Of a stretch of 64,000 bases of DNA, positions 1 to 64,000 are shown piece by piece. The notes under the pieces are model-generated. The model was not told the origin of the DNA, searched no databases, and worked only from the letters and a program-made list of their open reading frames with translations. Source of the DNA: Phyllobates terribilis (taxonomy: Eukaryota). Each line of letters begins with the position of its first letter. Positions within the stretch are counted from its first letter, which is position 1. Made by a program: the position numbers and the translations under genes. The stretch lies in NCBI RefSeq assembly GCF_046119375.1, contig NW_027362762.1:494512001-494576000 (forward strand), given 5' to 3'.

Positions 1-151
1 CGTACATACAGTATGTAATGGTGAAATCTACTTTTAACATGACTCATGTATTTGGCATATACAGTCCCAGAATTTTTAGCTTTTTATTGCATTTATGACC
101 AGCCTTTATTACATAGAATTATAATGTAAGAGAACTTTAATTCGGACAAAG

Positions 152-325
152 ACTTTGTGAGAATTTTTTACCAAAATAAATTGATCAATAATTACAGGGA
201 TAAATTTTGCTTTGGTCTACCTAATGGTTCCACACACAACTTTGTGAGATTTTTTTACCAAAATAAATTGATCAATAATAAAAAGGCTAAATTTTACTTT
301 GGTCTGGCTAATATTTCCACACATG
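152..325. repeat. Tandem duplication, ~88-bp unit x2
   Basis: ACTTTGTGAGA(A/T)TTTTTTACCAAAATAAATTGATCAATAAT...TTTGGTCT...TCCACACA occurs twice in tandem; ORF 157..363 shows the repeated FYQNKLINN peptide. Confidence 0.75.
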
Positions 326-902
326 ATTGGCCCAGCAGAGTGTTCACCTTTCTCTGCTTATAAATATCCAAAACAATGGGATACTGCTCATGCCCATATT
401 TATACATTGCCAGTTCTATGATATTATAGAGTCTTTTTTATATTAGAAATTGAAGTTGACCATTCTTAAACATGATGTGGGGCTAGAACAGTCCTGTTTA
501 GTTTCCATGATGCCATTGTAGGATACAGCAGTAATATGTTTTATGCAACCGAATGCAAATGCTGCATTATTACCATAGCCAGCTCAAAATTCATTTGTGA
601 TTTTGAAGAGCAAAGTGATGGATCTTCTGACTATACCAGTTCTGATATAAAGAGGAAAGTATAAGTGAGTTTAAAGTAATATAATGAGATCGTGTCATAC
701 GGGCACTGTTCATAGTTACCTGGCAGGTCCAAAATGGCTACCATGAACAAGCTTGGCGCCAGCTACTCCATTTTCTAACACCCAGGAGTTGCCATGTCCT
801 TCATCCTTTAACACCTATACAGGGATCTGAACTTATATAGGGGTCAACTTGTTGGGCCATGGAGTTAGCTTCTGTTCTGTGGCGCAAATTTGCAAGAAGG
901 AT

Positions 903-1278
903 TGTCAGGTAGCCAGGTCAGAACCAGGAGGTAAAATCAGGGACAAAATCCTACAGCAAGACAGCAAGTGGGAAGTCCAATATCAAGCCAAGGTCCAAGA
1001 ACAGAAAAATTAGGACAAAACGCAAGATCACAGCACAGAAGTATATACCAGAATAACAGAGCTATTGACTTCCAGGGGGAACAGATTCTCAAGGGTATAA
1101 ATAGAAAGCAGCCCCACCCAGTGCTAACAACAGGAAGAAACCCAACCTAACAGAATTAACCCCATAGCTTCTGGACTGACAAGAGCCACAAGTCCCAGGA
1201 ATAAAACAGAGGGACTGAATTCACTCTGTATCAGCCAAGAGCAAAGCAAGAGTAGATGGGACAGGTGCGGAAGTCACA
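903..1278 (-). mobile_element. Possible solo LTR (Gypsy-like)
   Basis: TGTCAGG...GTCACA termini, ~375 bp, composition like frog Gypsy LTRs. Flanks GGAT/GATG do not give a clean TSD. Confidence 0.3.
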
Positions 1279-3961
1279 GATGGCAGATAGTACCAGTTGG
1301 TCAATAAATCTTTTTGGGGCACACCAAATGCTTTGTATTACTTACATAATTACATATTGGGGCCGACTTTCTAAATTTGTTCAAATTTTAGAATATCAAA
1401 ATTTAGAGTAAACAGTCTTAAAATGAGCCAAATTTCTCAGAGTGGTTCATGCTGTTGATATATTTGGTGCTTCTTTTCACTGTCTAGTCTAAGGTTACGC
1501 TGTACAATTTTCAATCATCAAGTTTCATCCATCAGTTGAATTAGATAGACATGTCGTTTTTCAGCAGTACTACGTAAGCATTTGCTGGCCTACATTGCTC
1601 AACTAAGTTACCTTAAATTGTGGTGCAATTTTGGCAATTTTTTGACACACTAAACAGTCATTTAGACCCTGCACACTTTGTCTACCCACTATCCAGATAA
1701 ATTATGCTCTTTATAAGCATGTTAAAAAACTTGTCCATAACACATCGGAAATGTGGTGCAATTCAAATTATTTGGTTCAAATTTAGCCAGAATTCTGGTC
1801 CACGTAGCTGAGGAAATCAACAACTTAGAGGTCAAGGAGACATGTCCATCAAATTTACAAGTTTCAATTTATTTACAATATGGCATAAAATGGCTAAAAC
1901 CTTAGCATAACAAAGGGCAAGAAAAAATGTATGATAAAAGCAATTATCAATAAATAAGATAAATATGCTGTATATTATTGCACATCATAGAAAGCACAAC
2001 CTTTTCAGCTTTCTATAAAGGAAAAACTATGTGATGATGACAAATTATTAATTCAGAAATGGCATTCATCTCATATTGAGATAATGATGAAAGGGAGGAA
2101 ATACCTCTGTCACTTTGTTTGCTGGAGACTACAGGCTTTTGATGTGGTGCAAACTGTCATTGTTTGTCCTGGAGAGACGGTTTGTCACTAGCTGAGATGG
2201 CTTCTAACAGACAAACAAATTTGTTTCTCTGCAGTGTAAATTAGATTTTTAAACCTCACAAGTGTCTCCTTCATGTGTAACTGAGGTGATCCAAAAGCAT
2301 GGTTAACTCAAGTACATCTATTAAACAAGCCTGGTTTGTCGTAGTAAAGTACAACAGCTTCTATGATAAATCTATAGATTTCATAAATCTCAGAGGTCAC
2401 TTAATGCATTTTGAGACTTTGTGGTTTATTTGATTCTCTTCTCCAAAAGCTGATTGAAATTTTATTGATTTGTTGGCGCAGGGCCATGCAGATTGTACGC
2501 CAAGCTCACCATGTCTTTTTAACAGCAAATTAATGTGGTTGGGAATTTAATACCCATATATCAATACACCACAATTTAATTTTAAATATTGTATTATCAG
2601 TGACAATTACAGTTATCACTTGTTCTTGGGATAAAGTTTGATATGACTTTTATACTCTTTATTAAACTTTTTTTTTATGTTTTATTTTAAATTGACCAAC
2701 TAACTTCAAGCAAAGTAGTCAACTTATGTCCGTAGAAGTTTGTATATCAGAATGTATGTTATAGTTTGATCTACTGTATTTATTTCTCAGAAATTAAAAG
2801 TTAGAAACTATGTAAAATATAAAACATTTTATTATATTCTTTTATGATTATAAAATGTTGGCTATCCACACTATTTTCTGTATTTACAGTCAAAATATAA
2901 GAATTGTGATAAAACATAAAAAGATTATGTTCACAATGTTATTTTTACACATAATAAAAGACTTTTCCAACTGATGATGAGCTTATCACTTGTAATCGGT
3001 GGAGGTTGGGGCACTGATTTATTTGATCCCATGCAGTTAGGTGGAAAAATATAATATCCATAGAATTGAATGAGCTATCCTTGTATAGACAATTCAGATA
3101 CTCCAGAGAGATGCTTTTTGCTCTGTTCTACTGCCAAGGCAAAAATTGTCACTATGCTATAACAAAGTTACAACAGGGATACTGAGCCTTGTCGACAGTT
3201 GCTAAATCTCTAAAAATGTCTAGAAGGCTAATGGAAATAGAAATGACCTACTAGACTTTTGGAAGAGTTAGTACATTACCTTGATTCATGCCTAAACCTT
3301 GCAAAACCTCCCGGAACACAGAGCTTTCTGAGCATCCAAACACATATTCAAGATGCAAGCAGCATGACATGGAGAAAGCATTGAAGGGACAACACAAGGA
3401 TAATGGAAGTGTTGTAGGAAATTTTCGGCAACATGCTTCACTTCCTGACATCCCGAAAGGGTAACTCTAAAATTTGGCAATCTTGGCTTTGACTTATTCA
3501 ATTTGATTTGATTCAACCTATCAATTTGGTTCTGATCTATTGGTACTAATCGCAATGTCCACATCATTGACCACGACAGTGAGATTGATTCGAAGCAAGC
3601 AGAATACAAAGTTAGGAAATGTTGACATGGTGATATAAGGAGATGAGTTCTTTAATTGGTGTCTAAAACCCATATCTATTGATAAGTCAGTATAGTACAG
3701 AAAAAGAACTTTGTTTTTCACATTATGAAAACAAATGTGAATATGAATAGAAATATCTCCTTAAAGGTTTTCTTGGATTACAGGGTATATTTTAACTTAA
3801 ATAATAATGTAAAAATAATATTAAATATATCAATCTATTTATCTATCATCTCCTGGATGACACTACCGCATTACGTGCATCAGGTATTCATATGCTTGGA
3901 TAATCGGTCTGTATACACTATTTTTATTATACATGATTTGGTATAATCATGCGCTCTTTAG

Positions 3962-4247
3962 TAGGGATGAGCAGACCCATGGAAGTTCAGGTTCGTCGGA
4001 TTCTACTAAACTTTAGTGCAAAGTTCAGTTCGTACCAGAACTGTAGCCGAACTTGAACCTGAACCCAAATCCCATAGATATCAATGGGGACCCGAATTTT
4101 AGAGCAGGAAAATCTCTCTTTTTCTCTTCCCAAGCTCCTGAACTGTGAAATGGACTTCCAGGAGAAGTCCGTGTTTGGAATTCAACACCAGACACTAGGT
4201 GTCTGGTAAGAACTCCATACTTTACAGTTCAGGTTCACTCATCCCTA
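3962..4247. mobile_element. hAT-type MITE (TAGGGATGAG TIR family)
   Basis: TIRs TAGGGATGAGCAGACC / GGTTCACTCATCCCTA; perfect 8-bp TSD CTCTTTAG at 3954-3961 and 4248-4255. Ac-like terminus plus 8-bp TSD indicates hAT. Confidence 0.9.
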
Positions 4248-4792
4248 CTCTTTAGAACTATGTTTTTACTTCTTAAGCACAAAGAACTTTTTATTTGCTG
4301 TCATTATTCTAGAGAGTGAACCCATTAATGTTGCACTTTATTGTGGTTACACCTGTCTGAGAGAAGTAGTCCAATACACATAAGATATATTTGACTAGAT
4401 GCTTAATACTATACTATTTGTATATAATTACTAGTGATGAGCAAACAAGCTCGCCACTGCTCGGTACTCAACAAGTTCGGTGCTCAGCGAGAATTTCCGG
4501 GTTGCTCGGGCGGGAAATTGGGTCCCCTCCCTGCATGTTTGGCGCTCTTTACAGTAGAGAGCCAATGAACATGCAGAGATTGCCTGCCATGCACTGTAAG
4601 GCCGTAGCCATGTTGGTTGGGGGCATCACTGTGATTGGCTGGCCGCACAGCGTCATCAGGTCTATGTAAGACCTGGCGCCACTATGGTCGTCACAGTCTA
4701 CCCTGGAATAAGTGAGAGTAGAGAGAGCTGCTGCTGAGCTAGGGAGAGATTTGCTTGTTTATAGTTAGTATAGGTATTCCACAACATATATA

Positions 4793-6421
4793 CAGTACAG
4801 ACCAAAAGTTTGGACACACCTTCTTATTTAAAATTTTTTCTGTATTTTCATGACTATGAAAATTGTACATTCACACTGAAGGCACCAAAACTATGAATTA
4901 ACACATGTGGAATTATATACTTAACAAAAAAGTGTAAAACAACTGAAATTATGTCTTATATCCTAGGTTCTTCAAAGTAGCCACCTTTTGCTTTGATGAC
5001 TTCCTTGCACACTCTTGGCATTCTCTTGATGAGCTTCAAGAGGTAGTCACCGGAAAAGTTCTTCGAACAATCTTGAAGGAGTTCTCAGAGATGTTTAGCA
5101 CTTGTTGGCACTTTTGCCTTCACTCTGCAGTCCAGCTCACCCCAAACCATCTTGATTGGGTTCAGTTCTGGTGACCGTGGAGGCCAGGTCATCTGGCATA
5201 GCACCCCATCACTCTCCTTCTTGGTCAAATAGCCCTTACACAGCCTGGAGGTGTGTTTGGGGTCATTGTCCTGTTGAAAATAAATGATGGTCCAACTAAA
5301 CGCAAACTGGATGGAATAGCATGCCGCTGCAAGATCCTGTGGTAGCCATGCTGGTTCAGTATGCCTTCAATTTTGAATAAATCCCCAACAGTATCACCAG
5401 CAAAGCACCCCCACACCATCACACCTCCTCCTCCATGCTTCACGGTGGGAACCAGGCATGTAGAGTCCATCCGTTTACCTTTTCTGCGTCGCACAAAGAC
5501 ACGGTGGTTGAAACCAAAGATCTCAAATTTGGACTCATCAGACCAAAGCACAGATTTCCACTGGTCTAATGTCCATTCCTTGTGTTCTTTAGCCCACACA
5601 AGTCTCTTCTGCTTGTTGCTTGTCCTTAGCTGTGGTTTCCTAGCAGCTATTTTACCATGAAGGCCTGCTGCACAAAGTCTCCTCTTAACAGTTGTTGAAG
5701 AGATGTGTCTGCTGCTAGAAATCTGTGTGGCATTGACCTGGTCTCTAATCTGAGCTGCTGTTAACCTGCGATTTCTGAGGCTGGTGACTCGAAAAAACTT
5801 ATCCTCAGAAGCAGAGGTGACTCTTGGTCTTCCTTTCCTGGGGTGGTCCTCATGTGAGCCAGTTTCTTTGTAGCGCTTGATGGTTTTTGCAACTGCACTT
5901 GGAGACACTTTCAAAGTTTGCCCAATTTTTCGGACTGACTGACCTTCATTTCTTAAAGTAATGATGGCCACTCGTTTTTCTTTACTTAGCTGCTTTTTTC
6001 TTGCCATAATACAAATTCTAACAGTCTATTCAGTAGGACTATCAGCTGTGTATCCACCAGACTTCTGCACAACACAACTGATGGTCCCAACCCAATTTAT
6101 AAGGCGAGAAATCCCACTTATTAAACCTGACAGGGCACACCTGTGAAGTGAAAACCATTTCCAGTGACTACCACTTGAAGCTCATCAAGAGAATGCCAAG
6201 AGTGTGCCAAGCAGTCATCAAAGCAAAAGGTGGCTACTTTGAAGAACCTAGAATATAAGACATATTTTCAGTTGTTTCACACTTTTTTGTTCAGTATATA
6301 ATTCCACATGTGTTAATTCATAGTTTTGATGCCTTCAGTGTGAATGTACAATTTTCATAGTCATGAAAATACAGAAAAATCTTTAAATGAGAAGGTGTGT
6401 CCAAACTTTTGGTCTGTACTG
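4793..6421 (-). mobile_element. Tc1 transposon, full length, IR/DR type (~250-bp inverted repeats)
   Basis: TIR CAGTACAGACCAAAAGTTTGGACACACC at both ends, TA TSDs (4791-92, 6422-23), inserted in a (TA)n run inside element A. Confidence 0.95.
4956..6007 (-). pseudogene. Tc1 transposase, disrupted
   Basis: MARKKQLSKEK...GRPR...VLWSDESKF...GGGVMVWGCF. Frameshift near 5280 just before QQDNDPKH, a stop near 5088, and C-terminus AKGGYFEEPRI*. The minus strand was confirmed from the sequence. Confidence 0.9.
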
Positions 6422-6423
6422 TA

Positions 6424-6760
6424 TATATATATCCATCTGAACTAACAGTCCTTCTGAGGACTAATCCAGCTGCATATATTCAGTGGTGATAGCAAGAGTT
6501 GGGCAGGAAGGCAGGGTATGTGGCAGACTGCAGTGCATATAGTGGAAGAGGGTCCATTGAATGTCCTGTTAGTATAGGTATTCCACAACAAATAAATATA
6601 TATATATATATATCCATCTGAACTAACAGTCCTTCTGAGGACTAATCAAGCTGCATATAATCAGTGCTAGGCAGGAGTTAGGCAGGCAGGCAGTGTATGT
6701 GGCAGACTGCAGTGCATACAGCACAAGAGGGTCCATTGAACGTCCTGTCTGCTTCTGCTG
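6424..6760. repeat. ~187-bp tandem duplication inside element A
   Basis: TATCCATCTGAACTAACAGTCCTTCTGAGGACTAAT...GAGGGTCCATTGAA occurs twice. The unit start TTAGTATAGGTATTCCACAAC is also at ~4765, so the Tc1 split the first unit. Confidence 0.8.
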
Positions 6761-7809
6761 TAATAATGCTGCAGTGTGTAAGTCAAGCTATTCACACCAG
6801 GTCTCTGGAGAATAGTATTAGTAAATTACAAGCCTGCTATTTAATAACATGGTTCTCAATCAGACATATAACATATAACTGTGGTTCAAGTCCAGCCATT
6901 TGTAGTGAACGTGGAAAATATTGTCCTCCATTTATAGATTGTAGCAGTGTGTCATTGTACACCTTTTTACAGCTCCATTTGCTTGTTCGCAGAATACAAC
7001 CAGATTTTTTTAGTTTTTTTCATATCACTCTATATTACTCATATTATTATTGTGAAAGCAGAGGAACTTTTTTCAATGATCAGACGCACATGATCCATAT
7101 GACTGACGTAATAATACAGAAATTTTGTGGAGTATGCCAAATATTACACTCATTTTAAAGTCAGCCACCTGTGTTTTGTTGAACCAATTGACAATTGGTC
7201 GCTGACAAATACTGTACTATTAGGCGACTGCCTGAAACCATGGCCATCAGACATTATCCCATATGACTGCCCTAATAATCCAGCAATTATTGTGAGCATG
7301 TCAAATATTACACTCTATTTAAAGTATTGCAGTTGCAGGTTCAAACCTATTCTCAGTTGGCCGCTGACTAATAGCATATCTGTGAACAATGTTGTCAGAG
7401 TATTACACCACTTTTGCGGACTGACAAAAAAAAAACATACAAAAAACAAGCTAAAATGGAAAAAAAATTAAGAAACATTCTTTCCAGGGTAATGACTTGT
7501 ATATAAGGCCAAAGAAAAAAAAAATAAAAAATAAATTAAAGAAAAAATAAAGTTATGGACTGTGGAAGACATTTATGCGACCAGAATGAACACTCATCTG
7601 TAGCTGGTGTTGATATCACATAGCAGCAGCACCTGTTCCTATTGTAAATGCATCTAACAGAATTATCGATAGGGAATAGAATAGATTTTTCATTTTTTTG
7701 GGCAGCAGCACACAATATAAGGCAATAATACTACTACTCCGTCTTCTCTCCTCTTTCCACAATCGCATCCAAGATTTTTCTCGTGCATCCCTTCTACTCT
7801 TGAACTGTG

Positions 7810-8125
7810 TACCCCAACATATCAGACTCTCGCCTATTGTTGAAACCATTAAAAGGTAGCTGAAGATACACCTCTCCCGACAAGCCTACAACCTGCAGCA
7901 ACCCTCGCTCCACCATACCGCTACACGACCAGCTGTACCCTTCACCTACTGTATCCTCACCTATGCCTTGTAGATTGTGAGCCCTCGCGGCTAGGATCCT
8001 CTCCTCTCCTGTACCAGTCGCTGTCACATTTTTGTCCAAGATTATTGTAATTGTTTTTTTTGATGTATACCCCTTTTTCACATGTAAAGCGCCATGGAAT
8101 AAATGCCGATAAAGTAATAATAATG
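7810..8125 (+). mobile_element. L2-type LINE 3' fragment
   Basis: Encodes KR*LKIHLSRQAYNLQ (L2 ORF2 C-terminal FKxxLKTHLFxxAY motif), then TAGATTGTGAGCCCTC...TGTAAAGCGCCATGGAATAAATG...AATAATAAT tail. Boundaries approximate. Confidence 0.7.
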
Positions 8126-8233
8126 TGATCCAGACTCACATCTACTGAGACTGGACCATGTGGAACACAGGGTGATGGTGGTTGCAAACTGACTGGAAAC
8201 TTTATCTGCTATCCAACCAACAACCTTTTCATA

Positions 8234-8422
8234 CTACTCTGGCTTCAATAGTGGTGTTCTGCGAGCCTCTAGAAATTGGGACAGGAAGGTAGTTGGACAT
8301 GACATGGGTGTTTGTTGTGCTTCCTCAGCAGGCACAGTTTCATCTTGCCTACGGCCTCTGCGTGCACTATCACCATCACCATAACGTCCACTTCCCAGTC
8401 CCTTGACACACACCTTGCCCAT
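8234..8422 (-). pseudogene. Possible N-terminal remnant of element A's hAT transposase
   Basis: MGKVCVKGLGSGRYGDGDSARRGRR..., a G/R-rich start that I recall from frog hAT ORFs, located inside element A. No catalytic or BED motif is visible. Confidence 0.3.
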
Positions 8423-9146
8423 TTTAAATGAAGTTTAAGATTTGTCACGTTGCCAAAAATGTCTATTATTACTGCAGTAATATAGGATCACGTCTGATGA
8501 GATGACCATAGTTTTAGGCAGTGCCCTGGTAGTCAGAGATGCTTCCAGCCCCAGGAATCTTCCCCTTGCTGTTCTCATGTCACACACCACATGGCCAGAT
8601 AAGGTTGTAAAATGTTAAAATTACATTTCCCGGTGAATGCATTTGTCTTGGTTGAAAGCAATTGTAAAGTGCAAAAACGCATCAAAAACGCTACGTGTGA
8701 ACATAGCCCAAGGTGTGAAGGAGTATTTTTGGTTTTGTATATTTATTTTGCTTTATATACAAGTCATTACCCTGGAAAGGTTGTCCCTTAACATATTTCC
8801 CAGGAAAATCCATTTTTGGTTTCGTTTTTGTATGTTTTATTGTGGGTCTGTAAAAGTGCCATAATACCTCTGACAACATACTTGACACCAGTGACCTGGG
8901 AGTCAGAAATGCTTCCAGGGGTCTTCCCCATGCTGTTCCCATGTCATTTGAGCACTGCTCCCGTTGATTTGGGCAATTTTTAGGCCCTCTGCAGACCGCC
9001 GGAGGGAGCCGCCAGAAAAATGCTCGAGTTTCCCATAGACCTACATTGGGCTCGTTACTCAGACCGAGCACTCGAGCATTCCAATTTTCTCGACCTGAGT
9101 AATGAGTACCGAAGAATTTTAGTGCTCGCTCATCAATAATAATTAC

Positions 9147-10246
9147 TAGTGATGAGCGAGTATGTTTTGTTAACCCTTTCGCCAAGTATGCTCAGGCGAG
9201 CACCAAGTAGTTACAGCATCTCGGTGATATGTTTGAATCACTCCCGTGTGCATGATTTGCGACTGTTTGACAGCTTTAATACATGTGAGGAATGTGTAAG
9301 AAATAGACATTCCTCACATGTATTGAATATGCAGACACATAGGATATAGCCACATGTATTGGAGTTTCATCAGAGACCAGTTTGGTCAATATAAAACATC
9401 CAGATGATGAAGGAATGTGTGCTATATGGACAACGAATGGCAGACCATTCGGCTAAACATGCAACAACCAAGAGAAATTGCCGAATGTTATGTCCAAAAA
9501 AATATATCATATGACACATAAGGTATAATAAAAAACCTTTATTCGACTATGGTTACAGTGGTAAGAAAAGCACAAGAGTGTCCGTATTCATAAAAAGATA
9601 TATATATATATACATATAAAAAGCATCTCACCTACATAGGCATATATGCACACATCAGTCATATATAATAAATGGAAGCCTCAACAATTGATTTACATAT
9701 ATCTATAAGGCACTTAGGGAAGTATAAAATGTCCATGCATAATAATTGTTAAGAGCAAATATAGATCATTACATAAATATAATATCTAAGGATAACTACC
9801 AAAATAAGCACCATCAATGTAATTCATAAACAAATACCCCGGAAAGGAGGGAAGGGAGAGGGAAGAGGGAAGGGGTAGTGAGAGCACAAGGATGTGACCA
9901 CCTGTAATGTAGTAAATGTTGTAGCAGGGAAAGGTATGGAAATGCCGTATGTTACCTGATAAGGGTGATGAGGTAGAATGCGGAGCACACCCCTCATGCC
10001 GGTTTTTTATTATACCTTATGTGTCATATGATATATTTTTTTGGACATAACATTCGGCAATTTCTCTTGGTTATTCCTCACATGTATTAAAGCTGTCAAA
10101 CAGTCGCAAATCATGCACACGGAAGCGATTCAAACATAACACCGAGCAGCTGTAACTACTCGGTGCTTGCCCGAGCATACTCGGCGAAAGGTTTAACAAA
10201 ACATACTCGCTCAACACTATTAACAAAACATACTCGCTCATCACTA
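9147..10246. mobile_element. Palindromic hAT MITE ('element B') with an internal retro-insertion
   Basis: TIR TAGTGATGAGCGAGTATG / CATACTCGCTCATCACTA, ~170-bp inverted arms, TSD ATAATTAC at 9139-9146 and 10247-10254. Same family as 20650-20929. Confidence 0.9.
9325..10072 (-). mobile_element. Penelope-like (PLE) non-coding insertion
   Basis: Flanked by a 16-bp direct repeat ATTCCTCACATGTATT (9309-9324, 10073-10088). ~72 bp at one end (~10002-10072) is a perfect inverted copy of ~9465-9537. CTGATGAAAC is present on the minus strand near 9375. Confidence 0.55.
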
Positions 10247-10439
10247 ATAATTACATATGCATTTGCAATTTATAATGCTGATTGTGTTTTGTATATATAG
10301 TATTGATCATTATTTTGGAGGTTATCTAACTATCATGTATTAATCTATCTGTATGATATTTTCATGTATTATACGAGGCATAGACTAGCAAGAAAAGGAC
10401 ACAGTACTACCAATTTACCAAGTTTTATTGAAGCCTCAT

Positions 10440-11010
10440 TTTAAATATGCAGTTCAGTATTAGGCAACAGTTCATAGAAACAATGTCTTGGAATTAGAAA
10501 AAGTACAAAGAAAAGCCACAAAATTGATAAGTGGCATGGAGGATCTCGGTTAAGAAGAAAGTTTTTAAAAAAATAAATGTATTTAATCTTGAAAAAAGAT
10601 TGTTAACTGGGGAGCATGACTAAATTGTGCAGGTACATAAATGGCCCTTGTAAAAAATATGGTCAAAAGCTGTTTCATGTAAAAAGAAGGCGGAAAGGTC
10701 TTAATATGAGAATTATTATTCTGTGGACAGCATCAATCCCGAATTGGTCATATTGGGCACAGTCAATGGTTTCAAAAAAAGCTTACATTTTTTTTAGAAG
10801 AAAAAAAAATACATATTTCAGTACATGGATAAAATTCTAGGTCACAATGTTGATCCAATCGATTAATCTTGGGATAAAGAGAAAAAAACGTACTCTTTAG
10901 GGCAGACTAGGTCATGCATTATGGATGTACCTAAATCTTATAACCATTATCTTTTTGTAGCTCTTACCTGAACTTGATGTTCAGGTGTCTTTATTCAACT
11001 GTACTATGTA
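10440..11010 (+). mobile_element. CR1 LINE 3' fragment
   Basis: Degenerate YAVQ...LELEKVQRKATKLISGMEDL...LEKRL..GDM..LCRYING (CR1 ORF2 C-terminus), followed by a CR1-type 3' end GAACTTGATG...TTCAACTGTACTATGTA. Confidence 0.85.
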
Positions 11011-11065
11011 TTTATTTATTACTTTTACAGTGGTGACAGTAGGGTATAGCAAACCTGAAACTTTG

Positions 11066-11507
11066 ATGGGAATCTGTCATAAGGGTTTTTTATCCGAGAG
11101 CAGCATGATGTATGGGAAGTGACCCTGATTCTAGCGATGTGTTACTTAGATAACTGGGTGAGGCAGTCATGCTAAAATCAGTTTTCTCTGCTGCAGATAT
11201 AGCTGTTCTCTGAATGCTGAGCTCTGTAGAACCCCACACACACCCCTGTTTGACAGCTTTCTGTGTACACTGTACATTCTCAGAAAGCTGCTAATCAGTG
11301 GTGGGGGCGGGGTTACACATAGCAGTTGACTAGGAGGCACGAGGCAGCTAGTCCTGTAGTGATAGTCTCCTTCTGGTGAAACGCTGATTTTATTGAAACA
11401 AAAACACACAGCCCAGTAAGTGACACATCGCTAGAATCAGGCTCTCAGCCCCTACACCATGCTGCTCACGGATTACATAGCAAAAACATATTGAAAAATC
11501 CATTTAA
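11066..11507. mobile_element. T2/Kolobok-type MITE
   Basis: Degenerate GGGAATCTGTCA left TIR and ...ATCCATTTAA right end. Internal sequence is homologous to the copy at 31260-31673. Confidence 0.6.
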
Positions 11508-13018
11508 ACAGCAAGGTATTTCTAAAAATTAGTACAATACTGCTTTTGTGCAGTTAACCAATCACTCCTTCCCTAAATGAACCAAAATGTAAATTTAATA
11601 ACTTACTAAATATAGTTACCTTATCTGAAACAACATATGGTATTTGTGATACAGAAGTTAATGGCTAATGCCATAAAAGAGCTAAATACAGCCATGACCT
11701 TATTTTCACCTTCAGTAGTAGACACTCATTAGCTGCAGAACATCAGCTTGTTTGCTAAAGCTGTGCCGCTCAGTGCTTCTCTGTTTCAGGAAGTCTTCAA
11801 CCGCTGTTTGCTTATCTTCTGCTATCTGCTAAACGACCCGCATAGCAAAGCGCTCCATGCCCTTTAAAATTTAATGTTGAATTGCTGTTTAGTAATGTTA
11901 GTACTGAAATCACTAAACTCCATTGTGCTTCAATTATTCAGGATTATGTGCACAAAATATATTTTTTTATATTTTTATAGATATACATCATTGGAAATTC
12001 CCGGCGTACAAAGTCATATATTTAATCAGATGCTAGAGATAATATTGAGATTAAAAACAATCAAGTTGGGAGTAAAACCTATCAATTATTTATTTTCTGC
12101 TTAGAATGTCATCAAGGCACACCGGGATTTAGGAATTTAAAGTATTATGGAAGCAGATGAGGAAATAAAATAAATGGCAATAATAGCGATGATATTGATA
12201 ATAATAATTGCAGCTTCCTGCAACATATTGTTTGAGATATTTAAATGTATATAAAAAAAATAATCACTCTCATGACAATTCAGTTGAGGGAAAAATAATG
12301 GGTACAAAGAAAGGAATGATAAAATCTTTAATAAAATCATATTCTCATCAAAAGCACTGGAAGGTAATAAAAATGCCACATGCTCTAGTCCCAAAAGATA
12401 TAGTGTGAAGCTTAGAGTGGTTCACATTACCAGCAACCTTCGCACATTGTGGAAACCTGTTTTAGAAAATACAAATAATACTCAAATTGCTTTTGTAAAA
12501 CAATAATGGAAATTTAAAAATTTATATTTTTTACCGTGTTGACATATAAATTTTTGCAAAATCATGTTATTATTCGCAAAGTGAATATTTTGATAATTGT
12601 CTAATATCTTAATTTACCAAACCCTCAGTTTTTAGCATTTCTGATGTCATTTTTTAATATTTTCACACAGTGGCGTAACTAGAATATGATGGGCCTAGTG
12701 CAAAATTTTGACCTGGGGACCCCCTGCATGTTGGTTAGATGTATGGGCCCAGGTAGCGTTCTAAATTCTATATTCTTTAAAGACAGATTCATATGTTCAC
12801 CTTCCCATTATGTAGTAATGTCCCCCATTCTGTAACAATGTTTCCCATCCTGAGCCACTTCCAGGTATATTAGTTCCCCATCCTGGGCACCTTCCTGGTG
12901 TATATGTCCCCCTTCTTGATATATATGTCTGGCATACTGGTATATATGTCCTTTATCCTGGGCTTCTTTCTTGTACATATGTTTCCCATCCTGGTATATA
13001 TGTCCCCATCCTGGTATA

Positions 13019-14612
13019 CAGTAGGGCAAAAAAAGTATTTAGTCAGCCACCAATTGTGCAAGTTCTCCCAGTTAAAAAGACGAGAGAGGCCTGTAATTGA
13101 CATCATAGGTAGACCTCAACTATGGGAGACAAAATGAGAAAACAAATCCTGAAAATCACATTGTCTGATTGGGAAAGAATTTTTATTTCAAATTTTGGTG
13201 GAAAATAAGTATTAGGTCAATTACAAACAAGCAAGATTTCTGGCTCTCACAGACCTGGAACTTCTTCTTTAAGAGGCTCCTCTGTCCTCCACTCATTACC
13301 TGTAGTACTGGCACCTGTTTGAACTTGTTATTAATATAAAAGACACCTGTCTGCAACCTCAAACAGTCACACTCCAAACTCCACTATGATGAAGACCAAA
13401 GAGCTGTCGAAGGACACCAGAAACAAAATTGTAGCCCTGCACCAGGCTGGGAAGACTGAATCTGCAATAGGCAAGCAGCTTGGTGTAAATAAATCAACTG
13501 TGGGAGCAATAATTAGAAAATGGAAGACATACAAGACTACTGATAATTTCCCTCCATCTGGGGCTCCACACAAGATCTCACCCCGTGGGGTGAAAATGAT
13601 CTCCAGAACGGTGAGCAAAAATTCCAGAACCACCAGGGGGGTACCTAGTGAATGACCTACAAAGATCTGGGACCAACGTTACACAGGCTACCATCAGTAA
13701 CACAATATGCCGCCAGGAACTCAGATCTTGCAGTGCCAGACGTGTCCCCCTGCTTAAGCCATTACATGTCCAGGCCCATCTGAAGTTTGCTAGAATGCAT
13801 TTGTATGATCCAGAAGAGTATTGAGAGAGTGTTATATAGTCAGATGAAATCAAAGTAGAACTGTTTGGTAGAAACACAACTCATCGTGTTTGGACGAGAA
13901 AGAATGCTGAGTTGCATCCAAAGAACACCGTATCTACTATGAAGCATGGGGGTGGCAAAATCATGCTTTGGGGCCGTTTCTCTGCCAAGTGACCAGGACG
14001 ACTGATCCATGTACATGAAAGAATAAATGGGGCCATGTATCGTGAGATTTTGAGTGCAAACCTCCTTCCATCAGCAAGGGCATTGAAGATGAAACGTGGC
14101 TGGGTCTTTCAACATGACAATGATCCCAAGCACACCGCCAGGGCAATGAAGGAGTGGCTTTGTAAGAAGCATTTCAAGGTCCTGGCGTGGCTTAGCCAGT
14201 ATCCAGGTCTAAACCCCATAGAAAACCTTTGAAGGGAGTTGAAAGTCCGTGTTGCCCAGCAACAGCCCCAAAACATCACTGCTCTAGAGGAGATCTGCAT
14301 GGAGGAATGGGCCAACATACCAGCAACAGTGTGTGTTTAAGACTTACAGAAAACGTTTGACCTCTGTCATTGCCAACAAAGGATATATAACAAAGTACTG
14401 AGATGAACTTTTGTAATTGACAAAATACTTATTTTCCACCAAAGTTTGAAAAAAATATTCTTTCCAAATCAGACAATGTGATTTTCAGGATTTGTTTTCT
14501 CATTTTTTCTCTCATAGTTGAGGTCTACCTATGATGTCAATTACAGGCCTCACTTTTTAAGTGGGAGAACTTGCACAATTGGTGTCTGACTAAATACTTT
14601 TTTGCCCCACTG
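13019..14612 (+). mobile_element. Tc1 transposon, full length, degraded
   Basis: TIR CAGT(A/G)GGGCAAAAAAAGTATTTAGTCAG at both ends; TA TSDs. Confidence 0.95.
13386..14401 (+). pseudogene. Tc1 transposase, multiple stops/frameshifts
   Basis: [16 protein letters not shown]...SGAPHKI; [11 protein letters not shown]; LNPIENL*; C-terminus NKGYITKY*. Confidence 0.9.
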
Positions 14613-14674
14613 TATATATATGTCCGCTATTCTGCTATGTATGTCCCTCATCCTGGGCCCCTTTCTGGTATATA

Positions 14675-16247
14675 CACTGCTCAAAAAAATAAAGGGAACA
14701 TTGAAATAACACATCCTAGATCTGAATGAATGAAATATTCTCATTGAATACTTTGTTTTGTACAAAGCTGAATGTGCTGACAACAAAATCACACAAAAAT
14801 CATCAATGGAAATCAAATTTATTAACCAATGGAGGCCTGGATTTGGAGTCACCCCCAAAATTAAAGCGGAAAAACACACTACAGGCTGATCCAACTTTGA
14901 TGTAATGTCCTTAAAACAAGTCAAAATGAGGCTCAGTATTGTGTGTGGCCTCCACGTGCTTGTATGACCTCCCTACATCGCCTGGGCATGCTCCTGATGA
15001 GGTTGCGGATGGTCTCCTGTGGGATCTCCTACCAGACCTGGATTAAAGCATCCGCCAACTCCTGGACAGTCTGTGGTGTAATGTGACATTTGTGGATGGA
15101 GCGAGACATGATGTCCCAGATGTGCTCAATTTGATTCAGGTCTGGGGAACGGGCGGGCCAGTCTATAGCTTCAATGCCTTCATCTTGCAGGAACTGCTGA
15201 CACACTCCAGCCACATGAGGTCTGGCATTTTCCTGCATTAGGAGGAACTCAGGGCCAACAGCACCAGCATATGGTCTCACAAGGGGTCTGAGGATCTCAT
15301 CTCAGTACCTAATGGCAGTCAGGCTACCTCTGGCGATCACATGGAGGGCTGTGCGGCCCTACAAAGAAATGCCACCCCACACAATTACTCACCATTACTG
15401 ACCCACTGCCAAACTGGTCATGCTGAAGGATGCTGCAGGCAGCAGATCGCTCTCCACGGCGTCTCCAGACTCTGTCACATGTGCTCAGTGTGAACCTGCT
15501 TTCATCTGTGAAGAGCACAGGGTGCCAGTGGCGACTTTGCCAATCCTGGTGTTTTGTGGCAAATGCCAAGCGTCCTGCACGGTGCTGGGCTGTGAGCAAA
15601 ACTCCCATCTGTGGACGTCGGACCCTCATACCACCCTCATGCAGTTGGTTTCTAACCATTTGTGCAGACACATGCACATTTGTGGCCTGCTGGAAGTCAT
15701 TTTGCAGGGCTCTGGCAGTGCTCCTCCTGTTCCTCCTTGCACAAAGGTGGAGGTAATGGTCCTGCTGCTGGGTTGTTGCCCTCCTATGGCCCCCTCCATG
15801 TCTCCTGGTATCTGCTCCATGCTCTGGACACTGTGCTGACAGACACAGCTACTTATCTTGCCACAGCTCGCAGTGATGTGCCATCCTGGATGAACTGCGC
15901 TACCTGAGCAATTTCGGTGGGTTGTACTGTAGACACCGCCTCATGCTACTGTACCACTAGGGGTGAGAGCAATGGCAAAATGAAAAAGTGACCAAAAACA
16001 ACAGCCAAAAAGGATGAGAACAGAGAAATGGTCTTTTGTCACCACCTGCAGAACCACTCTTTTATAGGGGGTATCTTGCTAATTGCCTATCATTTCTACC
16101 AGTTGTCTATTCCATTTGCACAACAGCAGGAGAAACTGATTCACAATCAGTGTTGCTTCATAACTGGATAGGTAGATTTCACAACAGTGTTATTGATTTG
16201 GGGTTACATTGTGTTGTTTAAGTGTTCCTTTTATTTTTTGAGCAGTG
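14675..16247 (-). mobile_element. Tc1 transposon, full length, degraded (CACTGCTCAAAAAAATAAAGGGAACA TIR family)
   Basis: TIRs at both ends with TA TSDs. Minus-strand fragments [18 protein letters not shown] and WPARSPDLNQIEHIW are broken by frameshifts. Confidence 0.95.
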
Positions 16248-16949
16248 TATGTTCCCTGTTCTGCATAAATAAAACATTCTCTTTACCTTTCTCAGCTCCC
16301 TCGTGCGCTGGCATCCTCTTCATCGTCCTCTTCCGAGCCTGTGCAAGAGGTGGGCCCGCCGCCCCAGTGCCTCCTTCAACTGGATGTGCATCCGAGGACA
16401 CATTCACCGGAAGTGCATTGCACCCTCAGGCTCCCTGCACTGCAATACATGCTGCCAGCTAATCAGATGCCAGCAACTGATGTTGGCATGCCTGCTATGG
16501 TGATGCATGACGTCACTGCAATGAGTCACCATTGCCCTTCACACCAAAGTCAGATGCCAGCCTCTGATTGGCTGGAGGCGTGTATTGCAGCACTGGGAGC
16601 TAGAGGGTCCCTGCAGTTCACTACACTACAGTTGAATGTGTGTCCTCAGACACACATCTAGCTGAGGCACTCACTGGGGTCGGCGCTATTCCTGCATGAG
16701 CCCAGTAGTCGCGGTGGCACACTCTGCGACCGTGATCATTACATCCCTATTTTCACTGTCTCCTAGTAGATAAAAATCCCTACAGGTCATGACACGCTCT
16801 ATGTCTTTTTTAAATAAAAAAAATTGTAATCAATAGAATGAATAACATTTATTTGCTGAAACCACAATAACTCTCTAATTTGAAAAGTCTGAATATTGCT
16901 GCAGCTAAGTTATCAACAAAGTGAAATGAGTTTGAACAACATCTGCAGA

Positions 16950-18435
16950 TGATGGACTTATATCAGAAGTGTAGATGGCAAAAATGAAACCACACATTGC
17001 TTACTCCTATGGCTAAGAAGGCCATTACCAACTAAAATTGTAGAATTTAGAAATAAATAGAATACATAAATCTAAGGTGTCAGCTCCAGCATGTAAAAAC
17101 TGAAAGTATCTGAGTAAAATCTTTAAAAAAGTAATCAAATCAGATGAAGTAATAAATGGATGGCAGGTAGCCAAGAAAAGCAAGACAAATTCCAACAAAT
17201 TCTTTAAATATGTGGATACAAAAAACAAAGGTCCTTTAAATAATCTTAAAGGGGAGTTGGTCACTGAGGATCAAGAGAAGACAGAATTATTAAATGGTTA
17301 CCTCAGTTCTGTATACACCAAAGAAGAATGACTTGCTGATGTAGTTGATCCCTGGTCTCTTAATATGGCATCTAATATGATCAGTTGGATAAATGTAGAT
17401 ACGGCCCAAGTGGAGCTAAATAAGATCAATGTGATCAAAGCTCTGAGCCCAGATGGGCTGCATGCAAGAGTCCTTAGGGAACTCAGCTCAGGTAATACTG
17501 GGTCCATACTCATAATTTTTAGAAACTCTATAGTGACTGGTACTATGTTTATCGACTCGGATCTTTCCCAAGTAATTATAGACCAGTAAGCTTAACATTC
17601 ATTGTGGGAAAAATGTTTGAGGGACTTGTAAGTAAATATATATAGGAGTTTGTGGTAGAAAATAAAATAAGTGATAGCCAGCACAGTTTTACTAAGGACA
17701 GCAGTTGTCACACTAATCTGAGACATTTTTATGAAGAGGTGAGTAGAAACTGGGACAGATTGGTAGCTGTGGGTATAGTGTTTTTAGACTTTGCAAGGGC
17801 ATTTAACACTGTCCCACACAGACACCTGATGGGTAAATTAAGGTGTATAGGTTTAGAAAATAAGGTTTGTTGTCTGATAGAAAGCTGGCACACAAACCGC
17901 ACCCAGAGAATTCTTGTGAATGACTACTCTATTCTGAATGGTCTCCGGTTGTTACTAGTGCACCCCAATGTTCAGTGCTGGGTCCGCTATTATTCAACTT
18001 AATATTTATATAGAACATGACATTAATATATTTGATTCTTCTTTTGTAGATGACTTAAAGCTATATAGTATAGTGCATTGTATGGAAGTTCATAAGTTAC
18101 AGGCTGACATGGATATACTAAGTGTTTGGGCCTTCAATTGGCAAATGAGGTTTAATGTGAAGAAATGTAAAGTTCTGCATTTGCACACTAATAACTTGTG
18201 GTCATCATATATTTTAGTAAAACTAAGACAGAAACTTGAAGAAAAAGAACTTGGTTTACTAATAGATCAAACACTACATAGCAGCATGCAATGTCAATCT
18301 GCAGTTTATTAGTTCAGCAATATGTTGTCATGTATTAGAAGAGGCATGGACTCATTGAAAAGGGACGTAATAATACCACTTTACAAAGCATTATTGTGAC
18401 CTTATCTGGAATACACTGTCCAGATCTAGACTGCT
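16950..18435 (+). mobile_element. CR1 LINE ORF2 (reverse transcriptase) fragment, degraded
   Basis: SQHSFTKDSSCHTNL...VFLDFARAFNTVPH...; FVDDLKL; WQMRFNVKKCKVLH; PLYKAL. Left boundary approximate; the right end is cut by LTR-like DNA. Confidence 0.9.
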
Positions 18436-18439
18436 GAGC

Positions 18440-19760
18440 CCTGCATTGGTATAATAGTACTGAACAAGACTTCAAAGCATCCCCAGCTTTACTCAGCTTG
18501 CTCACTAGCCGCTGATCAGGCACTCACGAGTCACTACATCCTTTCACTGCTCCAAGAAGAAACAGCCATAGATGTAAAGAGGCGGGGGGGCAACATTTTT
18601 CAAACCTGTGGACTTTGGCACCTAAGAGGCAACTGTGAAGAAACGGCACCAGGGGGGCCCCGCAGATTCCCGCTGTTGCTGCTTCTTGCAGTGGATCCAC
18701 ACCCCACCAGCCGCCTGACGTCACACTACACCAGACGGAGCATGTGATACGGATCTACCCTTTGCACCAACATGACGTTCCGCACCCCCCTCAAGGACTT
18801 GTAAGGTCAGAATGGTACAGTTCTACACAGTCACCTCCTGTCCACACAGGTACAGAGAGGCACCAGGGAGTGATAAAAGGTGGTCCATTCAGTCACTGAC
18901 GTGGCCCCACACTCACCCACACCCCTGACAGGCTGAGAGGCTATTTTACTACTCCAGTGAAGCAGAGCTTTGTCAGCGTGGTAGAGCTGCCACCAGTCTC
19001 TATTTGATGAAGCAGGATTATATCGGGCTAAAAACCAGCCCGGTAGCAGGTTCGCTGGACCAAGCAACAGATGTAAGGTTTGGGGGTCAAGATAAAAGAA
19101 CAGCCCAAGATTAAATTATATATTTAATAGCCATAAGGGTTCACTAAACAATCTACTATATAAATAAGTTTTACATATGCAGTGGTCAGAGTTACAAATA
19201 CAAAAGCATGGTACAACGAGCATGAGCAGATCTTAAAGTCAGGTACCAGTTTAGATGGAAAGCCTGGCTCGGGTGATGGGTGGCCACATGGGAGAGGTTG
19301 TGGGCCCACATTTGGTTGGTGGACTTCTTCCACATGTCTTGATGGCACGAGCTCCCCCAGGAAAAGACAGGTGAGAGGAGATCTGCAGGAGTTTTTAAAC
19401 TCTCTGGGTTACTCCCAGGGCTGCACCTAACTCTCCACCCCCTGGTCTAAGCTTGTTACCATCTCCCAAAACAAAAATGGGCTATAATTCCTTACTGGGT
19501 GCCCCTAGGGAGCCGGTTCAGGAGTCATTGGATCCAGATAGCCCCTGCTACGCATGGAGACCAAACCCACTGGTCCTAGGAGTTTGTAATAGGTTGAGGC
19601 GGGTATCTCCTCATCCTTACATGCTAGATTGGGCTGAGATGCAGTCTGGCATTCGCTATCTCCCCCTGAGCTAGAAAATCCATTTTGTGCAGAGCTGGGA
19701 CATATAGTTCTTCCACAACTTGGTATTGAAACATAGTATGGGGGGGGGATTTCTCACCCC
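18440..19760. mobile_element. Cluster of LTR-like (Gypsy-type) fragments
   Basis: Abrupt GC-richer block interrupting the CR1, with several TG.../...CA termini (GACGTCACA ~18725, TGTGATACG 18744, TGTAAGGTTTGGG 19072). No TSD resolved. Confidence 0.35.
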
Positions 19761-20649
19761 CCTTTGTTTGCTGCAAAAGTATTCAAAGGGGTCTGATTAC
19801 GTCATGCATGGAGATCTCCCTAAGACTGGCCAAACAGGTCACAGTGATTGACACGGGTGATCTTGCATTTTCTTCACAGCAACTATCATTGTGCCCCCAC
19901 CCACAATACAGCACTGATTAGTAGCCACAAAAGAAGTCACTTCTTGCATGCTGTAATATTTCACACCCTAATATTGTTTTCTCTATTTCAATCTATTTAG
20001 GTTTGACCTGGACTGGCAGAAAATTAAATACAATAATGAAAAGCATGGCTCAAATAATTATTGGCTTATTTTTCACGGATACAAAATTTCAGCACTGAGA
20101 AACACATATGCAGACAATCAAGAAACAAAAAACATTGTATGTCATATGCTGGTCATACATAGCTGACCTTTCATACCATATGGACGATTTCCAATTTCCT
20201 ATATGTCTTCTTTAATCAAATCAAGGATTATATCTTGGTATCAGGCAGATGAAAAACATCCGCCTGGGAAAATGTTAGACAATCTTACTCCTTTCTTTCA
20301 TGCTGAAAACAGATCCTTCTTTTGATCAAAACAGATAAGTTGAAGAGGTGTCTTAGATAACCATTGGCTAAATGTTTGGCTCAGAGTTATCTCTTTGTAC
20401 TATCAAGTAAATATGCTTAAAAACTTCCAGCCAATAAAGTTTATCTATTTCCCTGGTGGTTTAAGGGAAGGAGGGGGTTAATGTCATTATGTGTGGTAGT
20501 CTATGGCAGTAAATGTGTTAATGTCAACATCTCTGCTGATCTAGGAGTGTCCAAAAGGTCATTATCGGAATATTTAGCAGTCTAGGGCATTGAATCAACT
20601 AGTCTCATAATATCTGGCATTTTAGGACAATATCCATAGGGGTCTTGAG

Positions 20650-20929
20650 TAGTGATGAGCGAGTGTGTACTGTTAACCGAGTATTTACAGCTGCTCGGTG
20701 TTATGTTTGTATCACTCCCGTGTGCATGATTTGCGACTGCTTGACAGCTTTAATACATGTGAGGATTGTCTATTTCTTACACATTCCTCACATGTATTAA
20801 AGCTGTCAAACAGTCGCAAATCATGCACACGGGAGTGATTCAAACATAACACCGAGCAGCTGTAAATACTCGGTGCTCGCCCGAGCATACTCGGCGAAAG
20901 GGTTAACAGTACATACTCGCTCATCACTA
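20650..20929. mobile_element. Palindromic hAT MITE (uninterrupted relative of element B)
   Basis: TIR TAGTGATGAGCGAGT / ACTCGCTCATCACTA; perfect TSD GTCTTGAG at 20642-20649 and 20930-20937. Nearly the whole element is an inverted repeat, with a ~30-bp deletion in the left arm. Confidence 0.9.
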
Positions 20930-21232
20930 GTCTTGAGCTATGAATTGGATAATTTTACTATTCTTGGTGGTCTAGTGCAGTAAGAGGGTTAATGTAATGA
21001 TCCTTAGTAGTCAACGGCCTTTGCTAGAGATAGTGGAAGTACTATTGCTGCATAATTGGAGTATAGTATGTTACCCTTCCGGATCCCAGCATTGTTTATG
21101 TTGTAACATAAGGCTGAACACAGACCATTCAGCTTCTTGTTAATGCCCTACACTGATCATAAAGATGACTGCAGGTTGGGGATAAAGAGTACACTACAGA
21201 TATAAATGAATGGCACTCTACCTTATCATTAA

Positions 21233-22410
21233 CCTCTTCCCCCACAAAGGGTGTTGTAATTACGTCCTGGGAAGGGGTCCTCAGGTGTAGAGGTGATTAA
21301 GGAGCTGAGTTCCATCCACATACGGCAGATAACAGATATATTATATAGCTGGCATATGTCTCTAATAGCCTCAGCTTGTGCTGAGGCCAGGCCACGGCTG
21401 TTAACCATTTAAATGCTGCTGTCAATCTCTGACAGCGGCATTTAAATCAAACAAATACAGAGGTCCATGAGCACAAGCTCCCATTGGCCCCCTGCAATGT
21501 GATTGCGAGGAACAGATGGGTTACAATGACAACTGGGGATCTGATGAAGACTCATGTTGCTGTCATCTCAGTCCTCCTGTGAAGTTTAGTCATATGCTGA
21601 GCTCTATAGCAGCCTGAGATTTTCACTATATACTGCAATACCACGGTATTGTAATATATACTATAAAAATCAAACCATTAATGTAAAAAATAAAGTTCTA
21701 ATAAATATAAAAAAATTCAAACAAAATATAAAAGTTCAAATCACCCCCTCTTTTCCCCTGTTAAAATATAGAGTTGAAAAATATAAATAAAAAAAATATA
21801 TATATATATGTTTATATATATCTGGCATCGCCGTATTTGCAAGTCTAGTCTATTAAAATATGGAATTAATTACCCCTATCGGTAAATGGCGTGAAAAGAA
21901 AAAAAATAACAATGCCAGAATGAGTTTTTTTTTGGTCATAACGCCTTCCTAAAAATATGTAATAATAAGCATTGTCTGTACACAAATCAAGTGTAAGTAA
22001 AAACATCAGATCACTGTGCAAAAAATAAAGCTCTCACTCACCTCCATCAACAGAAAAATAAAAATGTTACAGGTCTCAGAAAATGGGGACACAAAGCAAA
22101 AAACATTTTTACAATTTTAAGAATTATTTTTCCTCACAGATGCTCGTTTAATATTGCTGTAATCGGAATGATGTAGACAATCATGTATTTTTGCTACACA
22201 ATGAATGGCAGAAAAACAAAAAAAAACAATTTTTTTTTCCAGGTTTCATTAATTCATATAGTAAAATGAAAGGGGCACATTTAAAACTACATTTTTTCAA
22301 AAAGCAAGCCCTTACATGTTTATGTCAATAGAAAACTAAAAAAAAAGTAATTGCCTTTGAAAGAAGGCGAGGAAAAATTGAAAGCTCAAAAATGAAAATT
22401 TTTTCAAGGA
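21233..22410. mobile_element. TTAA-flanked non-autonomous DNA transposon (piggyBac-like CCCTT terminus)
   Basis: TTAA|CCTCTTCC left end and CAAGGA|TTAA right end; A-rich internal blocks typical of this frog MITE class. Confidence 0.55.
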
Positions 22411-24902
22411 TTAAGGGGAGAGCTCAGAGAGTTTGTGCAGGAGTGGACTATTTCTGGGCAGGTACACCTGCTCCTGCAAATCGAAGAGAGAACAGTGCAT
22501 TTGACCAGTCATAAAAGAGCAGATTTCTTTCATATCTACTGTATGTGATCAGTTCATAAAATCCATAACCAACTGTATCAGAATAAAAACAAGCAGCTAA
22601 ACATCATAGAAAACAACCAAACTCTGATATAGTGCTTGCCATTGACTACTATATCCCGTTTTCACTAAGATCTCAAAAATCTATTTCTATATTCACCATT
22701 TCATGCTCAGTGTTCCTTTAATTAAGTTTAAGAACATAGGTGGAAAAATATGAAACTATTTAACTTTCTACCCAACTGACTATGGAAAACAAATAGGCTT
22801 GTTTTAGGTGCACAGTAGTTTGAAAAACTATTGTAGACATTTCACTTATGACCTTTATTTCTCAACCCATAATATCTCTTCACTTGATAAACCCTGAAGC
22901 ATTGTGATGACCCAGATGTGTGCTACACTGTATGAGGGGTTTGCTATAGAAAAGATATAATTCTTTCGTAGCAAGAGATTCCACAAAGGCATTGTTCTAT
23001 ATTCAGATATAGATCTATGTCTCCACAATGCATTACTGACTCCCCCGACAATTAGAATTTAATAGAGAATTCAGACAGCTATACACATTTCATACCTCTT
23101 TCAAATTAGATTTGACACGTGATTCAGTAGGGATGGTATTAGTAAGATATCTGCACAGTCCAGCACCAAGGTGGTCGTCCTGTAACTTTGAGAGCAGAGT
23201 TGATTCTTAAGACTAAGAGCAGAATTAGCTATCTTTAATGGTACATGTTCTGTATTTGCACAGCTTCTGATACATTACTATTAGCAGCCAGCGAGCATAG
23301 ATTTATTTCCTTGCCTGTAATGTAGCAATAAATCAATGCATCTAAGTTTAGTTCTATCAAACCTTCAAGGACCAAGACAATAAGTATAGCATGATATAAG
23401 CCTAAAAAGGTGATTTATTTTCATGATGCTATGACCTAAAGGTAAAGGTGAAAATATGACCAAATATGGGGTTTAAAACTAGTGTGAATTATACAACATC
23501 CACTGAACACAAACAGACTTTCGACTAAAGGTTGATGCATGAATGTTTCATCAATAATCTTTAACCAGTTCATGACCGGGCTATTTACTCCACTTCCTGA
23601 CCAGGAACATTTTTTGTTTTTGTTTGTACATGCGATTTAAAGAGCTGAACATTTTTATTTTCAAGTAATTTTTTTTTTCGTGATGCATGGGGCTTCATTT
23701 TTATGTCACTGTCATATTCTTTTTTTTTACTTATATTGGGCAAAATCAGTGGAAACATAATGAAAATGTGTCTGTTTTTCTTTCTATATTTTTATGACCA
23801 CAAGAAATTACTATAATACATTTAAAAGTTATTTATGGAGGAAGAAGCGCTGTCAGTGCTTCTTTTTTCTACATACACAGTGCATCTTTAACACTTTATA
23901 TACAGAGACGTAGAAGGCAGAGATGGTAATAAACCGTCTCTGCCTTCTCTCTGGGGACTCCAGCTGTCTGTGACAGTCAGATCCCTGCTCCTGCAGCTGC
24001 ATGAACCCGAATTTCACTGCAAAGTAGGGAATAGAAGGATTTAAAGTCAATAAGCGCTCTTGAAGCAGTTAGACTGATATTATTAATATTATTATTTTTA
24101 GATGACTTGGTTTGTTTACCTTTGGTGTCATACAAGACTTACATTGCAATGTTCTTGGAAAAGAAAACTATGTATTATCAAATTCTTTACTTATGATTAT
24201 ACAAAACCTTGCATTCTAAAAACTATCTTCCTGCCTCATGATACTATAACCGGTATATTACTTTTACATGCAACACATGATGTTAATTAGGTATCTAACC
24301 TCTGCCCCCCTTCCCTGAATCCTGAAAATGAAAGGGACACACACAGTGCTGGTGTAGCATTGCTTCCCCTTCTATTTATTCCTTGCACAACCAAGTGGCC
24401 AGAACAGGAGATGATGAAGCAAGGAATGAAGGAAGAAAGGAATGACATTGAAGCTGTTGACTTTGACAATAAATAGTTATGTTCTCAGAATAACCTGCAA
24501 CCATAAAGCTTATCTCTCTTGTTACATTTCTTATTTATTGATTTAGAAATGTCCTCTCCTTATCAGAAAATATAAGAGTTTTGTTCTTGTTGCAGCTTGT
24601 AATGCTGACCATGCACAATGATATTGTAATTGATACAAGTCAGACAATCTCAAGACATCCTATGAAAATGCTTATGCAATGACGAAATAATAAATACTGC
24701 AACATTTCTGCAAACAAATGACCCGAAATACAGACTTGGATATCCTTGGGTTCTAAGGAAAAGAAGCAAAATGGAAAAACAACCTGTTAGGTGTTGATCA
24801 AATCAGGTCTGATGTAGTATTGGAAAGCCTGTCTCCCACCACCAAAATCTCTGTCAGACCAGCTCAGAGAATTTTCTGTATGCTGAATTTTGCACTATTT
24901 AA

Positions 24903-26140
24903 AGAGAATCTGTCAGCATAATTTTGGAATGTAAAGTAAAGACATGGCTCTAATGGTGCTGAAAAAACTGAATGAATTGATACCCTTGATGAAGACATTC
25001 ACTTTGTGCTTCTTCTTTTATCATTATGTAAAGCTATCTGCTAATTAGATTTTGGTGCACTAGGGCTGGACTGTGCACTGGGTCTTCTCCTCGCAGTCTG
25101 TGATTCCCCTGCCCCTCGGCATGCCTCCAGTCTGTAAATGACAGGTAACTGCTAAAATATCCAACAGAGGAGGCCCGTCATTTAAAGACCTGAGGCAGGC
25201 GGAGGGATGGGGAATTACAGACCTGAGGCAGGCAGAGGGATGGGGAATTACAGACCTGAGGCAGGCGGAGGGATTGGGAATTACAGACCTGAGGCAGGCG
25301 GAGGGATGGGGAATTACAGACCTGAGGCAGGCAGAGGGATGGGGAATTACAGACCTGAGGCAGGCAGAGGGATGGGGAATTACAGACCTGAGGCAGGCGG
25401 AGGGATTGGGAATTACAGACCTGAGGCAGGCGGAGGGATGGGGAATTACAGACCTGAGGCAGGCGGAGGGATGGGGAATTACAGACCTGAGGCAGGCGGA
25501 GGGATGGGGAATTACAGACCTGAGGCAGGCAGAGGGATGGGGAATTACAGACCTGAGGCAGGCGGAGAGATAGGGAATTACAGACCTGAGGCAGGCGGAG
25601 GGATGGGGAATTAAAGACCTGAGGCAGGCGGAGGGATGGGGAATTACAGACCTGAGGCAGGCAGAGGGATGGGGAATTACAGACCTGAGGCAGGCGGAGG
25701 GATGGGGAATTACAGACCTGAGGCAGGCGGAGGGATGGGGAATTACAGACCTGAGGCAGGCGGAGGGATGGGGAATTACAGACCTGAGGCAGGCAGTGGG
25801 ATGGGGAATTACAGACCTGAGGCAGGCGGAGAGATAGGGAATTACAGACCTGAGGCAGGCAGAGGGATGGGGAATTACAGACCTGAGGCAGGCGGAGGGA
25901 TGGGGAATTACAGACCTGAGGCAGGCGGAGGGATGGGGAATTACTGACTGGAACAAAAAGACCCAGAGTACAGTCCGGCCTCTGTGCATTGAAATCTAAT
26001 TAGAAGAAAACTTCACATGGTGATTAAAAAAGAACAACAAAGTGGATTTCTTCACCAAAGGTATCAATGTAACCAGTCTTACAGCGCCATTAGAGCCATG
26101 TCCTTACTTTACATTACAAAATAGTGCTGACAGGTTCTCT
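24903..26140. mobile_element. T2/Kolobok-type MITE containing a 33-bp minisatellite
   Basis: TIR AGAGAATCTGTCAGCA / TGCTGACAGGTTCTCT; TTAA at 24899-24902 and 26141-26144. Confidence 0.85.
25186..25944. repeat. 33-bp minisatellite, 23 units
   Basis: Unit AGACCTGAGGCAGGCGGAGGGATGGGGAATTAC; 759 bp = 23 x 33, with few variants. Confidence 0.98.
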
Positions 26141-26498
26141 TTAAATAGTGCAAAACTCAGGTTCAGGCAGGTAGTTAGCAAGCATCTGCCACTAAGTGCT
26201 TACCCCACGGTAGAAAAAAGAGTCCCAGTTAGCCTCTTTAAGACTGGCATAAGAAACACCAGTATATCAGGGCCAGTGTGTTGTAAGCACTTTTTAATTT
26301 AGTAACTTTATCATCTACTTGACTGATCATGGATTCAATAACTTCCTCTCTTGTATTAAAGAGTGACAATTGAGCTTGTCTGAAGTATTTCAGAAAATTA
26401 GACCTTCTTAATAGTAACCACAGAGACCCTTTTTCAGAGAAATATATTAATAATGGCTTTATATCCGCTTCAGAGGCAGACTGTGTGGGAAAGGTTAA

Positions 26499-26857
26499 CA
26501 GGGAACTTATCAGGCGATTCATGCTGACAAAATCTTGGGTATCATGAAACGCAGTCTGGCTGCACAATTGTGTCTAGATATATTAATCTCTGACCTGCTA
26601 AAGCGTTTCCGAGAGAATATAGTTTGAAGATCCAGTGAGGATCATAGCCAGAGATGAGACTTGTCCAGCTCCGCCCCTCGCTGTCTCTTTCAAGTTTTGC
26701 TGCAGGTGATTGACAGGTCTCTCTCTCATGTGTACATAAGGAGAGATCGGTCAGTGACTTGGCTGAATCTTCAAAGTATATTTTCTCTGAAACGCAAGTG
26801 AGTGAATTCATGCTGCTCACGGTTTGAGCAGCATGGATTGTCTGACAGTTTTTCCCT
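26499..26857. mobile_element. T2/Kolobok-type MITE
   Basis: TTAA|CAGGGAACTTATCAGGCGATTCATGCTG ... CTGACAGTTTTTCCCT|TTAA; homologous to 36841-37184. Confidence 0.65.
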
Positions 26858-28185
26858 TTAATTAATCAGTCTCTCTTCTGGGTTTTTGCTTCTTGGGACT
26901 GTCTGAAAGAATAGTACCTTCAGTGTCTTCATCATCAGAGCTGCCTGATAACGCAGTCCCTCTTTTTGCCAGGGAACATAGCAGATTTGGCTGACATGAC
27001 TTGCTTTTTAAACTTGGGTTGCATATTTTTATCATTCATAGTTTCTATTGTGCTGGTATTGGAGTCCCTGAAACTTTGTGACCCCTGCTTCATTTGTGGA
27101 GAAACATGTTGTGTTAAAGCAACTTGTGTTGTGGACACAGGTTTATCTGCCTATTCTGAGAAGAAACAGGCTTCGTATGTGATACTGCAAGTGAAGGATT
27201 AGGCCCAAATGTGACAATCTCAAGTTTGGAAAAGGGGGGATTTGAGAAAACATCCCATCATACACCCTAATAACACCCCCTTCAGAATTCTTCTTTGGCC
27301 AACTCAATAGTATTCCTAACAAATTGAAAATTATCGCAATATAGGAGAGTCGCAGAAAGCTTGTGAGGGGAAAAAAAGGGTTCAAAATACTCCCTAATTA
27401 ACTTTGCCTCTTGCTAATGTGGGTATAGTCTGAGCCACTACTGTATTCTACTGACAATCACTGGGGACAGCCAGTTTGCCAGGAGATTGCTTATGTATTT
27501 TGAAACATCGAAGTGCAAAAGAGAAACCCCCAAACACAGAGCACTTGTGTCTAAAATTTCAAGAAGCGTAGAATCAGCAGTGGCCATCATTATAGGACCA
27601 ATAAGTCCCTGTGAGCTTCTGAGCTACATTTCTGGTTTGAGATTAGACTTCTGTGACCCACCCAACCTAAAAGGGCATCTGAGGCCTTTCGGACAAACTC
27701 AATTGTAGCCAGATTCATGATTGGCCAATGTAAATCTAGCTTTATGATACACAACTTAGTATATAGTGTATATGTAATGTTTTATATACTGTTTATAAGA
27801 TTCAATATATAGGGCATGATTGGGCACAAACTAAAAAGCAAAAAAATCAAAGCAGGGGTGCTAGCCAAGAATGTACAAACATTGAAAAGCTAAAAAATGA
27901 GAGAACGTGTACCTGAAAAAGAGAGAAAAACTGCACATCCAAAAGAAAATATATAACAGAATTTAGCTTATTGTTACAAAGTCATAGAGTTATAGATATA
28001 GCAAAAAAAGTTTTATAAATAGTTAAAAACACCCTACTGTGTAAAGTACAACACATCAGGACTGGTGTAGTGACCCCCACAGAACAATCAGACCCTCAAA
28101 CAGTGAATAGTCAATTCTCTCTCTCACTCTCATTTTTTTCTCTATCTCTCCCTCTGATGAAAAGTAGTGGTATTTGTAATATATA

Positions 28186-29745
28186 CACTGCTCAAAAAAA
28201 TAAATGGAACACTCAAATAACACATCCTACATCTGAATGAATGAAATATTCTCATTGAATACTTTGTTCTGTACAAAGTTGAATGTGCTGACAACAAAAT
28301 CACACAAAAATCATCAATGGAAATCAAATTTATTAACCAATGGAGGCCTGGATTTGGAGTCACCCCCAAAATTAAAGTGGAAAAACACACTACAGGCTGA
28401 TCCAACTTTGAAGTAATGTCCTTAATGTCAAAATGAGGCTCAGTATTGTGTGTGGCCTCCACATGCATGTATGACCTCCCTACAATGCCTGGGAATGCTC
28501 CTGATTAGGCTGCGGATGGTCTCCTGTGGGATCTCCTCCCAGATCTGGAGTAAAGCATCCGCCAACTCCTGGACAGTCTGTGGTGCAACGTGAAGTTGGT
28601 GGATGCAGCGAGACATGATGTCCCAGATGTGCTCAATCGGATTCAGGTCTGGGGAATGGGTTGGCCAGTGAATGCCTTCATCTTGCAGGAACTGCTGACA
28701 CACTCCAGCCACATGAGGTCTTGCATTGTCCTGCATTAGGAGGAACCCAGGGCCAACCGCACCAGCATGTGGTCTCACAAGGGGTCTGAGGATCTCATCT
28801 CGGTACATAATGGCAGTCAGGCTACCACTGGCAAGCACATGGAGGGCGGTGCGGCCCTTCAAAAAAATGCCACCCCACACCATTACTGACCCACTGCCAA
28901 ACCGGTCATGCCGAAGGATGTTGCAGGCAGCAGATCACTCTCCACAGCATCTCCAGACTCTGTCACGTCTGTCATATGTGCTCAGTGTGAACCTGCTTCA
29001 TCTGTGAAGAACACAGGGCACCAGTGGCGACTTTGCCAATCCTGGTGTTCTGTGGCAAATGCCAAGCGTCCTGCACGTTGTTGGCCTGTGAGCACAACCC
29101 CCATCTGTGGACGTCGGGCCCTCATACCACCCTCATGCAGTCAGTTTCTAACCATTTGTGCAGTCACATGCACATTTGTGTCCTGCTGGAGGTCATTTTG
29201 CAGGGATCTGGCAGTGTTCCTCCTGTTCCTCCTTGCACAAAGGCGGAGGTAGCGGTCCTGCTGCTGCATTGTTGCCCTCCTACGGCCCCTTCCATGTCTC
29301 CTGGTGTACTGGCTTGTCTCCTGGTAGCGCCTCCAGCCACTACACTGACAGACACAGCAAACCTTCTTGCCACAGCTCGCATTGATGTGCCATCCTGGAT
29401 GAACTGCACTACCTGAGCAACTTTTGTGGGTTGTAGAGTCCGTCTCATGCTACCACGAGTGTGAAAGCACAACCAACATTCAAAAGTGACTAAAACATCA
29501 GCCAGAAAGCATTGGTACTGAGATGTGGTCTGTGGTCCCCACCTGCAGAACCACTCCTTTATTGAGTGGGTCTTGATAATTGCCAATAATTTCCATCTAT
29601 TGTCTATTCCATGTGCACAACAGCATGTGAAATTGATTGTCAATCAGTGTTGCTTCCTAGGTGGACAGTTTGATTTCACAGAAGTTTGATTCACTTGGAG
29701 TTATATTCTGTTGTTTAAGTGTTCCCTTTATTTTTTAGAGCAGTG
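28186..29745 (-). mobile_element. Tc1 transposon, full length, degraded (same family as 14675-16247)
   Basis: TIR CACTGCTC(A/T)AAAAAATAAA.GGAACAC, TA TSDs. Minus-strand ORF 28440-28883 carries MVWGGI...LMQDNARPH...SPDLNPIEHIW...GGHTQY; upstream part frameshifted. Confidence 0.95.
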
Positions 29746-30029
29746 TACATACATGACTGCTGTTTCTGAAAAGTGACCTGAAATGGCCAGTATCCTATAT
29801 GTTTTTTTCTCTATTGAATTTACAACTATAATTTACAATGTTTTGTCACAGTAAACTAATTTGAGTGACAGTAGAGCAATATAACTTTAACCGGAATATG
29901 AAAACCTGTTTGACTATCTTTATACTTCTTGAATGCAATGAAAAAAAAATATATGCATCATGATCAATATAGTTCAGGTGGTGATACACAACTGCTTCTC
30001 ATATTGTATTAAAGATGTTGTCTACTGTC

Positions 30030-30610
30030 TGAAAAGTGAACCCTAAATGCTGTAAAATACCTAAAACAATGAACACAGCAGATACTTGCCTTCTCTGGGT
30101 CCAGGGATAGCTGTCTGCCTCTGCTCCCGTGTCAGCATTTCGGCTGCAGCAGTGATGTCTCATCTACGGCGAGTATCACCACTTTAGCCAAGCACTGAGT
30201 TTAGTAACTCTGTGCAGATGTAATGAACGGCTGAGCTCAGTGATTGGCTGCAGCAGTAACATCTCATCTACAGCACGCATCACCACTGTAGCCAAGCACT
30301 GAGCTTAGCAGCTGTGCGGATGGCATGAGTGGATGAGATCAGTGATTGGCTGCAGCAGTGACGTGTCATCTACAGCACACATCACCGCTGTCGCCAATCA
30401 CTGAGCTTAGCAGCTGTGCGGATGGCATGAGCGCCTGAGCTCAGTGATTGGCTGCAGCAGTGATGTGCACTGTTTATGTGACGTTACCTCTGCAGTCAAA
30501 ACACTGAGGCTTATCGGTGCAGCAGATTACAGCTGCTGATGGACTGGGCATTGTGGGTACCTGCTGTGCTTGTTATTTTAGCTATTTTACAGAGTTTGAG
30601 GTCCACTCTC
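30030..30610. mobile_element. MITE with ~102-bp internal tandem repeat (x3)
   Basis: Terminal inverted similarity (GTGAACCCTAAATGCTGTAAAATA / TATTTTACAGAGTTTGAGGTCCAC); CAGCAGTGA...CTCAGTGATTGGCTG repeated at ~30147, 30250, 30353, 30455. Confidence 0.5.
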
Positions 30611-31259
30611 CCGAAAGAGAATAACCCCAGTTACAGCTTATAAGAATGCTATTTGCAGGCTTACTTATGATTCAAGGAAGACTGGGCACACGTAATTCCG
30701 TGTATCTTGGCTATGCCTGATTAAATAAAATCCATATATTATCATAGCATGGTAATTTTTCTCTCCTTACTAAGCAATCAACATCTACAGTAAAACAAAA
30801 TCAAGTACATGATTGTGTGATATCATTGAATATATTCAGACACCAGTAGCTCATTAGGTAAAGCGTTCTGGAGAGTGAATTAAAGACCACAGAAGCATGT
30901 CTGTCAAGTTAATCTGATTGTTTGAGCTTCCTAAGTGTCCTGCTTTTAAAAGGCTCCATCAGATTAGCCGCAGATTGTAAAATGGAAATGATGAAAAGAT
31001 ATTGGAGATCATTTTAGTACAAATGTGTAGCAATACTGATGCAAATCACCATGTCCCAATGTTTAGTATGTATCTAAGTGATTCTTGTATCTTCACATAA
31101 TATATAAGATATTCAAGAATAGAAATAATGACAATTATGTAATTTCTTGTGTAAATAGATTTAGAATCAAACAACTATACAATATTCAATATTTTTAACA
31201 CAAAAATCATTGTTACTGTTATCATAATAATAATAGACAAAATATCTGTTGAAAATTAA

Positions 31260-31673
31260 AGGTAATATGTCACCAGATTTTTGCCACTCAATTCCAACGA
31301 TGCATCACTTACTCGGCTGCTTAGTGTAGTTTTGATGAAATCATTGTTTTATCAGCTGGAAATTACCTTTAGAGGGCTAGTAAGTCTGCAGCCAGGTAGT
31401 CCAACATATTCATGAACTCTGTATTAACCACTGATTGGCAGCTTTCTGTGCATTCAGTACATGGGTTGAAATCTGCCAATGAAAGATGTGGTGTGAGTGG
31501 GGATATACAGAGCTCAGCTTTCAGAGGACTGCTAGATCTACACCAGATAAAACAGTGAGTGTATAAAAATGACAGCAAGCAGCTTAGTAAGTGATACATC
31601 ATTGGAATCAGGGTCTCTATCCCTACATTTTGCTGCTCTCAGATGAGGTAACAAAACCTGGAGATAGATTCCA
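31260..31673. mobile_element. T2/Kolobok-type MITE
   Basis: TTAA|AGGTAATATGTCACCAG ... CTGGAGATAGATTCCA|TTAA; homologous to 11066-11507. Confidence 0.7.
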
Positions 31674-31909
31674 TTAAACAGCGGGGCACAACTGCACTTA
31701 TCAAGCAGCCATCTGTGGGAAGGAGGAAAAATGTAAAGCTAGCCATGACTTTTCCATACACATGCATGCTTAAATTTGCCAATCATGTATGTGGCCGGCA
31801 CCGACACCTGTTGTGGCAGTTTCTCTCTCCTCAAAACAAAAGGATTTGGCAACATGCATAATTTTTCCCCAAAATTATATCTTGGGATTAAATCTGCTCA
31901 ATCTCTTAT

Positions 31910-32091
31910 CTGGGGCATAACTATAATAGGTGCCGGGGTGGTTGCAATCACATCTGGGCACTGGGGACTATGGGGGCCCCAAAGATCCCTTTGCCCTATA
32001 TGAACAGACAATACTATTAAAGACTTGTGTTTGTTGGGGGCCCAATTGGAAATTTTGCATTGGGGCCCACAAGCTTCAAGTCACGCTACTG
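31910..32091. mobile_element. Short hAT-like MITE
   Basis: GGGGCATAACTATA...GGGCCC blocks...GTCACGCTACTG end; left end degenerate. Confidence 0.4.
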
Positions 32092-33260
32092 TCCCGTATA
32101 CATAAAATAGATGGCAGGTTCAGCTGGAACTTAATTGGTTGGTCTAAATGGGACTGGAATGCTGCAGAAGAAGTATTTAGAAATATTATGTATACTTTTA
32201 ACTATTTGGTTATCTTGTAACTCTTTCAGGAAGGATATTTGCTTCTATACTTTTCTAATTATGCAAACCTTAGCTTTATCCATGTCTATGAACAGATTGC
32301 AAGCATAAAAGAATGCTTAATTTTTACTTCTAGTCCATTTAGAATAGGAAATAGTCACTTTCTTCTTACATGGGAGTATGGGCTAAAGATGAGCTTAATA
32401 CAGTGCTTGTACCGAATACATTAGTTTTCAATACATCCGGCCATAGTGCACCACTGAAGCTGCTTTATGCTGCACTTTTATTAGCTCTTTATATTTATTA
32501 GAATAAAAAATGTAGGCTATGCTAGTGTGTACTAGATGGCAAATTTCTTATGGATATAACGTACTATGTATAAAAATTAAACTATGTACAGAGAGTAACC
32601 ATAATCGCCGCAGTAGTTATACAGGCGAGAGTTATTGCTCCCGTATTTGAGAGTTTCAGCGAGACAATCCTTTCATCAAACATGTACAGCTATTGTTTGT
32701 ATCTAAACTTTTCTTTGATCTACTTTGGAAGCTTGAAAAGTGAATGACCTCTGTGGCACATGATGATGGCAGATTTGAGTGCTATGTAAGAGCTGCAATT
32801 TGGGGACCAAAGTAGTCTCGGCACTTGAGAAATCTATGGCTGTAAGCTGAAGGGTTTGTTTTACAGCAAGCAGCTGGTGAAATAAGAGAGTTTGGAAGAA
32901 TGCGACGTCTTCCAGCACATGCTGTTTCTACCTTCGCTGCTAGTCTGATTGCAAAAACTGTAATCAATAAGTGGCAGGCTGAGATAGACTTTGCTACGAA
33001 GTCCCCACTGCGAGGACGAGCACAAGAGCAGCATTCACTCTGTTATGAGATCCTGGACAAGAGTCAGCTGCTGAGAATCAATAGCGACTCTGAACATGCA
33101 TATTGGATGGATTCAGACTCTCAAAATGCTTACGGATTTCTAGACCCTGCTGGATGAAAATGATGCTGATTTTTAGCAACTTTCTTCATTGCTGTGCCTG
33201 CAAAAGTACAGTCCAACTCAGACATGAGAATTAGTTAAAAAACTGCACCAATATAGCACC

Positions 33261-33612
33261 ACTTGGTGTGAGCTAGGGAAACTGATGAGTAGGGATGAGT
33301 GGACACTTGGTGTGGGCAGGCTAAACTGGTGAGTAGAGATGAGAGGACACTTGGTGTGAGCTGGGTAAACGAGTGAGTAGGGATGAGCAGACACTTGGTG
33401 TGAGGTGGGTAAACTGGTGAGTAAGGATGAGCAGACACTTGGTGTGAGCTGGCTAAACTGGTGAGTAGGGATGAGTGGACACTTGGTGCTAGCTGGCTAA
33501 ACTTGTGAGTAGGGATGAGTGGACACTTGGTGTGAGCTGGCTGAACTGATGAGTAGGGATGAGCGGATACTTGGTGTGAGCTGGCTAAACTGGTGAATAG
33601 AGATGAGCGGAC
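33261..33612. repeat. 44-bp minisatellite, 8 units, derived from a MITE junction
   Basis: Units start exactly every 44 bp (33261, 33305 ... 33569). Consensus ACTTGGTGTGAGCTGGCTAAACTGGTGAGTAGGGATGAG(C/T)GGAC. Confidence 0.95.
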
Positions 33613-33883
33613 CCGTGGAAGTTCGAGTTTTGATACCCAACCAAACTTTAGTCCAAAGTTCGGTTCAGGTGCCAGAACTGTACCAAACTTGAACCTGAAC
33701 CCGGACCCCACTGAAGTCAAAGGGGACCCAGAACTTTGGAGCTGGAAAATCTCTCTCCACCCTCCCCGGACTCATGAACTGTAAAACGGACTTCCAGGAG
33801 AAGTCCATGTTCGGAGTTCAGTACCAGACACTAGATGTCTAGTATTAACCCCGAGCTTTACAATCCAGATTCACTCATCTCTA
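33598..33883. mobile_element. hAT-type MITE (same family as 3962-4247)
   Basis: TAGAGATGAGCGGACC / GATTCACTCATCTCTA; perfect TSD CTGGTGAA at 33590-33597 and 33884-33891. Confidence 0.9.
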
Positions 33884-34014
33884 CTGGTGAATATAATTTT
33901 TTACCTCCTTAAACATAACATAGATGTATATAAATACCCTACAGCATATGAACTCTAAAGGCAGACCATGTATGTGCTCTTGGTTTGTCCTATCCCCTAG
34001 CTATGGAATATTAA

Positions 34015-35660
34015 CTCCTTCCTGATGAGGTGATTTTACAATTTTTCAATTTTCTCCTCTTTTACCAAGAGCCATAACTTTTTTTTTATTTTCTTCATTG
34101 GCATATCTTGTGGGATGAGTTACAGTTTTGAATGATAGTAAAGAAAAGTCCAGCTCACTCACCACCAGGTGCGCGGATCACACGTTCTGTGTGTAATGAA
34201 AGGAAAACAAAGAAGCATTCAGCTCCCAAGAGCCAAATAAAATAATGAGTGGCTTTACTGAATAATCCACAAAAAATATGAACAGGACACAGAGTAAAGA
34301 TATGCAACACGTTTCAGAGGAATCATGATCCTTCTTCATGGCATGAAACATACAAAAACAATGACTTTAAATCTACATCAACTCTCATGTTCATTGGGTT
34401 CTAAATGTTTCCATGTGGTTTTCATATCCAATGAACATGAGGGTTGGTGTAGATTTAAAGTCATTGTTTGTGTATGCTTCATGCCATGAAGAAGGATCAT
34501 GATTTCTCTCACGCTTATCTACACTCTGTGTCTTATTCATATTTTTTTGTGGATTATTCAATTAAGCCATCCATAATTTTTTTGGCTCTTGGGAGCTGGC
34601 TGTTTTGTTATTTTCCTCAGTTTAGTATGACACCATTCGCTTTACCATTCGATGTGCTGGAAAACGTGAAAATACTTGCACAAAAATCCCTATTCTGCAA
34701 TTGCCTTTTTTTTGAAAGCATTCATTGTGATGTAAAAATTCTCTTGCAATATTATCCATCAGTTAAGTCCATGCTATTATGACAATACCATTTTTTTTTT
34801 TTTCATTGACGTGGAGAAAAAAAATTAAAAAATGATTAAAAAAAAAAAAAAAAAAATTTCATTTTTATTGCCATTTTCCAAGACCTGTAACATTTTCATT
34901 TTGACACTGAAGGAGCTGTGTTGGGCTTCTATTTTCAATTGCAAGAACACATTTTTTATTTACCATTTTTGGATATATATATGTTTTTTTGAGAAATTCT
35001 TAATGAGTTTTTTTGTGGTTTTGAGTTGTGTTGACAGAAAAAATGCACGTGACTTGCATTTATATTTTATTATATTTATGAAGTTTAGCAATTGGGTTAA
35101 TTAATTTTATATTTTAAAAAATCATTTATTTCTTTTGATTATTTTTAATAGTTATAAAGGAGTTCATTCAAATTTTTATACATTTAGATTTTTGTTATAT
35201 TTTTACAACTTTTTTTTTTACTCTTTGTTTATTTTATAGTTCCTTTAGGGTATTTAAATCGTTCGATGACTTATACAATATAACACAATATCAAAGAATT
35301 GCCTGAAATAGTAAAATTGGGTTTGACACCATTGCGACTGAGTTTCACAGGATGATCAAGACAGCAGAAATGGGGGCCTTCACCTTATGATGGCTGCCAT
35401 GAGTGGTAAATCCCTGGGCATCTTCATGCTAGGCCCGGACTTCTGGCTCTCATAAGGCTCAGGATGGGCATGTGTGTAAGGTCACTACGTCATTATGTCA
35501 AGACGTGCGCCGTGACCTTGAAGGCACATTTGCAGGACCATCCCAGTTTTCATGAGAGATGGAAATCCTGCCTAGTGTGAAGAGGCTTGGGGATTAAGCT
35601 CTCGGTGATGGTGATAAGGAGATGCAACAAGGACTGGAAGGAAGACTGTAAGGTAAGTAT
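34015..35660. mobile_element. Degraded TTAA-type non-autonomous DNA transposon with nested PLE
   Basis: TTAA|CTCCTTCC left end and T-rich internal blocks typical of this class. Right end not found. Confidence 0.4.
34138..34620. mobile_element. Penelope-like pLTR pair in inverted arrangement
   Basis: ~200-bp inverted repeat (~34200-34398 vs 34429-34620) around a 30-bp spacer. The minus-strand copy carries ATGC-CATGAAGA-AGG..CCT-CTGAAAC-GT-GTT-GCAT and ends in GTGAGTGAGCTGGACTTTTCT. Confidence 0.65.
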
Positions 35661-36840
35661 ATGTTTGTCTGTTTTTTTCCTTTTGAGGCCTTCTACTGGC
35701 ATTTTCTGCGCGGAAGTGAATTATGAAAAAAAAATCTGCATTTTGCTGAATGCAGATTTTTGTAATATTCGTGTAGAATTCTGTCCAAATATATTCACTC
35801 ATCTCTACACCATATGTGACAGTTCTGTATTTTTTTTAGTCTAGCAAGATAAATGATTTTTCTTTTCTTGAAAGGACAATTTAACCCTACAACAAACCTC
35901 TTGACCCTGTTGACTTGAAACACACTTTAATCAACGCTCTGTCCCAAAGGCTTTTGGAAGGGTCATGCAATATCAGTGGTGCAGGCGTCGATATTAAGAC
36001 AGATTGGAATAAAGGTGCTGTAAGTCTGCATAGCATCTTATCTTTGTAATTTATTATCGACTGATTTGGACGCAGAGATCAATAATAATATGTATTATCA
36101 TACAATTGATGCTTACGATGCAACTTTTAGCTTTCTTAACAAATGGTTAAGTATATTGAGTATGTTTCATATTACAGTAAAGAATGCAATGGATTATAAT
36201 AGAAACCAATTCTAGTTCTATTTGCCAGATGTATAATACTATTGAAGCCTTGGAAAATTTAGTGGAGCGACGATTTAATTAATAACATTAAACTAAATGA
36301 AAGAAAGCTTGAAAGAAGTTTGATGCTTCAATAATTTCCTTACCTAGCCAATTTCTCTTATTATGAGAAGTTCTTTCGCCTTTACCTGTGGCTCGGCTTG
36401 CCTGCAGTGCTGAGTTATGGGCTTCTCAAAGGACAATAGAAGTGACAGCTCTAAATACTTATGCAGGTGAGAACATTATTCTCACTTTCATTTAGCCGAT
36501 GACATAACATGCTAAGCTAAGGACCACGCTGAGCACAACTAATGGACTTGTGAGAGGAGGTGTATGACACAAGAATTCTCCTCTCTATGTTCTTTGCATC
36601 AGGAATGATTTTATAGGAAATGGAGCACTGGACAACAAGCAATGTAGGATTGATCACCTAATCATCATTTTTAGACAGTTAAAATATTTACTGTATGAAA
36701 CACATGGATACAAATGTTCATTTTACCCAAATGTTCACACCAGAATACTGCCATATAATGCCTTAATAATACCTCCATGCAATATCATATAGTGCTCATA
36801 TAAAAATGGCATATGCTTCACACACAATCTTGTAATTTAA

Positions 36841-37184
36841 TGGGAACCTGTCAGCTGATTCATGCTGTCCAAACCACGAGCAGCATGAATCAGAGACTAG
36901 CTCTGTTACTTTAGTCATTTATGTTTCTCTGTGAAATGTTGCATCATTTTAAAGAAAACATACTTTGGAGAGTCATCTGGTAGTTATCTGACTCGGGTCG
37001 CTAGTTCAAGGTTCCAGTGGCTCCTCCACACAATACTTGACTGACAGGTCTCTTACAATCTACAAACATATAGGAAAAGACCTGTCAGATTAAGGGAGTA
37101 CGGAGAAGTTTCAGTGATTGACACATACTCGCCTAAAATAAAGCTGTGGTTCAGGTAGCATGAATTAGCTGACAGGTTACATTT
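36841..37184. mobile_element. T2/Kolobok-type MITE
   Basis: TTAA|TGGGAACCTGTCAGCT ... AGCTGACAGGTTACATT|TTAA. Confidence 0.7.
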
Positions 37185-39689
37185 TTAATGTCTACTTGAA
37201 CTATTATTCATTGTTTATGTAGTGATACCATAAATAAAGAAATGGTTAATGGTAAAGTTCCTTGTAGTCTAAGGAAGCAAAAGAGCTGCTGGTAAAGTCC
37301 CCTAAAAAACATTTGCCAGACCACCATAACCAGTTCTGCTTTGTAACTCTGTTCCATGTCCTACTTCTTCAGACTTTGTACTAGGAATAATACAGTACCT
37401 GGGGCAAATGAAAACTGTCTTAAAGATATAGTCTTAAAGATATATTCTCTTTGTGGTCTTTAGAAACCAACCCCAGCACAGCTGTTTCTTAAACAGTAGT
37501 ATAAGAAATTACAGGGTTGTTCTAAAAAAATCAATCAAGTTATTCCCTATTCACAGGATTGGATTTAACCTGCTGATTGCTTAGGTTCTGACCACTTAGA
37601 CCCTCAATGATCCCGAAATTGGGACTCTAGAACCCTGAGAATGAATCTTTGTCATGAACGGAGCAGAAGTGTGCATACGCAACCTCTGCTCCATTCATTT
37701 TCTATCGGAGAGTGGGGTACAGCTCTTGGCTATTTATGGCAGTCCCATAGGCAATAAATGCAGCAGAGACCAAGCATGCACACCTCTGCTCCATTTAGGA
37801 TGGGCTTAAGCCCCCTTTCGGGGTTCCAGAGCCCCGATCTCGGGGTTCCATTGGCCAGACCCGCTGAAAACAGCAAGTTATTCCCTCTCCTGTTTTAAGG
37901 CTAAATTTGAAGCCAGTTGTTGGCTGACATACCTGTTTCATGCGGAACTCGTAAGGTATGTGCCCGTGAATCTTCATGTACACAACTAAATTTCTGTTCA
38001 GGATATCCAGACATAAGAGGTTTTGCGTATTACAGTAACTGCTTGATTGATGAGATTTTTTGAAATATTATTCACACAAAGCAAAGAAAAATTTTATTGG
38101 AAATACACCACCACTGTGTATTTGAACTCTGTCATGCTGATAAGGGATAACTTGATTTTTTGGGAATACTTCTTTAAAGCTGAGCTGTCTATGATTTCTA
38201 TGGGCAACAATTACAACTTTTTTATACAGTTTTGATCAATGAGGCCCATTGTATAATTATTGCCTTTGCCCATAGCTAGATCTTTTATGGCTGCATGTGT
38301 ATTAGAAGTTTTCCAAGAAAAGTTTTGATTTTAAAAGTATAGTACAGAGAGCAATGGAGGGCAGAGTAATAGAGTAGTTTTCGGTATAAAACTTTCCTTT
38401 TGCAAATGTGAAATTGTTTCAACACATATTAAATAATTAGTTATAGGTTTAATTAGAGTATTGTCATTTTGAACCACACAAAGTACTTTCAGAAAGTCTG
38501 CATTACTAAAGAATAATTAAAGAATTAAAAGGAGTTTAGCAAAGCACTTGAGGCAGACAGAGTATTGCATAATGACTTTGTCTATATGGCTGATTAATGC
38601 TTTTCCCTGGCTACCTTTAGTACCATGGATTATTCTGTAAAGGTTTAATGGATTTAAAGGGTCAATGTTCCAGGAAAGATTCCTCCTACAAACAAATACA
38701 ATAAAAAACTTGGTGGCTTTGTCAATTTCTGTTCATAAAACAAAATGCGGTTTAATCAGGGAGACCATGTTAAACTCCAATTTACAAAGAAAACTCCATT
38801 TGTTTTAATGATTTCAGGCAAGAGCTTCAGCCGTTCATTGCACTTTTTTTCTAGTGAGTCAGACTTCAAGAAAATGAAAATAGACTTTCTGCTGACTCTG
38901 ACTGTCTCCAGCTCTTCATTAATTATGCAAATAAAATATTCTCTAATGTTAGTTTAAGGGTATATTATGTCTAATGCCAATGCTACTAAGCATCATTGTG
39001 TTTAGAATAGAAGATTACAGCAGCATCAATGATAGCCTTCAGGATAGTTATAGACATACACAAAGAAGGACTCCGCTAACAGAACTGTATACGGACCCTT
39101 GCCATTCATCAGCTAATTTGTCAAAAGAAGGTGATCCTCGAACAGCCCCTCGCTCTTCACTCTATAACAACTCCTTCACCAATAAGTCATTTTTTTGAAT
39201 ATTTAAAGGTGTTGCCACAAATTACTCCTCCTGTGGATAGGTCATAAGTGTCTAAATCCCGGGCAGTCATAGCTGGCGATTAGATATTTATCACTTATTC
39301 CTATGGATTGCTGTAAAGTGCCTGATCTTGCATGATTGCAGCTATTTAGGTAAAGAAGAATCAGTCATATTGGATTTCAACATGCCAATCCTTAAGGCTC
39401 ATGGCTTACACATTAGATACTGGAGCAGAATGATTGTTCTGCTGATAGCTAGCTCTCCCGATACCTGTTAACACCAAAATGCTCATGTATTTATAAATGG
39501 AAGAGCAGAGAAAGGTTCCATCAAAAAGCTCGGGCAGCGACTTATCTACCGAATAACCAAAGGGTCAGGCATTAACCTTCAAACTACCCACCAACATCAT
39601 ATGTTTTAAGAATAGTTGTGAGGAACCTCAAACACATTAGACTTGGCTGATTATGCCTCTATCAATGGGTTTGGACGACTTTAATCTAA

Positions 39690-39762
39690 TATGTATTGTC
39701 TGAATTGTAAAGTGCTGCGGAATATGTTGGCGCTATATAAATAAAAAGATTATTATTATCAT
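39690..39762 (+). mobile_element. L2/SINE 3' tail fragment
   Basis: TGAATTGTAAAGTGCTGCGGAATATGTTGGCGCTATATAAATAAAAAGATTATTATTAT matches the 3' end of the SINE at 54691-54963. Confidence 0.6.
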
Positions 39763-42700
39763 TGGACCCTTTAGTTCTTATGGAAGATAATATCATGCTA
39801 GAGGGTTTGACCACAGCATTTTACGTGCATGTTGAATTGGGAAGAGTAACTGAGCAAAAATTTAGCCAACAGCTACCTAAAGGTATGGGCAGCTTTACAT
39901 TAGTCTCTAAACTATTGAATCCTTTTTGAAGCATTCTAGTTAAAAGTGATATGCTGTATTATTCCTAGTGCAGATCTGAGATGACAATAAGATATCGAAC
40001 ACTTTTAAGAAAATTCTTGAGGAGTAATGCACCCACCACAGGTCTTGTGCTAGATATAATATAGTGTACAGTGTCAGTAAAATTGGATTATTCATCTAAG
40101 TCCTCATGCACTATGACCTTTTTAGAGGAACCAACTGTCCCTCTGTTTTTTTACTACAGATCTGTAGGCATCAAATGAGACACAACACAGTTTATTACTA
40201 TGATATTTTAATTAGTCTTATTAATGAAAATTCTTGCAAAAAAATCTTTTGTATTCCTTCATGTGAAACTAGAAATTCTCAGAGATAGTCAATCTGCATA
40301 AGTTCATAGAAGGCTACCATTCAACTTAGAGGTTAAATAAAGCTGTAAATTGGGCATAAGTTTTATGTCAGTGATAGCATACAAGTGAATACTATAATTA
40401 GAGCAATCTAATGCGTAGATATGGTAAATTGGATTATGAACACAATTTTCTAATTAAACAAATACCATCTTGAAGAATCTACTTATCCAGGAGATCATTG
40501 AGTTCCAACATGAATTTTTGCAAACCTGACTCATTACCTAACATTTCTACCAGTGTGGCATTATGTAAGCCAATCATATGATACTTTATTATCTGTGATT
40601 TATTGTTTCATTGTCTTCCTAGACTTGAATATATTGTTTAGCACAGAGAAGAGTGCTGCAATAGAATGTACAGTTCTGCCCATATCTTACCATATCTTAG
40701 CATGCTGTCTGCACAAGAACCAGCCTGCCACTGCTTGGTGCTTGAGTATTGGCCGATGGATAGTAGTATCCATTTTCTTCCATTAAAAATATTTTTATAG
40801 TGAAGCTATTTGTACACTGCCTGTAGCAGCAACCCTTTTCTGTATGTATGCTCATAATATTAACCTCTAAATGCCCCATGCTGTAACATTATGGTGCGGG
40901 CTCCTGACCAGTTTCTGCAGCGGTTGTCAGCAGTGATGAATGACATCCTGCTCCAATGGATGAGATCACAGATTACTCTCATCATGGATCATAATCCATA
41001 AGATGCTATGGTACATTGCAACAGCGGCATCTAAGAAGTTGTCGAAAGGGAGAGGGTCTGATGATATCATCATATTGTTCTCAACACACAAAAAAAAATT
41101 GGGTAATAAAAAGAGTAAAAAAATAAATCAATAAAGTCTACAGAAAAATGAATAAATAATAAATATATTAATAAACAAACCTTGCCACGCCATAAGTGGG
41201 ACCTTGTATACCATACCACAAACGTTGTAAAATAAAATAACTCGAGAAACAAAGACAATACTTTTTTTATACTATTTTCCAAAAAATAAAGAATGTTCAA
41301 TAAATTATACTTTTTGCACTCCAAATTGGTATAATTAAAAAATAAAACTTATCCTACAAAAAAAAAAACAAGGCCTCATTGGCTACACAAGTGAAATAGA
41401 ACAATATAACATTTTGTTGCAATTAATTCTAAATATTCTCCTACGAGAAAAAAAAATATTTTCACAAAATTACAGTTTAGAAGTTTGTTTTCCAGACAGT
41501 AATTCCCGATTCAACCTAATATATGTATTTTACTACTGTTTCAATTTGCTGAAGTGTTCTTTCTTGTTCTGTAAAATGTTACCTCAAGATAACATGATAG
41601 AGAATGAAACTTTATGACCGACGCTATAAAGGAGATTTTTTTATAGTTACTGAAAGCACAGCATCAAGTCATTGATTTTAAAGCTAAAATATGATGCAGC
41701 TCTTGTTTATTGATTAATAGCATTAGTGCAAGTGGATGAGAGTTTTACTGTTGCTGCAGAATTTCCATTATACTCAAGGGAGCAGGAAAGATAAGATGCT
41801 GTGAAGAACCATTAATACTGTACAGAGTAGCTAATTATGTTATATAGCTGTTAGCTCAGTAACAGAACGTCCTTTGTATATCTACAGTAATTATAAAAAT
41901 AATGAAATCTTGAATGGTAAGTACCACTTAATCTATTCATATACTGGTGGGTATTGCTTATTGGGTAGTCATCCATGACAATGTACAAGAAAACTGTGTA
42001 TAAAAACATAGCTCTCATAAAGTACTTTTCACAAAACAGTGATAGTAAAATGAAATACTGTACATGGTGTTATTTGTGAAAGACAAAATTAATATGTTAG
42101 CTTCAGATTGACTGCACTTTATAAGGTATTCACAAAGGTATTCACAAGCTGCCTCTTTCACATACAACCACCTAAAGTCTGGATTCACTTTGTACTAAGC
42201 TCAATGCTCCACCTCAAAGTTAAAATATACCGTTCAAAGCGACTTTTTTGGTGACACTGTTTTAGGATGAGTCATCTGAATTGCTTGCATAAAGACTAAA
42301 GTTGTGGCACTCGTCTTTTTTGTTTGCGCTTTATTCCGAATTACTGGATAGATGGCGCACCTTAAGACCAACCCTGTTTCGCATAAACAAGTGCTTTCTT
42401 AAGCACCACCATTGTCGTAGGCATACAATGAAAAAAACTCCTAGGCTTATCCGTGATTCAGTAGGCTCTACTGAGCTTGGAACTTCACTGAATCTTACGA
42501 AGGTCCATCATTGCACTAGTGCCAAGCATTCCACCTGAATCAAGAGATAGAAAATCCTCATTAACTTCTAAGTATGTTTTCAATGACAACACACACTCTT
42601 AAGGTATCTGGCTCTAATAGTTGTGGAGCTCAGTAAAATTACAGAAGGAGTCCTGCAGAAAGTGTGTCTTTGTGGCTTTGGCCTTAAGAAGTGCTGTCTA

Positions 42701-44302
42701 TCCAATGAAATGCAATAGACTGATGATCTGGAATTTAGCTGAGCATTGCTGCTATTTGCACATAATACCCTAGGAGGGAGTGTTGTCATTGAAAATATGC
42801 TAAGAAGCCACTACTTTGTGGACTCAACAGGCCCTTCTGACTTACAGGAAAATCTAGAACTTTTTTTTTTTATTGTGTGCCTGCGACAATAGTTTAGATT
42901 CTGGTGAACTTTTGGCATGAATTTTTTTGTCACTGCAGTTAGGTTTTCAAAATGTAAAAGAAACCAAATATATGACTGTGATACAGAAGTAAAAAGTAAA
43001 AATTATCACAGATTTTTTTTTTAACTAACAAATAATGGCCCTTACGTAAGGATGAAAGGATCTTTTGAAATTTGAGTCTGCCAGGTTCAACAAATTTTCC
43101 CCCAAAATTTGACTTACGTCAAATAAATTTGCTGTGGATCGCAGTACTGAAAAGCTACTAATTGTCTAGAAAATAGTGTGTGAAAGAGAGATCAAATTAG
43201 AACTGAGGGGTTTAATATTGCCCTCCTTGTTTTTAGTGTGTGAAGAATAAAGGCTATTCTTAATATGCTGTTACAGCAATATATTACAGTATCAACAGCA
43301 GTTCAGTATATCACTTGAATCTATGGATTGCTATTCACAGACTGAGACTACCACTCCCATTTTCAATGTTCTTCAACACTGCAGTACTACACCACAATCA
43401 GATTAGGTCTTTTACTATCTCTATTTGGAATGAGCTGTGCACTCAGACCTCATATACCTTCACTTTACAAGCATAAAAAGGCGTTCCTTTGCCAGCCTCT
43501 ATCTTTTATACTGGAATAGCCCTCCTGATTTAAGGGCATTAAGTGGTAGCCCACGCAGCTGCACAAAGCATCATTGGCCCACTCGCTGATGCTCTAAATC
43601 TACATCATTTTGTATTTATTTTTCTAAAATGCGAGGTTACAGGAACATTGTGACCTTTTATGTATCAAATTCTGTGCAGCCTTCCCGTATTGTGACGTCA
43701 CTGTTTGCGTCATTTATGTGTTTTGACTTCAGTGGGTAAAGTACCACTGTAAATTATGGAGACCAAAAAATCATAAGCTTTTCATGTTTTGAACTTGCTC
43801 TTGAAGATAGTCATCATTGAATTGGTTTCCATTCCTAATTTTGCCTTTTCTGGTGACAATCTGTATTTGTACCAGGTTTTCAAAATTAAACTTTTAGGAA
43901 TTGTACCAAAGTTCTGCACATATCCAGAATGTTTTTTTTATATGCAGACCAATAAAAATGTGTCTCATGTCTTCTAATGCTGTTTCTTGATACTGCATAA
44001 TACTGCCAATGGGTAATTGTGCCAGGAAAGGAGACATGTCACTGGAGCTGCATAGTTTACAAGCAGAGATTAGTGAAACCGTATTCTCTATTGATTCTCC
44101 AAAATGTTAAACACGTCATTTACTGCATATCTTGCAGCTGAAAAATCAATTCTGTCACCTCTATTAATAATAATTGAGGAATATAATAATAGAGAACATT
44201 TTGTCTAGTTTAAGCTCAACACACATTTACCAATGCAGTAAATACTAAATAGCTGATATTAGTTATTAACCATGGCCATTAATTCCAAACCTGGCATACA
44301 TA

Positions 44303-45952
44303 CAGTTATATGAAAAAGTTTGGGCACCCCTATTAATCTTAAGCTTAATGTTTTAAAAAAATTGGTGTTTTTGCAACAGCTATTGCAGTTTGATATATGT
44401 AATAACTGTTGGACACAGTAATGTTTCTGCCTTGAAATGAGGTTTATTGTACTAACAGAAAATGTGCAATCTGCATTCAAACTAAATTTGACAGGTGCAT
44501 AAGTATGGGCACCCTTATCATTTTCTTGTATTAAATACTCCAACCTACTTTTTACTGACTTACTAAAGCACTTTTTTTGGTTTTGTAACCTCATTGAGCT
44601 TTGAACTTCATAGGCAGGTGTATGCAATCATGAGAAAAGCTACTTAAAGTGGCCACTTGCAAGTTGTTCTCCTGTTTGAATCTCCTCTGAAGAGTGGCAT
44701 CATGGGCTCCTCAAAACAACTGTCAAATGATCTGAAAACAAAGATTATTCAACATAGTTGTTCAGGGGAAGGATACAAAAAGCTGTCTCAGAGATTTAAC
44801 CTGTCAGTTTCCACTGTGAGGAACATAGTAAGGAAATGGAAGAACACAGGGACAGTTCTTGTTAAGGCCAGAAGTGGCAGGCCAAGAAAAACATCAGAAA
44901 GGCAGAGAAGAAGATTGGTGAGATCAGTCAAGGACAATCCTCAGACCACCTCCAGAGAGCTGCAGCATCAACTTGCTGCAGATGGTGTCACTGTGCATCG
45001 GTCAACTATACAACACACTTTGCACAAGGAGAAGCTGTATGGGAGAGTGATGCGAAAGAAGCCATTTCTGCCAGCACGCCACAAACAGAGTCGGCTGAGG
45101 TATGCAAAAGCACATTTGGAGAAGCCAATTTCTTTTTGGAAGAAGGTCCTGTGGACTGATGAAACCAAGATTGAGTTGTTTGGTCACACAAAAAGGCGTT
45201 ATGCATGGTGGCAAAAAAACACTGCATTCCAAGAAAAACACTTGCTACCCACAGTAAAATTAGGTGGAGGTTCCATCATGCTTTGGGGCTGTGTGGCCAA
45301 TGCCGGCACCGGGAATCTTGTTAAAGTTGAGGGACGCATGGAATCCACTCAGTATCAGCAGATTCTTGACAATAATGTTCAAGAATCAGTGATAAAGTTG
45401 AAGTTACGCAGGGGATGGATCTTTCAGCAAGACAATGATCCAAAACACCACTCCAAATCTACTCAGGCATTCATGCAGAGGAACAATTACAATGTTCTGG
45501 AATGGCCATCCCAGTCCCCAGACCTGAATATCATTGAACATCTGTGGGATCATTTGAAGAGGGCTGTCCATGCTCTGCGACCATCATACTTAACTGAACT
45601 GGAATTGCTTTGTAAAGAGGAATGGTCAAAAATACCTTCATCCAGGATCCAGGAACTCATTAAAAGCTACAGGAAGCGACTAGAGGCTGTTATTTTTGCA
45701 AAAGGAGGATCTACTAAATATTAATGTCACTTTTCTGGTGAGGTGCCCATACTTATGCACCTGTCAAATTTTGTTTGAATGCAGATTGCACATTTTCTGT
45801 TAGTACAATAAACCTCATTTCAAGGCAGAAACATTACTGTGTCCAACAGTTATTACATATATCAAACTGAAATAGCTGTTGCAAAAACACCAATTTTTAT
45901 AAAACAATAAGCTTAAGTTTAATAGGGGTGCCCAAACTATTTCATATAACTG
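44303..45952 (+). mobile_element. Tc1 transposon, full length, IR/DR type, intact ORF
   Basis: ~210-bp inverted repeats starting CAGTTATATGAAAAAGTTTGGGCACCCCT with an inner direct repeat (AAGTATGGGCACC); TA TSDs at 44301-02 and 45953-54. Confidence 0.97.
44702..45724 (+). CDS. Tc1 transposase, 340 aa, DD34E
   Basis: MGSSKQLSNDLK...SGRPRK (paired-like HTH), WTDETK, QQDNDPKH and SPDLNIIE with exactly 34 residues between the second D and E; ends GGSTKY*; no stops or frameshifts. Confidence 0.92.
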   Translation: MGSSKQLSNDLKTKIIQHSCSGEGYKKLSQRFNLSVSTVRNIVRKWKNTGTVLVKARSGRPRKTSERQRRRLVRSVKDNPQTTSRELQHQLAADGVTVHRSTIQHTLHKEKLYGRVMRKKPFLPARHKQSRLRYAKAHLEKPISFWKKVLWTDETKIELFGHTKRRYAWWQKNTAFQEKHLLPTVKLGGGSIMLWGCVANAGTGNLVKVEGRMESTQYQQILDNNVQESVIKLKLRRGWIFQQDNDPKHHSKSTQAFMQRNNYNVLEWPSQSPDLNIIEHLWDHLKRAVHALRPSYLTELELLCKEEWSKIPSSRIQELIKSYRKRLEAVIFAKGGSTKY

Positions 45953-46949
45953 TATGCATACTGACAAAATAGGTTACCTCTGTAATTTTATCCTTCAATC
46001 AATAGATTGTGTGATTTAGTAAGACTCTAACACTGTTTGTCATGCTTTTTAATAATTAGCTTAAAGGTTATTATTAGAGATGATCAAATTTTTTTGAGTC
46101 AAATTGCATTCTTGAACTTTACAAAATTAGTATTTTCAGGAATTCAGATTTTTTTGCAATTGACTCTAAAGAAACTCAGCAAAATGGCGGGCATCTGTGG
46201 CTGTTATTTTGCTGCACCATAGAGGGCCAGACTAATGGTTAAAAAAAGTTATAATTATAATACTTCCCTCATCACTCACCTCTATCGCTGCCCCCCACAG
46301 CCTGCCATCTGGTCTTCCGTGTCTCTTCTTTACCCCTTCCTCATCGTGCACATCTTCTTTGGTCACTTCACTTTGTATACTTTAGGAGGTATAATTTTTA
46401 CTGCAGTTTTGTTGCATAATTATAAGATAGCTAGCTACTATGTAAAGCAGGCCTGCACAGCAAATTGCCCATGGACTAAATGTGGCCTTCCAAAGGAAGC
46501 TAAGAGACCCGGCTCCCATTCTTCCTATATTTAAATTTATTTGCGTCTTTCAGATGAGAATACATTTGAACACTTGAGCACTGGGACCGGGGCAAAGCAG
46601 CATAAGCCCCCTCCCCAACGTGCAGTGGCGTGATGAGGTCAACACGCTTCTGACCTCATCACACTGCTGCTGACTCCACAGTGACGGCGGGCAACGGTAA
46701 TCACTCCGCGGAGGCACTGAAGATAAAATGATTAAATATTAAGCTTAAGATTAAATTATTTTAGATCAGGGGGAGGGGATGGTTTGTGTTCCTATAGGGC
46801 ACATAATGAGGCAATAAGGTACATTATGAGGCAATTAGGGGGAGATAGTAAAAGGGTACATTGTATAGCAAGGGAAAGTGGGGTGGGGGGAACTTTATGC
46901 AGAGTGGCAGAGTGGGGGAATATTATGGAAATGGAAATTTGCGTGGCTA

Positions 46950-47600
46950 CCTTATAGAGAGGGGAAGTAGTGTGGCAGGGAATATTGTGGAGTTGGGCAT
47001 GTGTTGGGGAAATTATGGAGAGGGGCAGTGTGAAGGAGACTTTATGGAAATGGGCATTGTGGGTAAGACATTATAGAGAAGGGCAGTATGGGGGAGACAT
47101 TATAGAGAGAAGCTGTGTGGGGGAGTCATTATGGAGACGGGCAGTGCATGGGAAGCATAGAGATCGACAGTGTAATGAGGGCATTCTACAGAGGGACAGT
47201 GGTGTGGGGGAGACATTATAGAGAGGGCAATGTTGATGGGACATTATGGAGAGAGGCAGTGTGGGGACTGGGAGAGACATTATAGAGGGGCAGTGTGAGG
47301 GAGACATGAAGAGGCGCAGTGCGGGGGATATTATAGAGAGGGGCAGTGCGGGCAGAGACATTATAGAGAGGGACAGTGTGGGGAGAACATTATACAGAGG
47401 GACAGTGTGGGGGAGATGTTATAGAGACACAATGTAGGGGGGACATAATGGAGAAGGGCAGTGTGAGGGAATATTATGGAGAGGGGTACAGTGTTGGAAA
47501 TATTAAGGAAAGGGGCAGTGTGGGTGAGACATTATGGAGAGGGGCAGTGTGTTGGGAATATTATGGAGAAGGGCAGTGCTGGTGGGATATTTTGTGCAGG
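46950..47600. repeat. Degenerate ~26-bp G/A-rich minisatellite
   Basis: Repeated GGAGACATTATAGAGAGGGGCAGTGTG-like units. Probably internal to a hAT-type MITE ending ...TTGTGCATCGCTG near 48546. Confidence 0.8.
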
Positions 47601-48029
47601 AGGCACAGTGAGGAGCAATCATTCATTCAGGGGCGCAGCATGGGAGATATTTTTATTTATAGTGCAGTATAATGATGCTTTTATTTTTAAGGGCATTGTG
47701 TCGGAAAGTGCTGCTGAAGACTGGAGAAGAGGGAAGTCTGGAGAGTTAAGCTTTGGGTGTGAAATCTCATTATGGTGTCTGTACAACATGCAGATGAAAG
47801 GGATGAGAACAACATCAATCAGAAAACATGTCATCTATAAGCTACCTGGATGTAAATACTGCTTGTATCTCACCTGTACTGTGGTTTCTGTGTGGTCCGC
47901 AGTCTGATGATGGCTGTTAACAACTCCCAGTATCTCCTTACCATTGATAAGAGCATCCTGGGAATTGTAAGCTCAAGCAATACAATTATATATGGGGCTG
48001 ACCTGACATTACAATTGATCGCTGTACTT

Positions 48030-48225
48030 ATCTTGTTGCTATATGCATGTACTGATGGTGGTTCTGGTGCTGCATTCATGCACTGACGGTGGTTATAGTG
48101 CTGCATTCATGTACTGATGGTAGTTCTGATGCTGCATTCATGTATTGATGGTGGTTCTGGTGCAGCATTCATATATTGATAGTCTGGCTCTGCATTCATG
48201 TGCTGATAGTGATTGTGGTTCTGAT
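48030..48225. repeat. 31-bp tandem repeat, ~6 units
   Basis: TGATGGTGGTTCTGGTGCTGCATTCATGTAC-like units. Confidence 0.8.
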
Positions 48226-49724
48226 TTCGTACACATATAGCAATCCATGATGTGCATCATGGCTATGTTAAAACTTCAAAAGCATGAAAACTTGGTGATT
48301 TGGTGAGTTTCTGCTCCAAAAACTCAGTTTAAGTTAGCGTGTGTTCAGACTTATTTGTTTGAAGCAGAAACACTCCAAATCCTCCTCAAATACTAAAACC
48401 TTGGTTTTAGTGATGTATTAATGTACTGATGATGGTTCTGATGAGGTATTCATGTAAGCACCCTTTTTATAATATTTTTTGCGGCCCTTGGGATTGGTTC
48501 AGTATAGCAATGTGGCTGTAGGGCCAAAAAATGTTGTGCATCGCTGATGTAAGGGGCTGGGTTGAAATATTTTATGACTCACAATTACTGGTGAATTGGA
48601 ATCCAGTCCATCAAATAATTTGGCCTATTTCTGTGGAATTTGATAGAGAGACTTAAAGAAGCACTCTCATCTTTGACAAAGAACACCGGATAGGTTTTGA
48701 AATGCATAGCCTCCTTCTTTCTTCCATCATATGTGTGTATTACCAATTTTAAATTGTTTAAATAAAGCATCAAGTTTAAATACATATCCCGGAGCTGGAA
48801 ATAACTTTCTTTTACATTTCTGCTAATTCATGTCTGGCCTGACGTGGCTCCATGCACACTGTACACCTTGTGACATTGGTGAGCTCGCTTTTTTCAATTT
48901 TTACAAACTAATATTGTCCCTCAAATGCACCAAAGCCTTTAATGTACTAATTTAAATCACAGAAAACTAAAAGGTGAAAAAGTGAACATTTGTCTCATGA
49001 AAATCTAAGTTACATATACCTCTTATTATTTTTTTGTCATTTTAGTGCCATGAGAAAGCAATAAGCACTTCTGTGACATAGGCTAGGAGTGTTTTCTAAA
49101 GCCTCAACAATACAATAATGGTTATTTCAGCCTGAAGGACTAAATTGATGAAACTTGGTCATGGAGGTAGACGACCTTTATAGCATCTTACATGAAATAA
49201 TAAAAGCAATAATGCGTCTTTAATCTATTCCATTTTGCACTGTGCCAAGAAAATACCCAGCTCAGCCTTGACCTAGACATTGCACTTTCACAAGTATCAG
49301 AAGATTTACAGGCTATGTGTAATACTTGTTATTAACCCACAGTCATTACATTTTAGAGTCATTTACTGAATGATCAAAATAAAAAAATTTGAACATTATA
49401 TCTAATAAGACAAATGCATTATATTTGCAAGTTATATAAAGCATTATACTGGCAAATACCATCACTCAGCTCGGGGGTGATAAAGGCTGCTTTTCTGACT
49501 GTATGAATAATTCATCAAAGTGATAAAGTTGGCAGCATATAAATACTCAATGATCGTCTAGAGGTCTTTGGGACTCTTCCAGCAGGACTCTTCTTGAAAT
49601 CAATAATCCGGTTAGTAAAGTGAGTACTTTACTTTACTGATACACTCTCGCTACTGTAAGAGTGGTAGACTGTGCTGCTGTGTTTCTACCGCTGAAGACA
49701 CTCAATATCATGAAATGTGAATAG

Positions 49725-50572
49725 TGTCATGCGTTTCTATGCATCTAGTGTATAATGTTGTTAGTGTACAGTATAAGGATAGGACATAAGTTAAGGATAA
49801 TAGGATTAGTACATTCTGGTATAGGACAGTAACTGTAATTAGCTGAAGGTAAAAGATAAGGTACAGTTAATGTTTGGGATGAGCCCACAGTGGGAGGATG
49901 GAAGTGCTATTGAAAAGCGCTAGTGATAAGCAGGCACTTCCTGGTAGTGATTCAGATAGGGAAATACAGCAACAAGGTCAAATTCAAGTGCAATGGGCTG
50001 CTGAGGCCAGCACGTACCTATCGTTGAAGGCACTAGAGGTCGCACTAGAATCCCGTGCAGATATTTCGGCAACGTTAGGAGCTCAAGGCCTGACATATGG
50101 GCTAAATGGTGCCTCGTGTCCTCTGGCACACAGGGGAAGAGGGACATGGAACCCTGTGAAGGGAGGGTGACATCTTGGGTGCTCTGCGGAACTGGACAGG
50201 AAATCCCTGGGGCTGACAGAGCTAGCGGGCGTAGGGAAAGTACAGGAGGAACAAATGGTAGGGCTGAATATGTGTTGTGCTAAGGAAGTAAGGAACAAGA
50301 AGTGTTTTGTCCTATCCCACATGTTACAATCTGATGAATTTGAACTGCCCAGTAAACGTTTCCTTGTTAAAATGAACTTGGTGTCCCTGAGTTGTGTGTG
50401 GTGGCTCCTGCAAATGGAGGTCTAGAGACAGCGGAGGCCTGCAGACTACAAGTGAGTGTGATGCTCCCAACGCCTGACAGCATGCTGGTACTGGGACACT
50501 GTTTTCCTGTAAAGTGCCAGGGCGCTGCGAAGCAGCAACTCAGTTATGGCTACCACTCACGGTCACTTTACA
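49725..50572 (+). mobile_element. Probable solo LTR (~850 bp)
   Basis: TGTCATG...CTTTACA termini with a sharp composition change at both ends; TSD not matched (ATAG vs CTAC). Confidence 0.45.
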
Positions 50573-52689
50573 CTACCTCAGAAATATTTCTGCAGGCATA
50601 TTATTTATATAGAAGCCTCCTGACGCTACCCCCAAAGGTAATTAGATGAGAGGAGGATGAGGTATATTTTCATGCAATGCCTGATCCTTTTATTCTCAAG
50701 TATGGTGAAGAAGGCATGAACATTGGCAGCAAGCCATATCAGCCACCAGCTACATATCATATTACTTTGCTTATTTCTTTTCTAATCTCAAGATAGGGGA
50801 AAATGAGACTAAATTGTATAGACTTTACCTCTACCATGCTGGAATTTTCAGATCCCAATGTACTTTTATTATTTCACAGAACAGTAATAACAAGCAAGAC
50901 AAGATGTACTTTATGGTAGGTTCACAGACTTTGAGCTGAGAAAGTTATGTACTTTCATGAATTTTATTCTAATGGATTAAAATAGAGCCAGCTAAATTAC
51001 TGGGCAGAACTCCTGCAGGTCAATGCATCCTCTGTAACCCACATACCAGCAGGTAGCAAGAGAGAACATTTCCTGCACAAAATTTCCCTATTAATGGAAA
51101 GTATTTCTCTCTATCACATTTCAAAACTCAATTCAGTTCACCCATTCTATAGAATAATCTGCAAAAGGTCAGACGTATAACAATTTCATAGAGCTGCTTT
51201 ATGAGTTGGTGGTGGTGGGATTTTAATGATGCTTATTATATGTTCTAACTGTGTTGTCATCCTAGGTCAAAGCAGCATTTTACTACTTAGAGTTAGGGAA
51301 TGCATGATACATTGAATATAAAGAGTACGAGATTGATCTTTTCTGATTTACTGTGAATTGCGGTGGCGAGAAAAACATTCTTCCTGATGATATTAAACGA
51401 AACTGGATGCTTTAGAAGAGCTGTAATACTCTGGGAATACAAGAACATAGTGGAATGCAGAATGTTGTATATTCTCCTTACAGGATGGTAAAAACATGGC
51501 CTCTTACTTCTAGAAACTGTGCTACACCAGTCCTAAGGTGTCAGGTATTATAGTTCAGCTCCATCAAAATGAATGGGACTAGTGGTCCCATTTTCTGAAA
51601 TAATGCAGCCATATTTTTCAAATATTTTACAATTGATAAACTAACCATGTGATCTATTGCATTGGTAATAGACTCTAAGGCTATGTTCTCAACTATTGTA
51701 TTTAATATTACATGTATTTAGTAGAGGTTTTGGTGGCAAAAATCTGAGCCTGGCATTGTGATGGCTTTGCAGTTTGAACTGCCACAAATGTGCACGAGGA
51801 ATAGCCTCATTCTCATTCAATGGTGCAAATTCTTGGGTTTTTTGTAAGGATTCTGCAGAAATAAGTTGTATGCTATTTGCTTCCATGTTCATTTTTTGGA
51901 GTACAGAGGTATTAGCACCGAAATATTTATGAAGTCCTAAATATGTAAGCAGGGTCTTAAATAATATTTATTAGTAGTGCCAGTTGTTTAGTTTTTTCTT
52001 TCATATCTTTTAGTGGTTAATCTCCTAAGGGCTTTGTGGTAATTGCTACTTTCAGTATTATAATATAAGACATCACTTTATGAACTTGTCTAACACACTA
52101 TTAGGACACCTATTAATAATTTATGTAACAGTATAATAAAATTATTAAGGCGAGTCTATCAGTTAAAAAGATGGAATTTAAGGAGTTAAAAGTCAAAAAT
52201 ATTTCCAACAAAAGTAGTGCTATAAGTTTTAGTTGGTATGCCAATGGACCAATTCCTACCACATGTCCTTCTATTTGGTGTTTATACTCAGGATCACATG
52301 AGTTTTTATAGGGAGAGTCGTAGGTGCAGTTTTTTAAGCCTTCGGCTCAATCTTAAGACAGGGTGACTTGATGGGTGAACAATCTGTAGGAAGATTGATC
52401 TTGTGCAAACCTAGATAGGTCCACCAGGGTCTTTTCCTCTGTTATCTTGATATTATTAAACCATTGGATTGCTTGTCTTCGTCTTTGCCTTGTTCCTTTT
52501 AATCTTCTCTTCTGACCATGATGTCCTTCTCCAGTGATTATTGTCTTCGTGTTTACATGTGCCTAACTTAAAATTCAATCCTGGTAGATCACCAATTTTT
52601 AAAATGAGAGTTCTTAGAAACAAAAGTTTGTGTTGATACATTTTTATCAGCTCCCCCAACTCTTATTCCCAACTTATACACTAAATATG

Positions 52690-53929
52690 AAACCAAAATT
52701 TTGGAGAAAATTAAACTTATTGCTTTTCAATGTAATCCTCCTTGACTTCAACATACTTATTCCACCTCACCATCCATGATTGGATGCCCTCAGAATAGAA
52801 GGAGACTTCTTGCTGCCGCAAGAACCCTGTTAATGCCTCTTTGACTGCATTATCATCAGGAAATCGTTGCCCATGCAGAAATTTCTTTAGGTTCCGAAAT
52901 AAAACATAAAATCTATGAGCCATGTATGGACTGTAAGGAGAATGGCTAACCTTAATGAAGCCACATTCCCTGATTGAAGCTTGTGATTTGTTAGGCTTGT
53001 GAGCTGGTACATTGGTGTGAAGCAGCAACACACCTACCAACAACTTCCCATGGCATTTTTATTTTATTGCCTCACATAATGCCTTCATTGTTGAAGCAAA
53101 GGTGTTTCCAGTAAATGTTGTTTTGTGCTGCATGAATTCTAGTAATGAAACACCTTTTACATCCCAAAAAATAGTTATCATCATCTTCTCAGCTGACTGC
53201 TGGGCAAGAAATTTCTTTGAGTTGATGACCCCTTGTTTTTTTGTCTCATGGACTCTTGTTTGGTCTTATGATGGTGGACCCTTGTTTTACCACCTGTAAT
53301 AATGTGAGAATAGAAGTCTCCTGAGTTTCCTCTAAGCATATCTAAATTCTCTTGGCTGAATTGCTGGCGACATGTTATTTTACTGAGGTGTCATTTGTGG
53401 TACCCACCAGAAACTGGCCTTTGACATCATAATAACATCATGAATGATATCTTGAAACCATGCCAACTGAAATGGTTAATTCATGAGATATAATATCCGA
53501 CGATCTTCCTAAATCATGGCCTCCACTTTATGACACATTTTCTCATAAGATGCTTTGACAGGTCTCCATGAATGGAGGTCATCTTAAAATAATTCCCTAC
53601 CTATTTAAAATGCTTGGCCCAAAACTTTATTTGATAATAGGAAGATGCATCATCACAATTTGCAGCAATCATTATTTCATGGATTTCTTTAGGCTTCTTT
53701 TCTTCCTTTGTAAGGAATATGATTATGGAATGAACCTCTAAATCCCTCATTATCTTAGTATAGTCGCACTGTACTGCACTTGCCATCCTGTCACTCCCAA
53801 TGCTTTAATCAGACTGAACTTCTACTGCGTTTGCTGCATGTCCAGACATGTCTCATAATGCACAGAAAAGCTCAGCTCTCTAACCCTGACCGAACATGCT
53901 GGTGTAGATAACTTATTAAACATCTCTCA
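52690..53929 (-). mobile_element. Mariner (DD34D-type) element, degraded
   Basis: N-terminus ...HSIIIFLTKEEKKPKEIHE...SYYQIKFWAKHFK; C-terminus LLHTNVPAH...SHSPYSPYMAH...LKKFLHGQRF...DYIEK; TIR-like TATGAGAGATGTTTAATAAGTT at ~53929. The other end is unclear. Confidence 0.85.
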
Positions 53930-54074
53930 TATAATACTGCTATTGTCATTTGGCAGAGTATATTTCCTCTCATCTACTCATGTAACAGGGGACTTTTTGC
54001 CTACATCAGATATCAGGGTCCATGTGTTATTGCATTCATTATACCCCTATATTTTAAAGAATGGTAGTAGCTGG

Positions 54075-54593
54075 TGTGACAAAGTCACTGGCAAAGTGCT
54101 GGAGGGGAGATATCTTTCCCTGAGGCTGTTAGCCTCAGTGAACTAAAACCATTAAGTTTCCTCCAGCATGTTATTTGTTGAGAGGGGTTAAGTTCATTTG
54201 TAAAAGGGAGTGTTTTTTGTGAATGGCCTTTGTGATGGTGGGAGGTCATTCACCATATCTCCACCTCATGGTGTGGTCTGAGGGAGTTTAAATACTCGGC
54301 CAGCTGAGGCATTCAGAGGTCAGTGTCTGGAAGAAGCACACTCCAGAGAAGAGCTTTTGTGTGGGTTCAGTGCTAATGTGAACCCTGTGTTTGCTGGACT
54401 CTGAGCGGGTGGATTCCCGCTACCACAAGGACTGTGTTTGGTATCACGATTTTGTTTTGTTTTCCTGTTTTTGCCCAAAGGGACATGTTTGTTTTACTTC
54501 CCATGGTTTATGCTGCCTAATAAATCTGGAAGAATTTAAATTGCAGTGTTCCTGAATACCTCTATGTGCAACCAAGTGAGCCGATCTACCACA
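54075..54593 (+). mobile_element. Solo LTR (Gypsy-type)
   Basis: TGTGAC...ACCACA termini, perfect 4-bp TSD CTGG (54071-74, 54594-97), TTTAAATA TATA-like box and AATAAA near the 3' end. Confidence 0.8.
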
Positions 54594-54690
54594 CTGGTCA
54601 TGGAGATACCAGACACACTGAAGTTTAGAAGATGAGCAAGTTTCAAATGGCTGAAAAGAGAGCTGTCAGTTTAAACATGCAGTCCGATAT

Positions 54691-54963
54691 GGCAGCACGG
54701 TGGCTCAGTGGTTAGCACTGCAGCCTTGCAGTGCTGAGGTTCTGGGTTCAAATCCCATCAAGGACAACATCTGGATGGAGTTTATATGTTCTCCCCATGT
54801 TTGTATGGGTTTCCTCTGGGTTCTCCAGTTTCCTCTCACACTCCAAAGACATACTGATAGGGAATGTAGATTGTGAGTCCAAATGGGGACAGTGCCGATA
54901 ATGTCTGTGAATTGTAAAGCACTACGGAATATGTTGGCGCTATATGAATCACAAGATTATTAT
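54691..54963 (+). mobile_element. tRNA-derived SINE with L2-type tail
   Basis: A box TGGCTCAGTGG, B box GGTTCAAATCC, central conserved block, 3' GTAGATTGTGAG...TGTAAAGCAC..GGAATATGTTGGCGCTATA...ATTATTAT. Confidence 0.85.
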
Positions 54964-55065
54964 CATCTGTGGGCAGAAAGGTATATAGTATGAGAAGCTG
55001 CACAGATTGATTTATAGCTTTGTGGAATACAATTCCATGATTTCTAATTTTTTCATTTTAATTTA

Positions 55066-56833
55066 CCGTATTTTTCAGACTATAAGATGCACCGGAACAT
55101 AAGACGCACCTAGGTTTTAGAGGAGGAAAATAAAAAAATAAAAATTTAAGCAAAAAATGTGGTCATGATGCACTTTCAAGGGGGAGGGGGTCTTCTGCTG
55201 ACAATGGTATAGGGGTAATGTCCCCCAATTCTGACAATATCCCCAATCCTGGTACATATTCCGCCCCCCTTCCTTTTATATATGGTTCCCATCCCCATCC
55301 TGGTATGCCTGGCATCCCTCCATCCTGATATGCATGGCACCCCTCATCCTTATTCTGGTATGCATGGCATCCCTCATGCCTATCCTGGTATGCATGGCTC
55401 CCTCATCCTTATCCTGGTATGCATGACACCCCTCATCCACAATCCTGGTATGCATGGCACCCATAATCCCTGTCCCGGTATGCATGGCACCCCTCATCCC
55501 TGTCCTGGTATGCATGGCACCCCTCATCCCTGTCCTGGTATGCATGGCACCTCTAATCCCTGTCCTGGTATGCATGGCACTCCTAATCCCTGTCCTGGTA
55601 TGCATGACACCCCTCATCCCTGTCCTGGTATGCATGGCACCCCTAATCCCTATCCTGGTATGCATGGCACTCCTAATCCCTGTCATGGTATGCAAGCAAC
55701 CCTAATCCCTATCCTGGTATGCATGGCACCCCTAATCCCTGTCCTGGTATGCATGACACCCCTCATCCCTGTCCTGGTATGCATGGCACCCCTAATCCCT
55801 ATCCTGGTATGCATGGCACTCCTAATCCCTGTCCTGGTATGCAAGCAACCCTAATCCCTATCCTGGTTTGCATGGCACCCCTAATCCCTGTCCTGGTATG
55901 CATGGCACCCCTAATCCCTGTCCTGGTATGCATAGCACCCCTCATCCCTGTCCTGGTATGCAGGCACCCCTAATCCCTATCCTGGTATGCATGGCACCCC
56001 TCATCCCTGTCCTGGTATGCATGGCACCCCTAAACACTGTCCTGATATGCTTGGCACCCCTAATCCCTGTCCTGGTATGCTTGGCTCCCCTAATCCCTGT
56101 CCTGTTATGCATGGCACCCCTAATCCCTGTTCTAGTATGCATAGTACCCCTAATCCTCATCAGGCTGCACATTAAAAAAAAATAAACACTCATGCTCACC
56201 TCTCTTCTCTCCTCCAGCGCTGCGTCCGGTCTGTCTGCACTGATCTCTCCATGTGAGCCGCGCATGACGTCACTGCCATGCGCGGCTCACATGGAGAGAT
56301 CAGCTGCCGGAAGTCACTGCTCCCCACGCCGGGTCTGTGTGCGCAGGGAGCAGTGACTTCATTCTCCCTCATAGCCGACACACAGGGGAGCCGCACTGCG
56401 GCTGCTGCTGCCGGCTATCTCCTGTGCTCGCTCATTAAAGGGCATGAATAATCACCCCCTCCCCACGCCCATGGGCGTGGAGAGAGGTTGAATATTCATG
56501 CCCTTTAACAGCGGGCACAGGAGATAGCCGACAGCAGCAGTAGCCGCAGCGCGGCTACACTGTATACCGCTATTAAGGAGCATGAATATTCAGTGCTCCC
56601 CACACCCCATGGGCGTGGGGAGCAATGAATATTCATTTTCTTTTGCAGCGGAGACAGTGTTGGCTGCAGCAGGCGGCTTCTGCTTCCTGTGCCCCGCTCC
56701 TCCACCGATACCACTCCCCCCACACCCCACATTAATATACACCCCCCCCAACATTCAGACTATGAGACGCACCCCCCATTTTCCTCCAAAATTTTGGAGG
56801 AAAAAAGTGCGTCTTATGGTCCGAAAAATACAA
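55066..56833. mobile_element. Tc2/pogo-like non-autonomous element carrying a 30-bp minisatellite
   Basis: TA|CCGTATTTTTCAGACTATAAGATGCAC ... GTGCGTCTTATGGTCCGAAAAATACAA|TA; subterminal ATAAGACGCAC repeats. Confidence 0.8.
55290..56160. repeat. 30-bp minisatellite (~29 units, some 29 bp)
   Basis: Unit GTCCTGGTATGCATGGCACCCCT(A/C)ATCCCT. Confidence 0.95.
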
Positions 56834-57846
56834 TATGTTCATTTTAGGTTTAGGAGCCCATAAGGTGGTCCAAATCGGTGATTGCCAACTAGTTAAAAAA
56901 ATAAAATGAAAAGATTACAAATTCTTCTGAAACTTTTTCCACATGCCTAAATATTACTCTTCTCAGCTATTTGTGCTCTAAAACCTGTCATATCAGTTTG
57001 CATGTATAACATGACAGGTTACCTTTAAAAACTGGAAAACTCAGTAAGAATTTAAGCAAAGTATCTCTTTACACAATGCTGTAATCTTTTACAGCTGAGT
57101 TCTAAAGTGATGAAATATTGTAGTCTTTTTGACATCTATGGACAAAGTAACATTTTCTACTAATTAACAAAAGTATAATATTTTAAGCAAAGCTCATATT
57201 AATGATAAATGTTCTATGTTTTTTTTAGGAAGTCACAAGTCACAGTGGAAAAGAAATTCAGTCTCTTAGAACTGTATATATTAAAAAGTACTCAATCATA
57301 CCTGATTAAAACGAGATGCCTCAGCAACCTCACATTACTATAATAATGATAAATAATGAAATGTCTACACGTTTCTTGGTTATATATTTTGGCATCACAG
57401 AAGCATGGCAGATTTTTACAGCTGAGCTGCTATGACCTCCAGTGAATTCTTCCTCTGTAACTCATTCACAAACTATTACCTTCAAATGAATTTACATGGC
57501 AACTTCATGCCGAGATTTGTAGAAAACCAGGCCTATCAACACTTGTACACGTAGACTATATCTCCATGTGTTTAGATGCTCAGCTTCAGCCTCGAAGGTA
57601 TTGCAAAGTAAATCCAGTCTATTTAAGGGATATATCCTATTTATTTTCCATCTCTGATATTATTCCTTTGGGTGAGAATATAAGTACAGTAACAGCTTCT
57701 GCGTTAAGTCTGCTTTCTCTAATGCTTTATTCTCACTCCTGCATTTGTAGCCAACCATGAAGTCAGAAGACATTTTTAATACATTGGGTACATCATAAAC
57801 TTCTTTCAGGTAGAGTTTCAGGTTGAGGTTTATTTCACACCATGAC

Positions 57847-58095
57847 TAGAGATGAGCGATCTTAACTGTAAAGTTTGGGGTTCATACTGAGCACCTACTG
57901 TGTCCGGGGCAGAATTCCCTAACACGGACTTCTCTTTGAAGTCTGTTTTAGTGTTCAGAATTCGGATGGAGAGAGACCTTTTACAGCACCAAAGTTTGGG
58001 TCCCCATTGACTTATATTGGGCTCAGTTTCAAGTTCAAGTAGAGTTCTGGTGCCCAAACCAAACTTTGGACTGAAAGACTTGTTCATTATAGAGC
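57847..58095. mobile_element. Partial hAT MITE (3962-4247 family, opposite orientation)
   Basis: TAGAGATGAGCGATC left end and GGGTCCCCATTGACTT core; right TIR missing. Confidence 0.6.
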
Positions 58096-58612
58096 CTAAT
58101 TTAGTTATGATAGGAGCTGGTGTGGCTGCAGCACAGAGGAGAGTCATCCCAACCATGAGGTTCCAATGCAAACAAAATCACATGGCAATTGACTATCACG
58201 ATGGGTGGAATTTCAGCTAAAGGTGGACAGCCACACCAGCTAGCTCTACCATTATACTAAATAAAAATAAGGGTTATTCTAAAGTGGTTATCTAAGATTG
58301 AAAAAGTGGTCTGCTAGTTTTCCAGATACTGCCCTACTCTTGTATATGTTTTTTTTTACTGGTATTGCAGTATAAATCGATTAAATTGAATAGGCCTGAA
58401 CTGCAGACCAGAAAAAGACAAAGCCACCGCTCATAGATGGGAGTGGCGCTGTTTCTGAAAGAAAAATAATTGATTTAGCCTAATACAATCTCCTTGATCA
58501 TTAATTGCTCTTTCTCCCTCACACCCAATACTCCTTCTCTATGTACATGCATTTTATAGTCTCAAAAAAATGGAGGGTTTACCATAACAAGATTCAATTA
58601 GTCATAATCAGG

Positions 58613-59209
58613 TAGGGATGATCAAATCTGCCGAAAAATTTAATTCAGTAGATTCACTGGAATTAGGCCTATAAATTCGACTTACATCAAATGTACACCA
58701 TTTCTCGTAATGTCATGACGTTGCATAGTCAATGACTATGACTTACATGTCAAAAGACCATAACTCACATGTCGCATGACTAGGCCTCACATGGCGCATG
58801 ACTATGACTCACATGTCGCATGATTATGACTCACATGTCGCATGACTATGACTCACATGTCGCATGACTATGACTCACATGTCGCGTGGCTAGGCCGCAC
58901 ATGATACCATGACTATGACTCATATGTCACATGACTAGGCCACACATGATGCCATGACTAGGCCTCACTTGATGTCATGAGGACAAGTTAGTGGTAGAGG
59001 CACTGAAGAGTCCTGAAAGATGACTGGAGTCAGAGGGAGCTGTATGGTAGGACAGGAGATTGCTGAAAAGTATTTTTTTTACCCTTTATTGACCCTAAAT
59101 AATAGCCTACCGACTACAATGTTACTGGATTTGTGCAATGCAAATGCAAACTTTTTTTGCGCAACTATATTTCAATTTGATTTGTTTCAATAGGATTCAC
59201 TCATCTCTA
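58613..59209. mobile_element. hAT-type MITE with 22-bp minisatellite
   Basis: TAGGGATGATC / TTCACTCATCTCTA termini; degenerate TSD TAATCAGG / ATATCAAG; CATGACTATGACTCACATGTCG x~11 at 58735-58980. Confidence 0.7.
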
Positions 59210-59311
59210 ATATCAAGAGAATTTTAGGAAATAGAAGCAAGAATATGCTAATACTTACTGATCTAGTGGCATAATGACTTTTATGTTATATATCCTCATA
59301 CATACTCCTAA

Positions 59312-59747
59312 GGCCCCATTCAGACATCCATGAATTTTCATATACACGAGAGTGTCATTAGTGTTTTTGACACAATTTTCATCAGTGTTAGGTCAGTGTT
59401 TCAGTTTTTACGATCAGTATTTCATCAGTGAATTTCACTGATGAAAAGATAAATAGTTACAAAACTTCTCCTATTCATTGCAATGTTAATTCCGGACAGC
59501 ATACGGACTGTTCACTGATGCCATCCATCTACAGTCCATTATTTTCACGGAGCCCTAGACTTGTATGAGCGATTTTCATCCATGACATTGATAAAAAATA
59601 GACATTACTCCATGATTTTTTGCAATCACATGGTCTACGAAAAAACACGAACATGTGAATAGCTGCATAGAGTATAATGGGTATGTGTTCTACCATGAAA
59701 ACCACGAATAGAACACGTGCGTGAAAAACAGATTTCTAGATGAGGTC
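59312..59747. mobile_element. PIF/Harbinger-type MITE
   Basis: TAA|GGCCCCATTCAGAC ... TAGATGAGGTC|TTA; 3-bp TWA target. Confidence 0.55.
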
Positions 59748-60165
59748 TTAAAAAGGGTATTTCCTTCTTAGTGAGTGGTAACATATATCTAGAAAATGCT
59801 GTCATCCTTAATCACTGTGGGACTTACCACTAGCAGCCCCCACTGATTATGATAAAGAGGGTGTCCCCTTTAATGTTTTTCCCTCCCAAGCACCCGGCTG
59901 TACAGTAACCTACAGATTGCACCATTCACTAGAATGGAACCTAGCTGCCACTGGTGGCAGAGACATCCTATTTACATATAAATTACCATAAGGGGACATA
60001 GTGCTAAAGCACGGTTATGGTTTCTTCAGTCTCAGTATACATGGGGTCCCAGAGGCCGGACCCTCAGTGATCATTGAGTGATAACATAAAGTCAAATAAG
60101 GGATGCATCATCATAAATTGAGGTTCAATCAATCGCCATAATTACAGTTATTAATGTTCTGGTGC

Positions 60166-60169
<4 letters not shown>

Positions 60170-60222
<53 letters not shown>
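60170..60222. repeat. (TA)n microsatellite
   Basis: About 26 uninterrupted TA units. Confidence 0.98.
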
Positions 60223-60227
<5 letters not shown>

Positions 60228-61235
60228 CTGTATGTGCATAGCCCAGACCTGTAAAGAATGTTCCTTTATTTGGTGCTTTGTAGAGAAAATTATATGGTTT
60301 GCAATGAATATACATGATCAATAAGGGGAAAGAAGTGTAAATGAGCATGATATTATCTTCGACTCTTTGGGAACCTGTTAGAATTATTTTTCTACTAAAA
60401 TTATTGGTATAGCTGTATACATTTTAGTACTACAATACAAATGATACCTGTCTTGTAGTACTTAGATGTGCCAAGGCTTAGAAATCAAGCTCTAAAAACA
60501 TATGCAAACTAACCTGAAGGGGCTTTGGGGGCATGTCTCTGCACTCAGAGTATTATGCACACAGTATGGCAACCAAATGATCATAACTGGCTTGTTATAT
60601 GTTCGATCAACACTTCTGATAAAGAACGTTTGTAATAAATTCAGTTTTATAGGTGCACACATGTCTATTTTAGTGCTGTTCAAGTGGAGTTACTTTAATT
60701 AATTAATTCTCTTTGTATACTACACTTAAAACTGTTTTTATTAACAAATGCCAGAATGATGTTATTTCTCCTGGGCATTGGTCCAATGTATTCAGCAAAT
60801 TGAACCTCAGGATTTCTTTTGTCTTTCTGAGCCGATGCCACGAGCTTATAGATATGGTCCAATATACAAAATGAGGGTCACGCCTTATGCAATCTATTCT
60901 GAGTGTTCTGAATCTACCAATATCAAATCATAAATTGCAATATGCATTTATTCTTGGTACAGACTCTGTTTTTTTAGGTTTTCAGTAATGTCTAAATGTA
61001 CTGTAGTGTCCTTAACCAGAGGCGGCATGTTTTAAGAGAATAAAAGAATTGGCTTATGAGTCATGCAAATTTATTATCTACTTCATGAGACAACTCCCAT
61101 AAAACAACATATATTTTTGTCTTTTAATAAAAGTATTTGCAGATTAGTTGTTAGTTTTACTTTATATTTCTGCCCCACAGTCATTGTTTTGGATACTAAA
61201 AAAATTTCAATTAGTCAAACTGCACATCAAGTATA

Positions 61236-61629
61236 CAGTTGAAACCAGAAGTTTACATACACTATATAAAAAGACACATATGCATATTTTTCTCAATATC
61301 TGACGTGAAATCAGAAGAAACTTTTCCCATTTTAGGTCAATTAGGATTACCATAACTTTTAATATTTGCCAAATGCCAGAATAATGAGAGAGAGAATGTT
61401 TTAAGGCATTTTTATTACTTACTGCACAGTCAAAAGTTTACATACATTTCATTAGTATTTGGTACCATTGCCCTTAAACTGAATGACTTGGGTCAAACAT
61501 TTGGGATATCCTTCCACAAGCTTATCACTATAGATAGTCGGAATATGGGCCCAATTTCATTTTAGATATTGAGGAAAACATGCATATATGTCTTTTTATA
61601 TAGTGTATGTAAACTTCTGGCTTCAACTA
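61236..61629. mobile_element. Internally deleted Sleeping-Beauty-like Tc1 element
   Basis: TIR CAGTTGAAACCAGAAGTTTACATACACT at both ends (SB-family CAGTTGAAGTCGGAAGTTTACATACAC type), TA TSDs, only 394 bp. Confidence 0.85.
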
Positions 61630-61744
61630 TATGTCACATGGTCAAAAATGATTACAGAACTTTTTAGTGTTCTCCAAAATGTTAGCAACAAAGGGTAATT
61701 TATCTTGAAACATTAAGTACATTGGTTTTGTGATCACTGCATTC

Positions 61745-62133
61745 TGAGTCTTATATCCTTTGGATTACGATATCGGAGAGAGAGTGAGACACAGGGCAGG
61801 ATGTGTGTCAAACAAGCTCTAAACTTTATTACAAAGCATGGGTTTTATATCCACACTGAAGGCAGGAAACGGATTTACCATATATGGTTTGATTATATAA
61901 TTTTAGCACACAAAGACTAACTTCTATTCTTGTGCTTGTGTTGAAACATTCAATCGGACACATTGAATTAGACACATTAAATCAGATACATTCTGATGAC
62001 TGGCAAGGACGCATTATTGATTCAAGAAGGAACATTCATAGCTGGTGTTTTTTTTTTGACCTAAAGTAACTTTCAGACTTATATAGCATAGATGGGGCTT
62101 TTGACTTGAGGGGCCTCATCTTCTGCTATAACA
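61745..62133 (-). promoter_or_regulatory. ERV 3' LTR
   Basis: Starts TGTTATAGC directly after the PPT; contains TATAAAA followed ~13 nt later by AATAAA. The distal CA end is uncertain (61745 or ~61730). Confidence 0.75.
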
Positions 62134-62153
62134 TTCCATCCTTTTGTTCCTTC
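62134..62153 (-). other. Polypurine tract
   Basis: GAAGGAACAAAAGGATGGAA immediately 5' of the LTR TG. Confidence 0.75.
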
Positions 62154-62158
62154 ATTTA

Positions 62159-62605
62159 TCAATACGAATCTCTATGTTTTCTTTTAGTACAATGCTGAAT
62201 ACACATTAGAAAAAGCTTAAAAACCAAATAAACAAGACACATTAGTAAAACCTGAAAAATCGCTTGCACTATGCCAGCCAACCACCCACCGATACCTTTA
62301 AACCAATTAGCGGGATTTAGAAAGGAAAATCTCTGTGTGGAATTATTGGCCAAAGTATCTGAACAGTTCACCCAAAAGTTTATCTCTTCCCATGAGACTG
62401 GAACAGCGAGAAAGGGTATGCTAGTGGACGTCACAGGGGCATGTGTACATATCCAACAGTTAGCAATGGTCTGGTTTTGCTCTTTTAGTCCGATTAGAGC
62501 AAGATGGTGTCTAATGAATCTATTGTCATCTCCATCCATGGTGCCTAACGTAGTCCATGCTCCTGTGGTCGCAAGGATGCAGGTAAGTATAAACAATGTC
62601 ATCAT
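62159..62605 (-). CDS. env: Internally deleted, in-frame Env (148 aa): signal peptide + SU N-terminus + TM anchor + tail
   Basis: MMTLFILTCILATTGA (signal-like), CWIC at aa 50-53, sequons NQT, NCS, NNS and NST, then FSFLNPANWFKGIGGWLAG, a hydrophobic span and basic tail KRKHRDSY*. The ATG overlaps the pol stop (ATGA). Confidence 0.82.
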   Translation of the reverse strand: MMTLFILTCILATTGAWTTLGTMDGDDNRFIRHHLALIGLKEQNQTIANCWICTHAPVTSTSIPFLAVPVSWEEINFWVNCSDTLANNSTQRFSFLNPANWFKGIGGWLAGIVQAIFQVLLMCLVYLVFKLFLMCIQHCTKRKHRDSY

Positions 62606-64000
62606 TCTTTGTCCACTGGTTCTCCTAGTATCTTTTTGCAATGGGATGCGTGGATCCAGGCCTCTTTTCCCTCTAGCTTAACGGCTGTACTTGTGGTCAG
62701 CAGAACTTGAAAGGGTCCGTCAAACCGTGGATCTAGGCTTTTCCTCACGTGTCTTTTTATAACCACCCAGTCTCCAGGTTGCAGCGTATGGCTGCTAGAG
62801 TCTTGATCTGGATCTGGAAGAGAACTGAAGACATTATCATGTACTTGCTTAATCTTTTTGTGTAAAGTCCTTACGTAGGAACTTAGCACATGGTTGTTCA
62901 TTTCTAATGCTTGCGGATAGAAACACCCTAGGCTGGGTACGTTGCCAAACAATATCTCATATGGAGAGAGTCCAGTCTTTCTATTGGGCGTGTATCTTAC
63001 TGAAAACAGAGCAAGCGGTAAACAGTCCGGCCATGGTTTTCCTGTCTCAGCCATGGCTTTCTGAATTTTTAATTTCAATGTCCCATTCAGTCTTTCCACT
63101 TTACCACTACTTTGTGGGTGATATGGGGTGTGGAATGCTTGTTGAATTCCTAGAGCTGACATGACTTCATTCATTATTTCACCTGTGAAGTGTGTACCTC
63201 TGTCACTCTCAATTACCTCTGGTACCCCATACCTGCAGACCACCTCCGAAAGCAGTTTCTTTGCGGTTGCCGCAGCCGTGGCAATCGGGAAAGCCTCTGG
63301 CCATCCTGAGATCAAATCAATACAGACCAACACATAATCCCATGATCCTGACTTTGGCAGCTGAATATAATCAATTTGCAGTCTCTGGAATGGATAGAGG
63401 GGCCGGGGGGTGTGTTTGGGTGGTGTTTTAACTACTCTACCCTGATTATGTGTAGCACATATCATGCACCCTTGTATCAGGCTTTCAATACAGGTGGAGA
63501 ATCCTGGTGCCACCCAATGTTTCTGCATCACACTCATCACACCCATTTTAGATTGGTGTGTCGGCCCATGTAGTATCTGGGCTGCTGCTGGGTACAGTGC
63601 CCTTGGAAGGCATCATCGTGTCCCTTTCCCCCATACCCCATTTGCTTCATTCAGGCATGCACCTTCCTTTAACCACTTATCAACCTCCTCCTTTTGAGCC
63701 TGAGCCTGCATTTGGGATAAGATGTCCTCCGACACAAAGGGGTTTTTAGGGGCACTTAGCTGACGTACTGTTGACCCTTGTTGCGGCTTACAGGCTGCTG
63801 TTTTTGCCGCTGAATCTGCCATCACGTTACCTCTGCTTACCTGGTCGGTGCGTCTGGTATGTGCTATTACCTTTATGACAGCTACTTGTTTGGGTAGTTG
63901 TAGCGCATCAATTAACTGCTGGACCGCATCAGCATTCTTAATGGGGTGTTCTGCTGCCGTCAGGAAACCTCTTGACTTCCATATTGGACCAAAATCATGC
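62602..64000 (-). pseudogene. pol: ERV pol (RNase H C-terminus + integrase) with one in-frame stop
   Basis: HDFGPIWKSRGFLT...VAVIKVIAH...GNVMADSAAK (RNase H); HGPTH...CMIC (HHCC); LQIDY, ESDRGTHF, GKVERLNGTLK (D,D35E); GPFQV...WIHASHCK. A single TGA at 63613-63615 in the same frame. Confidence 0.93.

Follow-up and report, generated by a model that had tools for sequence, protein, structure and literature searches.

The last 2.3 kb of the window (the whole 64,000-nucleotide stretch of DNA that was analysed) contain the 3′ end of a minus-strand provirus, which runs from the RNase H end of pol through the integrase, a short env reading frame and a purine tract to the LTR (Table 1). The C terminus of the integrase matches the Pfam family MLVIN_C (E 3.6e-18), and this MLV-type end, together with a gamma-type env, makes the provirus by sequence a class I (gamma/epsilon-like) endogenous retrovirus (ERV) whose gag and reverse transcriptase lie beyond the window. 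The initial annotation of this DNA had described an open 148-residue frame in the env position with an ATG overlapping the pol stop, and this description holds: the env ATG shares letters with the TGA stop of the integrase frame.

Table 1. Features of the provirus in the window. Residue numbers are those of the 148-residue env product; P0002 is its long sibling Env, and X4, X5 and X17 are public runs, all described in the text.
Feature	Position	Strand	Basis
RNase H end of pol	63616..64000	-	Pfam search; provirus continues past window edge
In-frame stop breaking pol, this copy	63613..63615	-	ORF translation
Integrase part of pol (rve, MLVIN_C)	62602..63612	-	ORF and Pfam search
Minor splice donor in RNase H region, paired with env acceptor in one contig	63869..63871	-	X4 contig
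Env splice acceptor within integrase gene; next ATG downstream is the env ATG	62813..62815	-	X4 joint 62813-63871
Mini-env ORF, 148 aa and stop	62159..62605	-	ORF; 96% identity to both ends of P0002
Predicted signal peptide, about aa 1-16	62558..62605	-	Hydropathy peak; cleavage site inferred
Retained SU start, aa 17-92, four sequons, three cysteines	62330..62557	-	Alignment to P0002
CWIC (CXXC), aa 50-53, N-terminal as in syncytin-2-type Envs	62447..62458	-	Motif; alignment
Deletion junction; 358 codons missing relative to P0002, 1,054 nt relative to X17 contig	62329..62330	-	Alignment; contig loose ends
Membrane-proximal segment, TM helix and short basic tail, aa 93-148	62159..62329	-	Alignment, hydropathy; only confident part of model
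Purine-rich tract, env stop to LTR	62134..62158	-	Sequence inspection
3′ LTR, 405 nt, TG...CA, AATAAA at 61830	61729..62133	-	Sequence; X5 contig loose end at 61729 is LTR end

We compared seven of 24 listed public runs with the window. X1 and X3 are DNA; X5, X17 and X19 are only presumed to be RNA; X4 comes from organism B and X17 from organism C. Several observations concern the surroundings of the provirus. An X3 contig without differences covers 61603–61765, across the LTR flank, so the insertion site is present in X3, which may be the source sample. An X5 contig carries the 5′ LTR, and its sequence continues past the LTR end at 61729 into what we take to resemble a tRNA-Lys primer binding site. 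Beside the LTR stand inverted repeats of 79 nt (61233–61311 and 61554–61632), which are very deep in all runs and likely a DNA-transposon remnant. Tandem arrays lie at 55338–56172, 25050–26075, 33216–33699 and 58710–58952, with units of 30, 33, 44 and 22 nt, and several of the four are flanked by inverted repeats. Within the provirus family, a 6-nt in-frame length difference in the integrase at 63278 distinguishes sub-lineages.

The short env product (P0001, hereafter the stub) retains the signal peptide, CXXC motif and glycosylation sequons first ascribed to it, with a hydrophobic N terminus, CWIC, and sequons at N44, N80, N87 and N88, the last two of which overlap. CWIC is invariant in all 13 rows of alignment A3, and a third ectodomain cysteine, C81, is also kept. 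Hydropathy supports both the signal peptide and the membrane anchor, the latter as a hydrophobic stretch at about residues 105–135, and a single-sequence structure model has a helix at 98–147. That model is of low confidence (pLDDT 57), being confident in the helix at about 110–140 only, and contains no confident ectodomain fold. Pfam matches to hantavirus and phlebovirus C termini fell below the cut-off and were rejected as caused by the hydrophobic helix. The exact protein is absent from the databases searched, and no second protein fusing a CWIC start to an anchor was found among 56 candidates of similar length or among 49 proteins checked; three short matches among 22 homologues proved to be plain fragments. 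A search of the ESM Atlas returned weak matches only (best 0.80).

A longer Env does exist among the relatives, as had been anticipated. A search for longer proteins gave 10 matches in 348 candidates, every one a frog Env, of which the best was P0002 (XP_073508222.1), a 508-residue protein of the dart frog Phyllobates terribilis that is 96% identical to the stub. Because a profile of 23 relatives matches syncytin-2 (7oix_A, E 1e-22) and syncytin-1, the long sibling family is, on these profile matches, a gamma-type Env whose CXXC is N-terminal; PMC9967133, in its available text, notes this layout in syncytin-2. The long siblings resemble syncytin-2 and PABLB-like Envs in CWIC, an ISD-like segment and CX6CC. 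The stub, in contrast, has no SU/TM cleavage site, for which P0002 has a motif at 310, and lacks the fusion peptide region, the heptads, the ISD and the CX6CC of TM; TLV_coat matches P0002 and not the stub. The proposal that the fusion machinery is gone is thus borne out, and the stub is predicted to be an internally deleted, membrane-anchored and non-fusogenic Env. In a P0002 structure model, likewise of low confidence (54), the deleted part holds all SU strands except the first; a fold search with this model gave nothing at E 0.001 or better, the best match being syncytin-2 at E 0.12. In another dart-frog Env family (P0005, P0014 and P0016), some annotated members are missing part of the TM ectodomain, including CX6CC, and keep the anchor; these losses may be real in-frame deletions or gene-model artefacts.

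The stub corresponds to residues 1–93 and 452–508 of P0002 less two single codons, with the 358 codons for residues 94–451, a loss of 70% of the envelope gene, missing; in stub numbering, residues 1–92 are joined to the last 56. The initial annotation had placed the jump to the membrane-proximal segment near residue 90 (about 62335), at ACACAG/AGATTT, and had read it as a possible splice fixed by reverse transcription. The jump exists, but its position is 62330/62329, where long-env contigs from the runs, including that from X17, depart from the window sequence. The true break therefore follows R92, three bases (one codon) further on, and CAG and AGA both lie 5′ of it. Within the window, the 34-mer across the junction is found a single time.

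Comparing cuts within the R92/F93 codons with T451–F452 of the sibling, we found none that would give a missing segment running from GT to AG: a GT donor is possible at two cuts and an AG acceptor at none, because T451–F452 precede the retained part in P0002, as T-F does in all 10 relatives compared. Where long-env contigs break off from the window sequence in X1, X2 and X3, there is similarly no GT start and no AG end on the env strand, and no letters are shared at the joint. A spliced intron fixed by reverse transcription would have a precedent in the rem-intron proviruses of mouse Mtvs, which also combine an in-frame env deletion with an open frame (PMC11998498, available text), and the frog element does splice elsewhere; the Mtv deletions, however, match a real intron and arise repeatedly, whereas the frog junction is no splice product and appears to stem from a single event. 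A splice origin is refuted by the letters at the junction unless the true parent differed at both ends from all siblings seen, and we regard it as highly improbable. Splicing on the opposite strand was rejected as well, since the window is one base shorter than such splicing would have left it and the opposite strand does not get packaged. Deletions of this kind are usually caused by a non-homologous jump of reverse transcriptase, and the one described here likely arose once in this way, depth and markers (below) pointing to a single origin.

Other env deletions were seen in the DNA runs. An X3 contig exits at 62328, two bases from the junction, into apparent long-env sequence slightly upstream of the anchor, possibly marking a second deletion with a nearly identical 5′ end. 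X1 contains deletions at 62260–62340 (78 nt, depth 179) and 62232–62362 (102 nt, depth 6.9), both net in frame relative to the window and both keeping the TM helix in part or whole, which weakly suggests a preference for retaining frame and anchor.

We then asked of the runs whether the junction is confined to this locus, and it is not. Independent contigs in three of the seven runs cross it, with 62 and 42 letters on the two sides in X2, 33 and 42 in X3, and 38 and 53 in X4 (at least 31 per side), so that the deletion is carried by a lineage. These contigs, found among the pieces listed (32 of 6,142 and 19 of 221), come from three studies under two organism labels and carry different flanking variants. 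The absence of the exact protein from databases would suit an error of assembly or a deletion found at this locus alone, a reading with a negligible chance of being right that the bridging contigs refute. Contig depth, which is not copy number, is 101.6 for the junction contig and 46.7 for the long-env contig in X2, and is 5.6 and 137.7 for the junction contigs of X3 and X4 (organism B), respectively. Long-env and short-env contigs occur together in X2 and X4. The X17 contig (organism C), with 1,054 nt between the two halves, is of the long-env type, the only type among the pieces shown for that run, which is no proof that the junction is absent from it; the contigs shown for X5 are also long-env. 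Neither X1 nor X5 has a bridging piece among the eight listed for each, and the junction lies outside the coverage of X19.

Two markers bear on the share of the short form. At 62309 the X2 junction contig carries a synonymous variant that is absent from the two long-env contigs shown (X2 and X17); this variant accounts for 19,036 of 30,060 depth in the DNA run X3. An extra codon at 62231–62232 is present in P0002 and in the X5 and X17 long-env contigs, and makes up 4% of the depth in X1 and 7–22% in X3. Taken with contig depth and one linking contig, the markers would put the short form at 63% or more, suggesting that it is the majority in organism A DNA. Summed depth across the family is 2,000–27,000 against 8.9 across the LTR flank, a ratio of 230 to 3,000 that is not a copy number; the family likely comprises hundreds of copies.

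Splicing towards env is visible in one run. A single X4 contig skips 62814–63870 with canonical ends on the env strand and a pyrimidine tract at the acceptor, 62813; the env acceptor is used in that run. In X5, a 322-nt skip at 62311–62634 (depth 826) deletes the env start and most of the stub; its ends are not canonical splice ends, and it is unlisted in the two DNA runs.

Variation in env departs from that in pol. This copy differs from the family majority at eight env sites, and seven of these changes are synonymous, where the expected share is 0.22–0.31 (P 0.0001–0.0015). The corresponding pol figure is 6 of 18, as neutral drift predicts (env versus pol, Fisher P 0.03), in an incomplete set (among 40 of 80 variant rows listed) that counts the stop as non-synonymous and omits three of 21 rows for X1/X3 disagreement, a minor allele and a second allele. 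All nine env rows of X3 comprise five synonymous, two missense and two nonsense changes (P 0.03–0.11); without three that come from one contig bearing the long-env marker, five of six are synonymous (P 0.002–0.012). No frameshifting indel at 1% or more was found in X3 over 62215–62475, and the LTR has several indels of 1, 2 or 4 letters. The synonymous differences span 62246–62483 and are bounded by one-codon losses at 62490 and 62231, which this copy and the majority have in common and which are not seen in P0002 or the X5 long-env contigs. Their position between these shared losses argues that the synonymous changes arose after the lineage had formed.

Disrupting alleles also circulate. A nonsense allele at codon 78 makes up 4,724 of 27,876 depth (17%) in X3 and recurs in X2, where its depth of 40.7 is close to that of the long-env contig; it sits at a contig branch point and may belong to short or to long copies. 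A nonsense allele at codon 114 is on a contig of depth 353 that bears the long-env marker codon, and in X4 an insertion of one base at 62209, close to where the helix ends, accounts for 221 of 433 depth. Whether the stub is under selection, in the sense of being retained by the virus lineage, is on this evidence about evenly balanced. The initial annotation had named the virus lineage or the host as keeper; the second half of that suggestion finds no support as co-option at this locus, because this copy has the pol stop and an env missense change of its own.

The explanation we put forward, at roughly even probability, is that a non-splice, in-frame loss of 358 codons gave rise to descendants that are likely the family majority, by depth and markers, and whose non-fusing stub is probably kept by weak selection. 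The predicted product, translated from spliced env RNA, would be a type I glycoprotein in which a signal peptide and a short ectodomain that folds poorly are followed by a TM helix and a tail. With the fusion machinery lost, it would neither mediate cell entry nor incur the cost of fusing host cells, and the env-deleted lineage would multiply either through replication within germ cells or with Env borrowed from the few long-env siblings. In gamma-type Envs the tail makes contact with matrix, and Env gathers where particles bud (PMC9967133, section 3.8, available text). The role that we favour, as a proposal, is that the stub may use its anchor and tail to direct the assembly or trafficking of Gag; the proposal points to these parts because they are intact. 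Env acts in trans, and a stub supplied in this way would let null copies hitch-hike.

A stub that does nothing could accompany the same deletion and the same spread, its frame open by chance, as happens one time in three. The synonymous bias would then come from recombined functional long env or from diversity older than the deletion, and recombination could indeed have brought synonymous variants in from long-env copies, although such import would need close double crossovers between the losses at 62490 and 62231. The stretch of X3 free of frameshifts also sits poorly with an inert stub; the nonsense alleles at codons 78 and 114 and the skip that removes the env start, all at appreciable depth, agree with it, as does the lack of a confident ectodomain fold in the model. 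Amplification without env is, moreover, well documented (PMC4643047), and defective copies spread by complementation (PMC10924933), in the available text of both. We hold this reading plausible, at somewhat below an even chance.

The stub might instead be a decoy that blocks a receptor or uses its free CXXC to poison long Env, and that shields cells from reinfection or fusion to the gain of the element or the host. Truncated Envs with receptor-interference or fusion-blocking roles include Refrex-1, suppressyn and Fv4. Retention of CWIC and C81 is compatible with such a role, as is the co-occurrence of long-env and short-env contigs in two runs. In the low-confidence model, however, the deletion takes both trimer-driving TM heptad helices along with every SU strand except the first; with the folded SU core almost entirely gone, receptor interference is probably unlikely, depending on where in SU this Env family binds its receptor. 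Conservation at a single locus is not seen either, given the pol stop and private env missense of this copy, and we consider a decoy improbable.

Amplifying ERV subfamilies with deleted env are reportedly described by a 'superspreader' model, and the avian EAV-0 is reported to have an in-frame env deletion, which the one paper checked did not confirm. An env-deleted lineage outgrowing its intact siblings is an already known pattern, and the hint of selection on the stub is the less usual part. The bat MLERV1_3 and cat FcERV-gamma6 likewise have one shared env deletion and copy numbers far above those of env-intact siblings, but in the available text of PMC4643047 their envelope domain is wholly lost or neutral, whereas the frog lineage has an open frame, a signal peptide, an anchor, a tail and a synonymous bias. 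SERV-K/MER11 and the bovine ERVK D-type also share internal deletions across many copies spread by complementation; these are class II elements, and the accessible portions of PMC11379458 and PMC10924933 describe no anchored Env stub. The closest architecture is that of Friend SFFV gp55, an in-frame env deletion without a cleavage site that fuses the SU N terminus to the TM C terminus (PMC3185572, in the sections available, as for the statements on gp55 that follow). That virus needs a helper, and gp55, most of which stays in the ER, retains the N-terminal domain of SU, is tailless and signals via EpoR and sf-Stk. The frog stub differs in having only about 75 SU residues, in keeping its tail and in being germline-amplified.

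We found no description of this lineage in the open-access literature; subscription papers and supplements could hold one. The available parts of three amphibian surveys (PMC12690878, bioRxiv 2024.07.05.601823 and bioRxiv 2021.11.23.469661) do not mention a short-env form, and the first of these reports, in its available text, an epsilon-like ERV of Dendrobates whose ORFs are intact and an ERV of a glass frog in which the env ORF measures 350 nt. The term 'miniEnv' in the literature is an unrelated vector name.

A bolder version of the explanation that we put forward, which we judge possible and rather unlikely, is that, in a retrovirus on its way to becoming a genome-bound retrotransposon, env has been pared down to a new accessory membrane protein, held under purifying selection in hundreds of copies and in more than one frog species, which would either steer assembly or guard germ cells from its fusogenic parent. 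In the usual view, ERVs that switch to within-genome copying let env decay. If the stub is neutral, the lineage would be an ordinary amphibian case of env deletion. If the stub is an accessory protein, the lineage would document, in naturally occurring replicates, a stage between infectious and env-less ERVs; and selection on the stub in a very successful lineage would mean that Env may have a role beyond entry, for example in positioning assembly or in restraining the fusogen of the parent.
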